The notes under the pieces are model-generated. The model saw nothing but the letters and a program-made list of their open reading frames with translations. It searched no databases and was not told the DNA's origin. Positions 1-64,000 of a DNA stretch of 64,000 bases are shown in pieces. A program made the translations under genes and the position numbers. Within the stretch, counting starts at the first letter, position 1; every line of letters begins with the position of its first letter. The stretch covers positions 72,924 to 136,923 of IMG/VR virus record IMGVR_UViG_3300044640_002221. The stretch is one strand, 5' to 3'. The stretch is from a virus.

Positions 1-1911
1 GGCGGTACTATTACAAAACTTATCAGCCCTAAACCTCTTTCTCTAACTCCGGTAGAGATACCAACTCTTCCTTTTGTAGCAGCTAACTCTACAACTACTA
101 AGCTATATCTTGAAGGAGATTTAGCTGAAGAAAGAATAGCTCCTTTTACCTTTGTAGGTGGCGACACTCTTTATGTAAATGATGGTGAAGGTACAGAGTA
201 TACTGCAAAACTATCGGCTACAGCTCCTTTCTTTGCTCAAGATAGTAACGGCTGGTACTTTATCACTCAAGCAACTTCTAACGGCATCTATGCTAATAGA
301 GCTTTGATAAACTTATTTCCTATTTCTATCAAAAGGGTGGTTGACGAGAGATCACAAGACGACAGAATCTATTGGTTAAAGCTGGAAGGATTAACCTCTG
401 ACTCTCAGCGTAGACCTTTAGAAAACTTTGTTCTTAGGTTTAACCAGACTTTAATGAGTAAGACTCTCGCAAGAAGTCTATTTGTAGCAGCAGTTAAAAC
501 TACTGATAGTGCCGGAGTTAATCTTGCTACTGGAACTTATTTAATAGCATTACTAAGTGCAGATGGTAATAATGACCTGACTGAGAATATTTATCCACCA
601 ATAGCGGTTAATGCCCCTCTTGAGAACTCTGCTACTAGCTTGACTTACAAGGCTATGCAGACTCTACTCACTGCTTTAGAGATATCACAAGCGGAGCAAT
701 CAACCTTACTGGTGGCATCTAACTCTGAAGCTACTATTCCAGTAACTATCCGTCCTGACTTTGCTAGACCCTCGTTGATAAGATGCTCTATGCACACTTG
801 GGAGTGGCAAGGGTACATGAACTACTCTTCTGCTTTACCTAAGTTTCAACAAAAAGTTTTATCCTTTACTGACTCAATGAAAAGAATAAAGGTAGAAACA
901 GAGGGAGGTCGTGTTTACTCTACTGGTATAGATCAAGACGGTAATTTTATTGTTGGTAATAAGGTTATTGACTTAAAGACTGGTAATGAAAAGGCACTTA
1001 ACGGAGCTAATACAGACTCTCAAGTGTTTAAGAAGCTAACAGTGACTGAAAGGCTGTTAATGTTTCCTAACTCTACTTTAGATTTGAGGTCTACAAAGCT
1101 AAGTATTGATTCACGGACTAGGTTTACAAGCCCTATTACTACTAACTCTCTTACTTACGCCACAACCGAGCAGCCAGGGTTTATAGAGATTGCTAATGTT
1201 GCTGAAGTTATTGCGGGGACTAATAATAAACTAGCTGTAGTGCCTGCTACTTTAAAAGCAGTTACAGACTTGTTAGAAACAGGGATAGGAAACATACTAG
1301 ACTCTTTAGTACCTATATTAGACTCTTTAGTGCCTCTAGGAACAATTATTGAGGCTTCTACTAATACTGCTCCTACTTGGGGAACATGGATGCCTGCTGA
1401 TAACAGAGAAATATCTGTCGAAACTTACCCAGAGTATTATGCTGCTTTAGGAAGTCCAACCTTATCCTCTGAACCTTCATTAGCGGCTCCTTTAGGAAAG
1501 TATAGAATACCAGATAGAAGAGATAGAGTTTCTGTGGGTGCTGGAGGAAGTTATAGTTTGGGGTCTACAGGGGGAGCACCCACTCATACTTTGACTATTA
1601 ATGAGATGCCTACTCATAGTCATACTGCTGATCACACACATACTTATAATGATCCCTCTCACACTCATGTTTTAACTTTAGGAGGAACTCAACTTAGAGG
1701 ATATGCTGAGGGCAATGGAGCAAAAGGAGATGGAGCAGAATTAACCACTATACCCGGGGGTTCTCTAATGTATGCACTTAATTCTTATAGCTATACTGGG
1801 ATTACTATTAATCCTACTTCTGGGCTTACAACCAGCAGTCAAGGTTTAGGGCAAGCTCACAACAATATGCAACCCTACATAGTTCACAATCATTTTGTAA
1901 GAGTCAAGTAG
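1..1911 (+). CDS. Tail fibre protein with C-terminal phage tail-collar domain (5' end outside window)
   Basis: Frame 1 is open from base 1 to TAG at 1909-1911, so the track start at 304 is internal. Collar-type motifs PLGTIIE...WMPADNREISVETYPEYYAALG...YRIPDRRDRVSVGAG...GGAPTHTLTINEMPTHSH...HNNMQPY. Confidence 0.85.
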   Translation, partial: GGTITKLISPKPLSLTPVEIPTLPFVAANSTTTKLYLEGDLAEERIAPFTFVGGDTLYVNDGEGTEYTAKLSATAPFFAQDSNGWYFITQATSNGIYANRALINLFPISIKRVVDERSQDDRIYWLKLEGLTSDSQRRPLENFVLRFNQTLMSKTLARSLFVAAVKTTDSAGVNLATGTYLIALLSADGNNDLTENIYPPIAVNAPLENSATSLTYKAMQTLLTALEISQAEQSTLLVASNSEATIPVTIRPDFARPSLIRCSMHTWEWQGYMNYSSALPKFQQKVLSFTDSMKRIKVETEGGRVYSTGIDQDGNFIVGNKVIDLKTGNEKALNGANTDSQVFKKLTVTERLLMFPNSTLDLRSTKLSIDSRTRFTSPITTNSLTYATTEQPGFIEIANVAEVIAGTNNKLAVVPATLKAVTDLLETGIGNILDSLVPILDSLVPLGTIIEASTNTAPTWGTWMPADNREISVETYPEYYAALGSPTLSSEPSLAAPLGKYRIPDRRDRVSVGAGGSYSLGSTGGAPTHTLTINEMPTHSHTADHTHTYNDPSHTHVLTLGGTQLRGYAEGNGAKGDGAELTTIPGGSLMYALNSYSYTGITINPTSGLTTSSQGLGQAHNNMQPYIVHNHFVRVK

Positions 1912-1912
1912 C

Positions 1913-2929
1913 TTAAAGTATTTCTGGGGCGGAGAGACCTAGTTCTTGAGCTTTAGCTGCTAGTCTTTTCAGCTCCAGGTTACTAATCTGTCTTACTCTA
2001 TAGTGAGTAATATTTAAAATACTTCCTATCTCTTTAGCAGTCATAGGAGCTTCACCATCCAAACCAAATCTCCAAGTCAGGATATTTCTTTCTCTATCGT
2101 TACTGTCTTCCATGAGAAGGGTTAAAGTAGCTAGATAGTCTAACTTCTCTAAGCTTGGAAGTATCTGGTCTTCTGCTTCTATTAACTCTCCTATAGTGCA
2201 TTTCGAGTCAGCAAACTCTCCTGTAACAATATCTGTGGAGCAAACGCTTTGGCTCCACCTCTGCAAATTAACTATTTTTTCATAGGGTAAACACATTACT
2301 TCGGCTAACTGTGCCACTTTAGGAGTGCAGCCGCTTTGTTCTGTTAATACTTTAGTTATTCTTTTTAGCTTATTAACCTGTTCGTGAACCATTACAGGCA
2401 GTCTTATAGTTCTACTCTGTTGAGTTATAGACCTAGTTATAGCTTGTCTAATCCAGCAAGAAGCATAGGTAGAAAACTTAAAACCCTTGTCTGGGTCGAA
2501 CTTCTCGGCGGCTCTATTCAACCCTACAGAACCTTCTTGCACTAAGTCTATTAGAGACTCTTCTTGTTTTCTGGCGTATCCTTTTGCTAAAACTACTACT
2601 AATCTTAAATTAGCTTCTATAAGTTTTTTTCTAGCGTTACTAGCTCTTTTTAATATAGTATTTAACTCTTGTAAGCTTATTCCTATTGTTTCTGCTTGCT
2701 GTAAAGTAGCTATGGGTTTAGCGAGATTTAATTTTAGTTGAGGGTGTTGTTCTGCTAAACCCATAGCCTTTCTTACAATCCTGCCTAAAGACTTTTCCTC
2801 CTCAGCGGTTAGCAGTTTATACCTTCCTATAGCTCGTAAAAAAGCACCAAGGCAATCTTCTTCTCTGCCGTTTGGTTCTTCTATTCTTATATCCTGTAAT
2901 ACTGTCGTTTTCTTCTTGTCTGTCTTCAT
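1913..2929 (-). CDS. RNA polymerase sigma70-family factor (RpoD/group-2-like, cyanobacterial type)
   Basis: Region 1.2 RYKLLTAEEE, region 2 LIEANLRLVV...LVQEGSVGLNRAAEKFDPDKGFKFSTYASCWIRQAITRSI, region 4 HTH RERNILTWRFGL...TAKEIG...RVRQI. Confidence 0.95.
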   Translation of the reverse strand: MKTDKKKTTVLQDIRIEEPNGREEDCLGAFLRAIGRYKLLTAEEEKSLGRIVRKAMGLAEQHPQLKLNLAKPIATLQQAETIGISLQELNTILKRASNARKKLIEANLRLVVVLAKGYARKQEESLIDLVQEGSVGLNRAAEKFDPDKGFKFSTYASCWIRQAITRSITQQSRTIRLPVMVHEQVNKLKRITKVLTEQSGCTPKVAQLAEVMCLPYEKIVNLQRWSQSVCSTDIVTGEFADSKCTIGELIEAEDQILPSLEKLDYLATLTLLMEDSNDRERNILTWRFGLDGEAPMTAKEIGSILNITHYRVRQISNLELKRLAAKAQELGLSAPEIL

Positions 2930-2982
2930 ACGCTGTTAGTTTTAGTAGTTAGGCTTATACTAACAGTTTTGTTGCCTTGTGT

Positions 2983-4335
2983 TCAACCTACCTCTAAGAA
3001 TTTTGATGCTCCACAATTAGAGGCTATATTCTTTAATGCTTCTCTGATACCAAAATGTTCCTTTGCTGAACCATAAACGCAGTGCATTACTGTGTTATTA
3101 ACTTCTACAATTGGTGTAAGAAATCTGTTTAAACACTCTTCCATGCCGTTTTCTATTTCATCATATCCTTCTACTAATTCTGGGGCTTGGTTCTCCTCTA
3201 CTTCTTTATCTAAAGTCTGTAAGTCCACAATCATCTTTCTAGGGGCGTAGTAAGGCGGCTTATAGACTAACGCAATAATAACAGAGGCACACGTGATGTT
3301 TATGCCGACAATACTACGACTGCGACCTGTATGACGGCGCAGAACTAATAGGTGTAAAGGAGTCAGCCCGCCGGCTTCTATAATTGGGCCACAAAACATA
3401 GCTGCTTTATGTCCTATTGTTATCAAACCAAAACCACCAGGCTTGATTATATTACCCAACTGACCGCATAGTTTGATAAAACCTTCCTCTTCATCTTTTA
3501 TAAAGCTATATCTCATAGGAGCTTCTACTACTGCTACGTCAACAGACTCATAAGGTACTTTATTCAAAGCTGTTGGTGCTAAACCTTTATAAACTTTTGA
3601 CTTCATTCCTCCAGTAGAAAGAGCAGCCTTTTCTTTTTGTATTTCCTCATCTTGTGTCTTTTCTTTTTCTTTTTTTATAGATAATAAAGCTTCTTTTGTG
3701 CTCTTAAAGCCAGAGTTAGTATCTGTTACTAAAAGATTTGCTACTTCTATTTGTCTTTTAGCACTCAGTTTAGAAAGGTTCCTTAGTTCCTTTGCGTCCT
3801 CTGCTACACTACTTTCTGCTAAAACATCTATGACTTGTGGGTTTACTCCAGCCTCGGCTAGTTTTATCTTTCTGTATACTTTTATTAAGTCAGTTATTTC
3901 TTCTCTTGTTGGGGGTTCTTTAGATGCAGCTGCTAGTTTAAGTATTTCTTCTTTTACTTCAGGCTCTACAGTTGTTCTGGCTGTGTTATACAAAGCACTT
4001 AAGCTTAATCTAGATATTCCTTTTGAATGCTCTTCACCATGCTCTAAAACTAAGTTATAGAGGTTTATAAGATTATTGGCTGTGTCATGAGATATTTCAC
4101 CTACTAACTCTGTCTCAACCCATCTTTGCCAAAGTTTGCCTTTGTTATTCTTCATGAATATCTCTCTAGCTACTTTAAGCTTTCCACCAATCTCAACCGC
4201 TACTGTCTGGCTTTGTCTTCTCCAAGAAGAACTTATTTCTAAAACTTCAGTGGCAATTGTTTTAAGCTCTTCTGAAGCTGTTTCTTCTATTTCTAGAAAC
4301 TCATTAGTTAAAATTAAAGAACCGTTATTTAACAT
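2983..4335 (-). CDS. DUF3102-like N-terminal domain plus degenerate methyltransferase-like C-terminal domain
   Basis: AVEIGGKLKVARE...LWQRWVETE...TANNLINLY resembles DUF3102. ALNKVPYESVDVAVVEAP...NIIKPGG resembles the MTase SVDLVVTDPPY...LKPGG pattern but lacks DPPY. Confidence 0.5.
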   Translation of the reverse strand: MLNNGSLILTNEFLEIEETASEELKTIATEVLEISSSWRRQSQTVAVEIGGKLKVAREIFMKNNKGKLWQRWVETELVGEISHDTANNLINLYNLVLEHGEEHSKGISRLSLSALYNTARTTVEPEVKEEILKLAAASKEPPTREEITDLIKVYRKIKLAEAGVNPQVIDVLAESSVAEDAKELRNLSKLSAKRQIEVANLLVTDTNSGFKSTKEALLSIKKEKEKTQDEEIQKEKAALSTGGMKSKVYKGLAPTALNKVPYESVDVAVVEAPMRYSFIKDEEEGFIKLCGQLGNIIKPGGFGLITIGHKAAMFCGPIIEAGGLTPLHLLVLRRHTGRSRSIVGINITCASVIIALVYKPPYYAPRKMIVDLQTLDKEVEENQAPELVEGYDEIENGMEECLNRFLTPIVEVNNTVMHCVYGSAKEHFGIREALKNIASNCGASKFLEVG

Positions 4336-4454
4336 ACAGCCTTCCTGTTTTATTTTTAGGTCTCTAGATTATAACTTCTATTTTGTTATTTTGAAACCTA
4401 AAAATAAAATTTATTGTAAGGTGTATACAATTACAGCTTAATGACAGGGGGTGT

Positions 4455-4706
4455 TTAAATACAGCTTACTACGTTAGCTACGCGTGAAAGCAGGTTAAAA
4501 TTGTACCCAATACTACTATATGAATTTGTTAATACTTTAACATCTTCTGGAGTTAATTTATTTTCTGCTAATTGCGGTAGAACATAATACTCTAAAAATA
4601 CCTCAGCTTCTTTCTCTGTTAATGTTAAAACTCCCTCAACTATCCATCTACTAATAACTTGAGTTGGGGGTAGAGAAGATTTCTGATTATCTAAAGAAAC
4701 AAGCAT
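4455..4706 (-). CDS. Hypothetical protein
   Basis: 83-aa ORF co-oriented with neighbours. Confidence 0.6.
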   Translation of the reverse strand: MLVSLDNQKSSLPPTQVISRWIVEGVLTLTEKEAEVFLEYYVLPQLAENKLTPEDVKVLTNSYSSIGYNFNLLSRVANVVSCI

Positions 4707-4885
4707 AAGTGCTACTTTTTACTAGATTGCTTGACTATTATAGTTAAAAGTTAAGTTATATGCCTACTTGAAAAGATTGATGATAAACGACAAAAGCAAG
4801 CATTTACTCTATGGAATGTAAGAGCTATTATGTGTGCAAAAAACCTTTCTTAACTCAACGAACTGTTCGTCGTTTTTTTGCTAAG

Positions 4886-5584
4886 TTAATTGGGTTGAAA
4901 GTTTTTTGCTCCTATACCATGAACGTCAACTACTATATTGCCAAACCTACCATTACACTTACCACAATCTTGACAAGTTATGGCATAGTTACTACTATCT
5001 GCTGGGCAGTAGGTTTCATCCGGCAGTACAGGTTCATGTTTTTGTTTAACTCTAAAGGTCTTCCACCCTCTTGAGTTTGCTTCTGTTTTTAGTCTTACAC
5101 TTTCTACTGAAGCTTGTATATGTTGTCTCCATCTAGAGTCACAATCTCTCCATCTGTGAGTGTACCCTGTTTTGATTCTTGTCACTTTTAGTAATGCCTC
5201 CCATATTTCAAAGGGAACTGCAGTAGCTTCTCCATAAGCGGCTATTCTTAAATCTCTACCATTTAACTTGTAAGAAGTTTTAATTAAAGGATACTTATCT
5301 TCCTTATAAGCCTTGTACACCTGTCCTATAGTCATGTGGTTAACATAACAGATTCTTCCTTTACCTTTATCTCCCCTTAGAGGACAGCTACCACATACTG
5401 ACTCATCTGCTCCACTCCTAATAGCTTCTGTAGGATGAATATCTTTTGGTAAAATCCAAGTCTGTAACATCCAACCTGTCTTGCGATTAGCTGAGGGTCT
5501 AGTTGTACCTGTTACCAGCAAAATAATAGAAGCTCCATTAATTAATGAAGCTCCCTCCCATATAACATTTCCGTTTGGTATCAT
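4886..5584 (-). CDS. Conserved Cys-rich phage protein (radical-SAM-like/Gp88-like, tentative)
   Basis: SANRKTG...CGSCP...CYV, LRIAAYGE, TGYTHRW, C-terminal CPA...TCQDCGKC...VHG. Confidence 0.5.
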   Translation of the reverse strand: MIPNGNVIWEGASLINGASIILLVTGTTRPSANRKTGWMLQTWILPKDIHPTEAIRSGADESVCGSCPLRGDKGKGRICYVNHMTIGQVYKAYKEDKYPLIKTSYKLNGRDLRIAAYGEATAVPFEIWEALLKVTRIKTGYTHRWRDCDSRWRQHIQASVESVRLKTEANSRGWKTFRVKQKHEPVLPDETYCPADSSNYAITCQDCGKCNGRFGNIVVDVHGIGAKNFQPN

Positions 5585-5633
5585 CTGTTCTGGCTTATTT
5601 TAATTTCTTTCTTTCGCTCTCTCTCGTCTTTTT

Positions 5634-6182
5634 TTATTCAGACTTGAACAAGTCCTGCTCAGCTTTTCTTCTTAGGACTAGCCCCTTTAAAATCCCTCTT
5701 CTACCTCTTCTCCATTTTGGCAGCTCGTCCGCCGCCCCGGCATAATCTCCTCTGTTCAGCTTCTTCAGTAAAGAAGACCTTTGAAAAGCTCCGTCTCCTG
5801 TATTAAAAGTGAAAGATACTAGAGCACTAAACTGGTTATCAGTAAGAGGAACCTTTACATATTTACTAACTACAGCCTCAAATTCTTTCATATCTTGCTG
5901 TAGCAGTAGCTCTGCTTTCTCTACTGTAATAGCTCTACCTTGCCTTGCGGTTTTACCTGTATGACCCCACCCAATACTTTTTACACCTGATGGACATAAG
6001 TAAGGTCTTAGGTACAAACCTTCAAAGTGTTTAACCAGTTTTAACCCCGCTGGGTTGATACGTCTTTCTTGTTTAACTGGTTGTATACTGACTTCTTCTT
6101 CTTCTTCTTGCTTAAAGTCTATTAAAGGTGTATGCCACTTGAGAGTAACTGCTAATAGAAGGGATTCAAACATTTCTGTCAA
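5634..6182 (-). CDS. Phage lysozyme (GH24) endolysin
   Basis: INPAGLKLVKHFEGLYLRPYLCPSGVKSIGWGHTG...LTDNQFSALVSFTFNTG...GLVLRRKAEQDLF. Confidence 0.95.
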   Translation of the reverse strand: MTEMFESLLLAVTLKWHTPLIDFKQEEEEEVSIQPVKQERRINPAGLKLVKHFEGLYLRPYLCPSGVKSIGWGHTGKTARQGRAITVEKAELLLQQDMKEFEAVVSKYVKVPLTDNQFSALVSFTFNTGDGAFQRSSLLKKLNRGDYAGAADELPKWRRGRRGILKGLVLRRKAEQDLFKSE

Positions 6183-6268
6183 TTGAGTTCTACATCCGCT
6201 GAAGTGCGGCTAACTATTGGTCTATCCCTATTTTCTCACTAGTTGAAGATTAATGGAATGTTATAAGC

Positions 6269-6305
6269 TAAAAGCCTCTTAAATCAATGATTTAAGAGGC
6301 TTTTA
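6269..6305. terminator. Long perfect hairpin, probable (bidirectional) intrinsic terminator
   Basis: TAAAAGCCTCTTAAATCA-A-TGATTTAAGAGGCTTTTA, a perfect inverted repeat with A/T tails on both sides. Confidence 0.85.
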
Positions 6306-6596
6306 GGTGCTGGCGTAACAGCCTAGAGGTTAACTATCGTTCTGAGAATAACGTATAAGACCTTGTTCTAGGGTTTTATCGAGCGTTGACCCTTAATGGT
6401 TGAGCTTTGATAAATAAGAACTTTGAGCTTTTAGGATTGAAAGTTGAACTTTGAAGGTTGAGCTTTGAAGTCTTTTCTTCGGATGGTTCACTGACCACTA
6501 AAGAACGATACGCTTTATGTACACTTCGCCGAGTGTTGGTTAGCCTTTGCCCCAGCTAGAGGGTTCTCTGATTTAAGTTATTCGCTATGACAGCAC
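6306..6596 (-). ncRNA. Candidate ~290-nt structured ncRNA downstream of the coiled-coil gene
   Basis: Ends pair: GUGCUG/CAGCAC and UCAUAGC/GCUGUUA. Internal helices: GAAUAAC/GUUAUUC, UAUCGUUCU/AGAACGAUA (9 bp) and AAGACUU/AGGUCUU, the last closing the repeat loop. Ends at a terminator. Confidence 0.7.
6376..6468 (-). repeat. 13 near-tandem heptamers (consensus TCAAnnn)
   Basis: Minus strand: tcaaagc tcaacct tcaaagt tcaactt tcaatcc taaaagc tcaaagt tcttatt (ta) tcaaagc tcaacca ttaaggg tcaacgc tcgataa. Confidence 0.9.
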
Positions 6597-6610
6597 TGTA
6601 ATTATAACAC

Positions 6611-7234
6611 CTAAACTTCGATTGTGGTTGTGGAGTTACTAACTGAGATAATGTCATCTACATTATTCATAAAAGCCTCTACGTCATCATGAAGTTTATT
6701 GATTAAAGTAACCAAGTTGAGCGGATCTATAGCAGTAGCTTGATTACGTTCTAAAAAAGGTGTAGCAACGGCTTTATAGTCTGACTCTGCTATATCAGTC
6801 TTTCCTTGAAAGGTAGACTTGATTAAGTCATCTAACCTATCAGAAACTCTGTTATTTAGGGAAGTCACGGTAGATTCTACTTTCTTCAGCTGCTGCTGCA
6901 TTACTTTACCAAGCTGTAGTCGGTACAGGATAGACTGTTTAGTCTCAATAGCAGCGGCTACAGTGTACTCCTTACCAGCAATAGTAACTTTGGTTGCGCC
7001 GTTACTGTTAACTATTGCTTGCTTGATTTTCTCACGATAGTCAATAAGGTCGTTAATAGCCTGGTAACTGCTCTTAATAGCTTTTTCTAACTCTTCTTGG
7101 CTTCGGTAGCCTACTGGCAGCTGACCTGGCTTTTCCATTAAGAAGACAAAAGTAGACTCAGAAGTGAGTTTTGTGATGCGATCGCCTAAAGTTTTGAGTT
7201 CTTTGAGGGCGCGAGTGATTGTTAAGGTTGTCAT
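6611..7234 (-). CDS. Alpha-helical coiled-coil protein, DIP1984/DUF6847-like (tentative family)
   Basis: MTTLTITRALKELKTLGDRI...YQAINDLIDYREKIKQAIVNSNGATKVTIAGKEYTVAAAIE...VDDIISVSNSTTTIEV. Family recalled from motif pattern, not searched. Confidence 0.6.
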   Translation of the reverse strand: MTTLTITRALKELKTLGDRITKLTSESTFVFLMEKPGQLPVGYRSQEELEKAIKSSYQAINDLIDYREKIKQAIVNSNGATKVTIAGKEYTVAAAIETKQSILYRLQLGKVMQQQLKKVESTVTSLNNRVSDRLDDLIKSTFQGKTDIAESDYKAVATPFLERNQATAIDPLNLVTLINKLHDDVEAFMNNVDDIISVSNSTTTIEV

Positions 7235-7269
7235 AAAGAAGATTGATTGTTGAATGTGAATATTGTAAC

Positions 7270-7905
7270 TTAATCTGGAAGACTTGGTAGCTGTACTAGA
7301 GAAGTATCTACCTCGGTTAGCATTGCCTCTTGTGAATGTAGAATCCCCGTGTCTTTAGACCTGGGAGTGTCAAGCTGTATTTTCTTAAGTGTCTTCACTT
7401 TACTAACAACTGTTTCACTGATATTCTGCCATAAAACATTAATAGGAGTCTGAAGAATCTCTATAATAGTAAGTGGGGCTGGTGGAATAACAACAGCTTT
7501 TGATGACTGTTCCTCTACGTCTGCTGATCTTAAAGCTTTTACATTAGATTTTGCGTTAGTCACCATCGTAGTAGATTCTAGGCTGCCAAAATCAAGTTCT
7601 AACTGGATAAACTCTTTATTGAGCTTACTTTCTTCTACTATCTCTGGATTAACTTTATTCTCTACAAAGTGTGTAGCTATGTTAGATAAAAGTAATGGAA
7701 AGTAGACAGCTCCAATACAAACTGTGATCAGACTTAAAGTTATTAGCTGTAGTGCTTTCAAACTTAGCAAGATAGCTTCTTTGAGTTGTTTTAAGGATTC
7801 TTCTGTCCACAAATCATTCTTGGCGTAATGAATAACTTGCTGAGTGTACAAGTCTAAACGCTCTTCTAAAGTTGTTAAAAGTTCTTTTTGACTGGGTAAA
7901 TACAT
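7270..7905 (-). CDS. Hypothetical membrane protein; C-terminus read through an IS605-type right end
   Basis: Hydrophobic segment ITLSLITVCIGAVYFPLLL. LDTPRSKDTGIL is the antisense reading of the IS end. Confidence 0.6.
   Translation of the reverse strand: MYLPSQKELLTTLEERLDLYTQQVIHYAKNDLWTEESLKQLKEAILLSLKALQLITLSLITVCIGAVYFPLLLSNIATHFVENKVNPEIVEESKLNKEFIQLELDFGSLESTTMVTNAKSNVKALRSADVEEQSSKAVVIPPAPLTIIEILQTPINVLWQNISETVVSKVKTLKKIQLDTPRSKDTGILHSQEAMLTEVDTSLVQLPSLPD
7341..7373 (+). mobile_element. IS200/IS605-family right end remnant
   Basis: GAAT-CCCCG-T-GTC-TTTA-GAC-CTGGG-AGTG-TCAA. Guide GAAT, subterminal hairpin and TCAA cleavage site, as in the IS608 right end. Confidence 0.75.
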
Positions 7906-8002
7906 AATTCTTTTCCTTTCTGTTAATTAAATAGTTTGGGGAGTCATAAGACCCCCCCTCTTTCTCTTTTCTTTTCTTTTCGTTTCTCTTACTTTGAGCT
8001 TA

Positions 8003-8263
8003 CTAAAACGGCTCTTGATAGCTTGGATCTAGCTTACTAAACCAATGTTTTATCCTTAAAGTTAGATAAGCCTTTAGAAGTCTTAACTGCTCTAATAAAG
8101 ATGGGCTTAATTCTACACAATCAGTTTCTTCTACTATGCTGTAGTCTGTAAATACTAGAAATGTAGCACCATAACTGTTACCAGAACAGTCACCATACAA
8201 CTCTAGCTCCGAAACCTTGTCTTTCAGCTTCTTGATTCCTTGATTTTTGATTAGATAGTACAT
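8003..8263 (-). CDS. Hypothetical protein
   Basis: 86-aa ORF with GAAGGAG SD-like sequence upstream. Confidence 0.7.
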   Translation of the reverse strand: MYYLIKNQGIKKLKDKVSELELYGDCSGNSYGATFLVFTDYSIVEETDCVELSPSLLEQLRLLKAYLTLRIKHWFSKLDPSYQEPF

Positions 8264-8303
8264 ACTACTCTTCTCCTTCCTGCTTTCTCTTTTCTTTTTT
8301 TTC

Positions 8304-8582
8304 TTACATAGCCAGCTCTGTTATGATTGGGTCTACTTCTATACCCAGTTCCTTTCTCAACAAAGTTAAGTTAGGTTTTGTGTCCTCAAAGCAAGTATTT
8401 CTTGATGTGCTGTATCTTTCTAAGATATTAGTAGTTCTGTTATAGATACCTTCTGGATATAGTGTTTCTGCATCCAGCCCTGCTTGAAGATAGAAATATG
8501 CTCCTGCGTAAGTATCCTCCTCCTGAGACCATAGAACTCCGTAACGCCAGGATAAGGCTACATAGTTATTTATCTTCTTCAT
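8304..8582 (-). CDS. Hypothetical protein
   Basis: 92-aa ORF overlapping the upstream gene end. Confidence 0.65.
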   Translation of the reverse strand: MKKINNYVALSWRYGVLWSQEEDTYAGAYFYLQAGLDAETLYPEGIYNRTTNILERYSTSRNTCFEDTKPNLTLLRKELGIEVDPIITELAM

Positions 8583-9036
8583 TCAATACTCCTGTTAAAC
8601 TAAAAGACTTCTCAGCTTTATCTAATGAGTTTCTTTCTATTCGCATCCAGTCACGCATCCAGCCGTCTACTTGACCGCGAACTGCATCCTCAAGAGGCTC
8701 ACGAATCTTCATGGTTAACTGTCTGCCATACTCTGCTACTAGAGTGTCCACTAACTTCCTAAGATTTCTATCACCAAAGCGATCGGCTATCTCATGAATC
8801 TGCTCTTTAGTTATGCTGGCGGCTATTGCTCTGATTATTCTGTCTTCTTCTTCTAAGAGATCCTCAAGATGCTTTATTTTTTGTTGATGCTCTTCTAACT
8901 GCTTCTCATATCTATTTAGAGAACACATTAAGTCTACTGTCTGCTCAAGTCTTGAAGAAAGACTATTTACTTTCTCTGTTAGTTTAAGAAGCTCTCTGAC
9001 TCCCAAAAGACTTCTAGCAAGGTTTGTAATGTTCAT
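8566..9036 (-). CDS. Hypothetical coiled-coil protein
   Basis: 156-aa ORF with heptad-like E/K/L-rich segment. Confidence 0.7.
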   Translation of the reverse strand: MNITNLARSLLGVRELLKLTEKVNSLSSRLEQTVDLMCSLNRYEKQLEEHQQKIKHLEDLLEEEDRIIRAIAASITKEQIHEIADRFGDRNLRKLVDTLVAEYGRQLTMKIREPLEDAVRGQVDGWMRDWMRIERNSLDKAEKSFSLTGVLNEEDK

Positions 9037-9068
9037 AATTGTTTAGGGTAGCTTAACTCCCCATTTCA

Positions 9069-11315
9069 TTAAATCTTGACTGTTGTTTCACCTAGTACAA
9101 AAGAAACCTTTGCTTGAACTCCATCAAACTGACCTTGTAGAGTACAGTTATCGCGGCTGTCAAACTCCGGGAACCATTGTTTACCAAGGATAACTGAGAA
9201 CTTACTGCGCTGTACTTGCGATCGCAGTTCACGCTGACGTTTCTTAACTACTTCTATCTGGCACTCCAGCCAGCCTTTAATAACTTCATCCTTACAGTTC
9301 TCTATGCAAGTTTTGAAGTAGATTAAAGTATGTACCATTGCTGTAAGAGGAGTTCCAGCTTTAAGAGTGTGAGTTTCTTCCAGAGCCTCAACAGCTTTCT
9401 CAACTTTGGGTAAAGAACTCCAGCCTGCTACTTTTAGCTCAAAGGTCTTCACTTGGTATTGATCTGTTACATCTTCCTTAACTGTTGGTGGTGCAAATCC
9501 ATTCTTAGTTATACCTTTAGACTGCAGGAACGCTGTCTGCTCTTTTGTGTAACCTTCAAAGGAAACTTGTTCTGGTGTTACTTCAGCCAGAAGATATTTA
9601 TAAACCTTTAGCTTGGCTCCCAGAACTTCATCCTCTACTGCTAAGTTAGCTAGAGTTTGACCTGCACCAAGTTGTCTTGCTGATTCGGCGATCGCTTGAT
9701 TGATGAGAGGTAGTTTATATAGTTCTGCTACTCCTTCTCTCCTGGAGCGCGTTGTTATATAAGTACCCCAATTCTCTAGCTCTTGGTTAAAGGGTTCTTG
9801 GTTGAAGATGTCAGAGATAGCTTCATCTGATAATGCTAATGGCAGTCTTGAAGTCCACAGATGACCATCTTTAATGATTGTGTAGTTTCTCCAGGTATAG
9901 GTGCTTATAGCGGCTGTAAGCCCTACTTCATCTGCATCTGGCAGATAAACAATGCCCGGTATCCTAACCAAAGCTGACAGACTCAACTTTGAGCTATTCC
10001 AAGTCAAGCCCGCAATATCAGAACTTGCTCCTTGGATGGGCTGGAACTCTGGATATCCTTCTGCCGTTACTGTCTTTCTACCTGTACGCTTGTACTTAAA
10101 GTCAGGATGAGAAGGTAAGAAAGAAGCATTATGTTCTAGCAGCTTATCTAACAAGTCCAAAACACAAAAAACATTTTTATCTGGCTGGGGATTTGCTTGG
10201 TAGCCAAATGGATATCTGTTACGAACAGGGTTAGGATAGCCAATTGAGTTAAGCGGAGGTATTGGTTTGAAAATGTTAGCTACTTGATTCTCAAACTCTC
10301 CATGCTCTTGTGCAGTAAAAGCTCTATTAAGTCCCTCGAATAGAAACTTATTACCAATTGCAGATGAAAGAGCGATCGCGTCAGCAGTCTTCATTCTTTG
10401 GTTGAGAACTACAGCCCCTGCTAAAGCACCATCAATTAATGAATGATAATCTGGGTCATTAAACTTCAAGTCATTGATAACTACTTTCTTAGAGTCACCA
10501 GCTACATCATTACTAATGAAGTAAACAGAGAAAGTGTCCCCTACGCTAGGCGGAGAGACTAATACTTCCCCAAAGGCTTGCTCATAACTACAGATGCCAC
10601 TGTGAAGAGTAAAGACGTTTAAAATCTCACCCATACCATCAAGCTCAACATTAACTTTCTTTACAGTAGGCATCCCTTCTATAAAGTCAGTCATTGCACG
10701 CCCATAGTCTTGTTGGTCTGAACAGTGGCGTAACTCCCCACCAACTTCAGCAGCCATTTGTGCTAATAATTCTTTGTTGTAGTAGTCACCATAACCAATA
10801 AACTGCGCGGAAGTGAGTCTAGACTCCAACTTTGATAAAGCAGAGCTGATGCTCTCTACTTCCTTTTTATAGTTATTTACTACTGGATAGCCGTCTGTGA
10901 ACAACCACAGCGCAAAGTTTGTACTAATCCATGACAACTCCTCAATAACATTTAAAGAGTCTTGTAGAATCTCAGAGAAGCAAGTGAGAGACAAGGATTG
11001 TTTGTACTTGTTTAGCTCCTGATCCAGCTTGTTGTGGTCTTCTTCTGTCGTCAGCTTCAAGCCTTTAAAGACAAAGCGGTACATTCCTTCCGAGCTAAAG
11101 TATCCAAAAGATAAAGTGTCTTGTGTGTTTAACTCTCTATGGCTTGTCTTGAGGTCGTCAATTAGTCTTGGCAGTTCTCTACTCATAGAACCGCTGCGGT
11201 CTACTAACCAAATGTGGTTTACTGCCGCTCTGACCTTGCTTTCTACCCGAGACTTAACAGTAACGAACTGTTCGTTCAAGTAGAGGTCTCCAAACTTGAT
11301 ATGTCTGTTAGTCAT
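9069..11315 (-). CDS. vWA-domain protein
   Basis: MIDAS motif NHIWLVDRSGSMS and LFTDGYP in the N-terminal part; long C-terminal region of unknown function. Confidence 0.85.
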   Translation of the reverse strand: MTNRHIKFGDLYLNEQFVTVKSRVESKVRAAVNHIWLVDRSGSMSRELPRLIDDLKTSHRELNTQDTLSFGYFSSEGMYRFVFKGLKLTTEEDHNKLDQELNKYKQSLSLTCFSEILQDSLNVIEELSWISTNFALWLFTDGYPVVNNYKKEVESISSALSKLESRLTSAQFIGYGDYYNKELLAQMAAEVGGELRHCSDQQDYGRAMTDFIEGMPTVKKVNVELDGMGEILNVFTLHSGICSYEQAFGEVLVSPPSVGDTFSVYFISNDVAGDSKKVVINDLKFNDPDYHSLIDGALAGAVVLNQRMKTADAIALSSAIGNKFLFEGLNRAFTAQEHGEFENQVANIFKPIPPLNSIGYPNPVRNRYPFGYQANPQPDKNVFCVLDLLDKLLEHNASFLPSHPDFKYKRTGRKTVTAEGYPEFQPIQGASSDIAGLTWNSSKLSLSALVRIPGIVYLPDADEVGLTAAISTYTWRNYTIIKDGHLWTSRLPLALSDEAISDIFNQEPFNQELENWGTYITTRSRREGVAELYKLPLINQAIAESARQLGAGQTLANLAVEDEVLGAKLKVYKYLLAEVTPEQVSFEGYTKEQTAFLQSKGITKNGFAPPTVKEDVTDQYQVKTFELKVAGWSSLPKVEKAVEALEETHTLKAGTPLTAMVHTLIYFKTCIENCKDEVIKGWLECQIEVVKKRQRELRSQVQRSKFSVILGKQWFPEFDSRDNCTLQGQFDGVQAKVSFVLGETTVKI

Positions 11316-11464
11316 GTTTATTGCTTTCTACTAGTAAATCAAACTTCATCTTTAGGTTGTCATACTGCTCTCTCCAGTAACAAACGTCGCATAGAGAAAG
11401 ACTTTCACCTAAAGGTCTGCCACAATGTCCAGGGTTTATAGCATAGCTGCCACATACTCTACAT

Positions 11465-11887
11465 TTAGTTCTCATTCTCTTTTCTTTTTTCTTCCAGTTT
11501 TCCTAGCACAAGGCTAACAAAGCCTTGTATTTTATCTACAAACATTGGTATTGCTATATGTAGCTCTTCAGAAGAGGGTACTCCACTATCAGGTAAGTGT
11601 AGGTGCTTTGGCATTACTTCTGTCCATATAGCCGGAGAGTATTCGGTTTCCTCAATATCTTCTGAGTTAGTTACCCAAAGCCAACCTGCAGTTTCACCCA
11701 AGTCTGTTAAAACAACACCTTCGTTTTTTAGCTTGCTTATTGGGTTTACATAAACATCTATCACTGTGCCATCTGGTAACGTAAATGGAGTTGAAACTTT
11801 TATTTTGCATTTTGGTACAGGTTTATTAAGCCACTCGCAGCTATAACCCTGACCAAGCTGAAGCTGTAATTGATTAGGTGTGAGCAT
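11465..11887 (-). CDS. DUF1828-like protein
   Basis: IKVSTPFTLPDGTVIDVYV...VVLTDLGETAGWL. Confidence 0.7.
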   Translation of the reverse strand: MLTPNQLQLQLGQGYSCEWLNKPVPKCKIKVSTPFTLPDGTVIDVYVNPISKLKNEGVVLTDLGETAGWLWVTNSEDIEETEYSPAIWTEVMPKHLHLPDSGVPSSEELHIAIPMFVDKIQGFVSLVLGKLEEKRKENEN

Positions 11888-11920
11888 GAGATAAAAAAGA
11901 TAAAAAGAAAATAAAAAAAT

Positions 11921-11952
11921 AAAAGAGGAAGATTTTTTCTGCTTCCTCTTTT
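11921..11952 (-). terminator. Intrinsic terminator
   Basis: AAAAGAGGAAG/CTTCCTCTTTT hairpin followed by a U-rich tract on the minus strand. Confidence 0.7.
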
Positions 11953-11966
11953 TATCTTGTTGTAGC

Positions 11967-12890
11967 TTACACTAGGTCTAAGTCTTTGCTGAAAGCCTTA
12001 GTTGTGCGATCGTGTAGCTTAATCAAGTCTTTGAAACAGTCATCAACCTTCTTTTCACCTACGACTCCTATTAGCTTACAAACCGCAACGTCTTCAGCTT
12101 CTTCCTCATCATGGGAGTAAATATCCCAATCTGAATATCTCCAAGGCTTAGGAGTGAGTCGAGCTCTAAAGGTTTCTTGGCTTCTACATAGCAGGGAGTA
12201 TTTAGGGTCAGCATAGAGATTAGTCATCAGCACTTTAGTTTTTGGGCTTGATGGCGACCACTCTTTTGAAGTCTCAATATACCGAAGACCTCCAGCAGTT
12301 CTATAGACTCTGAAGTCTCCGCCATTTTCAGCCTGCCATGCTCTAAGAGCTCCTAGAGCTTGTTTTTCACTAACTACAGCTTCAGAATAGCCATCAGCTT
12401 TTCCCGCTATGTCCACATCAACTATCAACATTCTTTCAGCGTTAAGCACTGTAGCTTGATAGCTGTTAACTGTAGTAATGCCCTGAAAGACCTCTTTGTA
12501 GTAATACTCATCTTCTACCTCCTCTGTAAGAACAGAGTAGCCTGCGTTATACCAGTCACGCTCTAGAAAGCTGTCATTGTAGTTTAAGAACTCAGCTTTT
12601 GGAAATCTGTAAGGAATGACTTTCCACAGTTCTTGCTTCTCTCTAGCTGATAAACACTTATTCCATATTTCGAGGTAAGGTTTAGCCTCCGCAAAGTCAT
12701 CAGTCCGGCTTAGTACCAACTCATGAATATAGGTGTTAACTTCAGCTTGTGCATCATTAAATCTTCTTCTTCTACTAGCCCAATACTTTAACTTTTTAAG
12801 CAGAGTAGGATACTTTTGTTTAAACTGTTGAAAGTTGCGTGGATGGCCTACCATCTCACTTCTGTGACTTTTATAAGCCATTTGTCTCAC
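11967..12890 (-). CDS. Conserved hypothetical protein, AEP-like motifs (tentative)
   Basis: LNAERMLIVDVD, FRVYRTAGGLR, ADPKYSLLCRSQETFRARLTPKPWR. Confidence 0.5.
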   Translation of the reverse strand: MRQMAYKSHRSEMVGHPRNFQQFKQKYPTLLKKLKYWASRRRRFNDAQAEVNTYIHELVLSRTDDFAEAKPYLEIWNKCLSAREKQELWKVIPYRFPKAEFLNYNDSFLERDWYNAGYSVLTEEVEDEYYYKEVFQGITTVNSYQATVLNAERMLIVDVDIAGKADGYSEAVVSEKQALGALRAWQAENGGDFRVYRTAGGLRYIETSKEWSPSSPKTKVLMTNLYADPKYSLLCRSQETFRARLTPKPWRYSDWDIYSHDEEEAEDVAVCKLIGVVGEKKVDDCFKDLIKLHDRTTKAFSKDLDLV

Positions 12891-13182
12891 TACTCCTATT
12901 CTGTGCGGTTATGGAAGAGACTCTACAACAGTACCAATAGCTAACAGGAGTATTGCTTCTTCTATTAGTTCTTGTTACTTCTATTAAGAATCTCTGTTGT
13001 GAAGACCTCTCAGGCTTGAACTTCCGATAGTTAGCTATATAAGGACTATACAAACTATAGAGCAGTTGTAAAGGGTCTTCACCAGCATTTACAACTGCTC
13101 TGACAATACCTATTCTTTCTACAGAGTGTTTTTTACTCCTCCAGCTCACCTGCTGATTTATCTGTACCATTGTTTCCTTCAA
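12871..13182 (-). CDS. Hypothetical protein
   Basis: 103-aa basic ORF overlapping neighbours. Confidence 0.6.
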   Translation of the reverse strand: MKETMVQINQQVSWRSKKHSVERIGIVRAVVNAGEDPLQLLYSLYSPYIANYRKFKPERSSQQRFLIEVTRTNRRSNTPVSYWYCCRVSSITAQNRSSETNGL

Positions 13183-13822
13183 TCTCTAATCGGTTAGTTT
13201 GAGCGATTGCTTTTAAACCTAAAGCTCTAACCTGGTCATCCATCCAAGCCGAAGCTTCTATCTTGCTGCGCGATATTGTGGCATCCATTGCTTCTTGGAA
13301 AGACTTCTCGACCCAAGGAGCTGTGTCAGTTAGATGCCTACTAACTGTTTCTGCCTTTTTTCTTAGCTCAGTCAGGTCTCCTTTGCCTGCTTTACCTTTA
13401 GAAGATAGTTCCTCAATAGCCTTCTTTAGCTCTTCTAAGGCTTCTAAGCCATCAGCTAGAGTATTCTTTAACTCTGATTCAAATTCTGTTCTGGGTGGAG
13501 GAGGAGGGCAGTATCTTTCAACTTCTCCTTTTCCTGCTGGTGTTATCCACTCTAACGTACAGGGCGTACCAGTTCCATTATTTAGGTTGGTTATTAACTC
13601 AGCAAACTGGTGATAAGAAAGTCTAAGAGAAATAACGCCTTTGTCCGGGTGAACATAGTTTCTACTTAATCTTCTAGTTAAGTGAGCTGTGTCAACTCTT
13701 ACCTGTATATGCCCACCTAACTCTAATTCTTCTGCCATGAAGCAATTAGACTTATTACAGCCTTGTCTGGCTATAGAGATAATCCCAAAGGAAGGGTGTT
13801 CATATATTCTGTCGTTGCGCAT
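13133..13822 (-). CDS. Conserved hypothetical phage protein
   Basis: HPSFGIISIAR...QFAELITNLNNGTGTPCTL followed by a coiled coil. Confidence 0.7.
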   Translation of the reverse strand: MRNDRIYEHPSFGIISIARQGCNKSNCFMAEELELGGHIQVRVDTAHLTRRLSRNYVHPDKGVISLRLSYHQFAELITNLNNGTGTPCTLEWITPAGKGEVERYCPPPPPRTEFESELKNTLADGLEALEELKKAIEELSSKGKAGKGDLTELRKKAETVSRHLTDTAPWVEKSFQEAMDATISRSKIEASAWMDDQVRALGLKAIAQTNRLEIEGNNGTDKSAGELEE

Positions 13823-14346
13823 TATTGTTTTGCCTTTTTCTTTAACCAGTTATGAGCGTCTAACCACTCAATACTATCTTTAGTAATCCAACACGCTCCA
13901 CCACCATAAGCACCTGTTGTAGCTCTGTCAGCAGTATTGCTATAACAGAATCCAAAAGGAGGAATATTGTAGGTTTTTACCGCGTACTGAAGAAGAATAT
14001 CTAATCCTACAGGCACTGTCTCGTCATAGTCAAATACTAGAACAGTAGGACTATGAGGGCTACCGTGTGAACAAACTAGGGTTTCAGAAGGATATCCGGC
14101 CTGGTGAAACAACATTATAGAAGCTTCAGAGTAGGAGAATTTAGTTAGAGTTTCTTGCTCATACAACTCAATAATCTTGCTATAAATTGCATGGGTAGAA
14201 ACCTCTGTCAGTCTTTTTAGCTGAACACCAACTAAGTTTAGTTCAGACTGTAAAGCATCATACCCATTTAGAACTGACTCAAACTCCTTGCGGTTCTCTT
14301 CACTTAGTAAGTCTAGCTGAAAGTATACCTTTGTGTAATAGTTCAT
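13822..14346 (-). CDS. Hypothetical protein
   Basis: 174-aa ORF, TAATG overlap with the next gene. Confidence 0.7.
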   Translation of the reverse strand: MNYYTKVYFQLDLLSEENRKEFESVLNGYDALQSELNLVGVQLKRLTEVSTHAIYSKIIELYEQETLTKFSYSEASIMLFHQAGYPSETLVCSHGSPHSPTVLVFDYDETVPVGLDILLQYAVKTYNIPPFGFCYSNTADRATTGAYGGGACWITKDSIEWLDAHNWLKKKAKQ

Positions 14347-14405
14347 AAATTTCTTAATTGTTGAGTTGATTGGTTAGCCCTTTTACAGACTAACCGTTTA
14401 ATTTA

Positions 14406-15308
14406 CTAACAGCCGCCGCGTACAGGTACTCTTACAGGCTGGCTCTCACTCATCTTATTACTTCCGGGTAACAGAGTGGTCAAATAAGCTCTTAATGATT
14501 CACCGCTATAAGGACGACGCACTACTAGACGCTCTCCAAGATTGTTTGTCTCAACATTAATGAAACAAACCTTCTCGGGTGCAGATGAACGCTCCTGCAG
14601 TTGAGATAGATATCTAAATTGAGATACTGCTAAATTAGCCGAGCGGGCGTATCTTGCTGTTTGTTCTAAGCTAACAACATGACAAGGTTGAACTTGGATA
14701 TCATAAATACCTCCTTGGTCAGGGCAAGCGCCATTAATCCAGTCAAAGTCCCCACAAGGTAAGAAACTATCACCACTAGATTGAACAAGCTTCCCAGGCT
14801 CAAAGTTACCACTCCAGTCGGTATCACGAGAAGGTCTAAAAGCTAAAGGGTTAGCTCTATCGAATGTTTCCTCTAAAGTAGAAGGCAACCAACTAGCACG
14901 GGTGTACAATACTAAGTCACCATCCCAGGTTAGGGGTATGGTTTGACTACCAGCTCTTTCAGCTAAACCAACTCTCACGCTCTCATCTGGATGGCTTTTT
15001 AGTTTGTTCCAGAAGTTTACAAGAGGTTGATAAGGAATGCCATCATCTTGAAGCTTTCTGACTCTTGTACCGATACTGGTAGGGATAACTTCATCGTTGT
15101 AGAAATACTCTCCTGATTGATAGCGGAATGCTCCTCCTGTTGTTTCTTGGAGGTAGTTGTCTGTAGAAATCCAAGACTCGCTAAATTCTTGATTACTTAA
15201 CAACTTTGATTTAATCAAGTCAAAGTAAGAATTGCCTAAGTTGGAAATCAAGCGTGTTTGACCATTTGAGAAAACAGTAATTAAGTTATCGCTAATTAGG
15301 TACTTCAT
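14406..15308 (-). CDS. rIIB: rIIB-like protein
   Basis: GIPYQPLVNFWNKLKSHPDESVR...IPLTWDGDLVLY matches the rIIB core; ATGA overlap directly downstream of rIIA. Confidence 0.8.
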   Translation of the reverse strand: MKYLISDNLITVFSNGQTRLISNLGNSYFDLIKSKLLSNQEFSESWISTDNYLQETTGGAFRYQSGEYFYNDEVIPTSIGTRVRKLQDDGIPYQPLVNFWNKLKSHPDESVRVGLAERAGSQTIPLTWDGDLVLYTRASWLPSTLEETFDRANPLAFRPSRDTDWSGNFEPGKLVQSSGDSFLPCGDFDWINGACPDQGGIYDIQVQPCHVVSLEQTARYARSANLAVSQFRYLSQLQERSSAPEKVCFINVETNNLGERLVVRRPYSGESLRAYLTTLLPGSNKMSESQPVRVPVRGGC

Positions 15309-17623
15309 GCGTCACAGTCCTTTATGTATTTTATAATTTCTGGTAACAATGCTTGTTGCTCTTTTGGTAACTCAGCAGAGTACCGAGACTTGTTGAAAGT
15401 GTAGTATCTGAGTATGTAAGTTAATAAAGGGTACTTCTCTACTAGCTTCTTGAAGATAGGTATGTTAGTCCATTGATAACCTTGAAAGTAGTTGTTAGTG
15501 TGGTCAGCAGTGCCTTCTAACCTCCAAGATAGATTTTGTAGCCTTTCTCTTTTCTCTGTTCTTTCTGAGAGAGGCTCAAATACCTCTTTTTGCTCTAACA
15601 AACAGAATCCCTCTGCTGGATGGGAATTGATTATTAGAAACCTAGAACAAGATATATCAGCCAGCCAATTACCTTCATCTGGTTTGTTTAATAGCTCTAT
15701 AAGAACTAAAATATCTTCTCTTTTAATAGAAGAAGCTAACAATATTTCAGCCAGCGCACTTGAGGCTCTTTTATCTCCAAACAAAAAAGTCTTATTAAAC
15801 CAATCTTGGTCTATTGTGTAGTTAATTAACTCTAGCCCTAGCTTATAGTAATCTGTAAGCCGGTCAAACTCTGTACTGCAGTAGTCTCTAAAGTTAATCC
15901 AGTTAGAGTCTTTTCTTAGCTCTTCAGCTATAGTGTTACTCACAAAAAACAAATCTTTTTTGGACAGAGAGGGAGGAAGATGGCAACGCTGGAAAGTATA
16001 TTTAGCTTCTTCAGTCTTGATGTACACTCCTGAATCTGGAAGATCCTCTACTTTTTCTGTAGCTTCATAAATGTTGTGGATGCTCTCATCTGTTAAAGAG
16101 AGAGTTCTTGCGCCTCCTGACTTAACTAAACTTTTTAGACTAGCTTTCTTAGGTGTTAAACTAGAAGTTTTCTTTTTCTCAAAGTTTACAGTGATAACGT
16201 CGTCCATTAAAGATAGGAGTCTATGTCTTTTTACATAGTCTTCAGGCTCTTCTTCTGCTCTAATCGCTAATATGTGTTTATTAGACTCTACGTTAGCCAG
16301 TTTTCTCACTTTGTCTTTTGACATTCCTTTAGGATAAACAACCCAAGCGCAATCTAAGAGATGTTTAAGTGAATGATTTGAACCATGAATAGTCGGTGAA
16401 TCTCCTTGTGGAAGGTTTGCCCAAAATTCTTTGGTGATTTGACTGTATATAGAGTCATAAAAAGCTCCCCAAGTTAGAAAGCAAGATGAAAACAGGTCTG
16501 TGGTCAACCAAATATTTTTAGCACTACTGGCAAAAAAAGAGCATTTTGTAAGAGACACTCCCTGCCTCTCAAAATTAGAAAAAGGGTAGTCGCTATAAAA
16601 AGCTTTTAAGCAACTCCTTAGAGAAGGTAGCGTTACCAACTCAGAAAGTTTGGTTTCAACATCTGTTATTACTGACCACACAAGAGCCTTCAGCTTATTT
16701 AGGTTCTTGTCTGTGTCTTCTATGTTTTCTCTATTAGAAGTAAGTTCCACTGACCCTACAGGTATTCTGATTATTAGGCTACTAAAGATTTTACTGTTAG
16801 CCGTTACCTCTAAGTCAAACTTAGTTAACAAACCTTTTACTTTTTGTCCTGTGATTAAGTAAGGTAGGTCTCCTATTAAAACTGTGACTTTTAGATAAGA
16901 AGTTCCGGCGTTATTAAAATACCAAGGTAAATCAATATCTCCTTGAAGCTTTTTAGCTACTCCTGTAAATTTCCAAGCTTTAGTGTCTTGAAAATATCCA
17001 TACCCTTGTTTGAACACAATGGGTTGCTGCACCCACATAGTAAGTTCTCTGATATAATCAATAACTTTGAATATATCCTCTTCTTGAATAGGAATGCTTA
17101 GCTTTGTGCCATTTGGTTCATTTGTTGGCTGAGTATCTAAAGTAGCAGCGGCACAATTACCTTTTTCATTCCTGTAAAGAACATGGCTATACTTTATGCT
17201 ATCGCATACACTTGTTATAGCTACTTGAGGGGCGATCGCCAGCGCACTAAATCTACCAACACCAAATCCACCCATTTGGGTATTATCTTCTCTTTTAGTA
17301 GACTCACCCCATCTCTTGTAAACCTTATCGAACCTTTCAGCACCAATACCTACACCACAATCTTCAAAAATTAGTAAAGGTTCGTCTTCTGTTGGTAATG
17401 TGATAGTAATAGGTAGATGCTGATTTCGTGCTTCTTTGTTAGCGTCTAGTGCGTTTTGTAGAGCCTCCCTGCAAGCAGCTTTTAAAGGATTTGCATATTG
17501 CTTTCTTATCAATATGTCTTGAATAATCTTTTTAGCTGTACCATCAGTTGGCAGGTCAAACTCTGACTGGTCTTCAGGTCTAAGGTTAGACAGGATAGTT
17601 CGTTCTTGTTGTGCTATTTGCAT
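15305..17623 (-). CDS. rIIA: rIIA-like protein with N-terminal GHKL ATPase
   Basis: YANPLKAACREALQNALDA, FEDCGVGI, STKREDNTQMGGFGVGRFS, IPVGSVELTSNRENI. Confidence 0.9.
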   Translation of the reverse strand: MQIAQQERTILSNLRPEDQSEFDLPTDGTAKKIIQDILIRKQYANPLKAACREALQNALDANKEARNQHLPITITLPTEDEPLLIFEDCGVGIGAERFDKVYKRWGESTKREDNTQMGGFGVGRFSALAIAPQVAITSVCDSIKYSHVLYRNEKGNCAAATLDTQPTNEPNGTKLSIPIQEEDIFKVIDYIRELTMWVQQPIVFKQGYGYFQDTKAWKFTGVAKKLQGDIDLPWYFNNAGTSYLKVTVLIGDLPYLITGQKVKGLLTKFDLEVTANSKIFSSLIIRIPVGSVELTSNRENIEDTDKNLNKLKALVWSVITDVETKLSELVTLPSLRSCLKAFYSDYPFSNFERQGVSLTKCSFFASSAKNIWLTTDLFSSCFLTWGAFYDSIYSQITKEFWANLPQGDSPTIHGSNHSLKHLLDCAWVVYPKGMSKDKVRKLANVESNKHILAIRAEEEPEDYVKRHRLLSLMDDVITVNFEKKKTSSLTPKKASLKSLVKSGGARTLSLTDESIHNIYEATEKVEDLPDSGVYIKTEEAKYTFQRCHLPPSLSKKDLFFVSNTIAEELRKDSNWINFRDYCSTEFDRLTDYYKLGLELINYTIDQDWFNKTFLFGDKRASSALAEILLASSIKREDILVLIELLNKPDEGNWLADISCSRFLIINSHPAEGFCLLEQKEVFEPLSERTEKRERLQNLSWRLEGTADHTNNYFQGYQWTNIPIFKKLVEKYPLLTYILRYYTFNKSRYSAELPKEQQALLPEIIKYIKDCDA

Positions 17624-17786
17624 ATTTAGTTTATTTTAAATTCTCTTTCCCTTTTCTTTTTTCTTACAGGAGAGCTACTACTCTCCTAAATTTGCTACTT
17701 ACTACACTTGTTGTTAACTTGCTCTTTTGATGGATTCAGGTCTGCTATCACTTTTAGCTTAACCGACAAAAGCTCCACCAAGTTCT

Positions 17787-18221
17787 TCAAAGTTCACGTA
17801 CAAACTCTTTAATTCTGTTAATTACTTGCTGTTTTATACCAACTTGCTGCTGGAGGTCGAAGAGATCATCTTCATTTATTTCTACATAACAGCAGACATT
17901 AAATAACCAAAAAGCAGGGGGTATACCTCCTCTCTTATGACTAGGAGTTAACGCAACTTTACTTAATTGGTCTTCAGTTCTTTTTAAACTAAAGAACTGT
18001 TCTACTGCGTCCCAATAAAAGAACTGCTCTCCATCTAAGCATAGCATGGGGCTTCCACTCGGACTTAGTTTAAACCCTCTTTCAATAAACCAAGGGTGTT
18101 GGGCGGCGTGACCAATAGCACAAGCAGTTGTTAAGCAAGTCCAGCTACTAAGGTCAATTAACTCATCTGGAGTAGCTTCTAAAATCTCTACTACCTTCAA
18201 CAATGCTTCTACGTTAGGCAT
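17787..18221 (-). CDS. Hypothetical protein, paralogue 1 of tandem triplet
   Basis: NVEALLKV...TTACAIGHAA...KQQVINRIKEF. Confidence 0.75.
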   Translation of the reverse strand: MPNVEALLKVVEILEATPDELIDLSSWTCLTTACAIGHAAQHPWFIERGFKLSPSGSPMLCLDGEQFFYWDAVEQFFSLKRTEDQLSKVALTPSHKRGGIPPAFWLFNVCCYVEINEDDLFDLQQQVGIKQQVINRIKEFVREL

Positions 18222-18642
18222 TTTTTGTCTTCTCTTCCGGTTTGTAATGTGCCTTAATAAATTGATCTATTACTTGACCAAGAATCTCAGCTCTTTCTTT
18301 ACTATTTTCTGCTGCTCTTGCATAGGCATTATGTAAGTCTACTGGCCAGTAATTTCTATGAAACAGATCCTCGGTAATGTTCCACTCATCATCTGTAAAA
18401 CCTAAGATTTTAGAAGCAGCTTGAGATGCATAGGCTTCTAATGCTAAGTCGTTTAGGTTAGAGTCTGCACTATTCTCCTCAATAAACTTATTAATTATCA
18501 ACTGACCTGCTATACAAGAAACAGTTCCACAGGGAGTGTCACATTCTGTTTGAATCCAAACTCCCATATTTAAGCTTTCAGGTTCAGCTAGTTTTTGAGC
18601 TTTAACTTGCAATAACGCTTCTACACCTTCTTTAGTCAGCAT
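18214..18642 (-). CDS. Hypothetical protein, paralogue 2
   Basis: MLTKEGVEALLQVKAQKLAEPESL...CGTVSCIAGQL...LFHRNYW...ERAEIL. Confidence 0.75.
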   Translation of the reverse strand: MLTKEGVEALLQVKAQKLAEPESLNMGVWIQTECDTPCGTVSCIAGQLIINKFIEENSADSNLNDLALEAYASQAASKILGFTDDEWNITEDLFHRNYWPVDLHNAYARAAENSKERAEILGQVIDQFIKAHYKPEEKTKNA

Positions 18643-18668
18643 TTTGTAGTTCTTCCTCTTGGTAGTTT

Positions 18669-19061
18669 TTAGCCTTCCTCTTGGTAGTTTTTAGCTATGA
18701 ATCTGTTAATTACTTCAGCTACTATTTGAGCTCTTTCATTTGCGGTAGTAGAGTTTTGCCATCTATTATATAAGTCTTTATCCCAGTAAAGTCTATGAAA
18801 TAGAGAATCAGTTATCCTTTGATTATCAGGGTCTCCTTCAAATGGTATTCCCACAATAGAGCCTGCCAGCTTATGACACTCAAAGTCAATCTGTTCAGCT
18901 TCTTTAAGTCTCTGCATACCATACTTATTAAGTATTAACTGACCACCTATGCAAGTTGCTCCAAAATGGTCTAAATAAGTGTGCATTACTAGAGAGTCGG
19001 GGTCTGCAAGCTTTTGTTCTTTAACTTTTAATAGGGCTTCTACGCCGGCTGTTGTTAGCAT
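18669..19061 (-). CDS. Hypothetical protein, paralogue 3
   Basis: MLTTAGVEALLKVKEQKLADPDSL...CIGGQL...LFHRLYW...ERAQIV. Confidence 0.75.
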   Translation of the reverse strand: MLTTAGVEALLKVKEQKLADPDSLVMHTYLDHFGATCIGGQLILNKYGMQRLKEAEQIDFECHKLAGSIVGIPFEGDPDNQRITDSLFHRLYWDKDLYNRWQNSTTANERAQIVAEVINRFIAKNYQEEG

Positions 19062-19189
19062 AATCTGCTTTTCCTTCTTCTATTTGTAAGTTAATTAAGT
19101 GTTGGTCTAGTCCTGGTTCTTTAGCTGGGTCGCTATAAAACCCAACAATCTTGCTACTAGGAATGGTTAGCAAGCCAAGCTTAGGCTGC

Positions 19190-19675
19190 TTATCTCTCAG
19201 CCATATTTGGTGCACTGTCAGTTTGCCAGTTACCATTCTCTTTCTGAACAAACTTGAATCTGGGATAAACCAAGTTACCCCAGCAGGGGTTGTTGTAAAG
19301 CCATTTACCACGCTCTTCTGTAGGTTCTGTAAAAGAGTGCCTAACAAAGAAAACAACGCCCTTCTTGGCAAAGAAAAAGGCGTTCTTGAGGATCTCGAAA
19401 GCTTGGTTAAAGGGTGGGTTTGTAACTACCCAATCTGTCTCTGGAAACTCTAACCAACTTCTAGAGTTAGCAGCATCATAGTGTGAGTCAGCTTTAAGGT
19501 TAGTATTTATGTCATTAGTCCAGACCTTAGTAACGTTCTTGAAGTGAGGAAGGATAGAAGAGAGGTTGCCAGCCCCGCTGCATGGTTCTCCTACTACTCC
19601 ATCAAGAGTTATGTAACTTGGTAAGTGGGTTACAAACCAACCAGGGCTGTCGTAGTGGTCTAGTAAGTTTCTCAT
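19190..19675 (-). CDS. Small N6-adenine DNA methyltransferase; probable C-terminal frameshift
   Basis: Motif I EPCSGAG, WTNDI, motif IV VVTNPPF, TEPT. A plausible C-terminus continues in another frame to 19021. Confidence 0.85.
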   Translation of the reverse strand: MRNLLDHYDSPGWFVTHLPSYITLDGVVGEPCSGAGNLSSILPHFKNVTKVWTNDINTNLKADSHYDAANSRSWLEFPETDWVVTNPPFNQAFEILKNAFFFAKKGVVFFVRHSFTEPTEERGKWLYNNPCWGNLVYPRFKFVQKENGNWQTDSAPNMAER

Positions 19676-19709
19676 CCCCCTATTATCAGTCCTAAGTCAC
19701 CATAGCTTT

Positions 19710-19910
19710 CTACTTTCTCTCTATCACAAAAGAAATGCTCCCAGCTTGTGGGCACTTGGTAGTTTCCAAGTTTAAGGGTGGGATTGGTTTGCTTGGTGGT
19801 CTGTGGTCTGTTCTGACAGGTAGAGTTTGACATTGTAATACCTTATTAATCTCTTGTTGATTCCAGCCATGCCCTGAGAGCAGCACAGCAGCTTCTTCCT
19901 TAGTTCTCAA
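19710..19910 (-). CDS. Hypothetical protein
   Basis: 66-aa ORF, TTG start overlapping the upstream stop. Confidence 0.55.
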   Translation of the reverse strand: MRTKEEAAVLLSGHGWNQQEINKVLQCQTLPVRTDHRPPSKPIPPLNLETTKCPQAGSISFVIERK

Positions 19911-19996
19911 GGTTCTGACTCCTTTATTACAGTCAAGGCAACTGACAGAGCTAGAAGGAGAAATATTACTAACACTCTTAAGATTACAAAACTCAT
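19907..19996 (-). CDS. 29-aa single-TM peptide (not in ORF track)
   Basis: MSFVILRVLVIFLLLALSVALTVIKESEP*, read manually. Confidence 0.55.
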   Translation of the reverse strand: MSFVILRVLVIFLLLALSVALTVIKESEP

Positions 19997-20007
19997 AATT
20001 TCTCTCT

Positions 20008-20109
20008 TCAGGGTAAGTTGAGCAAGCAGACTACGTATGTGTATGCCAAAATAGCAAGGATTGCTACTAGAGACAATAAAATGTCTATCAAGTTCTCTTC
20101 ATCTAACAT
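20008..20109 (-). CDS. 33-aa single-TM peptide (not in ORF track)
   Basis: MLDEENLIDILLSLVAILAILAYTYVVCLLNLP*, read manually. Confidence 0.55.
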   Translation of the reverse strand: MLDEENLIDILLSLVAILAILAYTYVVCLLNLP

Positions 20110-20224
20110 TTAGTAAAACCTTGTTTAAGTTGGTAAAAAGACTAAGCCACAGCAAGTAGCTAATAGAGCTTACTATTAGTGCGGCTACTGGGAAAGCTAT
20201 TAAGTTTTTAATTGTCGTCTTCAT
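20099..20224 (-). CDS. 41-aa single-TM peptide (not in ORF track)
   Basis: MKTTIKNLIAFPVAALIVSSISYLLWLSLFTNLNKVLLNVR*, read manually. Confidence 0.55.
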   Translation of the reverse strand: MKTTIKNLIAFPVAALIVSSISYLLWLSLFTNLNKVLLNVR

Positions 20225-20230
20225 TGTTAG

Positions 20231-20452
20231 TTAGGCGTACCATCTTTCAGTTAATAATTCTTGAGAAGTCAGAATTAACTTTGCTTTCTCCACTAAGTTA
20301 TCAGTACCACCATTAGCTATGTATTCCAGAAACTCCTTGTAGAGGTCATCTTCAATTATGTGGGCAGTTTCAGTGTCTTCTTCTTCTATCTCACTTAAGG
20401 TCTCCTGAATGTACTCCAGGGACATTTCTTCTTTACCTTTGTCATTAGTCAT
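20231..20452 (-). CDS. Small acidic hypothetical phage protein
   Basis: DTETAHIIEDDLYKEFLEYIA...RWYA. Confidence 0.7.
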   Translation of the reverse strand: MTNDKGKEEMSLEYIQETLSEIEEEDTETAHIIEDDLYKEFLEYIANGGTDNLVEKAKLILTSQELLTERWYA

Positions 20453-21287
20453 TCTCTATCTCCTTGTTATACTTAATTGCAAAGTCATTAGCTGCTTCAA
20501 TGTACTTATCTAAGTCAGAAGCATAAACCCCGGCGCAATGGTAAGAACCAAGCTCTGCAACTTTTAACTCAGAGTTTCCTTCCATTCTACTGGTAGTGCA
20601 GATGTCTATACTCCACATAGCAGAAGGGTACCATTTAGCAGACTTAACTATCTTTTCTACTTCTGCTATTAAACCAGAAGAATGTTGACGAATAGGCCAA
20701 ACTTCTCTGTAATCTAGGCTATAGTGGCTGCCAGTGACAAACTTATCACCATACATAAAGCAGCGCCATTCATTGACTATCTCTTGCCTTGGAGCCACCA
20801 GAACCTTAAAGTCTTTACTCTGTCTGAGATAAATACAAAGCTGTTCAAGGCACCGATAGTCTGTAAGGTTAATTACTCCGCCGTGGAACTGCTTTAAGCC
20901 GCTGTCAGGTCTGATAAACAGTTCTCCTTGAGACTGGAAGTAATCAAGAATCTCAGCTCTGCGCCGCCACAGCTCTGATAAAGATAGGATTAGATATTTA
21001 CTGTTTAAAGCATGATTTCCGAAGTGGGTGAGCCAAGTCGAGCAGTTATAGTTTGACCAGTCATCAATTCCCACCTGCTGGTCTAAACCCATTGCTCTAC
21101 AGCTTCTAAAGCTTCCTCTATAGGTTGGAACTTTATCAAACTTTGCTGCTTTGAGTTTAGGAGTAAAGTCATTACGAAGCATAAAGTTCTTATCAAACTC
21201 TAGAACCTCTAAGTTATGTCTTCTTAAAGCAGCAACGAACTGTTCGTCATTGAATACACCATGCTCGTAAATCCAGGTAGGCTTCAC
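20445..21287 (-). CDS. ATP-grasp protein, DUF4343-like
   Basis: LFIRPDSGLKQFHGGVI, EIVNEWRCFM...FVTGSHY, WSIDIC...LKVAELGSYHCAGVYASD. Confidence 0.85.
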   Translation of the reverse strand: MKPTWIYEHGVFNDEQFVAALRRHNLEVLEFDKNFMLRNDFTPKLKAAKFDKVPTYRGSFRSCRAMGLDQQVGIDDWSNYNCSTWLTHFGNHALNSKYLILSLSELWRRRAEILDYFQSQGELFIRPDSGLKQFHGGVINLTDYRCLEQLCIYLRQSKDFKVLVAPRQEIVNEWRCFMYGDKFVTGSHYSLDYREVWPIRQHSSGLIAEVEKIVKSAKWYPSAMWSIDICTTSRMEGNSELKVAELGSYHCAGVYASDLDKYIEAANDFAIKYNKEIEND

Positions 21288-21757
21288 ACTACTCCTCCCA
21301 GTCGGTCTTGAGAAATAATCTGGTCTATAAAGGGTTTGATATTAAACTCTACTGGCTTACCAAATTCTAGCCTTGCACCTTCTTTACCACTTTCAACCTT
21401 ACAAGTTTTAGAAACTCTATCTAGAGATAGTAGAAGACTCTTCTCATAAACAAAGATAACAGGGCGCCATTCAAGAGTAAATAACTCTAGTGACTCAAAG
21501 ACGCTCTTTTGAAGGCAGACGGTGATTTTAGATTCATCTCTGGGTAAAATAACCCAGTTTAACAAGTCAAAGTCTTTTGGAAACCAACTAGGCTGGCAAT
21601 CAACTGTAAGAAACTCACCTCTTTTTAGTAGAGGCTGAGACTTTCTAAAGAAAGAAGCCAGCCTCTCCACGTCTTTGTTTAACTCATTAGCTACTTCTTG
21701 CTCCATCAACTCAAGAAGCTTTTCTGTAGTTTCTCTAAGTCTATGATGTATGTTCAT
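21284..21757 (-). CDS. Hypothetical protein
   Basis: 157-aa ORF with ATGA overlaps at both ends. Confidence 0.7.
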   Translation of the reverse strand: MNIHHRLRETTEKLLELMEQEVANELNKDVERLASFFRKSQPLLKRGEFLTVDCQPSWFPKDFDLLNWVILPRDESKITVCLQKSVFESLELFTLEWRPVIFVYEKSLLLSLDRVSKTCKVESGKEGARLEFGKPVEFNIKPFIDQIISQDRLGGVV

Positions 21758-21966
21758 TGACCTACTCTCTCAAACCTCTTAACAAGTTTACCATCAACCT
21801 CCACGCTTTCATTAAATTGCTCTGGACTTCTGGTAAACAAAGGGTAGGGGCTGGGGTAAAGCGGAATGTAAACTACTCGCATTTCATCTTCATCAGCTTC
21901 TTTAGCTACGCCTATAACCTGGTAGAGGTTGCCTTTGTAATGCTTATAAGTGCCTGGTTGTATCAT
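21754..21966 (-). CDS. DUF1653 domain protein
   Basis: PGTYKHYKGNLYQVIGVA...VVYIPLY...FTRSPEQFNESVEVDGKLVKRFE. Confidence 0.9.
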   Translation of the reverse strand: MIQPGTYKHYKGNLYQVIGVAKEADEDEMRVVYIPLYPSPYPLFTRSPEQFNESVEVDGKLVKRFERVGQ

Positions 21967-22003
21967 TAGTTTTTCTTTTAGTTCCTTACTCTTTTCTTTT
22001 TTC

Positions 22004-22552
22004 TTACTTTACTTCACTAAGTTGAGGTTCTTCTGTTACTTTCTTTTTTCTGGGTTTCTTTACTGTAGGAGAGGCTACTTTACTTTCAGCTTGCTCTATT
22101 TGCTCTGCAGCTTTTTCTAACTGTGTTGCGGCTTTTTCTATTTGCTTTTCTTCTTTTACTACTTTTACTGGAGATAACAAAACCCAAGGCGCGGTGAGTT
22201 GTTCTTTATTGAGAGTTATAACCCAGAGTTCTTTAGGTTCTGCTTGTATTTCCCATTTGATACCTAACCAGAGTTCTTGTTGGATAGGATGGCTGCTGGG
22301 GCGCAGACCAGAGACTACGGTGAAGGAGTTACCGAGTTTCAATTGGGAGATAGTTTGTTTATCATTCACACTATGTACATAAGCCACTCCTGGGCGGAGG
22401 GAGAGAACTTTAGTAAAGAAGAACTCAGCGCGGACGAAGCCTTCTTCTGATAGAAGTTTTGTAAGGTTCTGGGCGCAGGTAGTAGCCCAGGCTGTGAGTA
22501 GGGTATGTTTCTGTTGGTCTGGTAAAACAACTGGATGAGCGATGAGTGCCAT
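22004..22552 (-). CDS. Hypothetical protein
   Basis: 182-aa ORF with K/E-rich tail. Confidence 0.7.
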   Translation of the reverse strand: MALIAHPVVLPDQQKHTLLTAWATTCAQNLTKLLSEEGFVRAEFFFTKVLSLRPGVAYVHSVNDKQTISQLKLGNSFTVVSGLRPSSHPIQQELWLGIKWEIQAEPKELWVITLNKEQLTAPWVLLSPVKVVKEEKQIEKAATQLEKAAEQIEQAESKVASPTVKKPRKKKVTEEPQLSEVK

Positions 22553-22554
22553 AA

Positions 22555-22965
22555 TTAGTGTTGAATAATAGGTTTTTTAAGTGCTCTGCGAAGTTCTTGC
22601 CAAGTAGTTTTAGGAGGGTTTAGTAGAGGCTCGCCTATTGACCTTTCTTGAGGATTGACTGCGATTGCCTTGACTGCCTGAACACCCTGCTCAACTGCTT
22701 GACCAAGTTTCTTCATTACCCAGCTTACTACTGCTTTAACCTTAGCACCAGCTCTCATGTCTTTCTCTATTGCTCCAGCTACAGCAGTTACAAGTTCTTC
22801 TGTGTCTTTTAACGAAGCGTACTTAACTGTTTCTCTAGCTGTAATGACTGGTTTTAGAACAGATTGTGTTGAAGGGTTGTACTTACTATCAGCTCTATAA
22901 AACTTCCTGTATAGAAGTACAAGAGTGTAGGGAGGATTAATTGGTGAATGGTTTGTGATAGTCAT
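22555..22965 (-). CDS. Hypothetical protein
   Basis: 136-aa ORF. Confidence 0.65.
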   Translation of the reverse strand: MTITNHSPINPPYTLVLLYRKFYRADSKYNPSTQSVLKPVITARETVKYASLKDTEELVTAVAGAIEKDMRAGAKVKAVVSWVMKKLGQAVEQGVQAVKAIAVNPQERSIGEPLLNPPKTTWQELRRALKKPIIQH

Positions 22966-23096
22966 AGAGTCTCTCTTTTTTAGTTAAAACCTTACTGTCT
23001 GTAAGGCTATCCCTAATAGGGTGTTATGATTCTTGCTAAAGAGAGTATCACAAATTTCCTGTAAGTTTGTAGTAGTTAATCTCTACTTTTAAACTT

Positions 23097-23696
23097 ATGG
23101 CTATTGACGGTAAGAAAGTAATTGAGTATATGCGCTCCAAGAACTATCGCATACTAGCTCTCAACATTGTTTACCTTGAAGATGTAAATGCTGACACCTG
23201 GGAGCCTATCAAAGGTGAGCTTGACCGATGGGATGATGCCCGCTGTATTATCAGAAACGACGGGGAGGTTCTTTTAAGCTGTGAGGCTACCACAGAACCA
23301 GGTAGATATTACACTAGCAATCCTTTAAACGACAATGGAGCGTTTAGGATTGCTTTTGGTAACTATGAGGACTGCTGGCAGATTGGAGATCACAAAGGTC
23401 AGTTAGCCCTTGTTCAATGTGATGAAGTTGTAGGACATAGAGACTTAAACAAGGACGGTTTTCGGACTAACGATAAAACATTCAAAGGTATGTTCGGGAT
23501 AAATCAACATACTACCAGTAAAACTCCGGGTGCTGCTCCTGAGTTAGTTGGTCTTCAATCAGCGGGTTGTTGTGTGGGTAGATACTCAACTACTCATTAC
23601 AACGACTTTATGCGTATTTGCAGGGCAATGGGTAGGGATAAATTTGATACAACAATCATTCCGGGGGATGAGTTTGCAGCTTGGAAAGCTGTTTAG
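23097..23696 (+). CDS. L,D-transpeptidase-like (YkuD-fold) peptidoglycan enzyme
   Basis: ATTEPGRYYT...RDLNKDGFR...FGINQH...SAGCCV; His...SAGC catalytic-type motif of cyanobacterial peptidoglycan-binding proteins. Confidence 0.7.
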   Translation: MAIDGKKVIEYMRSKNYRILALNIVYLEDVNADTWEPIKGELDRWDDARCIIRNDGEVLLSCEATTEPGRYYTSNPLNDNGAFRIAFGNYEDCWQIGDHKGQLALVQCDEVVGHRDLNKDGFRTNDKTFKGMFGINQHTTSKTPGAAPELVGLQSAGCCVGRYSTTHYNDFMRICRAMGRDKFDTTIIPGDEFAAWKAV

Positions 23697-23709
23697 AAGA
23701 AAGCCAGAG

Positions 23710-24273
23710 TTACTCCCAATCAAATGTAGGCAACTCTGGTACTTCTGCACCCCAGCTAGTCAGCCGTACATAGTCATACTTGCGGCTGATAGCCCAGTTC
23801 CACAGATTAATCAAGACATGGGTGTGACCTTTGACTATTAACTCTTGTTGGATTTTAGACAGGGTAATAGGGTCTTCTGAGCAGTAAGTAGTGTAGAAGA
23901 TATAGCCTGCTTCCTCATCGCCTTTAGCAACAAACATAAACCAAGGATGGCTGTTTGTTGCCTCTTCAAGAAGTTGAAGGTCTTTAGGGTTAATATGGGC
24001 AGTTGAGATATTAACTAGAGACTGCACTTCTAGAGGTTCTATTGGCTGTTCTGCTTGTTCTTTCATTGTCTGTTCCTTGATTCTTTGTCTATTCCAAGAG
24101 TTATAACAGTCATCTGTGACTAATACTGCATCTAGAGCACCCCAACCTCTTTTACACAAAGAAGGCATCCTAAAAACTTTATGAAACTCATTTATTAGCT
24201 CTTGTTTTTCAGGATTACCTAAATCTTTGTAATAATCAAAGTAAGTTTGTTGGCTAGTTATGGCGTTTGTCAT
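23710..24273 (-). CDS. Hypothetical protein with C-terminal DUF5983-like domain
   Basis: ISTAHI...YVRLTSWGAEVPELPTFDWE. Likely start MTNAI at 24273. Confidence 0.6.
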   Translation of the reverse strand: MTNAITSQQTYFDYYKDLGNPEKQELINEFHKVFRMPSLCKRGWGALDAVLVTDDCYNSWNRQRIKEQTMKEQAEQPIEPLEVQSLVNISTAHINPKDLQLLEEATNSHPWFMFVAKGDEEAGYIFYTTYCSEDPITLSKIQQELIVKGHTHVLINLWNWAISRKYDYVRLTSWGAEVPELPTFDWE

Positions 24274-24592
24274 AAGCAATCGCCTTTGTACTATGAAACA
24301 AGTTATTAAAGAACTGTTCAATATCTTCTATCGTGTTGGCACGGTAAGTTATCCAAGCTGTAGAGTCATTAGGATACTCAAAGCAAACTTTGGCATTGAA
24401 CATAGCAGGCGGACTGGAGTATTGCTCAAAGTTCCAATACTCTATGACTATTTGGTAGAGTTTAATATCTTCCCATCTAGAGTATGTGTAGAACTGTTTG
24501 CTCTAGTTCTTTGTACATTTATCAATGCTTGAGACTTGAAACTCTTTATAGCCAGCGGCTAGAATCTTCTCTTCGGTTATTTGGTTGGTCAT
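24254..24592 (-). pseudogene. 112-codon ORF with one in-frame TAG (24503-24505)
   Basis: MTNQITEEKILAAGYKEF...KN*SKQFY...FNAKVCFE...WITYRANTIEDIE; paralogous to the C-terminal half of 24614..25363. Confidence 0.75.
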
Positions 24593-24613
24593 TCTTCTCT
24601 TATACTCATGATG

Positions 24614-25363
24614 TTACTCATCTAATAGTAGTAGTTTATTCTCCCAGGATTTAACGTACAACTGCGAAGGAGTGCGATATGAAGAGGTAAGGTACAGATG
24701 CCTGACCTTCTCTTCTAGCTCTTCAATGGTATCAGCATAGTGGTTTACCCAGTCAGACTTACTTCCCGAAGAGCTATCAAAACACACTCTAGCTTGAAAG
24801 AAGGTGTTGTTTATTAAATCGAAGCTTATTCTGTAGTCTTCAAACTTACCAACTTCTGATTGGCTGTAAAAGGATTTAGTCCAAAGAGTAGGAATGATAG
24901 ATTTATAGCCAGCAGCAGAGAGCTTTTCTAGTGTTACTTGACTAAATCTCTTTCTAGCCGGCATAAACTCTAGTGCAGCATCAAGCATAACTAAGGTCAA
25001 ATCATCAAGCTGAGGAGTTGATGAGCAAAGCATAACTCTGATAACTGAGTCTCCTTCAACTACGCTTTTTATAGATAGTGTAGGAGTGCGCTGCACATAA
25101 TCACGCTGCTCATAATCACTCAAACCTTGATGCTTTTGCAGAAAGTCACGAAGGTTAGAAGGATGGACTTTGTAAAAAACTGTTTTGGCAATTTTACTAT
25201 CTTCTAAACAGAAAATTTCACCTTCTGCTTCGTGTAGGAAACAGCCTAACGTTTTCAGACTGAGAGGTTCAGTCATTAAATGTTCTTGAAAAGCTTTGTA
25301 GTAGGCTTGCTGTAAGTCAAAAGCAAGCTCTTTTACTTTATGTTTGTTGGTCATTATTCTCAA
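24614..25363 (-). CDS. Hypothetical protein
   Basis: 249-aa ORF; C-terminus LSAAGYKS...LWTKSFY...FQARVCFD...YADTIEELE. Confidence 0.75.
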   Translation of the reverse strand: MRIMTNKHKVKELAFDLQQAYYKAFQEHLMTEPLSLKTLGCFLHEAEGEIFCLEDSKIAKTVFYKVHPSNLRDFLQKHQGLSDYEQRDYVQRTPTLSIKSVVEGDSVIRVMLCSSTPQLDDLTLVMLDAALEFMPARKRFSQVTLEKLSAAGYKSIIPTLWTKSFYSQSEVGKFEDYRISFDLINNTFFQARVCFDSSSGSKSDWVNHYADTIEELEEKVRHLYLTSSYRTPSQLYVKSWENKLLLLDE

Positions 25364-25604
25364 AGACTTGAACTATCTCTTCATCAGTCATATCTTTTAA
25401 CTTTGCAAGCTTTACTCTAGCAGCTATAGGCTCCAAGCCGTCACCAAAGGAAGTAATTAGCAAAGACAGTATTACTTCCTGAATGTCATCTGGCAGGCTA
25501 TCAAAGCGCATCCAGTGGTCTCTGACGCACTGACCACCAGCGCCAGATGCTGAGTATTTCTGAAAAGGGGTCATCCACCGACCTCTGGTAAGTAACATTT
25601 CCAA
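25338..25604 (-). CDS. Hypothetical protein
   Basis: ORF overlapping neighbours; start probably MTPFQKY. Confidence 0.6.
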   Translation of the reverse strand: MEMLLTRGRWMTPFQKYSASGAGGQCVRDHWMRFDSLPDDIQEVILSLLITSFGDGLEPIAARVKLAKLKDMTDEEIVQVFENNDQQT

Positions 25605-25924
25605 GTGTTTAAGCTATCAGCAACATCGTATCTGTCTTCAGTTATAATCCACACTGCTCCTGGTGCAGGACTGGTTACATTACTAGGCAACTGCCAGCTA
25701 TGTTTATTCTCAAAAGGAGTTGTATGGGCTATAGTTACTTCCTGTTCGTCAAAGTAGTTAACTTTAGTAGCAAGTTTGAGACTAAGATCAAAAGTAATAA
25801 TCCTGCCCTGAGCGTCTGTTTTCTCTAAGATTACGAGAGTATTATTAGGCAGATTACAAAGTTCCTGAAATGTAAGTAGTTTGCTCCTTTTCTTTGTGCT
25901 CACAATACCACCTACTGTAGTCAA
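25571..25924 (-). CDS. Hypothetical protein
   Basis: 117-aa ORF. Confidence 0.65.
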   Translation of the reverse strand: MTTVGGIVSTKKRSKLLTFQELCNLPNNTLVILEKTDAQGRIITFDLSLKLATKVNYFDEQEVTIAHTTPFENKHSWQLPSNVTSPAPGAVWIITEDRYDVADSLNTWKCYLPEVGG

Positions 25925-26097
25925 ATACTCATCTCTTCCAGAGCTTCTCTCACTAAGGCTTTGATGCTCTCCAGAGCTTCAGACTCAACTGGATCAAGCC
26001 AAGATAAGTTTGGAAACTGTCTGCACGTAGCAATATATTCTTGGCTTGCTGAGCACCATTTTGTAGAGAAGGTGCAATCCTCAAACTTAATAGACAT
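25921..26097 (-). CDS. 58-aa HicB-like protein (not in ORF track)
   Basis: MSIKFEDCTFSTKWCSASQEYIATCRQFPNLSWLDPVESEALESIKALVREALEEMSI*; matches the HicB N-terminal pattern W...Y...C.EFP.LSW....EAL. Confidence 0.7.
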   Translation of the reverse strand: MSIKFEDCTFSTKWCSASQEYIATCRQFPNLSWLDPVESEALESIKALVREALEEMSI

Positions 26098-26102
26098 AGC
26101 TC

Positions 26103-27770
26103 CTAGCTCTCTTTTACTGAATTTGTAGCTTCTTCTGTTAGCTCGACTGTAACAACACCCCGCTGCACTTTAATTACAGCTGTGTTTCCTGAAGGTACAA
26201 GCCAGCTTATACTGTTCTCTACAGCTTCTTGTATTCTGGCTTGAACAGCCTCTTCTTGTGATAAAAGCAGACTGCGGGCTAAAGACCATACCTCACCACT
26301 GAAATACTCTGCTTGAGTATCGTAGCTATCACAGTCTCTATCATCACTTGGACTAAAGAAGCATAAGGTTAAGATATCAACCAGCTCCTCCACCTTGATT
26401 TTGCTATCTTTGGTTAATATTACTACAACCTCATCGAGATCACAGCAATACTCCTCACGAGCCAAAACAAGGTCTGTGAGAAGAGTTAAAGTTCCTTGCA
26501 CGTCATCCTGTTCTATTAACAGTTCCAGCTCTGTAGAGTCCGGTCTATCTTTGTAATCGTCCAGCAACTCTTCTAGTGACAGCTTGTTATTACCATAAGT
26601 AAATTCAGCTTTTACTTCTTCTAGCCTCGCAAGACTCTCGTACCACTGATATCCTTTATAGTCAGTGTTTTGAGATACTAAAGTTATCTGTTCAGAATTA
26701 TTTTCTAAAGCATGGTGCAGAGTATGCTCTTCATACCCTTCTTGGACAACGTTGTATACTACTGCATTGGTAGCTACTACGCTTACCTCTTCGCTGCTAA
26801 ACTCATTATGATAGTCATGAGTCTCTGGATACCACTTAATGAGCTTCTGCTCCGCTTCTGGTAGTTCTATACTAAAAGACTCTTTGGCTTCTAACCATAA
26901 CTCATATCTTAAAGTATGACTACCACCGTCGTCGCAATAGTTCTTTATGTAGTTAAAGACAACTTTTTTGCATTGTTGAAAGAGTAACGGTAAGAAGTCA
27001 TTGGACACAACTTCTTTTCTGCTAGGCAAGACTAGTTGTAGCTTAGGGCAATCAACAATATCTACTCTCACAAACAAGTCATCTTGACCTAATGCTCTAC
27101 TAAAACTAGGTCTTCTTAGGTCGTGGCAGTTAATCTCCAAACCGTAAAAGTTTAGTTTAAACTCTGAGGTGTACCTTTGATGAAGTTTCAAAATACCAAT
27201 CTTTAATCCTTCCCACTCTTCTTCATAAACAGCATCTTCTAGAAAGTCTTTGGGTTTGTTTAACTCCGCGCCATTATACTCTACTTGAACAGGATAGAAC
27301 TTACAGGCTCTCTCTAGCTCGCACTTAAAGTAAAATTCTTCTTCAGTGTTTCTGAATGTGATTCTAGTACCTCTTGAAAAGTCTGACTTCTCAACTTCTA
27401 CCTCTTTAGCACCACTAAAAGCCTCAGCATCTAATCGGACTTTCTTTCCATGTGATTCTATTACACTAGCTAAGTTAGCTAGTGAGAACAACCCACAACC
27501 TGCGGGGTCTTCTCTTTCTTGAGTCTCAGAAGACCACTCACTACCCCCAAGGTTGATAGCAACACCTTTAGAAAAGATTCCTACACCGTTATCTTCAATA
27601 GAAACTGTGTTGGCATTGATACTTTTAAAAACCTTAACTTTAGTAGCTCCAGCTCTGCGTGAGTTTTGTAGTAGCTCATTAAGAATGTCTTCTGTTGTTG
27701 AGTTAAAGAAGTTTCTAGCTTTATCTAGAATCTTTGGGTTTATGCCAATTTTGAATGTGTTAGTTATCAT
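26103..27770 (-). CDS. GHKL/HATPase-domain ATP-binding protein
   Basis: ILNELLQNSRRAGAT, IEDNGVGI, EDPAGCGLFSL, GTRITF. Confidence 0.85.
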   Translation of the reverse strand: MITNTFKIGINPKILDKARNFFNSTTEDILNELLQNSRRAGATKVKVFKSINANTVSIEDNGVGIFSKGVAINLGGSEWSSETQEREDPAGCGLFSLANLASVIESHGKKVRLDAEAFSGAKEVEVEKSDFSRGTRITFRNTEEEFYFKCELERACKFYPVQVEYNGAELNKPKDFLEDAVYEEEWEGLKIGILKLHQRYTSEFKLNFYGLEINCHDLRRPSFSRALGQDDLFVRVDIVDCPKLQLVLPSRKEVVSNDFLPLLFQQCKKVVFNYIKNYCDDGGSHTLRYELWLEAKESFSIELPEAEQKLIKWYPETHDYHNEFSSEEVSVVATNAVVYNVVQEGYEEHTLHHALENNSEQITLVSQNTDYKGYQWYESLARLEEVKAEFTYGNNKLSLEELLDDYKDRPDSTELELLIEQDDVQGTLTLLTDLVLAREEYCCDLDEVVVILTKDSKIKVEELVDILTLCFFSPSDDRDCDSYDTQAEYFSGEVWSLARSLLLSQEEAVQARIQEAVENSISWLVPSGNTAVIKVQRGVVTVELTEEATNSVKES

Positions 27771-27910
27771 TATTTCTACTTTCTTGCGTTGTTTAGTCTG
27801 TAGTTATACAGCCCTTATATTCCACTGATAAAGAGAGAAGTTTAGTCCTTCTGCACCTTTTGGCTTTAGGTTAGCCCTAATGTAATCAATCATCATTTAA
27901 GCCCTTATAG

Positions 27911-28507
27911 TTAAAGAACAATATCCCAATCATCTGGTAAAGCGTTTAAGTCTGCTTGCAATCCAGTTCTTTTATCAATCCATCTGCTGCATATCCAATC
28001 TGGGATGCCCTCTGGATACATCTTCTTTAAGTCACCAACAACAAACCCTACCACACCAGCAGAAGGACTTTTAGCCACATCTATGCCCGCTCTCAAACAG
28101 CAATGCACAGGTGAAGACCACCTTTCAACTATTTGGTTTCTGAGGTTATCATAGGCTTCAAGCCGTTTGTCCTTGCCACGCTGCTCCCATAACTTCTCTA
28201 GCACCTTTAACTCTTTTTCTGTAGAGTGTCTATGGATTCTGGCGTATATCTCATTCTCTATACCTTCAGAGATTAAACTGCTCAATAGCAAGGGCTTATT
28301 TCTAGAGTCAAAATACTTGTGGTCTTCTGCGTAAGGTTCAGTTTCATCCCAGCTTGTGTAAAGAGATAAGTCATCTTTTATCTCTGTGAATATGCAATCT
28401 AAGCTATCCAAAATCCACTCAAGACTAGGTTCTTCACTATCTACATAACAAGCTTTTGCCATTCTGGTTGAGAAGTCTATCCAACGTTCATTAGCTATTT
28501 GCGTCAT
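27911..28507 (-). CDS. Conserved hypothetical protein
   Basis: CCLRAGIDVAKSPSAGVVGF...GDLKKMYPEGIPDW. Confidence 0.7.
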   Translation of the reverse strand: MTQIANERWIDFSTRMAKACYVDSEEPSLEWILDSLDCIFTEIKDDLSLYTSWDETEPYAEDHKYFDSRNKPLLLSSLISEGIENEIYARIHRHSTEKELKVLEKLWEQRGKDKRLEAYDNLRNQIVERWSSPVHCCLRAGIDVAKSPSAGVVGFVVGDLKKMYPEGIPDWICSRWIDKRTGLQADLNALPDDWDIVL

Positions 28508-28998
28508 TACTAACCCACTTATACGTTATGTCATCTTCTGTACTTACAAGACCAAGAGCTTCAAGAACTTTAAGAGTTTGTTCCCCAGCACTCATGAAGT
28601 CGTGAGTCATCCAACTTTCACTTCCTTGACACTCTCAGGTCTAAAGACACTGAGCTTTACGCTTACCGGATATTGCTGTAAGTTAGATACTCTTTAGACA
28701 TATTTACTAAAGCTGTCACTACTTCTTGTTTAGTAACTGCTGCTGGTAGCTCTATAACTAAGAACTTATCCGAGTCTAAAGTAGAGTTTGAACCATAATA
28801 TTCTGAAGATTTAGACCAGGTGTATCTGCCCTCACATAGCTTTTCTACCTTCCCTAACTTTTCAAGAGTATCCAAGCACAGCCAGTCAGTTTCTGTATCT
28901 GCTTCAAGATAAACTGCGTCTAAGTCAGAAAGGTACTGTAAAGCCATCCCTTCTAAAGTTTCTACTAGTTCTGGTATGGTATTAACTGTCTTTTTCAC
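28491..28998 (-). pseudogene. 151-aa gene interrupted by a 52-bp IS605-type insert
   Basis: Removing 28626-28677 joins ...EYLTY to GSESWMTHDFMSAGEQTLKVLEALGLV... in frame (456 nt). Confidence 0.8.
28626..28677 (-). mobile_element. 52-bp collapsed IS200/IS605-type element (PATE-like), target TTAC
   Basis: TTAC|AGCAATATCCGGTAAGCGT-AAAG-CTCAG-T-GTC-TTTA-GAC-CTGAG-AGTG-TCAA|. Confidence 0.85.
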
Positions 28999-29470
28999 CT
29001 TTCAAAAACTCCTCAAATATTTTAGTAACTACTACCTGCGGCAGTTCATCATCACTATCAAAGCAAATAGACACCCATATAGGTTCTTCTGAGGTTCCAA
29101 TTCTTGAGTCTCTTACGCAGTGATGCCACTCGCAGTTGTTTAAGATAATAATTGTTCCAGCCTCTTGGGGATTAAAGTTGTTTTCCTGGTCAACACCTTT
29201 AGCTATTAGACCTGTATTGATCAGAACCAAGTGATAAGCATACTGTGAGAACTCATCATCTGTATGACTAGCCACTCCGCCTGTAGCTATAAAATAAGCA
29301 TCACCAAGAGAGTAACTATCTGTTACTAAGGAAGGGTCAAAAGAAGTAAACTCTTGATGTACGTCTCCTTCAGCTATTAATTCGCCAGCGAAGGTTGTCT
29401 CAACTTGGTTTAGAGGATAAACTTGTCTAACTTGCTCTTCAGTAAACTGTTTCCATTGGTTAAGCAGCAT
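28982..29470 (-). CDS. 2OG-Fe(II) oxygenase/cupin-like protein
   Basis: GVASHTDD (HxD)...GTIIILNNCEWHHCV distal His, in a beta-rich context. Confidence 0.6.
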   Translation of the reverse strand: MLLNQWKQFTEEQVRQVYPLNQVETTFAGELIAEGDVHQEFTSFDPSLVTDSYSLGDAYFIATGGVASHTDDEFSQYAYHLVLINTGLIAKGVDQENNFNPQEAGTIIILNNCEWHHCVRDSRIGTSEEPIWVSICFDSDDELPQVVVTKIFEEFLKGEKDS

Positions 29471-29520
29471 AAAGTTTTTATTTTTATTCTTTCTCTATTC
29501 TTTTTTCTTATTATTTTAAG

Positions 29521-29594
29521 TGCCCTCTGGTGAACTCGAATCACCAACCGATTCCTTAGAAGGGAATTGCTCTGTCCAATTGAGCTAAGAGAGC
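29521..29594 (-). tRNA. trnR: tRNA-Arg (TCT)
   Basis: GCTCTCT/AGAGGGC acceptor stem, anticodon arm ATTCC-CTTCTAA-GGAAT, T-loop TTCGAG. CCA not encoded. Confidence 0.95.
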
Positions 29595-29598
29595 TTGA

Positions 29599-29669
29599 AG
29601 CTGGTAATAGGATTTGAACCTATGTCTTTCCTTTACAAGAGGATTGCACTGCCATTATGCTACACCAGC
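29599..29669 (-). tRNA. trnT: tRNA-Thr (TGT)
   Basis: GCTGGTG/TACCAGC acceptor, TCCT-CTTGTAA-AGGA anticodon arm, GGTTCAAATCC T-arm. Confidence 0.9.
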
Positions 29670-29673
29670 AAAG

Positions 29674-29746
29674 GTAGCATGAAGAGACTTGAACTCTCAA
29701 CCTGCTGCGCCACAAGCAGCCGCTCCACCTTTGAGCTACATACTAC
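29674..29746 (-). tRNA. trnH: tRNA-His (GTG) with encoded G-1
   Basis: G-1:C73 pair, TAGTATG/CATGCTA acceptor, GCTGC-TTGTGGC-GCAGC anticodon arm, GTTCAAG T-loop. Confidence 0.92.
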
Positions 29747-29757
29747 ATCTTTTTTTT

Positions 29758-29766
29758 ACTATACCA
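29758..29766 (-). promoter_or_regulatory. Extended -10 element upstream of the tRNA cluster
   Basis: TGGTATAGT (TGnTAnnnT) about 12 nt before tRNA-His. Confidence 0.5.
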
Positions 29767-29773
29767 CAGCTTG

Positions 29774-30190
29774 CTATGAATTTCTAAACCTATCATAATA
29801 AGTTGTGATTCCGCACACTACTGTGCCTTTCTCTAGCTTCAAAGGAGCAGCAAGAATGTTATCTGGGTTAATTCCTAACTCAACTGCCATCTTTCTTGCT
29901 CTGACAGCTAATAATTCACTCTTCTGGGCGTTGAACCCCTCAAGACATACTTTATACTCTTGAGCCGCAAATAAAGCTGCTAACAGAATCTCTGTAGTAG
30001 AACCAAACCCTCTGCTATTTTTTATCCAATCAGCTTTTTGATAAGTAGTGAGCTTATTATTATCTAGTACGTCTTTTACTACCTTAACAATGTAGTCCCA
30101 AGGTTCTAAAAGCCCTAAAGCTTGTCTTATGTCTTCTACAGATTTGTACTTTAACTCTGTCTGTAACGAACTGTTTGTTCCTGTAATCAT
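29774..30190 (-). CDS. Hypothetical protein
   Basis: 138-aa ORF, GGAGG SD upstream. Confidence 0.7.
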   Translation of the reverse strand: MITGTNSSLQTELKYKSVEDIRQALGLLEPWDYIVKVVKDVLDNNKLTTYQKADWIKNSRGFGSTTEILLAALFAAQEYKVCLEGFNAQKSELLAVRARKMAVELGINPDNILAAPLKLEKGTVVCGITTYYDRFRNS

Positions 30191-30259
30191 CTAAACCTCC
30201 ATTTTAAAAGCCTACAAGATTACCTTGTAGGCTTACTCACACCACACTTCACTTGATCT

Positions 30260-30781
30260 TCACACAGCTAAGACTTCTTGCATAGCTTCTGCCTCTGAGT
30301 CTAAATCACGGTTCACACTCAAGTCACTATCAAACTTATCAGGGTAACGAGCACGAAGTTTAGCAATATTAGCCTCCATAGCTCTGTTAACATCTACACC
30401 TCTTGTGGAAGTGAAGAGAGCTAGAAACCATAGTAAGTCTCCAGTTTCCTCAAACTCGTTAAGCTCTCCTGTTTCATCAATAAAACCTAACAAAGCTTCT
30501 ATTGACTCACCAACAATACCTAACAAGCTATGCAAAGTATCGAAGCCTTGCTTACCATATACCATTGGGTAAGTTTCTGTAACTTTATATTCTTCTTCCG
30601 AAGCAGTTAACTCCTCTTGAGGCTTACCATAGAATAAAGCTCTTTTCAGCTTAGTAATTTTTTCTTCTGCTGCTCGGAGCATTAGGATAAGTTCTGCTAA
30701 GGCTGAGGCTTTTACTGTATCTCCATAAAAGTTAGGAGAGAGAGTTCTTAACGCTTGTGGTGTGTAATCTTGAAATTCCAT
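30260..30781 (-). CDS. MazG-like NTP pyrophosphohydrolase
   Basis: LHSLLGIVGESIE...EETGDLLWFLA...AMEANIAKLRARYPDKF. Confidence 0.9.
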   Translation of the reverse strand: MEFQDYTPQALRTLSPNFYGDTVKASALAELILMLRAAEEKITKLKRALFYGKPQEELTASEEEYKVTETYPMVYGKQGFDTLHSLLGIVGESIEALLGFIDETGELNEFEETGDLLWFLALFTSTRGVDVNRAMEANIAKLRARYPDKFDSDLSVNRDLDSEAEAMQEVLAV

Positions 30782-30926
30782 GCTACTATTGCTACTCTAT
30801 TAAGCAGCTTTAATGTTTTCTTCTGTTTTTACTACTATTCTCAAAGGCTAGTGTATCTACCAGGAAACCATACCTGATTTGTTATAGAAACTACAAAGTT
30901 TTCATGAACTGGTGTTATTTTTATGC

Positions 30927-31724
30927 TCATTTTAGCTGCCCTAACTTTCTAAAATGTCTTTCATAGTCCTCAAATCTTATCTTGGTGATGAATGAGCGAT
31001 CGCCATTTCTCACAATAATACCTTCTGGATTTCCTGTTGCTTCCTTTGACAGTTTGCACTGCGTAGAGTCAATCAATCTCTTCAGAAAGTTGTAGGTTTC
31101 TTCTATTCCGGTTGGTAAAACTACTGGCTGACTCTTATTTAGCATTGGTACCAAGTCTAAGTAATTACTTTCTGCAAATGCCTCTAAGAACACACAATTA
31201 AAGAACTCTTGCCCACCATTATCTCTCCAAGAGGCTATAGCAGGCAAACTATCGTCTAGTCTAGACAAGGAAACCCTTGATATATCAAACAACCTGTAAC
31301 CAACTTCTCCAGTAGAGTAATTTTTAAAGTTAGGTTGTGTGGACTCTCCATAGACTTCAAAGTAGAGAGTGGTAATCATATCCTCTAGATAATTAAAGGC
31401 TTTACTACATAGTTCTTCTGCTAGAGGTTTTAGAGTTTCTACAATATTTTGGGTGTACACCTGTAAGAAATCTCCCTTGCTATACAACAACTCCTCTCTG
31501 CTTCCTATTACGTATCTCCACTTGTTATTGTGCATAAAGAGGCTAATCCTAGAGTTACAGCCATCCACCTTTTCTGTGGAGTATAGAACACTCTGCATAG
31601 GATTCTTATTAGCTGGAGGAGTTACGTTTAGTTCCTCTGTCAATAGCCCTTTCTGCCCATGCTTATGGTATGACAGGATGGAAGGGTACTTTGTTGCACT
31701 GTTTAGTGCTGTGATGTTGACCAT
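30927..31724 (-). CDS. RNA ligase (Rnl2-like nucleotidyltransferase)
   Basis: KYPSI, motif I TEKVDGCN, IGSR, FEVYG, YRLFDI, EGIIVR, KIRFED. Confidence 0.85.
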   Translation of the reverse strand: MVNITALNSATKYPSILSYHKHGQKGLLTEELNVTPPANKNPMQSVLYSTEKVDGCNSRISLFMHNNKWRYVIGSREELLYSKGDFLQVYTQNIVETLKPLAEELCSKAFNYLEDMITTLYFEVYGESTQPNFKNYSTGEVGYRLFDISRVSLSRLDDSLPAIASWRDNGGQEFFNCVFLEAFAESNYLDLVPMLNKSQPVVLPTGIEETYNFLKRLIDSTQCKLSKEATGNPEGIIVRNGDRSFITKIRFEDYERHFRKLGQLK

Positions 31725-32019
31725 TTAATCTCCTCTCTATTTCTTTTGATTTCATTAGTTCTGCGATCGCTTCTTTTAGACTCTCAGCAGCAGCCTCAGC
31801 AACTTCATAGCTGCCATTAATCTCACCATCTACCTGAATAATGTAGTTAGTAATGACGGCTCTCCACTGCTTTTCTTTAGACTCATAAATTAGAAAAAAT
31901 TCATGAGTCCAACACTGCTCTCCCATTTTAATCCTGCTCTTAGCGTTCAGAGCCTCACAGAGGACTACTATTTCTTGAATTGGAAGCATTTTTATTCTAT
32001 TGATTTCATAAGCGACCAC
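31663..32019 (-). CDS. Hypothetical protein
   Basis: Paralogue-like to 31992..32180 (W-R/V-A ... AE ... LMKS). Confidence 0.6.
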   Translation of the reverse strand: MVAYEINRIKMLPIQEIVVLCEALNAKSRIKMGEQCWTHEFFLIYESKEKQWRAVITNYIIQVDGEINGSYEVAEAAAESLKEAIAELMKSKEIERRLNGQHHSTKQCNKVPFHPVIP

Positions 32020-32180
32020 AGCACCTCTTCCGGGTTCTCAGCGGTAGCACTGGCAATTATTTGACCACCGACTTTGTAGATAGATGCTACCCACTTTGCC
32101 TCGGCGTTGTTGTAAGTAAGAGAAAAGTCTGCATTTAGCTTTTTGCAGGTGTTAGTTACTGTTCTATTAGGGTCTAGCAT
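31992..32180 (-). CDS. Hypothetical protein
   Basis: 62 aa, GGAGAGG SD upstream. Confidence 0.65.
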   Translation of the reverse strand: MLDPNRTVTNTCKKLNADFSLTYNNAEAKWVASIYKVGGQIIASATAENPEEVLWSLMKSIE

Positions 32181-32293
32181 TTAAACAACCTCTCCTATTA
32201 AGTAATAAGAAACATCAAGTTATCTAACACGGCGGCTATTAACTCAAGGTTTTTTGCTTCTAGCCTTATCTTCTTACCTTCTTCATAGCCTAA

Positions 32294-32494
32294 TCAAGCG
32301 GTTGTATTCGGCAGAATATGAAAGTTGTCTGGATGGTACTCAAACTTTATACCCACAGAGTCATCGCTTTCACTAAAAAACCAAGTTCCCGGATGGACTA
32401 AATGAAAGTTATTAAGCTCAAGAGTCTTTTCAATAAGCTGAAAAGCTTTTAGTACAACTTCTGTCTTAGTTTTTGGGTAGTATTCTTCTTCCAT
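32294..32494 (-). CDS. Hypothetical protein
   Basis: 66-aa ORF. Confidence 0.6.
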   Translation of the reverse strand: MEEEYYPKTKTEVVLKAFQLIEKTLELNNFHLVHPGTWFFSESDDSVGIKFEYHPDNFHILPNTTA

Positions 32495-32498
32495 TATT

Positions 32499-33299
32499 TC
32501 AAACCTTGACGAACTGTTCGCTGCGTATCTCCTTACTACAAGCTACCAAGGCTAACAAACTATCTTCTAGTTCATCTAGCCCCCGCTCATTTAACAAAAC
32601 AATATCAGCTAACTCTTTAAACCTTGCTGTATCTTCACTAGCATGAGCGTCGGCAGCTTCAATTGCTCTATCTACATAAATCAGCAAAGCGCCTTGCTGC
32701 CGAGCCCATAAAGCTTCATTCTCAAAGCGACCATCTGTAACTACAATTTTACAGTTAGGGTCTTGCTTTCTTAACTCTTCTATCTGCACTTGCAAGGCTA
32801 AACACCAGGTATCAGGATGGATAGACCTGAATACTTCTGTTCCTAAGATTTGAAGAGCTTGGCGAGGAGATAGATCGTAAGGGTAGATGTACTTCTGTAA
32901 CAGTGAACTAACCAGTCCTACAGCTTGTAAATAGCTTAAGCCATTAAACTTATAGTTTGGAACATTATTAGGCTTTTGGTAGCCATAAATCATTTCTAGA
33001 ACTGTTGGTAACTTAGCAGTCCACAAATACTCATGTGTATTTCTGAATCCAGAGATAACAGCATCTTTATGGTACTCCCGGCCTGTTCTCAAGTCAGGAT
33101 GTGGATACTCCCTCCATGCTCTATCTTCTTCTGTCAGCCCATCTAACCTGTCCCTTGGTAAATCATATACCCAAGCCACAATGTCCTTTAGACGGCTGGC
33201 AAAGCTCATCTGGTGATAGCCGTAGTTCTTCATAAGAAATCTACCACAAGTGGACTTACCGCTTCCTTTTGGTCCGCTCAGAATGATTAGATTATTCAT
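32499..33299 (-). CDS. Deoxynucleoside monophosphate kinase (T4 gp1-like)
   Basis: P-loop SGPKGSGKST, SFASRLKD, PRQALQILGTEVFR, VVTDGRFENE. Confidence 0.9.
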   Translation of the reverse strand: MNNLIILSGPKGSGKSTCGRFLMKNYGYHQMSFASRLKDIVAWVYDLPRDRLDGLTEEDRAWREYPHPDLRTGREYHKDAVISGFRNTHEYLWTAKLPTVLEMIYGYQKPNNVPNYKFNGLSYLQAVGLVSSLLQKYIYPYDLSPRQALQILGTEVFRSIHPDTWCLALQVQIEELRKQDPNCKIVVTDGRFENEALWARQQGALLIYVDRAIEAADAHASEDTARFKELADIVLLNERGLDELEDSLLALVACSKEIRSEQFVKV

Positions 33300-33570
33300 A
33301 GAACTTTTTCAATGATTGATACATAAGCTGAATCTTTGAACTCATTAATACCAACGCTGTCAATATCAACTAACGCGCAGTTTAGTAAAGCTGCTTTTAG
33401 TGCGTCTTGCTGTTGATTTGTTCTTTCTTGAGCAGGTACTGTTAAGGCTTGTTTGAGTAAGCCTTCCAAGTATCTATACCAGCACGTCTAGCTAAAACTG
33501 GCATACTACTTATATACCGCTTCGCCCATGCTGGTAAGTCTAAGCTGTATACGTCTGTTAAATTACTCAT
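33296..33570 (-). pseudogene. ~91-aa gene split by an apparent 1-nt deletion
   Basis: MSNLTDVYSLDLPAWAKRYISSMPVLARR in one frame, WYRYLEGLLKQAL...IIEKVL* in another. TAATG and ATGA overlaps at its ends; span 275 nt. Confidence 0.6.
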
Positions 33571-33755
33571 TAGTCTGGTAGTTTACTTTCTACTAGGTTT
33601 GCTAAACTCTGAATGACCTCTTCAACTTGCTCTTGGTTATCAAGTCTAATCTTTAGATAGTCCCACATGAGATTGATAACGGCTTCAAGAGTGTCTATTT
33701 GGTCACGGTGGGACTTACTCTGTTCAGCAAGCATTATTACGTCTTCAATGTCCAT
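33570..33755 (-). CDS. Hypothetical protein
   Basis: 61-aa ORF coupled to neighbours. Confidence 0.65.
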   Translation of the reverse strand: MDIEDVIMLAEQSKSHRDQIDTLEAVINLMWDYLKIRLDNQEQVEEVIQSLANLVESKLPD

Positions 33756-34268
33756 TTAATCTCTAACCCATAAGATGCCGTTGTTTAATCTTCTAGTAAT
33801 GTCTTGTTCAAGCACAAAAAGCTTCTCTTCTAACCCATTAAGAAGAGAAAACCAATGTTGGTAAGCAAACAAGCCAATATACTTAAGCGGTAAAGATGCT
33901 GAGTCTAAAGAAAACCTGTAAACCCTGTCCCGCTCAAGTTCAGTAGCCACACGATAATCACCATCTACACACCTTTCCACCTTTCCTTTATAGAAAATAG
34001 GCTTAGAGATATCTTCTACACTCTGTAAAGGCTGTCTTTGGTAGTAATCTTCTAAAGCTGCTAAAGCCACAGTCGCGACTTGAATTAACTCTTCTGCATA
34101 GTTGTCTGAATCTCCTTCTCTCACTGCTCTGGCTACTTCACCAAACTCTTCACCAAGAATAGTTAGCCACGCAGTTGCGTTAAGGCTCTCACCTTTACTA
34201 CCAAACTTTTTTATCTGGCGATCACGCTCGGCAAGAATAGCATCAAAAAAGTCTGTTGTTGTTTTCAT
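33756..34268 (-). CDS. MazG-like NTP pyrophosphatase domain protein
   Basis: ILAERDRQIKKFG...WLTILGEEFGEVARA...EELIQVATVALAALE. Confidence 0.85.
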   Translation of the reverse strand: MKTTTDFFDAILAERDRQIKKFGSKGESLNATAWLTILGEEFGEVARAVREGDSDNYAEELIQVATVALAALEDYYQRQPLQSVEDISKPIFYKGKVERCVDGDYRVATELERDRVYRFSLDSASLPLKYIGLFAYQHWFSLLNGLEEKLFVLEQDITRRLNNGILWVRD

Positions 34269-34272
34269 GGTT

Positions 34273-34737
34273 TTACTCTCTAACGTGACAAAATACCTGC
34301 GGCTCTTTGATGTCTAACTCTTTTACTTCCAGCAAATCTGGTAAAAACTTTTGAGTTTCTTCACACGCTAAACTAGGAAAATCTTCGTTAGCTACCACCC
34401 AGCCCTCTTCTTTTAAAGCTAGTTCTAAGGCTTGTTCTTTAGAGTATGCAGACACTATCGTTTCTATAGGTGTACTGCTATAAGCAGATGAAGGGTCACT
34501 ATAACCAACTGAGTAGATGTTTAAAGCCGCTTTTTCGATGTCTAACAAATCTACTTCTCTTAAACGCCAGTAGATAGATAACCAGTTAAGACCTTCACCT
34601 TGCTCTCTTTTTATCTTCTGCAGTAATTGTTCTGCAAATTCTTCACTTGTCCCTAAAGGTAAAGAAAACATTGGGGAGTCATTCTTACAAATTACAAACT
34701 GTTTAGTCATAATGTGGGTTGGTTTATTGTTAAGCAC
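34273..34737 (-). CDS. Hypothetical protein
   Basis: 154-aa ORF. Confidence 0.65.
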   Translation of the reverse strand: MLNNKPTHIMTKQFVICKNDSPMFSLPLGTSEEFAEQLLQKIKREQGEGLNWLSIYWRLREVDLLDIEKAALNIYSVGYSDPSSAYSSTPIETIVSAYSKEQALELALKEEGWVVANEDFPSLACEETQKFLPDLLEVKELDIKEPQVFCHVRE

Positions 34738-34958
34738 TTACAGACCACTACCGTCGGTTTGGGGGTGGTTTAATCGGAGGACTATCTGAGTCTTTCTTTT
34801 GTGGTTTTTCTTCTTTATCTTTTGCCATAACTAGTCTCCTTTGTGATTTTGCCTTACTCTTTTCTTTTTGAGCTATTACTAGCTCTTGTAGTTCTGGATT
34901 TAATAAGAAACAGCAGAAGTTTCGCATCTCGCTCTTAAGAGTGAGTGTGTGGAGTATG

Positions 34959-35109
34959 TCATTGCTCTCTAGCTAAGAACTCTTTAATTCTTGATATGAC
35001 CTCTTGCTTAGTAGTGAACCCTTTTAGTCTGTAGAAGTCAGCATTAATTGACACTCTCAGGGCTAAAGCCGCTGAGTTTTACGCTTACCGCGAGGTCTTA
35101 TAAAAACAT
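34959..35109 (-). pseudogene. 32-aa ORF interrupted by a 52-bp IS605-type insert
   Basis: Removing 35048-35099 gives MFLFNADFYRLKGFTTKQEVISRIKEFLAREQ*, similar to the C-terminus of 17787..18221. GAGGTG SD upstream. Confidence 0.6.
35048..35099 (-). mobile_element. 52-bp collapsed IS200/IS605-type element, target TTAT
   Basis: TTAT|AAGACCTCGCGGTAAGCGT-AAAA-CTCAG-C-GGC-TTTA-GCC-CTGAG-AGTG-TCAA|. Compensatory T-A to G-C change relative to the 28626 copy. Confidence 0.85.
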
Positions 35110-35110
35110 C

Positions 35111-35440
35111 TCACACCTCTATAGTTTCTGTTTGGTAGTCTTCTAGCTGTCTAATAACGTTCTGGGCTGATAAAGTGTTTATAAACCTATTAACTGTTGC
35201 TCTTTCTAGTAGAAGAGCCCAAACTACAAACTCTTTGTACTTTTCACAGTCTTGCTCTAACAAAGCCAGAAGACTCTCGACGCGAATCTCCCCCGCATCT
35301 ACACGGTGATATTGACCTACAGTTAGAAATAGTTGGTCAACAAAGGTATGCTCTTTTCTTGTAAGATAACCTTCTATCTTTGAACCTTGTCCATTCTCTA
35401 TTAAGTCTTTGACCCTTGACTCTTTCTGTTCACACCACAA
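35111..35440 (-). CDS. Hypothetical protein
   Basis: 109-aa ORF. Confidence 0.65.
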   Translation of the reverse strand: MWCEQKESRVKDLIENGQGSKIEGYLTRKEHTFVDQLFLTVGQYHRVDAGEIRVESLLALLEQDCEKYKEFVVWALLLERATVNRFINTLSAQNVIRQLEDYQTETIEV

Positions 35441-35473
35441 TGCTAATTTAACGCCACTCTTTTTACCTTGCTC

Positions 35474-35704
35474 TTATCTTTTTTTCTTCAATAAGGGATT
35501 GTTGTTATAACTCGCCGCATTGTTGTTTGCAAAAGCTAAATATTTTTCAACTTCTGTTATAAAGTTTTTCCTTAGCTCCTCCTCTGTTTGTCCTTTAAAC
35601 ACTACAACACCATCAGGCGAACAACCTATTACTTTTCCTACCCACTTCCCTTCTTCTTCACTAGCTTCTCCTATGTATCGATCATGCTTTAAGTAAACTA
35701 CCAT
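35474..35704 (-). CDS. HicB-like protein (standalone)
   Basis: YIGEASEEEGKWVGKVIG...VVVFKGQTEEELRKNFITEVEKYL matches the HicB pattern G.V.G...F.G.SV.EL...F...V..YL. Confidence 0.7.
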   Translation of the reverse strand: MVVYLKHDRYIGEASEEEGKWVGKVIGCSPDGVVVFKGQTEEELRKNFITEVEKYLAFANNNAASYNNNPLLKKKR

Positions 35705-35717
35705 TCTTCTAACTCTC

Positions 35718-35993
35718 TCACAAACCTAATAACCAATTCCACAACTTCACCAGCTCTGCTACCTCTTTGCAAACTCCATCTTCCATCTCACCCGCTCCCC
35801 AAACCTTTATATAAGTAACTCCCTCGTCCCCTCTATATAAAGTCAACTTTCTCCTTTCATGCCACCACTCATATACATAATCACTGCCATGAGTTCTATT
35901 CTCTAAAGGACTCCAGTATTGCAGCCCAAGCCCTCGCACTCTTCCTATAAATCCTCTCAGTAATAGGTTACTCACTAGCTGTGACTCCTTCAA
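35718..35993 (-). CDS. Hypothetical protein
   Basis: YVYEWWHERRKLTLY...YIKVWGAG...WNWL. Confidence 0.65.
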   Translation of the reverse strand: MKESQLVSNLLLRGFIGRVRGLGLQYWSPLENRTHGSDYVYEWWHERRKLTLYRGDEGVTYIKVWGAGEMEDGVCKEVAELVKLWNWLLGL

Positions 35994-36147
35994 TAATTAA
36001 AACTCTTAAAAATAACTCTGGCTCAATCTTTAACAAGAAGTCCTTAAACTCATTAAGGGTCATTGCCTCTCCGTCGGCAAGACTGAATGATCTTCCTAAG
36101 TTAGTCTTAAACACTCTATACTTTGGTTCTGTTCCTTTCATTATTTT

Positions 36148-36330
36148 CTACTCCTTTAATAAAGCTAACAATGGAGCCACACGCAGCTTATACTCCGCGC
36201 CAGCCCCTCCTATTACACAAGAAATATACAACTCATCACTGTCTACCTCTAACCTGTCCACCTTTAAATGAACTACCTCTGACCTTTCGGTTCCATAGGG
36301 TACTGGCGTTAAAGGAGGATAATGTTTCAT
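36148..36330 (-). CDS. Hypothetical protein
   Basis: 60-aa ORF. Confidence 0.55.
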   Translation of the reverse strand: MKHYPPLTPVPYGTERSEVVHLKVDRLEVDSDELYISCVIGGAGAEYKLRVAPLLALLKE

Positions 36331-36645
36331 TGGTATTTCATAATTTACCCACAGCCCGCCTCGCTCCTACTCTTTTATTCTACTCTTACCTTTTTTCTCA
36401 TTATTAACCACTTACAAACACCACAAAACACCCCACAAATGGCTATATAGCTTGCAAGGGTGCTATGTTGGGGTTAAAGTACCTAATTATTAGAATCCCT
36501 CGTGAGCTTGCGCTCCGAGGGACTTTGAAGTGTTAATTGGTAAGAATAGTTATTGCAAAATAATGAAGGCAGAAAAGGTGGGGGATTGATTGTATCACAG
36601 CTCACAACTGTACTGAGATAACAACTTAAACTTTCCCTTATTACC

Positions 36646-36674
36646 AGTATACAACCTTATTACAACCCTGTCAA
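36646..36674 (-). promoter_or_regulatory. Near-consensus sigma70 promoter
   Basis: TTGACA-gggttgtaataaggttg (17 nt)-TATACT on the minus strand. Confidence 0.8.
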
Positions 36675-37070
36675 GGGGTAAAACAAAGAAATATTGTTAA
36701 GAAATAATAAAGATTTTGACAAGAATTGTTAAGTGCGGCTGTAGTACAAGAAAAAAGGATTAAAAGATAAGAATAAGGATAGACACAACAAAACTCACTT
36801 ATACCGCAGTAGGGTTAAGAGAAATTAAGGTGAGCTACTAAGGACTTCACCGGGCGGTCTATTTGGTTCGTATCTGTGAGATTGAGGGAGGTTCTCTGCA
36901 CTTCTGTTATCTTTTAGGACCTGTCATGCCCAATCTATTTGACCAGGAGATGTTAAGGGGACTAGACTCAGGAAATGAATTGAACTGCGATCGCTCTCGG
37001 TTTGGTTCTTGACGCTACCAGGAACCTGACTTATCGCTACTTGCTTTCTCAAGGCAGTAATGCGGCTGTC

Positions 37071-37119
37071 CTTTCTACTTCTATAACTATCATATAACAA
37101 TAGTTATAGAAGTAGAAAG
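37071..37119. repeat. Perfect 20-bp inverted repeat with 9-nt spacer
   Basis: CTTTCTACTTCTATAACTAT-catataaca-ATAGTTATAGAAGTAGAAAG. Confidence 0.95.
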
Positions 37120-37395
37120 AATTTTGGAAATATTTTTTAAATCTTTTTCTTTGAGATTTGGTTGTTTATTGCGGCTGTACCGAAAAAAGAAGAAGCTAGA
37201 AATCCTAACTCCCGGCTGCTTTAAAGCTCTGATAGTTTACAAATCAATCTACCATTACCTAATCTATCTAAAGCTACTAACTCATCCTCTGTTAGAGGGG
37301 GGGGGCAGTTGAACGAAGTAAACACATCCACTACTTTCTCTGATTCAGTTCTTGGTCATTCTTGATAGCTTTAGTTATTCTGCTTGCTACATCAT

Positions 37396-37818
37396 TCATC
37401 TTGAATACTCCGCTGCTAGTTTGTCTACCTTTCTATTGAGATAAGCTGAGCTGCTATTACTATTCTGATGCCCGCGCACCCACTTTGCTTTCAGCTCTAC
37501 CTCATCACCTACAGTATCTCTCAGAGCCTGTTGAATCTCTTTCAGGTCTGAACGTCTACTAAATCTTTCTTCTACAGCGTTAATTGCCAGTTTGAGAGCT
37601 TGTTGAGAGTCTGACCTTACTAACACTCCTTCTATCTTTCTCCACTTCTCCACGCACTCTCTGATGCCCTGGACTATGGCAAACAGCTCACAGGCTATAG
37701 AATCTCTATAACTACACTTTCCTCCACGTTCTAGCTTACCGTAGCTAGAAACTCCATATATACCATAACCACCTAGCCCGCTGGCATCGGTGTATAACGT
37801 CACCCAGTTGCTTTCCAT
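37396..37818 (-). CDS. Ribonuclease HI-like protein
   Basis: LYTDAS, CELFAIVQG, VRSDSQ, KWVRGH, NRKVDKLA give the D-E-D-D catalytic set. Confidence 0.9.
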   Translation of the reverse strand: MESNWVTLYTDASGLGGYGIYGVSSYGKLERGGKCSYRDSIACELFAIVQGIRECVEKWRKIEGVLVRSDSQQALKLAINAVEERFSRRSDLKEIQQALRDTVGDEVELKAKWVRGHQNSNSSSAYLNRKVDKLAAEYSR

Positions 37819-37925
37819 CTCTGATAACTCTGATAATCATAATTTGTTTTAGAAGTCCTGCGTGTAGTTGTTGTTGACGAAGTAATTACCACTGTCTTGT
37901 ACCTGTGTAGTGTATGTGGACAATA

Positions 37926-37983
37926 AGACCACCGCCCATTCGATGGGCAGCCCTCCCAGTTGGGAATCAGGCTTGGATGGTCT
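37926..37983 (-). ncRNA. Candidate 58-nt three-way-junction RNA element
   Basis: AGACCAUC/GGUGGUCU closing stem enclosing GCC..UCCC-AACU-GGGA..GGC and GCCCAU-CGA-AUGGGC. Confidence 0.45.
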
Positions 37984-37991
37984 AGTTAGCT

Positions 37992-38186
37992 TTAAGTCAT
38001 GTAGTGTATGTTAGTAATCCAATGAATGATTACTGCTTTACCATTCTTGCCATTATATTCATTGTTTAGTGCTGTAGCCCAACTCATTGCGTTACTTTTA
38101 GTTGTTGGACTTTCTGATTTACCACTAGCGCCTGTGGTTTCATTAAACCAGCAAACAACGTACTGCTTTTCTTCTTTACTGGGCAT
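37992..38186 (-). CDS. Hypothetical protein
   Basis: 64-aa ORF, GAGGA SD. Confidence 0.65.
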   Translation of the reverse strand: MPSKEEKQYVVCWFNETTGASGKSESPTTKSNAMSWATALNNEYNGKNGKAVIIHWITNIHYMT

Positions 38187-38333
38187 AGAATCCTCTTTTG
38201 TTTAAACTGTGTCTGAGTCTGGTAGGGAGTGGAAATTAGTTATAGAGTTAATTTCACTCTTTAGCTTCAAAGCTTCCTGCCAGACTGAATACTCTTGCTT
38301 CTTCTTGTTCATTTAATTTAAAGGTTAGTCTCT

Positions 38334-39446
38334 TCAACTAACCCACATTGGAGCCATTATCACCAGCGATCGCACTTCGGGTGCTTCTGGCATTAATGAC
38401 CTTTGTAATAATGCTAATCCTAGCCCCACTGGAATGATAACTACCGCTATCAGCCCGGTAGAGGCGAAGGCTTGAATAATCATTATAAAGATGATTACAG
38501 TCGGGTCTGGTTCTATCCTTTCAGTTGACATCCAGTACACCACAATAGCTGGTAGCACTCCTAATAAAAACACAGCTACTAAGGGATAAAACCCTAAACC
38601 TTGACCATCTAAGGCTGGTGATTGAGTAAGTTTGTTAGTAGTGAGGAGTAAATCAGCAAGTGGTGTTTTGCTTGCACTACCCCCACCTCTGATAATCAAT
38701 CCCAGATTCCATGCTTCTAAAGCCACACTCACGAGATTAGCTATTAATACTCTATATACTCCAGGAGCTATTAGAGCATTAGTAGCCGCAGAGAGTGATA
38801 AGCCCGGTGTTATCCAGGCTAAACCAAACACATACAATACCAAACTCACTCCAGGCGGTTGGTCTATCCCTCTTTCTGCTAGACTCTTGCCGGGATACTG
38901 CGGGTCTATAAGATTAGGTATTGCTAACCCTGCTAGTAGGGGAAGCATTGGCGTGTTTACTAACCAGAACATCTTGAGTAACCAAAACACTACCGCCGCT
39001 ATTCCTACACTCATTGCAGTGAGTGTCAAGAAGCCGAGGTAAGTGCCTCTATGCCATACATCTTTATTGAGGTATATGAGTGAGCCTACTATTAGCAAGG
39101 CTACTACTCCAGTTAAATAACCTGGTGGTTTTGGTATTGGAAGCCAGAGGAATGCGACCAGCGTTATCACTCTTGCTACTTTCATCCACCCTGCACCAGA
39201 TAACTCAACTGCTGACTCCTCCCCGCGTGCTAGTAATTGGTTAACGTCTACATCTTCATTAAGTAGATAAACCAATAAGTAAGCCAGCACCACTGCTATC
39301 ACTTTGGCAGGTGGACTGGCTTGTAAGTAATGTGAGATTGTGAGAGTTGCCGCCCCTGCTATATAAGGACTGGTTAAGGAATATTTTGCTAAGGCAGTCG
39401 TTGTCCATAAGAACAGGAGCAGTGCGATAGCTAAAGTGAGATTCAT
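38334..39446 (-). CDS. Multi-pass membrane protein (weakly TctA-like)
   Basis: About 10 hydrophobic segments; LLAGLAIPNL and ITPGLSLS motifs. Confidence 0.6.
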   Translation of the reverse strand: MNLTLAIALLLFLWTTTALAKYSLTSPYIAGAATLTISHYLQASPPAKVIAVVLAYLLVYLLNEDVDVNQLLARGEESAVELSGAGWMKVARVITLVAFLWLPIPKPPGYLTGVVALLIVGSLIYLNKDVWHRGTYLGFLTLTAMSVGIAAVVFWLLKMFWLVNTPMLPLLAGLAIPNLIDPQYPGKSLAERGIDQPPGVSLVLYVFGLAWITPGLSLSAATNALIAPGVYRVLIANLVSVALEAWNLGLIIRGGGSASKTPLADLLLTTNKLTQSPALDGQGLGFYPLVAVFLLGVLPAIVVYWMSTERIEPDPTVIIFIMIIQAFASTGLIAVVIIPVGLGLALLQRSLMPEAPEVRSLVIMAPMWVS

Positions 39447-39533
39447 ATAGTGGTGAAAGTGGTACTAATTCCTTACTCTATTCTTTTTTCTGGCAGCCTA
39501 ATATCCTTTCTACTTAGTTGATATAAGGGTCAA

Positions 39534-39962
39534 TCATTTCTTACACTCCACAGTTTCATAAGTTCCATTAGGCTTGCCGAACCTATCGGTAATCTCTTGA
39601 TAGCCTACAACTCTTGCACCTGACTGGCTTATGCGAACTGCCTCTCGGCAAGCAGTCCGTACACCTTTATGCAAGGTATTTTGCTCTAACTCCCGGTCTT
39701 TGTTCACCACTACATCAATCCATTCACTACCAATAGCTAACGCCGCCCTAACTTCTATTTCCCCTCTTTCAGTTGAAAGGATTATAGTGTCGTTAAAACG
39801 ACCTGTCCTAGTTACTATTGCTTCTTTATACAATCCGGTAGATTCATTTCTCCAAGGTGAGGCTGGTGCTGCTGATATAGGTAAAGAACGATAGGAGTCT
39901 AACCCTGCGACTGCTAATAGTACAAACACTAACACTTGTAGGAAGTTTTTCATTGCTTCCAA
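39534..39962 (-). CDS. Hypothetical protein with N-terminal signal/TM segment
   Basis: FLQVLVFVLLAVAGL. Confidence 0.7.
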   Translation of the reverse strand: MEAMKNFLQVLVFVLLAVAGLDSYRSLPISAAPASPWRNESTGLYKEAIVTRTGRFNDTIILSTERGEIEVRAALAIGSEWIDVVVNKDRELEQNTLHKGVRTACREAVRISQSGARVVGYQEITDRFGKPNGTYETVECKK

Positions 39963-40261
39963 CCTACAAGTGTTGGACGGTTATAACCATCTACAGATAG
40001 TCTTGCTGTACCATTACCTAATACCTTCACAGCTTGGCGTGTGTCTTCAACTCTCATTCTCTTGCCATCAAACAGCAGAACTACACAGGTAACACTACAA
40101 AAGCCCCGCACCTCAGCCTTTACACTATAAGTCCCTGGAGCTGGATAAACAGAATACTTTAACTCTGGATACTCTCCACTTGCAGGACTGACAGCGAGCC
40201 CAGCTAACCCTAAACACCCAAGGCTGCTGATGAGCAGCCATACAATCTTCACTCTTTCCAT
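39950..40261 (-). CDS. Hypothetical protein with N-terminal signal peptide
   Basis: IVWLLISSLGCLGLAGLAV-SPA. Confidence 0.65.
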   Translation of the reverse strand: MERVKIVWLLISSLGCLGLAGLAVSPASGEYPELKYSVYPAPGTYSVKAEVRGFCSVTCVVLLFDGKRMRVEDTRQAVKVLGNGTARLSVDGYNRPTLVGWKQ

Positions 40262-40343
40262 TGGTACTTTTACAGTAATGATTATTGAATCATAGTCTGA
40301 AAGTGTTTGATAGGGTTTGAGAGTTTATGAAAGAGTTTGTTGG

Positions 40344-40371
40344 AAATGTGTCCAGTAAAATGGACACATTT
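40344..40371. terminator. 11-bp perfect hairpin
   Basis: AAATGTGTCCA-gtaaaa-TGGACACATTT, intergenic just after the stop at 40388. Confidence 0.55.
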
Positions 40372-40387
40372 AGGAGTGAGGATTGCT

Positions 40388-40978
40388 TTAGACGTAGGTT
40401 AAGCTGGTGAGCTTTGTAGACTCTCTTAGATTAAGTTCATACTCTGCCAAGCTAGGACGTTCAGGACGTTTGATAGGTACATCAACTCTAATACCCTTGC
40501 TCACAGGTTGTTCAAGGATAGAGACTAGTAAAACTTCACCTTGAGGAAAGAATAGGATGCGACCACCCGCTTCAGGTTTAGCAGAACGAAGGTAATCACC
40601 CCCGTCCTGCTTCTTAAATAGCAAGTCATCATTGTCATGCTCAATGGTTAGTTCAGTTGGACTGGTGGATAACTCTACCTCACCATTAGGGAATAGAACA
40701 GTCCAGCAACCGCTAGCTGGTTTGTTCACAAAGGGAACTACTAGCTCCATAGTCACATTGTTGAAGCTTGACTCTAGCTTCTCGTCCCAAAACTCATGGG
40801 TTCTTTCGTATATTAATGAGTCAGTCGTGCGGAACCACTCTGCCCGCAATAGGATAGCCAATACTCCGCTTACATGGTGTTCAGGAAACTTTGAGCCTAC
40901 AGCTTTGATAACTATCTTGGCTCGAACTTCAGATACTCTCTGAACAGTTCCTCTGTGTAAGATTCTTTCTGCAGTCAT
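40388..40978 (-). CDS. Hypothetical protein
   Basis: 196-aa ORF. Confidence 0.7.
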   Translation of the reverse strand: MTAERILHRGTVQRVSEVRAKIVIKAVGSKFPEHHVSGVLAILLRAEWFRTTDSLIYERTHEFWDEKLESSFNNVTMELVVPFVNKPASGCWTVLFPNGEVELSTSPTELTIEHDNDDLLFKKQDGGDYLRSAKPEAGGRILFFPQGEVLLVSILEQPVSKGIRVDVPIKRPERPSLAEYELNLRESTKLTSLTYV

Positions 40979-41060
40979 GATACTATGCTCCGATACTATA
41001 AGCGATGTGACTATTAGAAAACAAGCTTGCGGCTTATTTACCTTGCTCTTTTCTTTTTTC

Positions 41061-41264
41061 TTACTTTAAAACTCTCTGTGGTTCATCACCCTCAGCTTCC
41101 TCACAGTTTCTATGAACCATTCCTACAGGCTTCAAGCTGTAAGGTGGATATAACCAATAAGGTCTATTACTGTATCTGAAGGTAATCTTGCCTCCGCAGA
41201 GCCAGCAGTAGTTCCCTGGTGGACTGTTATTGTAAGGTGGTTGATTTATGTTGTCGTAGTTCAT
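41061..41264 (-). CDS. Hypothetical protein (CxxC...HxxC)
   Basis: 67-aa ORF. Confidence 0.55.
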   Translation of the reverse strand: MNYDNINQPPYNNSPPGNYCWLCGGKITFRYSNRPYWLYPPYSLKPVGMVHRNCEEAEGDEPQRVLK

Positions 41265-41341
41265 AGCTTATATAGAAAAGAAAGAATAAAGAAGATAGAA
41301 AGATAAATAAAAGAAGAAAGGGCGGCTGCGCCCTCTATTCT

Positions 41342-41800
41342 CTAATTAGTAATGTAGTCTTTAATCCAGTAGATTAACTCCTGTAAGAAATCATCAGAGT
41401 CTCTGCTGAGGTCTCTTGGAGCTTCTGCTACCATTGTGGAGATTCTAACCATCTGCTCTGCAAGCACATTTATCGTATGACAGGCTAATGGGCTTATCTC
41501 CTGTAAGGCTTTACCTAAGTCACTCTCCGATTCTATAATTCACTGCAGAAGCTCGCAGGGAACACTTTCTCTAGAGTAGTGGGCTGCTGGATTCTGAGTA
41601 GCCCATAGTTGTCTGAGATGGTCTACAGGTATATAAGCTTCTACTCTGCTCATCTCTCTACCATCACAATCTTCTACGGTTACACCAGATAAATCATGCC
41701 TTAACCTACTGACGTTGATATAGTTCTGTTTAACAGCCAGCACTTCATCTTCCGGCAGGTCACTGTTAGCGTCTACCAGAATCCATTTGATATCTGTCAT
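41342..41800 (-). pseudogene. Paralogue of 41853..42449 with in-frame TGA (41540-41542)
   Basis: Frame continues past TGA: ELLQ*IIESESDLGKALQEISPLAC...ELIYWIKDYITN*; aligns to EIILWHQ...ELVYWLKEYI. Confidence 0.8.
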
Positions 41801-41852
41801 TACTCTTTCTCCCTTTTGTTTTAATAGGAAAGAGGGTTGCCCCTCTCTCAAT

Positions 41853-42449
41853 TTACTCTTGACCAGCAATATATTCCTTGAGCCAATAAACAAGCTCATC
41901 CATTACTACTGTGTCAGCAATCATCTGTTCTGCACGCTTCTCCTGATAAGTTTCCTTAACCATTCCCTCGGCTATAAATCTTATTAGCTTGGTACAGTCT
42001 AAAGGACACTCTTTTAAAGCAGAGTGGAGAGGTTCTTTTAAGACCTGCTCGCCATCTTTTTGGTGCCAGAGTATGATTTCATAAGCCTGACTCTCTTTAG
42101 AGTACCTAGCTGCTGGGTTCTGTTCATCCCACAGTTGCCTGAGTTCTTCCAGAGGTATGTAACCAGCCCCAACCACAAAAGTAGGGCTTTTATCTTCATT
42201 AATGATTGGTACATCTGAAACAAGCCTTAAGGAGGACAAGTACATCATCCCCTCTTTACTGATAGCCAGCACCACACCTTCCGGTAAGTTCTCAGCATCT
42301 ATGGGAATCCATTTAACCTGATTGCTTGTAGAATCTGTCATTGTTTGGGACTCCTCTTCGGTTTCTGTCATTCTTGTTGTTGCCTCATTAATAAAGCTAA
42401 CGTTGGAATCATGAACAAGCATACTATCACTGCCTGCAAGCTTCCCCAA
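41853..42449 (-). CDS. Hypothetical protein
   Basis: VKWIPIDAENLPEGVVLAI...GYIPLEELRQLWDEQNPAARYSKES; true start probably downstream of the track start. Confidence 0.75.
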   Translation of the reverse strand: MGKLAGSDSMLVHDSNVSFINEATTRMTETEEESQTMTDSTSNQVKWIPIDAENLPEGVVLAISKEGMMYLSSLRLVSDVPIINEDKSPTFVVGAGYIPLEELRQLWDEQNPAARYSKESQAYEIILWHQKDGEQVLKEPLHSALKECPLDCTKLIRFIAEGMVKETYQEKRAEQMIADTVVMDELVYWLKEYIAGQE

Positions 42450-42661
42450 TCAGAGAACAGCTCTTGGACACCAAACACTATCATGATTGGCAGTAAGCAG
42501 GCTGTGGCTACACAGAAGTGATATAACCAGAAGGTCTGGTCATCAAGAAACATCAGAAAGTATCTGAGATTGTAGTTGAGTAAGAGGACAGACATTGCTG
42601 TCAGCACTCCTATAGATACTTTTAGCAGGGCTGTTAATGGTTCAAATAACATCTGTTCCAT
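42368..42661 (-). CDS. Small membrane protein
   Basis: Three hydrophobic segments. Confidence 0.65.
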   Translation of the reverse strand: MEQMLFEPLTALLKVSIGVLTAMSVLLLNYNLRYFLMFLDDQTFWLYHFCVATACLLPIMIVFGVQELFSDWGSLQAVIVCLFMIPTLALLMRQQQE

Positions 42662-42897
42662 TAATCTTCCTTCTGTCCTTGTACCACTCCAGCAGCAACC
42701 AGTGGGGCTGTGCTGACTAAAGCTGTGGTTTCTGATTTATTTACAGCAGCACTTACAAAACCACCGACTGCTACTACTGCTAACGCCGCTGAGGCAATAC
42801 TAGCTAAATCATTCTTGGCTTCACGTTTAGACATTTTTTTCAGCTTTCTGTATTGTTGATTGAGGGACATCGCGGCTGCTTTGCCCCTCTCTATCAT
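42661..42897 (-). CDS. Small membrane-anchored protein
   Basis: ASIASAALAVVAVGGFVSAAV. Confidence 0.65.
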   Translation of the reverse strand: MIERGKAAAMSLNQQYRKLKKMSKREAKNDLASIASAALAVVAVGGFVSAAVNKSETTALVSTAPLVAAGVVQGQKED

Positions 42898-43782
42898 CTA
42901 TGGACGTTTGTAAACCCAGTTACCAGAAGACACCTTGCTAGGAGCTTCTATAGAGCCACCACTGCGAGAGTCAATGCTCACAGTGTCACTGGCTTTACCA
43001 ATGAGTTTGAAAGCGCCGGGAGTCCAGCCTTTTAGAATTATGCCAATAGACTCCCGTTCTTTATCGAAGTCAGATTCTTCATAAGGAAGACCCGTTGCTG
43101 GGTTGATTGAAGCAGCTGCAATCTTAATCTTCTCATCGCCTGAAAGAGGACGCATACGAACGTCGCAGAGAAATAGGAAGTTGCCCTCCTTACCATCCAC
43201 GTTGGTAAGGTAAGGTCTTATGTTTGTATACTCCTTGTCCTTGGAGTAATTCTCATTTCCAACTTCTTGGTAGAACTCAGCGTGAGTGTGAAGATAACCA
43301 ATTTCTTTCTGGGTCAAAAGACCCGCTTCAACAACATCGTCTCCAAGATCTAGAGACAGGGAGCGGAAGCCAGTTAACCAAGGAACTTTTTCACCTGGTT
43401 TTAAATTAGTCTTTGCCTTATTGTCTTTGGACAGTGAAATAAACTGAAAGCTTGTGCGGTCAACAACAGCAGAGAGTCTGAACTTGGTGCTGACTACACC
43501 AACACTTGATACACCATCTTCATCCTCAACTTGAGGACTGACGGTTACTGCCTGCTCTAGGACGATGTTCAAAAATCTATCTTTTATCATTTGTGTTGGA
43601 ATGATAAAGTGACTAGCACCTTGTTCAGCTTGCTGCCAGAAGAACTCCGGCATTAACTTGGCTAGGTGTTCGCGTGACCCACCTTCTTGAAGCATATCAA
43701 TGAACTCTTGAGGTGTTAACTCAGAAGATGAACGAGTAACTTGAGACTGAGATTCTGTTTGGTTATTGTTTGGACGTGGCAT
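42898..43782 (-). CDS. Hypothetical protein
   Basis: Likely start MPRPNNNQ at 43782 (AAAGGA SD). Confidence 0.75.
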   Translation of the reverse strand: MPRPNNNQTESQSQVTRSSSELTPQEFIDMLQEGGSREHLAKLMPEFFWQQAEQGASHFIIPTQMIKDRFLNIVLEQAVTVSPQVEDEDGVSSVGVVSTKFRLSAVVDRTSFQFISLSKDNKAKTNLKPGEKVPWLTGFRSLSLDLGDDVVEAGLLTQKEIGYLHTHAEFYQEVGNENYSKDKEYTNIRPYLTNVDGKEGNFLFLCDVRMRPLSGDEKIKIAAASINPATGLPYEESDFDKERESIGIILKGWTPGAFKLIGKASDTVSIDSRSGGSIEAPSKVSSGNWVYKRP

Positions 43783-44025
43783 GATAGTTTTCCTTTTAGT
43801 GGTTTGATAGTTTGCTGAGAGTGTTTGATTTGTGGTCTGTCTCTCATTCCCTTTTCTTTTTTCTTCATTTAAAAAGACCACAGTTGCTCCCAGAGCTGGG
43901 TAGGCTTTAGGGAAACTGCAGTCTTTTTGTGAGGATAAAGCTCGGCTTTCGGGGTGTGGAAGAAACCACAGTTATCTACTAGCACGGCCTTGTTCCATTC
44001 CCTTTTCTTTTTTCTTAAATTAAAA

Positions 44026-44052
44026 AGGCAGAGAGGTTAATACTCTCTGCCT
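44026..44052 (-). terminator. Intrinsic terminator
   Basis: AGGCAGAGAG/CTCTCTGCCT stem followed by TTTTT on the minus strand, right after the stop at 44058. Confidence 0.85.
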
Positions 44053-44057
44053 ATTAC

Positions 44058-44870
44058 TCAAAACCCGTAGGCTTCTGTTTCGCTCTCTACGACGCTGTAA
44101 ATGCGTCCTGAACCCCGCTTGTTATAAACAGTAACCATTTTCAGCTTTTGAAGAAGGTTGAGGTCGTAAGACACAGTGGAAGCAGCACAAGGAAAACCTT
44201 GCTCAGATAGAGCTTGTGCAATCTGGACTTGCTGTAGTCCTTCTTGTCCACGCTCTCTGATCAATCTTATTAATGCTTCCCGGCGTTCTATGGTTTTAAG
44301 AGTCGCGTTCTCTCTTGGTGAGAGAACTATATGTAAAGGTTGAAATATCTCTTCCTTTATTTCTTCTGGTAGTTCTTTAACCAGCTTTGGACGTGAGTAA
44401 ACCACCGGAGTAGGCATAGGCTCTTCAACCTCTTCAACCTCTACAGGTTCTTCAACTTTGAAGTTAGTAAACTCACAGCTTGTAAGCTTACCTTCTTTGG
44501 TAAGCTCCAGCTTTAAATCTCTAGTTTGGATAACTAGACTATCTTTGTCGTCTAATGCTTCCTGAATCAGTAAAGCTATTGATTCAGGAATTGAGATGAT
44601 TAAATTTGCCATTGATGTTTCCTTCACCACTGTGTTTGGTTTAATTTCGCTATCTGTGAACAGTTCCTCTAATAACAGAGCTTCTAGAAAGCTCCTCCTC
44701 TGCTTTGTAGTCCAGAATCCTTTTTCTTCTCTCCAAAATAGGAGTCTAGATATAAAGTGCTCTGCTGGTAGATTTAAAGCTTGCCCACGCTTTACCAGCT
44801 CTTGCTCGGATGTGAAACTTTCACATCTGGAGCTTGAAGAAGTATTTAGGTGTGAAGACAATTCACTCAT
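44058..44870 (-). CDS. Protein with C-terminal winged HTH (ArgR-like pattern)
   Basis: RREALIRLIRE...QVQIAQALSEQGFPCAASTVSYDLNLL. Confidence 0.7.
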   Translation of the reverse strand: MSELSSHLNTSSSSRCESFTSEQELVKRGQALNLPAEHFISRLLFWREEKGFWTTKQRRSFLEALLLEELFTDSEIKPNTVVKETSMANLIISIPESIALLIQEALDDKDSLVIQTRDLKLELTKEGKLTSCEFTNFKVEEPVEVEEVEEPMPTPVVYSRPKLVKELPEEIKEEIFQPLHIVLSPRENATLKTIERREALIRLIRERGQEGLQQVQIAQALSEQGFPCAASTVSYDLNLLQKLKMVTVYNKRGSGRIYSVVESETEAYGF

Positions 44871-44967
44871 TACAAACTCTTATAAGTTATCAAACTCTTT
44901 TCTTTTTTTCTTTTAAGGGGCTTAAAGCCCCAACGAACTGTTCGTTGCTCAAGTTGAGCACGGCGGC

Positions 44968-45234
44968 TCACCCTTTCACAACTTCCACACTGTCAGGGTC
45001 AACCCCCCAGCGCAGACTGTACTGTAGCCTGAGATTAGCTATCGTAGCATGAAGACCTTTCATGCCACTTACTTTACTCTGTACCACTGTCTTGACGTTA
45101 TGATACGCCTTGGCTGCTAAAGACACCTGGATGTAGTAGGTTTTGCTGGGGTTCAGCTTTATAGCCTTATGTAACCCCTCTTCTATATTGTACTCCCCAA
45201 CTATGGGACATTTACGGTACGGGTTTGTAGTCAT
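44968..45234 (-). CDS. Hypothetical basic protein
   Basis: 88-aa ORF. Confidence 0.65.
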   Translation of the reverse strand: MTTNPYRKCPIVGEYNIEEGLHKAIKLNPSKTYYIQVSLAAKAYHNVKTVVQSKVSGMKGLHATIANLRLQYSLRWGVDPDSVEVVKG

Positions 45235-45237
45235 AGC

Positions 45238-45483
45238 TTATGAAAAGAAGTTAGCTAATAAGTCAGCAAAAAACAAAGGATCACAGTGACAGTTAATAAT
45301 TCCTCCTGTAGGAAGTTTAACTAAGGTATTTTTGATGGCTGAATAATAACGTACTATTCCACTGGAGAACGTAAGAACAATTACGTCCCCTTTTACCTTT
45401 GCCAACTTCACTTCTCCTTCTGTTCTTAGAAAAACTTCCCCTTCATAGAAAGAAGCTTCTGCATAATCAAGCGTAAACACCAA
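45238..45483 (-). CDS. Hypothetical protein
   Basis: 81-aa ORF. Confidence 0.6.
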   Translation of the reverse strand: MVFTLDYAEASFYEGEVFLRTEGEVKLAKVKGDVIVLTFSSGIVRYYSAIKNTLVKLPTGGIINCHCDPLFFADLLANFFS

Positions 45484-45700
45484 CTAGAGAATCTTCTTCT
45501 TTTAACTCTCCGCCGTCAGCTCCACTCCACAGCTCACACCTAAAGTGGTTAAACCCATCATTATCCTCAAGGAACTCCTTCTTAAGTTCCTCCCACGCCT
45601 GTCTTGCACTCTCATTTGCAAATCCCAGATACTTTGGCTCGTCATCAGTCTTACATTCAATGATTAATATCATCCGTAGGCTCCTTAATAAACCAATCAC
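45467..45700 (-). CDS. Hypothetical acidic protein
   Basis: 77-aa ORF; likely start MILIIECK. Confidence 0.6.
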   Translation of the reverse strand: MIGLLRSLRMILIIECKTDDEPKYLGFANESARQAWEELKKEFLEDNDGFNHFRCELWSGADGGELKEEDSLVGVYA

Positions 45701-45751
45701 TTATCTTTTTTCTAAAGAAATAAGAGCCAGCACCACGCCAGCTCCACCTCC

Positions 45752-46089
45752 TCAAGTCACAATCTCTTCCACAGTGCCTTGGACAAATACAGGCTCACCC
45801 TTCTGGAAAACCAGACTGTCTGCGTTTAATATGTCTGACAGCCAAGAGGTGTATTCACTCTCTAAGGTCTGACTGTTTAGTATAGTTGCTAGAGGGTATC
45901 TGATATATGCTCTTCTACCCTCCCAATCTAGGGGACTTAACTCTCCCAGACCTTTGTACAACTTGCCCCAGAACCAAGCCCCGTTCTCTTTACCTTCAGC
46001 TACCAGCCGTTCGGCATCTGTCCACTCATTTGAATGAGGAACTCAGCTTGAAGGTTATGATTCACAAGCTTAATAGTTTTAGATTCCAT
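45752..46089 (-). pseudogene. ~112-aa gene split by an apparent 1-nt deletion
   Basis: MESKTIKLVNHNLQAEF then other frame PHSNEWTDAERLVAEGKENGAWFWGKLYKG...; span 338 nt. Confidence 0.55.
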
Positions 46090-46147
46090 GACTTACTCTC
46101 TAAGGAACAAATACCCTGCACTCTTCTTTTTTTCTTTTAAAGAGAAA

Positions 46148-46164
46148 AGGGGCATCAAGCCCCT
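46148..46164 (-). terminator. Intrinsic terminator
   Basis: AGGGGC/GCCCCT stem followed by TTTCTC on the minus strand, after the stop at 46169. Confidence 0.75.
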
Positions 46165-46168
46165 CATT

Positions 46169-46495
46169 CTAACCTTCTATAATTACCTTCTCTCTTGTTA
46201 GTTCTACATTCTCGTTAAAGCTATTAACTAGCTCAGTTAATGAGCTAGTTGGGTGTAAAGAGATAGTTCCATCTTTATGTCCTACAATACTACCAAGAGT
46301 TGGGTGGAAAGCTTCAAACAGTCCCGCATCATAGTCAATATACTCAATCGTCCAGTGAAATCCTTCTGGAGTAGGAAAACTCCACTGTATCCGCTCCCGT
46401 TCTAAAACCACACCGTTTGGGTGCTTTGGAGTCTTTACAAGCTCCCACGCTTCCGCCTTTCTGTTTGTAGTGGTGTCTATAACTTTAATCTCCAT
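46169..46495 (-). CDS. Hypothetical protein
   Basis: 108 aa, GGAGA SD. Confidence 0.7.
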   Translation of the reverse strand: MEIKVIDTTTNRKAEAWELVKTPKHPNGVVLERERIQWSFPTPEGFHWTIEYIDYDAGLFEAFHPTLGSIVGHKDGTISLHPTSSLTELVNSFNENVELTREKVIIEG

Positions 46496-46598
46496 GACTG
46501 TCTCCTAGAAATAATGAAAGAACATATACCCTTCACTCTTCTTTTTTTCTTTAACATAGTGCTTGCACACACTTCTGTTAATAAGCTGCTACTATAGA

Positions 46599-46628
46599 AA
46601 TAGGTGTCTAATATATTAGACACCTATT
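46599..46628. repeat. Perfect 30-bp palindrome between divergent genes
   Basis: AATAGGTGTCTAATA|TATTAGACACCTATT. Confidence 0.95.
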
Positions 46629-46652
46629 CAAGTTCACATCATTTAATTAATT

Positions 46653-47324
46653 ATGACAGACCAGAGCGCTTACGTCATCGAAGAGTTAGAATTTATAGAT
46701 GAGCAAATGCCGTCTGTATACCTACTATCTTATCACACTGCCAGTATGAATGAACTCTCTATAGCTAAAGAAGCTTATGACACCTCTCAGCAATACCGCT
46801 TTAAGAGTCTCACTCACTATAAGAACTCTGGCGAGTTTCTGATAAAGATAAGAGAAGCTCTGCGGGGTGCAACAAGAGAAAAGCCTATTGTCTCTGATAT
46901 AGGAACATTTAACTCCTTTGAGCACTATATGCAGACCTTCTTTGGTAAGGAGACTACAACAGGCTTAAAAAGAGCTCAAGCTAGAAACTACATGAGGCTG
47001 GCAGAAAACTGGGATGTCGTAGAAGACTTAAAGCTAAACGAAAGCGAAGCTTGTTACAGGTTAGTAGCAACCTTAAAGATTATCTCTTGGGGTCTCAAGA
47101 AGAGAGAGGCTGGCTATAACCTTAAAGAGTTAGACCACCACCTCTACTGGGATGAGAGAGACGAACTAGCCGCTCAACAGGAACGGACTGGTGAACTATC
47201 AAAGCCTCAACTAAAAGCTCTTGTTAAAGAACTAAATAAGAAGGTAGAAGACTTAACACAAGAGCTATTGGTCTACAAGCGACGGTTTAGTGTTGACATT
47301 CTAGAAGAGAGCTTCGCCCGGTAA
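46653..47324 (+). CDS. DUF3102-like protein
   Basis: SGEFLIKIRE...FEHYMQTFF...LKRAQARNYMRLAENW, plus a C-terminal coiled coil. Confidence 0.65.
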   Translation: MTDQSAYVIEELEFIDEQMPSVYLLSYHTASMNELSIAKEAYDTSQQYRFKSLTHYKNSGEFLIKIREALRGATREKPIVSDIGTFNSFEHYMQTFFGKETTTGLKRAQARNYMRLAENWDVVEDLKLNESEACYRLVATLKIISWGLKKREAGYNLKELDHHLYWDERDELAAQQERTGELSKPQLKALVKELNKKVEDLTQELLVYKRRFSVDILEESFAR

Positions 47325-47347
47325 ACTACTCTCTACTTTTTTCAATT

Positions 47348-47386
47348 AAAAGACTGGTAAACCTAATGAGGGCTCGCCAGTCTTTT
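47348..47386. terminator. Bidirectional terminator between convergent genes
   Basis: AAAAGACTGG...CCAGTCTTTT. Confidence 0.65.
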
Positions 47387-47658
47387 TAGTTTGTAGGGTT
47401 GCTTTTCTTAAACCCTAACTTCTGCATAGTCTGTTGAGAAGAGTGCAGCGTTCCGCTCTCCAACTCAACCACTATGTCATTCCTTTCATGAGAAACTACC
47501 ACACCATTGTCGGTGGGCAGCTCTCCTTCAATAGGGTCTCCAACAACCCACCTATCAGACCCTGTTGGGTCATCAGGAAAGTTGTTGGGGTCTACTGGCT
47601 TGGGTCGGGACACTCTAGCCACGCGCCTGCTCCTTAACGTAAGCCTCCACTTCCTCAA
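47386..47658 (-). CDS. Hypothetical protein
   Basis: 90-aa ORF. Confidence 0.55.
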   Translation of the reverse strand: MRKWRLTLRSRRVARVSRPKPVDPNNFPDDPTGSDRWVVGDPIEGELPTDNGVVVSHERNDIVVELESGTLHSSQQTMQKLGFKKSNPTN

Positions 47659-48037
47659 CAGAGGCGAACTTCTGAATCTCTGTCAAGTCTCCATCTGTAT
47701 AACCCTCATCAGAGCTATACAGAACAATGTCGCCATTGTCTTCTTGCCAGATGACGTGGGAGACAGGCAAGGCTTCAAAGAGTGGACCACAAGCATAGGC
47801 ATCCCAGCCTATCATTTCTTCGAGTTCCCTAATGGGAACTATGTACTGGTCTGTAGGCGACCAGCATCCCTCAGTGGTCATTACAACCTCTGGTTTAGTA
47901 GAGTAGATATCTCGCACCTCATTTAGAGGAACGAGAGTATGTTTCCATAGACAGTTAGGCATCTGTCCCGTCTCCCATATCTTCAAGTTGGGCAAGGCTG
48001 TATAAACAGCCATTTCTTGCTGCTTCTTGTAGCTCAA
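47615..48037 (-). CDS. Hypothetical protein
   Basis: 140-aa ORF. Confidence 0.65.
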   Translation of the reverse strand: MSYKKQQEMAVYTALPNLKIWETGQMPNCLWKHTLVPLNEVRDIYSTKPEVVMTTEGCWSPTDQYIVPIRELEEMIGWDAYACGPLFEALPVSHVIWQEDNGDIVLYSSDEGYTDGDLTEIQKFASVEEVEAYVKEQARG

Positions 48038-48130
48038 CTATCATCTCTAATGTTATAAATTCCATAAATCTAGGATTAAAGATACCCTTCACTTTACTTT
48101 TTTCTAAAAGGGAGATTGCTCCCCAAATAA

Positions 48131-48400
48131 CTACCAAGGCAAAGCACCTTTACGCTCCTTGGTTTTATAAGGTCTTTTGTCACATAGAGGCAAGTGACTA
48201 GCTATGAAGCTCAAGGCTTCTTTGTGCCCTTGTGGAGTACAAGGAAAGTATGCGTTGTATTCATCCTGTGGGTCTTCTGGCAATGCGTACCCCACAACGT
48301 AGCAGTCTACCAACTGCTGTTTCTCTCTTCTGGCATTTTCCTTATGCCACTCAGAAGGACGTTCTAAAGCTTTTGACATAAAACTCCTATAAATTACCAT
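48131..48400 (-). CDS. Hypothetical protein
   Basis: Likely start MSKALERP (AGGAG SD). Confidence 0.65.
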   Translation of the reverse strand: MVIYRSFMSKALERPSEWHKENARREKQQLVDCYVVGYALPEDPQDEYNAYFPCTPQGHKEALSFIASHLPLCDKRPYKTKERKGALPW

Positions 48401-48455
48401 TCACTTTACTTTTTTCTTTAAAAGAAAGTGAGAGCGTGATCGCTCCCAACAGTCT

Positions 48456-48926
48456 TTATAGAGCACTACGCTCGGCGTGCTTCTGTTCCACTGATACAGC
48501 AGCCCCAGCCCACTGCTCAGAGACTACTTCAATCTTCTTGATATGAAGTAGCCCCGCATAATTGAAGACAACAGATTTGTCTTCTAATACTACACGATTG
48601 TGTTGGGGAACCAAGAAGGTCTTTACACCTGCCTTTAGCCAGTCAATCTGGAGGGGTAAAGGAGCCACAGCAACAACTATAGAATATGCAGGAATAGCCC
48701 ACTTCACATCTGCAGGAGTTACACCTGCCTCTTGTTCCTCCTTTGTAGGAAGAGGAGATTCTGTAAATGTAATCTGGTCACCATTTGCTCTAATGTCCTT
48801 GATAGAACCTTTGAATTGTTCTGTAATGCCACCCAAGTCAGCAACCATTTCAGGAGTAGCTGTGTGGCGGGAGAAGAAGTATATGTTAGCCATGAGAAAG
48901 AGTTCCTTTAATAGTAATAATTCCAT
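48456..48926 (-). CDS. Small Rossmann-like protein with N-terminal SRH motif (Csx16-like, tentative)
   Basis: MANIYFFSRH...IVVAVAPLPLQIDWLKAGVKTFLVP; likely start MANIYF. Confidence 0.5.
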   Translation of the reverse strand: MELLLLKELFLMANIYFFSRHTATPEMVADLGGITEQFKGSIKDIRANGDQITFTESPLPTKEEQEAGVTPADVKWAIPAYSIVVAVAPLPLQIDWLKAGVKTFLVPQHNRVVLEDKSVVFNYAGLLHIKKIEVVSEQWAGAAVSVEQKHAERSAL

Positions 48927-48963
48927 TCCCTCTTCTTTTTTTCTAAGAAAAGAGTGGAAGCAA

Positions 48964-49227
48964 TTAAGCTTCCTTCTGTTGAACTAACCAGTCAGCTCCT
49001 TCAGGAGTTATTTTATACTGTCCATCGGTCTTCTGAATAAGACCTTCCTGTTTCAACTTGGTCATTACTGACCTTGAGGAGACAACCTGCAGTTCTTCAC
49101 TGCTGGCTGCTCCTGTCTCCAGGTACTCTAAAGCACGGGCCTTAGAGTTGGAGTTTTTAAGAGCCCCGCGCTGGCGAGACTCATCTAGAGTTTGGTCGTC
49201 GTAATGACGACCGTTTCTGTCTATCAA
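48964..49227 (-). CDS. Small winged-helix protein
   Basis: ARALEYL...SSEEL...VMTKLKQEGLIQKTDGQYKITPEG. Confidence 0.7.
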   Translation of the reverse strand: MIDRNGRHYDDQTLDESRQRGALKNSNSKARALEYLETGAASSEELQVVSSRSVMTKLKQEGLIQKTDGQYKITPEGADWLVQQKEA

Positions 49228-49733
49228 GCAGACACCTCCTCTAGAGCTGGAAACTCTATGGTTTCTATACCGTCGAATATCTCTTTCAGCTCTCCTGGTG
49301 AGAGTCTACCAAGGTCATAGTGATGCAACAAGAGGCGACTGTACCATTCACCCCACTTAGTGTTTGAGCCATACTTCATTGCCTCAAAAGCTTTTCCTTT
49401 GTCGAAGAAGCTTGTAGATTGCAAGACCAAGAAAGTATGCTCTACCAAGTCATGGTCAGGTTTATCCATTCTCCACTCTCTACCTTCTTGTAGTAAAGCA
49501 AGAACCTTGTCTACTGCGTCTTTGTAGACGACTAACTCAAGCGTTCTTTTCTTGAAAGGACGTGCGCCATTAACTGTTACTAGTTTAAATACGGACATGG
49601 TAACTCTCCTTAAAGAAATAAAAATTCCATTCCCTCTTCTTTTTTCTAAAACAGATTTGCTGTCCATTCTAGATTGAAAGCTTGAGAGAGTGGTGCTCAT
49701 CACCTCCTTCATAGAAGTACAAACGGCTCCCAC
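49224..49733 (-). CDS. Hypothetical protein
   Basis: Likely start MSVFKLVT (AAGGAG SD). Confidence 0.65.
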   Translation of the reverse strand: MGAVCTSMKEVMSTTLSSFQSRMDSKSVLEKRRGNGIFISLRRVTMSVFKLVTVNGARPFKKRTLELVVYKDAVDKVLALLQEGREWRMDKPDHDLVEHTFLVLQSTSFFDKGKAFEAMKYGSNTKWGEWYSRLLLHHYDLGRLSPGELKEIFDGIETIEFPALEEVSA

Positions 49734-50004
49734 TAAACACTCTCTCTAACGACTCAAGCAAAGCCGAGAACGTCCGTGTTCCACGCGCATTAGTTAGTAT
49801 AGCTGTTAATTCAGCACTGCTCCTACTCACTTGTTGATTCCTTAGACTTCATCACCTCCCTCTGTTGAGGTTCAAACGGCTCCATCCTTTGGACAAGCTT
49901 CGGACATTACAGCACAGTTACCTGTGTATCTAACTAATGTTCCTTGCTCTTTTCTTTTTTTCTTAAAGAGAATAGCATGACACTGTTATCATGCTACCCA
50001 AAAA

Positions 50005-50196
50005 TCATCCTTCAACTCTGTTATAAACATCAATAGCATCCTGTAGCTTCCCACCTTGGAAGCGGAATGCACCCTTGTCATAGACCAAGTATGCTACCTG
50101 GCTCTCAGGAAGCCACAGCTCTGCAAGGAGAGATTTTTCCCCTTCAGTAACTAGGACAACCCTCGTCCTGTCTTCTAACTGTTCTACTGTCAGCAT
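50005..50196 (-). CDS. Hypothetical protein
   Basis: 63-aa ORF. Confidence 0.65.
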   Translation of the reverse strand: MLTVEQLEDRTRVVLVTEGEKSLLAELWLPESQVAYLVYDKGAFRFQGGKLQDAIDVYNRVEG

Positions 50197-50368
50197 AAAT
50201 TAATAAAATAATAAAAAATCCGCCCTCTCTTCTTTTTTTTTCTTAAACAGCGATCGCCTACTGTACCAACCTGTCCTGTTGTCATAAAGAAACAAACCAA
50301 CTGGCGGCGGCTGCTTTTTTATTAAAAGAAGTATAGCAGCTAACCCGGATGGATTAACTGCTATAGGA

Positions 50369-51139
50369 TTAGACGTTAGCTGCAAGTACAGATTGGTCTA
50401 CCTTTGGCGGAACTTCTGGAGGCGTACTTCCTGCTCTAACGCGAGTTTTTGGAGCCTCTGAAGGTGAAACTGCTTTAGGAGCAGGTGGAGCTTCTGGAAT
50501 ATCTCTTGTGGTTACACTAATAGGAGCCCCAGTTTCAACCTTCTTAGGTTGGGGCTTGCCGTTACGGAAGTAATCATTTAATTCCACTTTTCTACCCCTA
50601 ATACCATCCCCATGCCACTCCAAGTTTCTATAAGCCCAACCACTAAAGCTGAGCTGACCCTCCTTATTAATTTTTGGTAATAGCTGCAATCCAGCATCAC
50701 CATCTTGGGGCTCAAACCAAAGATTTGGGCAGTCTTTATAGTTTGGTTTAGAACCAGACTTAAGAATCTCGCCGGCTTCTCCAGTCCATTCTAGAAGTAC
50801 ATTTAGAGCAGCAACTACCTCTGGTTCTAAATCTTCTTCATGCAGAACTACATAACCGCCGATTTCCCATAATGAATTATCGCCAGCAGCTTTAGCCGCA
50901 GCGATATCTTTTGGTAAAGGTACAAGCTGCCAACCGTCTTCTGAAGAGCTAGTGCGACCTTGAATCTTTAACTGCAGGCTGAACCTGCCTGGAGTGTCTT
51001 GATAAACACCCCAAACGCGGGGTTTAACCAACTCTAACTCTTCGCTCCACATTGTGATGCGCTGACCAGCTTGTAGCTGCTCACAGAATAGAGCGGGTAG
51101 ATTTAGGTCTTCAGCTAACTTTAATAAATCTTGAGACAT
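50369..51139 (-). CDS. Hypothetical protein with Pro-rich tail
   Basis: 256-aa ORF, AAGGA SD. Confidence 0.75.
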   Translation of the reverse strand: MSQDLLKLAEDLNLPALFCEQLQAGQRITMWSEELELVKPRVWGVYQDTPGRFSLQLKIQGRTSSSEDGWQLVPLPKDIAAAKAAGDNSLWEIGGYVVLHEEDLEPEVVAALNVLLEWTGEAGEILKSGSKPNYKDCPNLWFEPQDGDAGLQLLPKINKEGQLSFSGWAYRNLEWHGDGIRGRKVELNDYFRNGKPQPKKVETGAPISVTTRDIPEAPPAPKAVSPSEAPKTRVRAGSTPPEVPPKVDQSVLAANV

Positions 51140-51689
51140 GATAAATATCCTTTAAAGTTGAATGATTCAGTCCCTAATCTTTTTTTTCTTAAAAAAATAG
51201 ACCCCACCTGCTTACAACAAGTGGGGTCTTGAGATTAGGAATCCATGCTCTATTCTTTTTTTCTAAGAAGAAAGTGGGGAACTATAATTCCCCAAAAATC
51301 TACCAAGAGATATTTAAAAAAATATCTCCACACATACCACTAACACAACTATCTGTGACAAAGCCCGCCTCAAACGCGGGGTACTTACTATTTACCAACT
51401 CAACTACTTCATCTTCTGAAGCAACAATGATTTGGAAATGATTTCTCGAAACTTCTTTAATAGACATAACAAACCCCTAGAGATGAACAACATTCACTCA
51501 TCTTTTTTTATAAGAAAAAGAAGCAAACCATTATCAACCAGAGTGTTAAGGCACCCCAGTCAGTTTGCTCCTTGGAAGATTTATGTCATCCATTCCCTTT
51601 TCTTTTTTTTCTTAGAGGGTATCAGATATTGGGACTTTCTGTCAATAGGGATGAGAAGTTTTAGAGGGGCTTCTCACCCCTATTGAAGG

Positions 51690-54600
51690 TTAGCAAACAG
51701 CTTGTTCTTTAAGCCAGTTGATAACATGAAGGTTGGTTCTATAAGAGTTAAACATCAACCTTCTATAGGTACTAGCTCGGTAGTTTCTTTGTTCTTTAGT
51801 CTCTGTGACTAAATCAACAGTATCGCAGCCAGTGTAGAAGTACAGGTCTTCTAGTTTTCTAACGCGGCTAGAGCCAACGTAGAAGGCATTGTTTTGGAAC
51901 ATAGGTCTCTTTGCACCATACTCCGTTCCGTTCAACACTACATCTACTGTTTGACCGTCATTAGGACGGACTCTCTTACGGGTGTAAGCGTGGGCAACTA
52001 CTTTATCCTCTGTCATACCTTGACAGCCGTGAAAGGTTATCGCCCATGCTAAGACAATAGGAATCTGGTTGAATCTTCCAACTGGGATTTGATTCTCATC
52101 TAATGGAGCATGGAGGTCTACTCTACCAATCTCAATGATGTTGCCATTACGAAGCTTGACATCAACTGAGTCATCATTAAGAGCTACAATAACTCCACGA
52201 CTACCTTTAGCTGCTAATGGTAGTTTATTAGAGTCGCTAGGGTCTTTAATCTCCTGCTTAACTCTAATTGGAGCCCCAACTACTAACTCCAAGTTTTCTT
52301 CTACAGGCTTAAAGTTCTCTATGAAAGATGCCCTAGTGTAGCTTCTGTCATTAACAGAGATATTAGCTGAGTAGACTTTACTCCTGTTACCTTTAGCTTT
52401 GAGTTTAGTTAGTTCTTGACGGTTCCATTCAATTAGTTCGTCATTTAGTGCAAACACATGAAGAGCATCTTCTGGCATTTCATCCAGGGAAGCTTTCAAC
52501 CGACCTTTAATCAAAGGACAGTTTTCTAGCTCTCTGTGTTTACCGTGTCCTTCACCAAGAGCTAGTAGGTTCAGCTCTTGGGCAAACTCAGAGCCTTCAG
52601 CCTGTCTCATCTGCTGCTTGAGGTTGATGAGTTTCATGTCTAGCTTGTCCATTAAGGAGGCTTTTATTACTTCCTCACCCTTGTGGTTGAAGACAGCTCT
52701 ATTCATAATCATCTCACCACCAACAGGCTCTAGTTGTTTGAAATCACCGACACAGAGCCATTGGATAGGAGTCTTGCGAGCCTTGTTTGCAGCAGCTTCA
52801 TCGCGTTGGTTAATTTCTAATCCTTCAGAGATTACATAACCAAGGCAGGTGTCTAGCATAGATACTTCATCTATCAGAAAGATGACACCTTTATACTTTC
52901 TGCCTTTCTGTACTTCAGAAAAGCGTTTCTTGGTTTTATCAGAGGTTACACCACCAACCATCTTCTGAGCTGCTGACCACTCTCTAGCTCCGTTATCAAA
53001 GCCTTTACCAACACCTGTAGCTCGGTTGATAGTACCTTGAGAGTCTTGCAGGTTCATGGAAGCTAAACCAGTTGTTGCTACAGGAACAATCCAGTAGCCC
53101 AACAGTTTAAGTATCTTAACTGCAACTGAAGAAAGGTGAGATTTACCCGTCCCGGCATTACCTGTTAGGACATAGTTACCTCCTAACAGGATTAAGCGGA
53201 GTGCTTGCTGTTGTTCGGGGTTTAGTCCTTTTACAAGGGCTGTAACCTCATTAGCAGTCCAAGTTTCCAGTTTTTCTATGTAAGGAGTTAACCAAGCTAA
53301 TGGATCTAACTTAACAACACTTCTGGCTCTTCCAGTAACTTTAGGAGCAGCGGGAGTTAGTAACCAGTAGCCTTTATAGCTGCAAGCAACCCACTCGGCT
53401 GAGTAGTTCTTACTCTCAACATAACTCTTGAGCAACTCATCAACGCCGCTGCATCCTCCGACAACAAACTTACTGCTTGCTGCGATAGCTTTATTTACTA
53501 AAGGAATGTAACGCTCGTTGAATACTTTTGCGGCATCAGCTTCTGTAATGCCACTGCTTTTGAAGACACCAGAGCCAGATACCATTACTACATCATTAGC
53601 AGTGTAGACACCTATGTTGGCTCTAGCACCCCAAGCTATACGATAGTTTTCTGTACTGCTTGCTACTCCAGGTTTAGCTGGGAAGCCGATGAATTGAGTG
53701 GCTACAGCAGCCATTGCATCATCTTTGATTTTGTTTCTTTCTGCACCAGGTACAGAGGGTAAACCATCAAGAGGGTGTTTAGCAACGAACTGTTCGTCAA
53801 CGGTAGTCGCACTCTCTGAGGACTTGTATTCCACAATTACAGCGTGAGGAATAACTTGTGCAAGAATATTCTGAACTTCTGTCCAAGTTGCTGTTTTAGA
53901 AGCTTCAGTTGGTCCCCCTGCTAAACCCGAACCTAGCCTGTGAGGAACATAAACAGTAAGATTCTGCTCCTCAGCAAATCTTCTTACTTCCTGCAAGCCT
54001 TTTGCTAAAGCATCAAAGTCAGTTTGTCTAGACCTTGTACTATAGTAATGCTGTCCCGCAACGTTGGCAACGTACAGTTTGTCTGCCACTTTGACAAACT
54101 GAACATCTCCCAACTTCCATTCTTTAGCTTTATACTCTTTGTCTACTAAAGGCCATTTCTGACCTATGGCTAAAGCTAGACCAGCGCCACTAACATTACA
54201 GCAGTTTACTTGTTGCACTATCACACCACAAGTAACATCTAAAATGTTGGTTAAGTTAGTTTGCGGCTTGGCTAAAGGTTCACTAGCAGGTGCAACGGAG
54301 TTTGCTTCAGGAGTTTCTACTGCTATGCCACCGCCATTACTATTAGGTCTTGGTCTTCTATTTATCACAGGGATGCCACCTTGTTCATCTTTCTGCTCAG
54401 TAAAGAGAGCTATAGATAAAGGTGCTTGCTTTTCTTCTTCTTCTACAACTGGAGGTACTTCAGGTAAAACTATTGATCTTCTACTTAAAGGTGTAGCAGG
54501 TGGCTTAGCCCGCTCTGGTTTCTTAAGGCTGTTATCCCAAGCAACTACAGTAGCCTCTTGAGCATCTACTTCATTTTGCTCTGCTTCTGTTAGTTCAGGA

Positions 54601-57600
54601 ACGGTAATTGGTTCTTCAACTACTGTTGGAGCAACATAAATGCTTGCTTCCCAAACTGCACGGCTGCCAGCTTTTTCTAAGTCACCTTTTACAACATCAA
54701 GATGACACTGTTTAGGACTGCACCAGCATTTAACTTCTACAAAGCCATATTCTTCAACCTTGTTCCATAGTTGAGCTATAGCAGAAAGAAAGTTAACTCT
54801 TGTAGGTTTCTTCCAAACTCTAGCTATATGGAAGTTATTATCTAAACCTCTCAAAACTGTCTGAGCAGCTCTTACTGGCTCAACACCTTGGTAAACTACA
54901 AGATTGTAGTAGTTACCATAAGCAGCCACAGATATAGCTCGGAGAGCTTCCTTGCGGTAGTCATGCTTGAAAGGATTACCTAACAGACTTTCTCTGTCTC
55001 CATCAACTCTTACCTCTTCTGGAGAGTCGTAAGCGTGCTTTTTATTCACAACGCTAACAAGACTCTGAATTAGAGAGTTTTGTTTTGGAGCTTCTTGCAC
55101 TATAGGCTCAGCTACTGCAGGCTCTACCACAACTGGTGTAACAGCCTCAGCGTTTACCTCTGCAACTAACCCTCTTACAAAGCAAAGAGCTTCTTCCCAC
55201 TTAGCTGCGGGTAGAGTTTCTTTAACTTCAACTAACTGTTTTAACACGCTGTGCGCCTCTTCTTTTGTTTCTTCTATTACAACTGATTCTATCTCAACAG
55301 GCTCTTCAAACACAGCAAAGTCAATAGGTTCAATAACTGCTAGAGCTGACTTAAAAGATACAGGAGCTTGCTGCGCTTCTTTCTTCTCTGCAATATCTAC
55401 AGGTAACTCAGCTTCTACTTCACGAGTTGCCACAACTCTTTGAAGAGTAACAAATCTACCTTTAACTAACCGAACATTAGTAAACTCTTCTGCATGAGCA
55501 ATAGATTCTGGTTGCTCTTCATCAATGTTCAAGAATTTAATCCATTCAATTTGGTTATGGAAAGTATAAACACCATATCTACGACCTTCTTCTTCCCACA
55601 CTTCTTCATCCGGTAAGAAGTAACGTTGCGTGCTGGCATCGTCATCCTCTTCTGTTACAAGAATGTCAGCCTCAACCCAGGTAACTGTTTCTTCTACAGT
55701 TTCTACAACTGGCTCAACATTAACTGTTTCTGCTTCTACTTCTACAATGCCTTTAGCAGCCAAAGCTTTGAAGTATTCTAATTGATGGGGTTGGAGTTTA
55801 GAAGGCATAACTTCTCCTGCTGCACGTCTGCCAGAACGTTCTTCAGCTTTTGCACCATATAACAGCCAATCACACTCTTCTATGACTTGATTGAGTTGAT
55901 AGCAGACTAATGACTCCTTAATCATGCTGGGGTTTTCTTTCAAGAATGTCCGAGCCATTTCCATAGCTACTTTGTGTCCTGTAGCTTTTGGATTCTTGTT
56001 ATCTGATAGCACGCCATTAAAGCCTGCAAACTTACCTCGTAGTAGCTCAAAGCTTACTAGAGCCACAGCTAACATCTGTTTGATGTTTTGTGGTACAGCC
56101 ATCTTGGTAGGTACACCATTGCTCAAGATGTGGTCACAGAACTCACCATGCTTCTCTAGGAAGAACAGTTGGTGAGCAGCGAGCATTAACTTTAAGAAGC
56201 CTTCAGATTTATCTCCAGCCATACCAAGAGCTACAATATCTTGGTTAAACTCTTTTAAGTTTGGTCTCGCTACTGTTCTTTCACCTTCTTTCAGACCTTT
56301 GAGGTACTTGCTATAGACAGTCCAGGCAGGGTTACTGAAACCACCTAGAATAATTTCGTACATAGCAGCCGTACCTGGTACTAAGTCAGCATTAGCAGCG
56401 TTGCTCCAATCCCAGCCAGTATTAGTTTTTGGGTCTTTATGGTCTATATCTATTCCTAGTTTTTGAGCAGCTAGAAGAATGTCCACAAAGTGTTCAGACC
56501 ACATAAAGATAGAGTGAGCAATACCTACAGCTTTAGTTTGTACCTCACGAGTCTTTTGGTTAAAGTCTATGTACTTATCTAAAGTCATAGTTACTTTACT
56601 GCTCTTAACAGATTTAGGCGTACCACTCAACGTCAAGGCTACTTTTTCCCAAGGTTTAATGTTGTAGTGATCTGCGGCGTACTGTTCGTTTAGGTTATCT
56701 TTATCTTCGTTTGGCTCGTCTTTTTCATTTGTAAAGACGTTAAACATTGGATAGCCTAACAGCTTACTAAGAAACTCAACATTCTCTTCAAAGCTGGTAG
56801 CTTCAAACTTTCCTTCTAGTTGAACAAAGTAATGTCCATCTCCGTCAAAGTCACCCAAATCCATTGCACAGCTAATAGGGCTTAGTCCTACAGAGTCAGC
56901 ATTAATTTGGTAGAAGTTAGCTAGGTTCTCCTCCTCTTTGATGATTCTCAACTTGAGGATTGGACCATCTGTCAATGGTGCGCGAGAGTTATGGTTAAAT
57001 ACTGTTACTTCACCAGTCTCTATCTTGTCAATCTTGAACCCAGAACGGGCGAGCTTCTGACAAACACTGTTAGGCGCAGAGGAATAAAGAACCCAGATTT
57101 CTCCGGTAGGAATGTTTGGTAAAGCAATACGTTTACCAGTGACGTTACCAGCTGCGCTGATTAGCTGTTTAGTCTTTTTGGAGTCGCATAGTTTGTCAAG
57201 AATACCGCTAACTCTCTTCTCTTCTAGAGTGGTGACAGTCACACCATTAAGGCAAGGAACTAAGATATCTCTGAAGAACTTCTGCGACATATTGTTACTA
57301 GAATCCTCAGTCTTAAGTGCCGCGGTCGCTAGTAGTGCTGGCAACCACAACTTTTTACCAGCTGCATCAAATGCCACATCTCTAAAGCAATGAGCAACCC
57401 TCTTAAACAAGTCTTGCTCATGGTGAGCTAGAGTTACATCAATATCACTAGCGGCTAATAACTCCTTCAAGTAGGCTATGTCAGCGGGTGCTAAAGACAA
57501 GGAGTCTATTTCCTTCTTAGGGTCTTTAAGAGAGATAAACTTAACTACTTTAGAACAACCAAAACTGTCACCAGATGCCATGCCTGCTATTACTAGGGAC

Positions 57601-60600
57601 ATGAACATACTTTCTTTACCAGCATCTAGGAGCTTCTTAGCTGCTTCAAACATTTCTGCTGCTGGATCTCCTGGCATCCTAGAGAATGAACGAACACTGG
57701 AAGCCATGTGGTTTGAGTCTGAGACAGCTTCTGCTACAGTGGAAGACTCGAACAACTCAACGCCATAAACAGGCGCTCCAGGAGCCCCGATGAAGCAGTA
57801 AGAGCGTTGGTAATACTCTACCAAGTCATCTTTACTGACGAATATGATGGCGTTCTGTTTAGGGTTATTAGCATAGTCAAGTGACTCAGCTATAATACCC
57901 ATTGTTTTGCCTTCAGCCTTCAAGCGGTGGTATAGAGCTAGTTCTTCTGCACCCCAGTTACTACTGCTCTTAACGTCAACCCAACCAAACTCTGCTTTTA
58001 CCTTTCTTGGGTAGAGTTCGGTCATGATTCTACCTTGATCGCCACATTGAGCTACGTGCATCCATATAGCACTACCGAAGGTTTCCTCAAAGTAGTTAAT
58101 CATTTCTTGGTACAGCCCAGCAACAACGCTGTAAGACTCAATAACCAAGTAAGGTAAGTTAGCTTTCTCACCAAGAGCAGCATGAATATCTTCTTTGAAC
58201 TCATGAAGCTTCTTAATTGCTTCTGCCTCTGGGTTGCTATAACGTAAGGTATTACCAATGACTTGCAGCCAAGAGTACAACATATCAGACTTGATAGTAT
58301 CTTGTGGTGCTATCAGTTTAATGTCCCCTAAACCTAAAGCTTGAAGGTCAGGGTTCATTGCGTTGTACAGAATCTCATGTTTAGCCTGACCCATCATAGC
58401 TTTGATGATGCCACGTAATTTAGGATTGCGGTGGGTTAGATAATAGTCGTACTCAACAGCCAGTTCTGTTGCTTTACCAACAGTTTGTACTTCAAACCAA
58501 CGAATTTCAGCTAAGTCGGCTTTATCATGCTTATTGAACTCTACAGAACCCCATACCCCTGTTTCTTTAGGAATCCAAGCTAGTTCTGTTCCAAAGAGGA
58601 TTACAGGCTTTTCAGTAAACTTAAGGGTGTGCACTCCCGTAATTTCATCAAAGCTGTATGTAGGTTCAGCGTAGTCACCCAAGCGATGTTCAATTATAGA
58701 TTGTCCCTTGAGAGTCACAGCATCCTTTAACTTCTCACCAGCAGTGTAATCAGCGAAGACTAATCTTTCAGTCTTCATGAAGTAACCAATTGGCTTTTGT
58801 TCTTCTGTACCTAAGAACAATGCCATACCTGGAGGCATAACAAAAGTAGGAGCCATACACTCTTGAACTAACCAGCCTTTCAACAACTTGGTTTGGTTAT
58901 AGTATTTGTACCCAGCTTCTACTTCACCTACTACATGGACTGCTTTAGCCATTGAGAGTGTGGCACGTTTAGCACCCTTAGATGCTTTCAGAGTCAAGGA
59001 GACAACGTAATCAGCGGCTACTTCGGCTTTTAGTCCAGTAGCTAATAGCATCCTAGCAAATAGGTTGGGAGCGCGCTCTTGTGCTAATGCTAGAGACACA
59101 TGGGTGATGCCAGCCAAGAATACTCCTTTGGCAAAGTGGAAGCCTAAAGACCTGTATTTAGGCATAGCTGCGAGCATTGCTGCTTGTTCTACTTCATCTT
59201 CAGAGTCCTTGAGAGTTTTTACTACTTGACCAGTTTTGGTCTTCAGTAGTAGTTTTAGCTCATCAGCAGTGACAGACCTTGGTTCTGTTTCGCCATTAGT
59301 CAACCACATCTTCTTGCTCTTACCCTTCTCAATTTCTCCACGCATTAAGAATGCAGTGCTGTGAGCCAGTCTACCTGTTTGTTCAGGAGTAAACTCAATA
59401 TTAGGGTTGAATGGTCTATGAATCAACACTTTCATGTTGTTTTGTAAACCGTGTAAGAAGCCGCCGTTTTGACCTAGAACTTCGGTCAACGTTAGAGGGA
59501 ACATATCATCCCCTTCTCTTAGGAGCTGAGGGAAGTTAGCAGCTAGACCATCACGAACATTAATCTTGTTATTGCCTAGCATTAACAAGAAGCCGCAGAA
59601 AGCTTGCATAAACTTACCAGTTGATGAGGCTGGTTTGACTCTAGTTACGTGAGGTGTTTTAACCTCTTGTAGTAGGTATTTGTCATCAACTAACACTTCT
59701 TTGCTGGAGATCTTGTGATAGCCACTGACTTCTATAGCTTGCTCAAATGAACGACCTTCTTGGTCATAAGCCCGACCGTCATTGCTGATTAAGATTGCGG
59801 TTGCACCACCAAAGTTGATGTTTAGCTCTTTCTCCTCGGTCATGTGGTAAGACAGAGTAGCGACACTTACTTCGTTATCTTTACTCCATCTAGCAGTTAG
59901 AACAGCAAGAACCTTTTCGACATCTTCAGGAGACCAAGAGTAGTATTGGACTGGGTTTCCATTAGTTCTTCCAAATATGTACTCTAAGGTAATCTTGGAA
60001 GCTTTTAAATCTGAACCACAGTCGTAATACTCTAGTTCTATTGCTTCTTCATCTACTTCTTTAGGAGCTCCCAAAGTATCAAAGGTTAAGTTAACTGCCT
60101 TGTACAAAGCTTCCAGCTCATTGTCTACGTTAGCGGCTACAATAGCTTTTTCTACTTCTGGGGTTTGACCTCTTCTTCTACGGGTAGAAGAAACTTGTTC
60201 AGTAGATGCCACTGGTTGTTCTACAGTCTTCTCAGCCTGAACTTTAGTAACTGGTTTAGTCCCGTTTGTTTCTTTAGTTATGGCTGCTTGAACTTTAAGA
60301 GCTTCTATACCTAATAGAGCGTAAGGACAGAAGTTCAAGATATTCTTACTACCAAGAATGGCATCTCTATCTTCTACTAGAAACACTTCAACCTTGTAGG
60401 GATAGATTCTCCACTGTATACCACCCTTATCCTTCCCTAAAGCTCTATCTTTTTTAAAGGAAGCAACAGTCACTAATGTTTGCTTTTTTCCATCTTTTAG
60501 TATTTCAGCAAGACCTCGTTCTCCTTTGTAGGTGAGAGTAGCTGTAGTTCTTTCAGGTTTTGCGTTACCTTCCCTATCTTTTACTTGACGGAAAGATTTG

Positions 60601-63600
60601 AGATCTACACTTTTACCTGTTTCTATAGCCTCTCTTATTAACTTTCTGCAGTTAACAACTGAGTCAGGTATGGTGTTATTCTTACCAAACCAACCAGCAT
60701 CAAACATATCAAGAATGATCTGTATGCCAGCGGTTGCTACAGCCTTTTCAGCCTTAAAGGTTCTTGAAGCGTACATAACTGGAGTAAACTGTGCCGTGCT
60801 GCCATTCACACAGTATTGAGCTACACAAAGATTGAAGGGTGAGGAGTCATAGGGTAGTTTGTTACCTGGTTCTGTACCACCTGACAACAAGTTATTGTTA
60901 TCTTTGGGATGTACGTCATCCACCCAATAGCTCACAAACTCTGAGTCTATGCAGGGAGAAGGCACGTTCATGGTGCATTTAGCAAACACTCCATCTTCCA
61001 TACGAATGTTAGAGCCAGCTATCACAATCTCATCTGGCTTAGCCTTTTCAGCATCAGACATACCTGTATGCTCAAAAGTAAATAAGCTTGTTAACCCAGG
61101 AACGGGGTAAAGCTCATTAAATGTAGTGCCAGGGTCTAGCATCTTAACTACTTCAGTAACACTAGACTGAGGAGTAGTGGAGATAGTTATCTCTTTGGCT
61201 GGCTTTGTAGCTTGTGTAGACTCAGTAGGGCGTTTACGAGTTTGTGGCACAGTTTGCTGCACAGTTAATAATTCCTCCTGTTTAACAATTGGTTTCTTAA
61301 CCATTCGCACGGTTAAGTTAATTCTGGTACCCTCTTCGATGTTGCCAGCGTAAGAGTGTATGCACTTGCGGTGCTTACCGTAGAACATGAACAAGTCACC
61401 TTTATTAAGAGTGAACTCGGTTACTTTGGCGTTTGGCTGCCAACTGTCTTTAATGTTGAACTTACCAGCAGCTCCTAGTGATAAAGACACAATAGGCGCG
61501 TCCACCTCTTCTGACTGATCAACGTGGTAGTTTAGAGCATTACCTGATTGGTAAACATTAACCAAGCAGCTCTCAGCCACAAACTCACCATCAAAGATAC
61601 CTTTAAAGGTGACATTGACTAGGTGTTCAACCATGTCTTTCAAGAAGGCTGGCATAGCTTTAATAGTTGTATCATCTGGTTGAGTAGTAAGGTACTCTCC
61701 TACTTTCTTGCTCTTGTCCCAAACCCAGTAGTAGTCTCCTAAACAGATGTAGTGATAACCATTGGTTTGGAATGAGGTTTTATTGGTTGCAGGGTTGTTC
61801 AGAAGGTCTACTACTTCACCCCACACTTGGTCATAAGCCTCGTTTATTAGATAGTTGGAGTAATGCTTTAACCCATCTTTGTCTACTAATGCTGTACATA
61901 CTACAGGTTTTTGAGTTGCTGGTTTTATTAACACTTCACTACAGTTGGTGCTACTGTTCGCAAAACCAAATTCTCTTAACAAACTGTCAGCTTCTTCTGA
62001 GAGAGAAGTGTCATAATAAAAACGCAACTCTCTACCTTCGTAATCTTTTAAAAAGAGAGATAACTTCAGGCGTAACTCCGTTTCTATTCCTAGCTCCTGC
62101 CATATCTTAGTGTCTTCAGCCTCACAGGGATAAGTGGTCTCAGAAGACTGAAACTTGTACACTCTCTCCTTACTAGTTTTGGACTCAAGGGGTTCACCAT
62201 CAATTTTGATGATCAGCACATCTTCTAGCTCTTGGACTAGCTCTCCTTTGTAATAATAGCTACAATCAAGAGCTTTCACTTCTAAGCTAATATCAGCTTT
62301 TACTGCTTGCACAGTAGAAGTTGTAGCTAAAGGTAAAAGTCCTCTTCTACTTTGCATGGAATCATCCTCTTTTCTCTCTTCTTTTTTCTTGCGTGGTTCA
62401 CCTAAAGGTTTTACAGACAAATTCTTGTCTAACCACAGCCAGTCAGCATCAGGATGTATTTCAAACTTTAAGGAAAGAAGGTACTCTACTACCCCTTTAA
62501 CAGTGCACTCTGCTTTATTAAACAGAACGTGCTTTCCTCTAGCCTTACCAGCTAGAACTATGTGAAGAGTGGTTTTGTTATTGTCTGTAACAAACAACTG
62601 CTGTGAGTTCTCATTAAAGTTCTCTAGTCTGGTTACACCATTAGAAGGTTTGTTTTCTACTTTGCTCTTCTCTTTTTTCTTGCTGGTAGGCGATTCAAAC
62701 TCTGGTACAACAGTATCTCCGGCTAACCATAGCAATTCAGAAGCATTCGGATTGACTTGAAAGCCAATGCTTAGTAGGTAGTCTGCAGCACCACGAATAG
62801 TGCAAGTTGGGATATGAAAACTTACTTTGTAAGTTCTTACTCCCTTTAAGTGGTTATGGATTGCTTGCCTGTTGTCTTTGTTAATAGACAGCAGCATACC
62901 TTCAATCCATTCAACCTTTTCAAGAGTTACAGGCATTACAGTTTCAGACTTCATAGACATCTCTAGGTCTGCTGTGCCTGTAGCCTCAGCAGTAGCTTTG
63001 TAGTCTGCTACTGTTTCCTCAGCTTGTTGAACATGAGACTCTGGCACAACCCCAGAGTAGAGGTTGACATCAATAGCTTCCCGCAGAGCTTCAAGCTGCT
63101 CCAAGAAAGTATCTACTATTTCTGGTATTTCCGCACTAGCAGAAACACCGGCTTTTTTCTCTTTTCTCTCTTCTTTTTTCTCGACTTTTGCTACCTCCTT
63201 CTCTAATCTTTCCATTAACTTCTCTGCGTGACGGAGTTTCCGCTCTGCTTTTGTTAGCTGTACTGGGCGTGCTGTAGGAGATACAGCTAGAGTTTCTAAC
63301 TGCTCCTCTAGCTGAGTTTTCTTCTTTGACAATTTAGCCAGCACAGGGCGTTGGTCAGGCAGCACCATTGTCTTACGAGCCTTCAACTGCGCTGGGCGAC
63401 GCATAGAAGCAGTGATTGGCTTCTCTATTTGTGTACGACGGTGTAAGCGTACAGCAGGAGCTGTCTTTAGCTGTCCTTGCCCATCTGATAAATGAGCATA
63501 TTTAACAACAGTCTCCACAGACTGCTTGGTTGCCATTACCACTGTTGGTATAGCAGGAACAAAGCGGGTTTGCTTCCGGCAGAGGGCTTGGAACTCAGGA

Positions 63601-63944
63601 GATTTAGCCCAGCCATTCTTAGCTTGGCGTGCACGGCGCACGTTAGCAGCTAGACGGTGTTGAGCCTTGCGGGAGGCTCTTGCAATTTTGTTTCTCATGT
63701 TACGTGAAGGAGCGACCTTCTTAACGCTATTAACTACAACGGACAAAGAAACTAACAACGCAGACAAATTAACATTAGCCATGAGATTGGATTCCTTAAA
63801 AGTGATAAACGATTTGACCAAAGCCTTAATGGAAGTCAGACATGAACCAACAACTGCGGCTGTACTCTTGTAGCTATAGCTGGGTTGGTTAGAGCTAACC
63901 CGTGCTATAGCAGAAGAAGAGTTGGACGGTTGTTGGTCAGCCAT
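51690..63944 (-). CDS. Giant (~4084 aa) multidomain protein: AlkB, two-barrel RNA polymerase, DUF4326, macro, SLOG-like, Pif1/RecD helicase
   Basis: Start MADQQ at 63944 with AGGAGG SD. AlkB LVNVY...YHVD...IVSLSLG...H...RINLTVR (~61300-61600). KLRGIIK (~58410), RAP and GDFDGD (56838-56852). GNPF...CWCSPKQCH (~54690-55060). Macro VQQVNC...GAGLALAI...LGSGLAGG (~53830-54250). Helicase GNAGTGKS, DEVSML, VGDFKQLEPV, AITFHGCQG (~51750-53230). Confidence 0.9.
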   Translation of the reverse strand: MADQQPSNSSSAIARVSSNQPSYSYKSTAAVVGSCLTSIKALVKSFITFKESNLMANVNLSALLVSLSVVVNSVKKVAPSRNMRNKIARASRKAQHRLAANVRRARQAKNGWAKSPEFQALCRKQTRFVPAIPTVVMATKQSVETVVKYAHLSDGQGQLKTAPAVRLHRRTQIEKPITASMRRPAQLKARKTMVLPDQRPVLAKLSKKKTQLEEQLETLAVSPTARPVQLTKAERKLRHAEKLMERLEKEVAKVEKKEERKEKKAGVSASAEIPEIVDTFLEQLEALREAIDVNLYSGVVPESHVQQAEETVADYKATAEATGTADLEMSMKSETVMPVTLEKVEWIEGMLLSINKDNRQAIHNHLKGVRTYKVSFHIPTCTIRGAADYLLSIGFQVNPNASELLWLAGDTVVPEFESPTSKKKEKSKVENKPSNGVTRLENFNENSQQLFVTDNNKTTLHIVLAGKARGKHVLFNKAECTVKGVVEYLLSLKFEIHPDADWLWLDKNLSVKPLGEPRKKKEERKEDDSMQSRRGLLPLATTSTVQAVKADISLEVKALDCSYYYKGELVQELEDVLIIKIDGEPLESKTSKERVYKFQSSETTYPCEAEDTKIWQELGIETELRLKLSLFLKDYEGRELRFYYDTSLSEEADSLLREFGFANSSTNCSEVLIKPATQKPVVCTALVDKDGLKHYSNYLINEAYDQVWGEVVDLLNNPATNKTSFQTNGYHYICLGDYYWVWDKSKKVGEYLTTQPDDTTIKAMPAFLKDMVEHLVNVTFKGIFDGEFVAESCLVNVYQSGNALNYHVDQSEEVDAPIVSLSLGAAGKFNIKDSWQPNAKVTEFTLNKGDLFMFYGKHRKCIHSYAGNIEEGTRINLTVRMVKKPIVKQEELLTVQQTVPQTRKRPTESTQATKPAKEITISTTPQSSVTEVVKMLDPGTTFNELYPVPGLTSLFTFEHTGMSDAEKAKPDEIVIAGSNIRMEDGVFAKCTMNVPSPCIDSEFVSYWVDDVHPKDNNNLLSGGTEPGNKLPYDSSPFNLCVAQYCVNGSTAQFTPVMYASRTFKAEKAVATAGIQIILDMFDAGWFGKNNTIPDSVVNCRKLIREAIETGKSVDLKSFRQVKDREGNAKPERTTATLTYKGERGLAEILKDGKKQTLVTVASFKKDRALGKDKGGIQWRIYPYKVEVFLVEDRDAILGSKNILNFCPYALLGIEALKVQAAITKETNGTKPVTKVQAEKTVEQPVASTEQVSSTRRRRGQTPEVEKAIVAANVDNELEALYKAVNLTFDTLGAPKEVDEEAIELEYYDCGSDLKASKITLEYIFGRTNGNPVQYYSWSPEDVEKVLAVLTARWSKDNEVSVATLSYHMTEEKELNINFGGATAILISNDGRAYDQEGRSFEQAIEVSGYHKISSKEVLVDDKYLLQEVKTPHVTRVKPASSTGKFMQAFCGFLLMLGNNKINVRDGLAANFPQLLREGDDMFPLTLTEVLGQNGGFLHGLQNNMKVLIHRPFNPNIEFTPEQTGRLAHSTAFLMRGEIEKGKSKKMWLTNGETEPRSVTADELKLLLKTKTGQVVKTLKDSEDEVEQAAMLAAMPKYRSLGFHFAKGVFLAGITHVSLALAQERAPNLFARMLLATGLKAEVAADYVVSLTLKASKGAKRATLSMAKAVHVVGEVEAGYKYYNQTKLLKGWLVQECMAPTFVMPPGMALFLGTEEQKPIGYFMKTERLVFADYTAGEKLKDAVTLKGQSIIEHRLGDYAEPTYSFDEITGVHTLKFTEKPVILFGTELAWIPKETGVWGSVEFNKHDKADLAEIRWFEVQTVGKATELAVEYDYYLTHRNPKLRGIIKAMMGQAKHEILYNAMNPDLQALGLGDIKLIAPQDTIKSDMLYSWLQVIGNTLRYSNPEAEAIKKLHEFKEDIHAALGEKANLPYLVIESYSVVAGLYQEMINYFEETFGSAIWMHVAQCGDQGRIMTELYPRKVKAEFGWVDVKSSSNWGAEELALYHRLKAEGKTMGIIAESLDYANNPKQNAIIFVSKDDLVEYYQRSYCFIGAPGAPVYGVELFESSTVAEAVSDSNHMASSVRSFSRMPGDPAAEMFEAAKKLLDAGKESMFMSLVIAGMASGDSFGCSKVVKFISLKDPKKEIDSLSLAPADIAYLKELLAASDIDVTLAHHEQDLFKRVAHCFRDVAFDAAGKKLWLPALLATAALKTEDSSNNMSQKFFRDILVPCLNGVTVTTLEEKRVSGILDKLCDSKKTKQLISAAGNVTGKRIALPNIPTGEIWVLYSSAPNSVCQKLARSGFKIDKIETGEVTVFNHNSRAPLTDGPILKLRIIKEEENLANFYQINADSVGLSPISCAMDLGDFDGDGHYFVQLEGKFEATSFEENVEFLSKLLGYPMFNVFTNEKDEPNEDKDNLNEQYAADHYNIKPWEKVALTLSGTPKSVKSSKVTMTLDKYIDFNQKTREVQTKAVGIAHSIFMWSEHFVDILLAAQKLGIDIDHKDPKTNTGWDWSNAANADLVPGTAAMYEIILGGFSNPAWTVYSKYLKGLKEGERTVARPNLKEFNQDIVALGMAGDKSEGFLKLMLAAHQLFFLEKHGEFCDHILSNGVPTKMAVPQNIKQMLAVALVSFELLRGKFAGFNGVLSDNKNPKATGHKVAMEMARTFLKENPSMIKESLVCYQLNQVIEECDWLLYGAKAEERSGRRAAGEVMPSKLQPHQLEYFKALAAKGIVEVEAETVNVEPVVETVEETVTWVEADILVTEEDDDASTQRYFLPDEEVWEEEGRRYGVYTFHNQIEWIKFLNIDEEQPESIAHAEEFTNVRLVKGRFVTLQRVVATREVEAELPVDIAEKKEAQQAPVSFKSALAVIEPIDFAVFEEPVEIESVVIEETKEEAHSVLKQLVEVKETLPAAKWEEALCFVRGLVAEVNAEAVTPVVVEPAVAEPIVQEAPKQNSLIQSLVSVVNKKHAYDSPEEVRVDGDRESLLGNPFKHDYRKEALRAISVAAYGNYYNLVVYQGVEPVRAAQTVLRGLDNNFHIARVWKKPTRVNFLSAIAQLWNKVEEYGFVEVKCWCSPKQCHLDVVKGDLEKAGSRAVWEASIYVAPTVVEEPITVPELTEAEQNEVDAQEATVVAWDNSLKKPERAKPPATPLSRRSIVLPEVPPVVEEEEKQAPLSIALFTEQKDEQGGIPVINRRPRPNSNGGGIAVETPEANSVAPASEPLAKPQTNLTNILDVTCGVIVQQVNCCNVSGAGLALAIGQKWPLVDKEYKAKEWKLGDVQFVKVADKLYVANVAGQHYYSTRSRQTDFDALAKGLQEVRRFAEEQNLTVYVPHRLGSGLAGGPTEASKTATWTEVQNILAQVIPHAVIVEYKSSESATTVDEQFVAKHPLDGLPSVPGAERNKIKDDAMAAVATQFIGFPAKPGVASSTENYRIAWGARANIGVYTANDVVMVSGSGVFKSSGITEADAAKVFNERYIPLVNKAIAASSKFVVGGCSGVDELLKSYVESKNYSAEWVACSYKGYWLLTPAAPKVTGRARSVVKLDPLAWLTPYIEKLETWTANEVTALVKGLNPEQQQALRLILLGGNYVLTGNAGTGKSHLSSVAVKILKLLGYWIVPVATTGLASMNLQDSQGTINRATGVGKGFDNGAREWSAAQKMVGGVTSDKTKKRFSEVQKGRKYKGVIFLIDEVSMLDTCLGYVISEGLEINQRDEAAANKARKTPIQWLCVGDFKQLEPVGGEMIMNRAVFNHKGEEVIKASLMDKLDMKLINLKQQMRQAEGSEFAQELNLLALGEGHGKHRELENCPLIKGRLKASLDEMPEDALHVFALNDELIEWNRQELTKLKAKGNRSKVYSANISVNDRSYTRASFIENFKPVEENLELVVGAPIRVKQEIKDPSDSNKLPLAAKGSRGVIVALNDDSVDVKLRNGNIIEIGRVDLHAPLDENQIPVGRFNQIPIVLAWAITFHGCQGMTEDKVVAHAYTRKRVRPNDGQTVDVVLNGTEYGAKRPMFQNNAFYVGSSRVRKLEDLYFYTGCDTVDLVTETKEQRNYRASTYRRLMFNSYRTNLHVINWLKEQAVC

Positions 63945-64000
63945 GTGGTACCTCCTACGGTGTATTGGCTGTTGGTCATAAAAAGTGACCCACAACGAAC

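Follow-up and report, generated by a model that had tools for sequence, protein, structure and literature searches.

A giant phage RNA polymerase–helicase fusion protein carrying exchangeable domains with a putative role against host DNA adducts

Why should a phage carry AlkB, DUF4326 and macro domains on the same polypeptide as an RNA polymerase? A sequence-only reading of the 64,000-nucleotide stretch of viral DNA analysed here (the window) had described a very large multidomain protein with these domains fused around the transcribing enzyme. Our analysis bears this out: every motif named in that reading lies in a single open frame (window 51690-63998, minus strand), and both the domains and the polymerase were recovered. 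The start codon is the ATG at 63944 (protein N-terminus MADQQ), which is preceded 6 nt upstream by the Shine-Dalgarno sequence AGGAGG and on which residue 1 of homologues from independent metagenomes (3,500-4,130 aa) falls in the alignment. Residue numbers below are those of P0001, which is translated from the end of the window; in the true protein, which begins at residue 19 of P0001, all numbers are lower by 18. Its source is an uncultured phage, probably of a cyanobacterium. The features are as follows.

51690..63944 (-): whole gene, polyvalent protein of 4,084 aa; ATG at 63944, stop codon at 51690-51692
61884..63944 (-): N-terminal region with basic and coiled segments and repeated small modules, residues 19-705
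61305..61865 (-): AlkB-type Fe(II)/2-oxoglutarate dioxygenase, residues 712-898
60264..61151 (-): conserved domain X1 between AlkB and polymerase, residues 950-1245
55839..60011 (-): single-chain two-barrel RNA polymerase, conserved core, residues 1330-2720
56838-56852: DFDGD motif of the polymerase, residues 2383-2387
55044..55763 (-): acidic Glu/Val/Pro-rich linker region from a composition scan, residues 2746-2985
54687..55043 (-): DUF4326 domain, residues 2986-3104
53784..54248 (-): macro domain, SCO6735/BT1257 branch of the ALC1-like (TARG1/DarG) class, residues 3251-3405
53349..53741 (-): conserved small alpha/beta (Rossmann-like) domain, residues 3420-3550
51843..53228 (-): C-terminal Pif1/Dda-like SF1B helicase, residues 3591-4052

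The range first proposed, 53400-61600, cuts off the N-terminal third of AlkB (to 61865) and leaves out the fused helicase and the N-terminal 700 residues.

The polymerase and its helicase partner

The region between AlkB and DUF4326 was confirmed as a single-chain two-barrel RNA polymerase. K1671/K1674/R1678 and the NSRAPL and GDFDGDG motifs are invariant across 30 relatives, and an AF2 model of residues 1590-2700 reached a pLDDT of 85.7. With this model, all of the top 50 Foldseek matches were RNA polymerase beta or beta' subunits, and VIA gave Z scores of 9.5 to QDE-1, 9.0 to P23-45 gp96 (over 326 aligned residues) and 8.4 to P74 gp62. The C-terminal helicase matched Pfam PIF1, AAA_30 and AAA_19 and PHROG 325 (Dda-like helicase, 2e-32), and Pif1 structures matched it down to 1e-15 in a family-profile search; in 30 of 76 distant representatives a helicase of this kind is fused to the polymerase. 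Overlooked in the sequence-only reading, this Pif1-like helicase is the constant partner of the polymerase, while the macro domain is the rarest accessory.

The N-terminal region shows 36-61% identity within the close family and gave no significant match in Pfam, PHROG or NCBIfam searches. Domain X1 was found in all close homologues long enough to cover it, and no family matched it in Pfam, PHROG or Atlas. The Glu/Val/Pro-rich linker varies in length, with large insertions among homologues.

Accessory domains and their exchange among relatives

An intact AlkB signature had been proposed N-terminal to the polymerase, and the domain matched Pfam 2OG-FeII_Oxy_2 (PF13532; 1e-23, 85 bits against a cut-off of 31), NCBIfam alkb (TIGR00568; 2.2e-15) and E. 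coli AlkB structures (1e-4). Its HxD...H and RxxxxxR residues (H825-x-D827, H881 and R892-x5-R898) are present and are retained by every homologue with an AlkB domain. AlkB, the second commonest co-occurring accessory behind DUF4326, is present in seven of 14 close relatives; in three distant relatives it lies on the opposite side of the polymerase, adjoining NADAR in two. Its occurrence at differing positions in close and distant relatives speaks for several recruitments and against a single chance fusion.

The DUF4326 and macro domains placed C-terminal to the polymerase were likewise recovered. DUF4326 matched Pfam PF14216 above its cut-off (1.1e-6, 29.6 bits against 25), and its GNPF and CWCxPxxCH motifs are retained in all homologues with the domain. 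It is predicted to be an ADP-ribose phosphate-processing enzyme; the prediction in the available text of PMC9503650 is that DUF4326 processes ribose-linked phosphates, with soluble ADP-ribose phosphates and not DNA as substrates. The macro domain matched 2fg1/2afc (2e-14), 5e3b (SCO6735; 1.3e-10) and, at 0.059, the Mtb DarG macro domain 5m3i in a PDB sequence search, as well as PHROG 335 (1.5e-21) and the macro part of NCBIfam antitoxin_DarG (1.6e-5); the Pfam Macro model stayed below its cut-off (E 0.088). By sequence it falls within the DarG/TARG1 class, in the SCO6735/BT1257 branch, and N3265, Q3316 and G3358 align to Asn27, Gln85 and Gly128 of SCO6735, residues found important in that enzyme (PMC9411070). 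In DNA, SCO6735 hydrolyses the ADP-ribosyl-thymidine made by DarT, and it rescues cells from this toxin; its subclass, characterised on DNA and protein, is most active on DNA-linked ADP-ribose (PMC9411070). These similarities suggest that the macro domain is of the ADP-ribosyl-DNA glycohydrolase type. It is limited to two close lineages and one distant lineage, and is thus not essential to the polymerase–helicase machine.

The small alpha/beta domain C-terminal to the polymerase does exist: an AF2 model of residues 3400-3565 (pLDDT 82) has the layout beta-alpha-beta-alpha-beta-alpha-beta-beta, and 12 of 13 close homologues have the domain, as do two unrelated proteins. The sequence-only reading had likened it to SLOG and had left the decision to profile searches, and these recovered no SLOG domain. 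Even at a threshold of E 10, the YAcAr, DprA and YpsA profiles had no match in the genome, the domain itself matched nothing in PDB sequence or profile searches, and Foldseek and VIA returned generic Rossmann/methyltransferase matches only (Z <=5.6). The SLOG identity is therefore unsupported by any profile or fold search; Atlas gave leads to SLOG-type clusters at 0.84-0.87.

A survey of homologues for domain shuffling, which the sequence-only reading had called for, revealed strong shuffling. In about 90 relatives, AlkB, NADAR, DUF4326 and macro recur beside the polymerase in varying order, and, except for one amidoligase and one RNase H, the accessories all belong to enzyme types that handle nucleic-acid adducts or ADP-ribose. 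The sister protein P0003 has NADAR in the DUF4326 slot, directly N-terminal of macro; NADAR is also found in five of 76 distant representatives, once adjoining macro. Two relatives, P0011 and P0013, are 97-100% identical throughout except in DUF4326 (43%), and the DUF4326 of P0013 is 86% identical to that of the present phage, while the cores are 50% identical. Such cassette exchange is a pattern typical of arms-race modules and suggests conflict.

Candidate roles of the fused domains

Given the domain identities, intact catalytic motifs, fusion, recurrence and shuffling described above, we lean towards the view that the giant protein is a polymerase–helicase core with exchangeable eraser domains that counter host DNA adducts; its substrates, counter-defence role and virion delivery are what we infer here. 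The constant core would consist of the two-barrel polymerase followed by the Pif1-like 5'-3' helicase, and the erasers would occupy the linkers around it, in the present phage an AlkB oxidative demethylase on the N-terminal side and DUF4326, macro and the Rossmann-like domain between polymerase and helicase. The protein would enter the cell together with phage DNA, the helicase would open this DNA for the polymerase to transcribe, and the tethered erasers would strip base adducts from the exposed single strand, both the ADP-ribose attached by defence toxins of the DarT type and methyl lesions of the 1-methyladenine/3-methylcytosine kind. This could let the phage transcribe, and afterwards replicate, its genome even in a host equipped with defences.

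The anti-DarT reading of the macro domain gains real weight from sequence comparison, since its nearest characterised relative, SCO6735, reverses the DarT mark and the counterparts of the important residues are kept, and since P0003 has NADAR in the DUF4326 slot. NADAR is a DarG1-type eraser that reverses guanine ADP-ribosylation, and phage NADARs, including those of T4-like phages, neutralise DarTG1 (PMC11543638, PMC11257639). On the other side, the macro domain, like SCO6735, has Gln where DarG has its catalytic lysine, and there is no counterpart of the DarT-binding half of DarG. We know of no host defence that makes AlkB-type lesions.

Delivery is the least certain step. One relative (197 kb, 94% complete) carries the gene in a block whose transcription diverges from that of its portal, protease and major head genes, and another gene of the block matches a PHROG annotated 'virion structural protein'. 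On the contig of the present phage, 54 nt remain upstream of the gene, and the contig carries no structural genes; virion association therefore rests on the gene order of one relative and on analogy. By that analogy, the protein is probably a late product that enters the cell along with the DNA, as other virion RNA polymerases do.

It is conceivable, though in our view unlikely, that the ADP-ribose module (DUF4326, macro and Rossmann-like domains, with NADAR in relatives) is instead directed at soluble immune signals or toxins derived from NAD, such as the cyclic ADP-ribose isomers of TIR/Thoeris-type systems, or ADP-ribose phosphates. It would destroy or sense these early in infection, and its fusion to the polymerase would serve co-delivery only. 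This has been predicted for phage Macro/NADAR/SLOG/DUF4326 combinations, including SF1 helicase fusions, and agrees with the predicted action of DUF4326 on ribose-linked phosphates (both in the available text of PMC9503650 and PMC7824862); the Rossmann-like domain, from its Atlas leads, could be a nucleotide sensor. However, the closest characterised relatives of the macro domain prefer DNA-linked ADP-ribose (PMC9411070) and the antitoxin_DarG model matches it. Moreover, ADP-ribose signalling offers no role for AlkB, which is second only to DUF4326 among the co-occurring accessories, the SLOG identity was not confirmed, and the polymerase and Pif1 helicase partners are all DNA-bound enzymes.

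AlkB-family enzymes act on both RNA and single-stranded DNA, and AlkB and macro/NADAR might clean nascent phage transcripts, not the DNA template, of methyl or ADP-ribose adducts left by RNA-targeting defence toxins. This would account for their physical coupling to an RNA-producing enzyme, and the available text of PMC11833690 and PMC13036486 reports reversal of RNA ADP-ribosylation by macro and NADAR enzymes. We nevertheless judge it quite improbable: work on the SCO6735 subclass used DNA and protein substrates (PMC9411070), and the constant helicase partner is of a DNA helicase type. Least probable of all, we think, is an intracellular transcription, replication and repair factor made after infection, in which AlkB and macro perform housekeeping repair of phage DNA (e.g. 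of environmental alkylation damage) and not counter-defence, even though sporadic phage AlkB proteins have been interpreted as acting in repair or methyl-mark resetting (available text of PMC7824862). Against it stand a size and architecture like those of the injected polymerases N4 vRNAP, crAss gp66 and P23-45 gp96, the cassette swap suggestive of conflict, the position beside head genes in the 94%-complete relative, and the presence of only one polymerase in each of two genomes (one 94% complete) in a search confined to this polymerase family. If the giant protein does counter host DNA adducts, as we favour, it would be a built-in means by which the phage genome stays readable while the host attacks it.

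Comparison with known systems

Each element of the protein is already known, and the combination appears undescribed. Polyvalent proteins of phages and conjugative elements, including N4-like virion RNA polymerases with extra effector domains (Iyer et al. 2017, PMC5512222), are likewise very large single polypeptides in which catalytic domains of variable content are joined by low-complexity linkers around a central polymerase. The N4-type polymerase is, however, T7-like and virion-packaged, whereas that of the giant protein is two-barrel and its packaging putative; the accessories there are host-attacking ARTs, peptidases, lysozymes and methylases, with no mention of AlkB in PMC5512222, as opposed to the erasers AlkB, macro, NADAR and DUF4326 here. 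P23-45 gp96, a tape-measure fusion of a Thermus phage (PDB 8h2n/8h2m), and gp66 of crAss-like phi14:2 are single-chain two-barrel virion polymerases that share with it two double-psi beta-barrels per chain and a DxDGD metal site set in a giant protein. Sequence similarity to either was undetectable, a tblastn search of 50,697 GenBank phage records gave no match, and the fusion partners differ, gp96 being joined to a tape measure and the present polymerase to a Pif1-like helicase and adduct-removing enzymes.

Among DNA viruses, architectures of the DUF4326-Macro-SLOG-NADAR and SLOG-SF1 helicase kinds (available text of PMC9503650 and PMC7824862) match the giant protein in neighbours and order, from DUF4326 or NADAR through macro and a small Rossmannoid domain to an SF1 helicase. 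Here the searches did not identify the Rossmannoid domain as SLOG, and the module is attached to an RNA polymerase and AlkB, an arrangement not described in the available text of those papers. With SCO6735/BT1257 and DarG, the macro domain shares the Asn27/Gln85/Gly128 counterparts, a GQH motif and a basic 'mobile loop'; it lacks the catalytic Lys and the DarT-binding C-terminal domain of DarG and has Tyr for Gly87 of SCO6735. Those are a free bacterial enzyme and a toxin-linked antitoxin, whereas the present domain lies inside a 4,084-aa phage protein. Like T4 AdfN (NADAR; PMC11257639) and, in the available text of PMC13309987, a chimallivirus DarG2-like protein, the giant-protein family brings a domain of the ADP-ribosyl-DNA glycohydrolase type into a phage, and the side-by-side NADAR and macro domains of P0003 parallel the orphan antitoxin-like anti-DarT enzymes of phages. 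Those two are small free-standing proteins of demonstrated activity, whereas the domains described here, with predicted activities, are fused to a transcription machine.

The giant gene and its polymerase-helicase core

Every domain claimed for the giant protein lies in one frame, which extends to the end of the contig. The contig (G000; 136,923 bp, completeness estimate 71%), of which the window forms the final 64 kb (C1:72924-136923), contains 26 copies of the HIP1 octamer GCGATCGC against ~4 expected, an excess that fits a cyanobacterial host. The protein encoded at its opposite end appears, from the translation, to have a formylglycine-generating-enzyme (sulfatase-modifying) domain.

Features of the window
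51690-63998, minus strand: single uninterrupted frame carrying every claimed domain
63944: ATG start of the giant gene, with AGGAGG 6 nt upstream
62380-62860 and ~61960-62100: two to three copies of a small module in the N-terminal region (residues ~380-540 and ~640-680)
54687-55043: DUF4326
50369-51139, minus strand: 256-aa ORF, the next one downstream of the giant gene

Residue 1 of full-length homologues aligns to the Met at 63944, and the product is 4,084 aa long. Residue numbers follow P0001, the translation from the window end; those of the true protein are lower by 18. Linkers between the domains are rich in Glu, Pro, Val and Thr. Since independent assemblies conserve the frame at full length, misassembly or a pseudogene was rejected as the source of the ORF. 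The N-terminal 700 residues and X1, a conserved domain of ~300 residues between AlkB and the polymerase, belonged to no recognisable family in Pfam, PHROG and NCBIfam, and a protein-language-model Atlas search with X1 gave no usable match. The repeated N-terminal module ends in a '...YLLS.GF...P...WL' type motif, which is also visible in the homologue consensus.

Searched exhaustively with HMMER, 1.84 billion representatives yielded 78 relatives of the polymerase core; 24 had E-values below 1e-30, and many were 1,400-4,500 aa in length. In an alignment of 30 sequences, K1671/K1674/R1678, K1860/R1862/K1866, R2339-x-P2341 (NSRAPL) and G-D-x-D-G-D-G 2382-2388 (GDFDGDG) were invariant; we take the last two motifs to resemble the beta' 'NRAPTLH...NADFDGD' signature. 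For residues 1590-2700, AlphaFold gave a confident model (pLDDT 85.7, pTM 0.84). With this model, the best 50 Foldseek matches were all beta/Rpb2 or beta' subunits of cellular, plastid, poxvirus and archaeal RNA polymerases (RNAPs), nearly all with a probability of ~1 and the best with an E-value of 5.8e-4. VIA, an aligner independent of Foldseek, matched the DFDGD barrel (model residues 695-817) to double-psi beta-barrels with Z ~10, and the polymerase model to QDE-1 (Z 9.5 over 397 residues), the P23-45 gp96 virion RNAP (Z 9.0 over 326 residues), P74 gp62 (Z 8.4) and RDR2 (Z 8.1). As in two-barrel RNAPs, the DxDGD barrel is preceded by an NRAP-like strand and the second barrel carries basic residues, K1671, K1674 and R1678. 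Together, the invariant motifs, the model and the matches of both aligners identify the central region, between X1 and DUF4326, as a single-chain two-barrel RNAP, in agreement with the sequence-only reading, which had placed an RNA polymerase among the other domains. The identity is one of structure prediction, since Pfam and PDB sequence and profile searches with residues 900-2980 returned nothing.

The C-terminus was matched by Pfam PIF1 (33.8 bits, cut-off 25.9), AAA_30 (40.3 bits, cut-off 27) and PHROG 325 (2e-32), and its Walker A and B motifs (GTGKS and DE) are present; it is a Pif1/Dda-like SF1B helicase. In neither the 137-kb contig nor the related virus record G001 (197 kb) was a second copy of the polymerase found, and neither blastn with 5 kb of the gene nor tblastn with the polymerase core detected a homologue in GenBank phages.

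Accessory domains of the giant protein

The AlkB, DUF4326 and macro domains proposed by the sequence-only reading were each recovered by profile or structure-sequence searches. Residues 712-898 matched Pfam 2OG-FeII_Oxy_2 (PF13532) with an E-value of 1e-23 and 85 bits (cut-off 31.2) over profile positions 4-194 of 194; NCBIfam alkb matched the giant protein at 2.2e-15 and E. coli AlkB structures matched it at 1e-4 in a PDB sequence search. The proposed HxD...H and RxxxxxR signature is intact: H825-x-D827 and H881, the Fe(II) triad, and R892-x5-R898, which binds 2-oxoglutarate, are kept in all six aligned AlkB-bearing homologues. Residues 712-898 are confidently assigned to an AlkB-family domain, predicted to demethylate 1mA and 3mC. 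Pfam DUF4326 (PF14216) matched residues 2986-3104 above its gathering score (E-value 1.1e-6, 29.6 bits, cut-off 25), and GNPF and CWCxPxxCH are conserved in nine of nine aligned homologues with the domain; a search of PDB sequences returned no solved relative. Models were built for the polymerase and the small alpha/beta (Rossmann-like) domain, and DUF4326, the macro domain, X1 and the N-terminus were judged by sequence alone.

The macro domain was recovered through solved macro structures, PHROG 335 (1.5e-21) and a DarG model. The MacroD-type Pfam Macro profile (PF01661) remained below threshold on the giant protein (13.2 bits, cut-off 22, E-value 0.088); this profile fails to capture the branch of the phage domain. 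In a PDB sequence search, the segment matched BT1257 (2fg1/2afc) at 2e-14 and SCO6735 (5e3b) at 1.3e-10 over ~100 residues, and the M. tuberculosis DarG macro domain (5m3i) weakly, at 0.059. When aligned to 5e3b by HMMER (chain numbering +20), the phage domain has N3265, Q3316 and G3358 at the positions of SCO6735 Asn27, Gln85 and Gly128, residues at which mutation cripples SCO6735 (PMC9411070); SCO6735 Gly87 is not kept and is replaced by Tyr. The domain is thus placed, on its sequence, in the ALC1-like class, SCO6735/BT1257 subclass. The NCBIfam DarG antitoxin model (NF048014) matched the macro half at 1.6e-5 (24 bits, cut-off 250) over profile positions 7-121 of 338, leaving the DarT-binding C-terminal domain unmatched. 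Unlike DarG and TARG1, whose catalytic lysine is Lys80 in DarG, the phage domain has Gln at this position, as does SCO6735. Because the NF048014 match is partial and below cut-off and the lysine position is Gln, the domain is DarG-like in fold and class and is not a DarG.

The small alpha/beta domain that the sequence-only reading had likened to SLOG does exist, being modelled with a pLDDT of 82 (residues 3400-3565, beta-alpha-beta-alpha-beta-alpha-beta-beta layout) and shared by 12 of the 13 close homologues as well as two unrelated proteins; its resemblance to SLOG is not supported. Pfam gave no match to the segment at E-values up to 5, and searches of the PDB with the single sequence and with a family profile gave none. 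The three SLOG profiles searched, YAcAr PF10686, DprA PF02481 and YpsA PF06908, returned no candidate genome-wide at E-values up to 10. The best matches of the model in Foldseek (PDB, BFVD) and VIA were generic Rossmann folds, class-I methyltransferases and HAD enzymes, with Z <= 5.6, and no SLOG chain (LOG, DprA, YpsA) was among the best 50 fold matches, although a circular permutation would escape these aligners. SLOG identity thus found no support in Pfam, the three profiles, the PDB, Foldseek or VIA. The Atlas yielded weak leads to SLOG-type clusters (0.84-0.87). GGCSGVD, stressed earlier as the SLOG-like signature, is missing from the domain's more distant copies. These copies lie outside the polymerase giants, in the metagenomic proteins P0017 (405 aa) and P0018 (1,524 aa; DUF7831), and their conserved core is QFIGF...SST..Y..AWG..ANTG.YT..D..MVSGSG. 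The SLOG idea survives only as a lead, by analogy with published neighbourhoods: according to PMC9503650, DUF4326, Macro and NADAR often adjoin SLOG, and SLOG often adjoins SF1 helicases.

Recurrence and exchange of domains among homologues

The polymerase family has about 90 divergent members, all metagenomic and none in GenBank phages. Fourteen of these proteins, 3,500-4,130 aa long and 48-82% identical in the core, form the close family, throughout which the N-terminus, X1, polymerase, Rossmann-like domain and helicase are constant. The other domains vary: AlkB occurs in 7 of 14 proteins, and DUF4326 in 10 of 13, being absent in two and replaced in the homologue P0003 by a NADAR domain (Pfam 5.6e-16) that directly precedes the macro domain. 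Within the close family, macro is confined to the phage's own lineage and P0003. Of 76 distant representatives, 30 carry the fused helicase, five NADAR, three AlkB and one macro, which there adjoins NADAR. In the three distant AlkB-bearing proteins AlkB is C-terminal to the polymerase, beside NADAR in two, whereas in the phage giant protein it is N-terminal. A Pfam scan of distant homologues covered 13 giants.

Domains found by Pfam scan among the 13 distant giants
Helicase: 13/13
AlkB: 3/13
NADAR: 3/13
DUF4326: 1/13
Amidoligase: 1/13
RNase H: 1/13

From the counts in distant proteins, the accessory repertoire is narrow and consists mostly of enzymes predicted to remove nucleic-acid adducts or to process ADP-ribose, and these domains have been recruited repeatedly, at differing positions.

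Mosaicism is sharp in DUF4326, which acts as an exchangeable cassette. Homologues P0011 and P0013 share 97-100% identity across N-terminus, AlkB, X1, polymerase and helicase and only 43% in DUF4326, whereas the P0013 DUF4326 is 86% identical to that of the phage, with polymerases only 50% identical. DUF4326 occurs as two allelic types ~43% identical, one of which is common, at 84-86% identity, to lineages whose polymerases are only 50% identical. Domain shuffling, for which a survey of homologues had been proposed, was thus found in the close family, among the 76 distant proteins and in the P0011/P0013 mosaicism. Its large size, several unrelated catalytic domains and architecture variable among relatives mark the giant as a polyvalent protein, as had been suggested from sequence.

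Genomic context and a model for the fusion

The contig ends just upstream of the giant gene and holds no recognisable head or tail genes. A search with the family alignment returned one related locus in IMG/VR (L002, in G001) and none in JGI metagenomes; a single-protein query returned none in IMG/VR. G001 is 196,877 bp long and 94% complete. On one strand, tail sheath is followed by major head protein, prohead protease and portal; next, on the opposite strand, lie a second giant ORF, a virion structural protein (a weak PHROG match), an Ant-like protein, the polymerase giant and small unknown genes. The second giant ORF (~3,900 aa; L004:9395-19999 into L002:3-1157, contig about 41425-53187) adjoins the portal gene and shares a strand with the polymerase giant, which follows ~9 kb downstream. 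It matched nothing in Pfam or PHROG and could be either a further packaged protein or a tape-measure-like one. L002:8766-9872, just ahead of the polymerase giant, encodes an Ant/KilAC-type anti-repressor-like protein (PHROG 130, 4e-32). The ORF downstream of the phage giant gene is syntenic in G001 (L002 22025-22654, 31% identity); neither copy matched a PHROG, and PHROGs assigned no family to ten ORFs downstream of the giant gene in the window.

Fusion of the domains, intact catalytic motifs, and recurrence and exchange of the eraser domains are observed. On the model towards which we lean as a whole, the helicase would expose single-stranded phage DNA, the polymerase would transcribe the exposed DNA and the tethered erasers would remove lesions that would block transcription. 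AlkB enzymes work preferentially on single-stranded substrates. The targets of DarT toxins are thymidine or guanine in single-stranded DNA, to which the toxins attach ADP-ribose, and SCO6735-class macro and NADAR domains reverse exactly these modifications (PMC9411070, PMC11543638). For AdfN, a phage NADAR, action against DarTG1 is proven, and DNA that bears ADP-ribose is also not transcribable (PMC11257639).

Action of the ADP-ribose module on soluble immune signals is the published prediction for such modules and is, in our view, unlikely for this protein. That the eraser domains guard nascent RNA is quite unlikely. We also regard it as very unlikely that the giant protein is an intracellular housekeeping factor and not an injected counter-defence device; the placement of its gene block beside the portal, protease and major head genes in G001 is compatible with a head-packaged protein, falling short of proof, and packaging in the virion with delivery alongside the DNA is hinted at by this gene order only.

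If the domains act as predicted, phages would have coupled adduct removal physically to the enzymes that meet their DNA first inside the cell, which would give a testable account of how transcription early in infection withstands immunity that modifies DNA. That AlkB was added to this machine repeatedly hints that a defence based on alkylation has gone unrecognised. Natural domain-swap variants for experiments exist within the family, and new anti-defence domains could be sought at the site of cassette exchange that separates polymerase from helicase. A bolder version, conceivable and doubtful, is that one genome-delivered polypeptide couples Pif1 unwinding, promoter-specific two-barrel transcription and direct adduct reversal (AlkB, macro, NADAR) in an undescribed 'transcription-coupled direct-repair' machine, which would have evolved to read host-marked DNA (ADP-ribose/alkyl) on entry, AlkB then pointing to a so far unrecognised host defence that alkylates incoming single-stranded DNA.

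Full-text literature searches returned no description of an RNAP-Pif1 giant that carries AlkB, NADAR and macro domains, or of this polymerase family in cyanophages. All ingredients are already known, namely polyvalent proteins, injected two-barrel RNAPs, phage anti-DarT glycohydrolases and DUF4326/Macro/NADAR/helicase architectures. To our knowledge, phage counters to DarT-type DNA ADP-ribosylation have so far been small free proteins, and injected RNA polymerases have been without repair activities. The survey of polyvalent proteins (Iyer 2017) is without AlkB, whereas the phage giant protein carries it.
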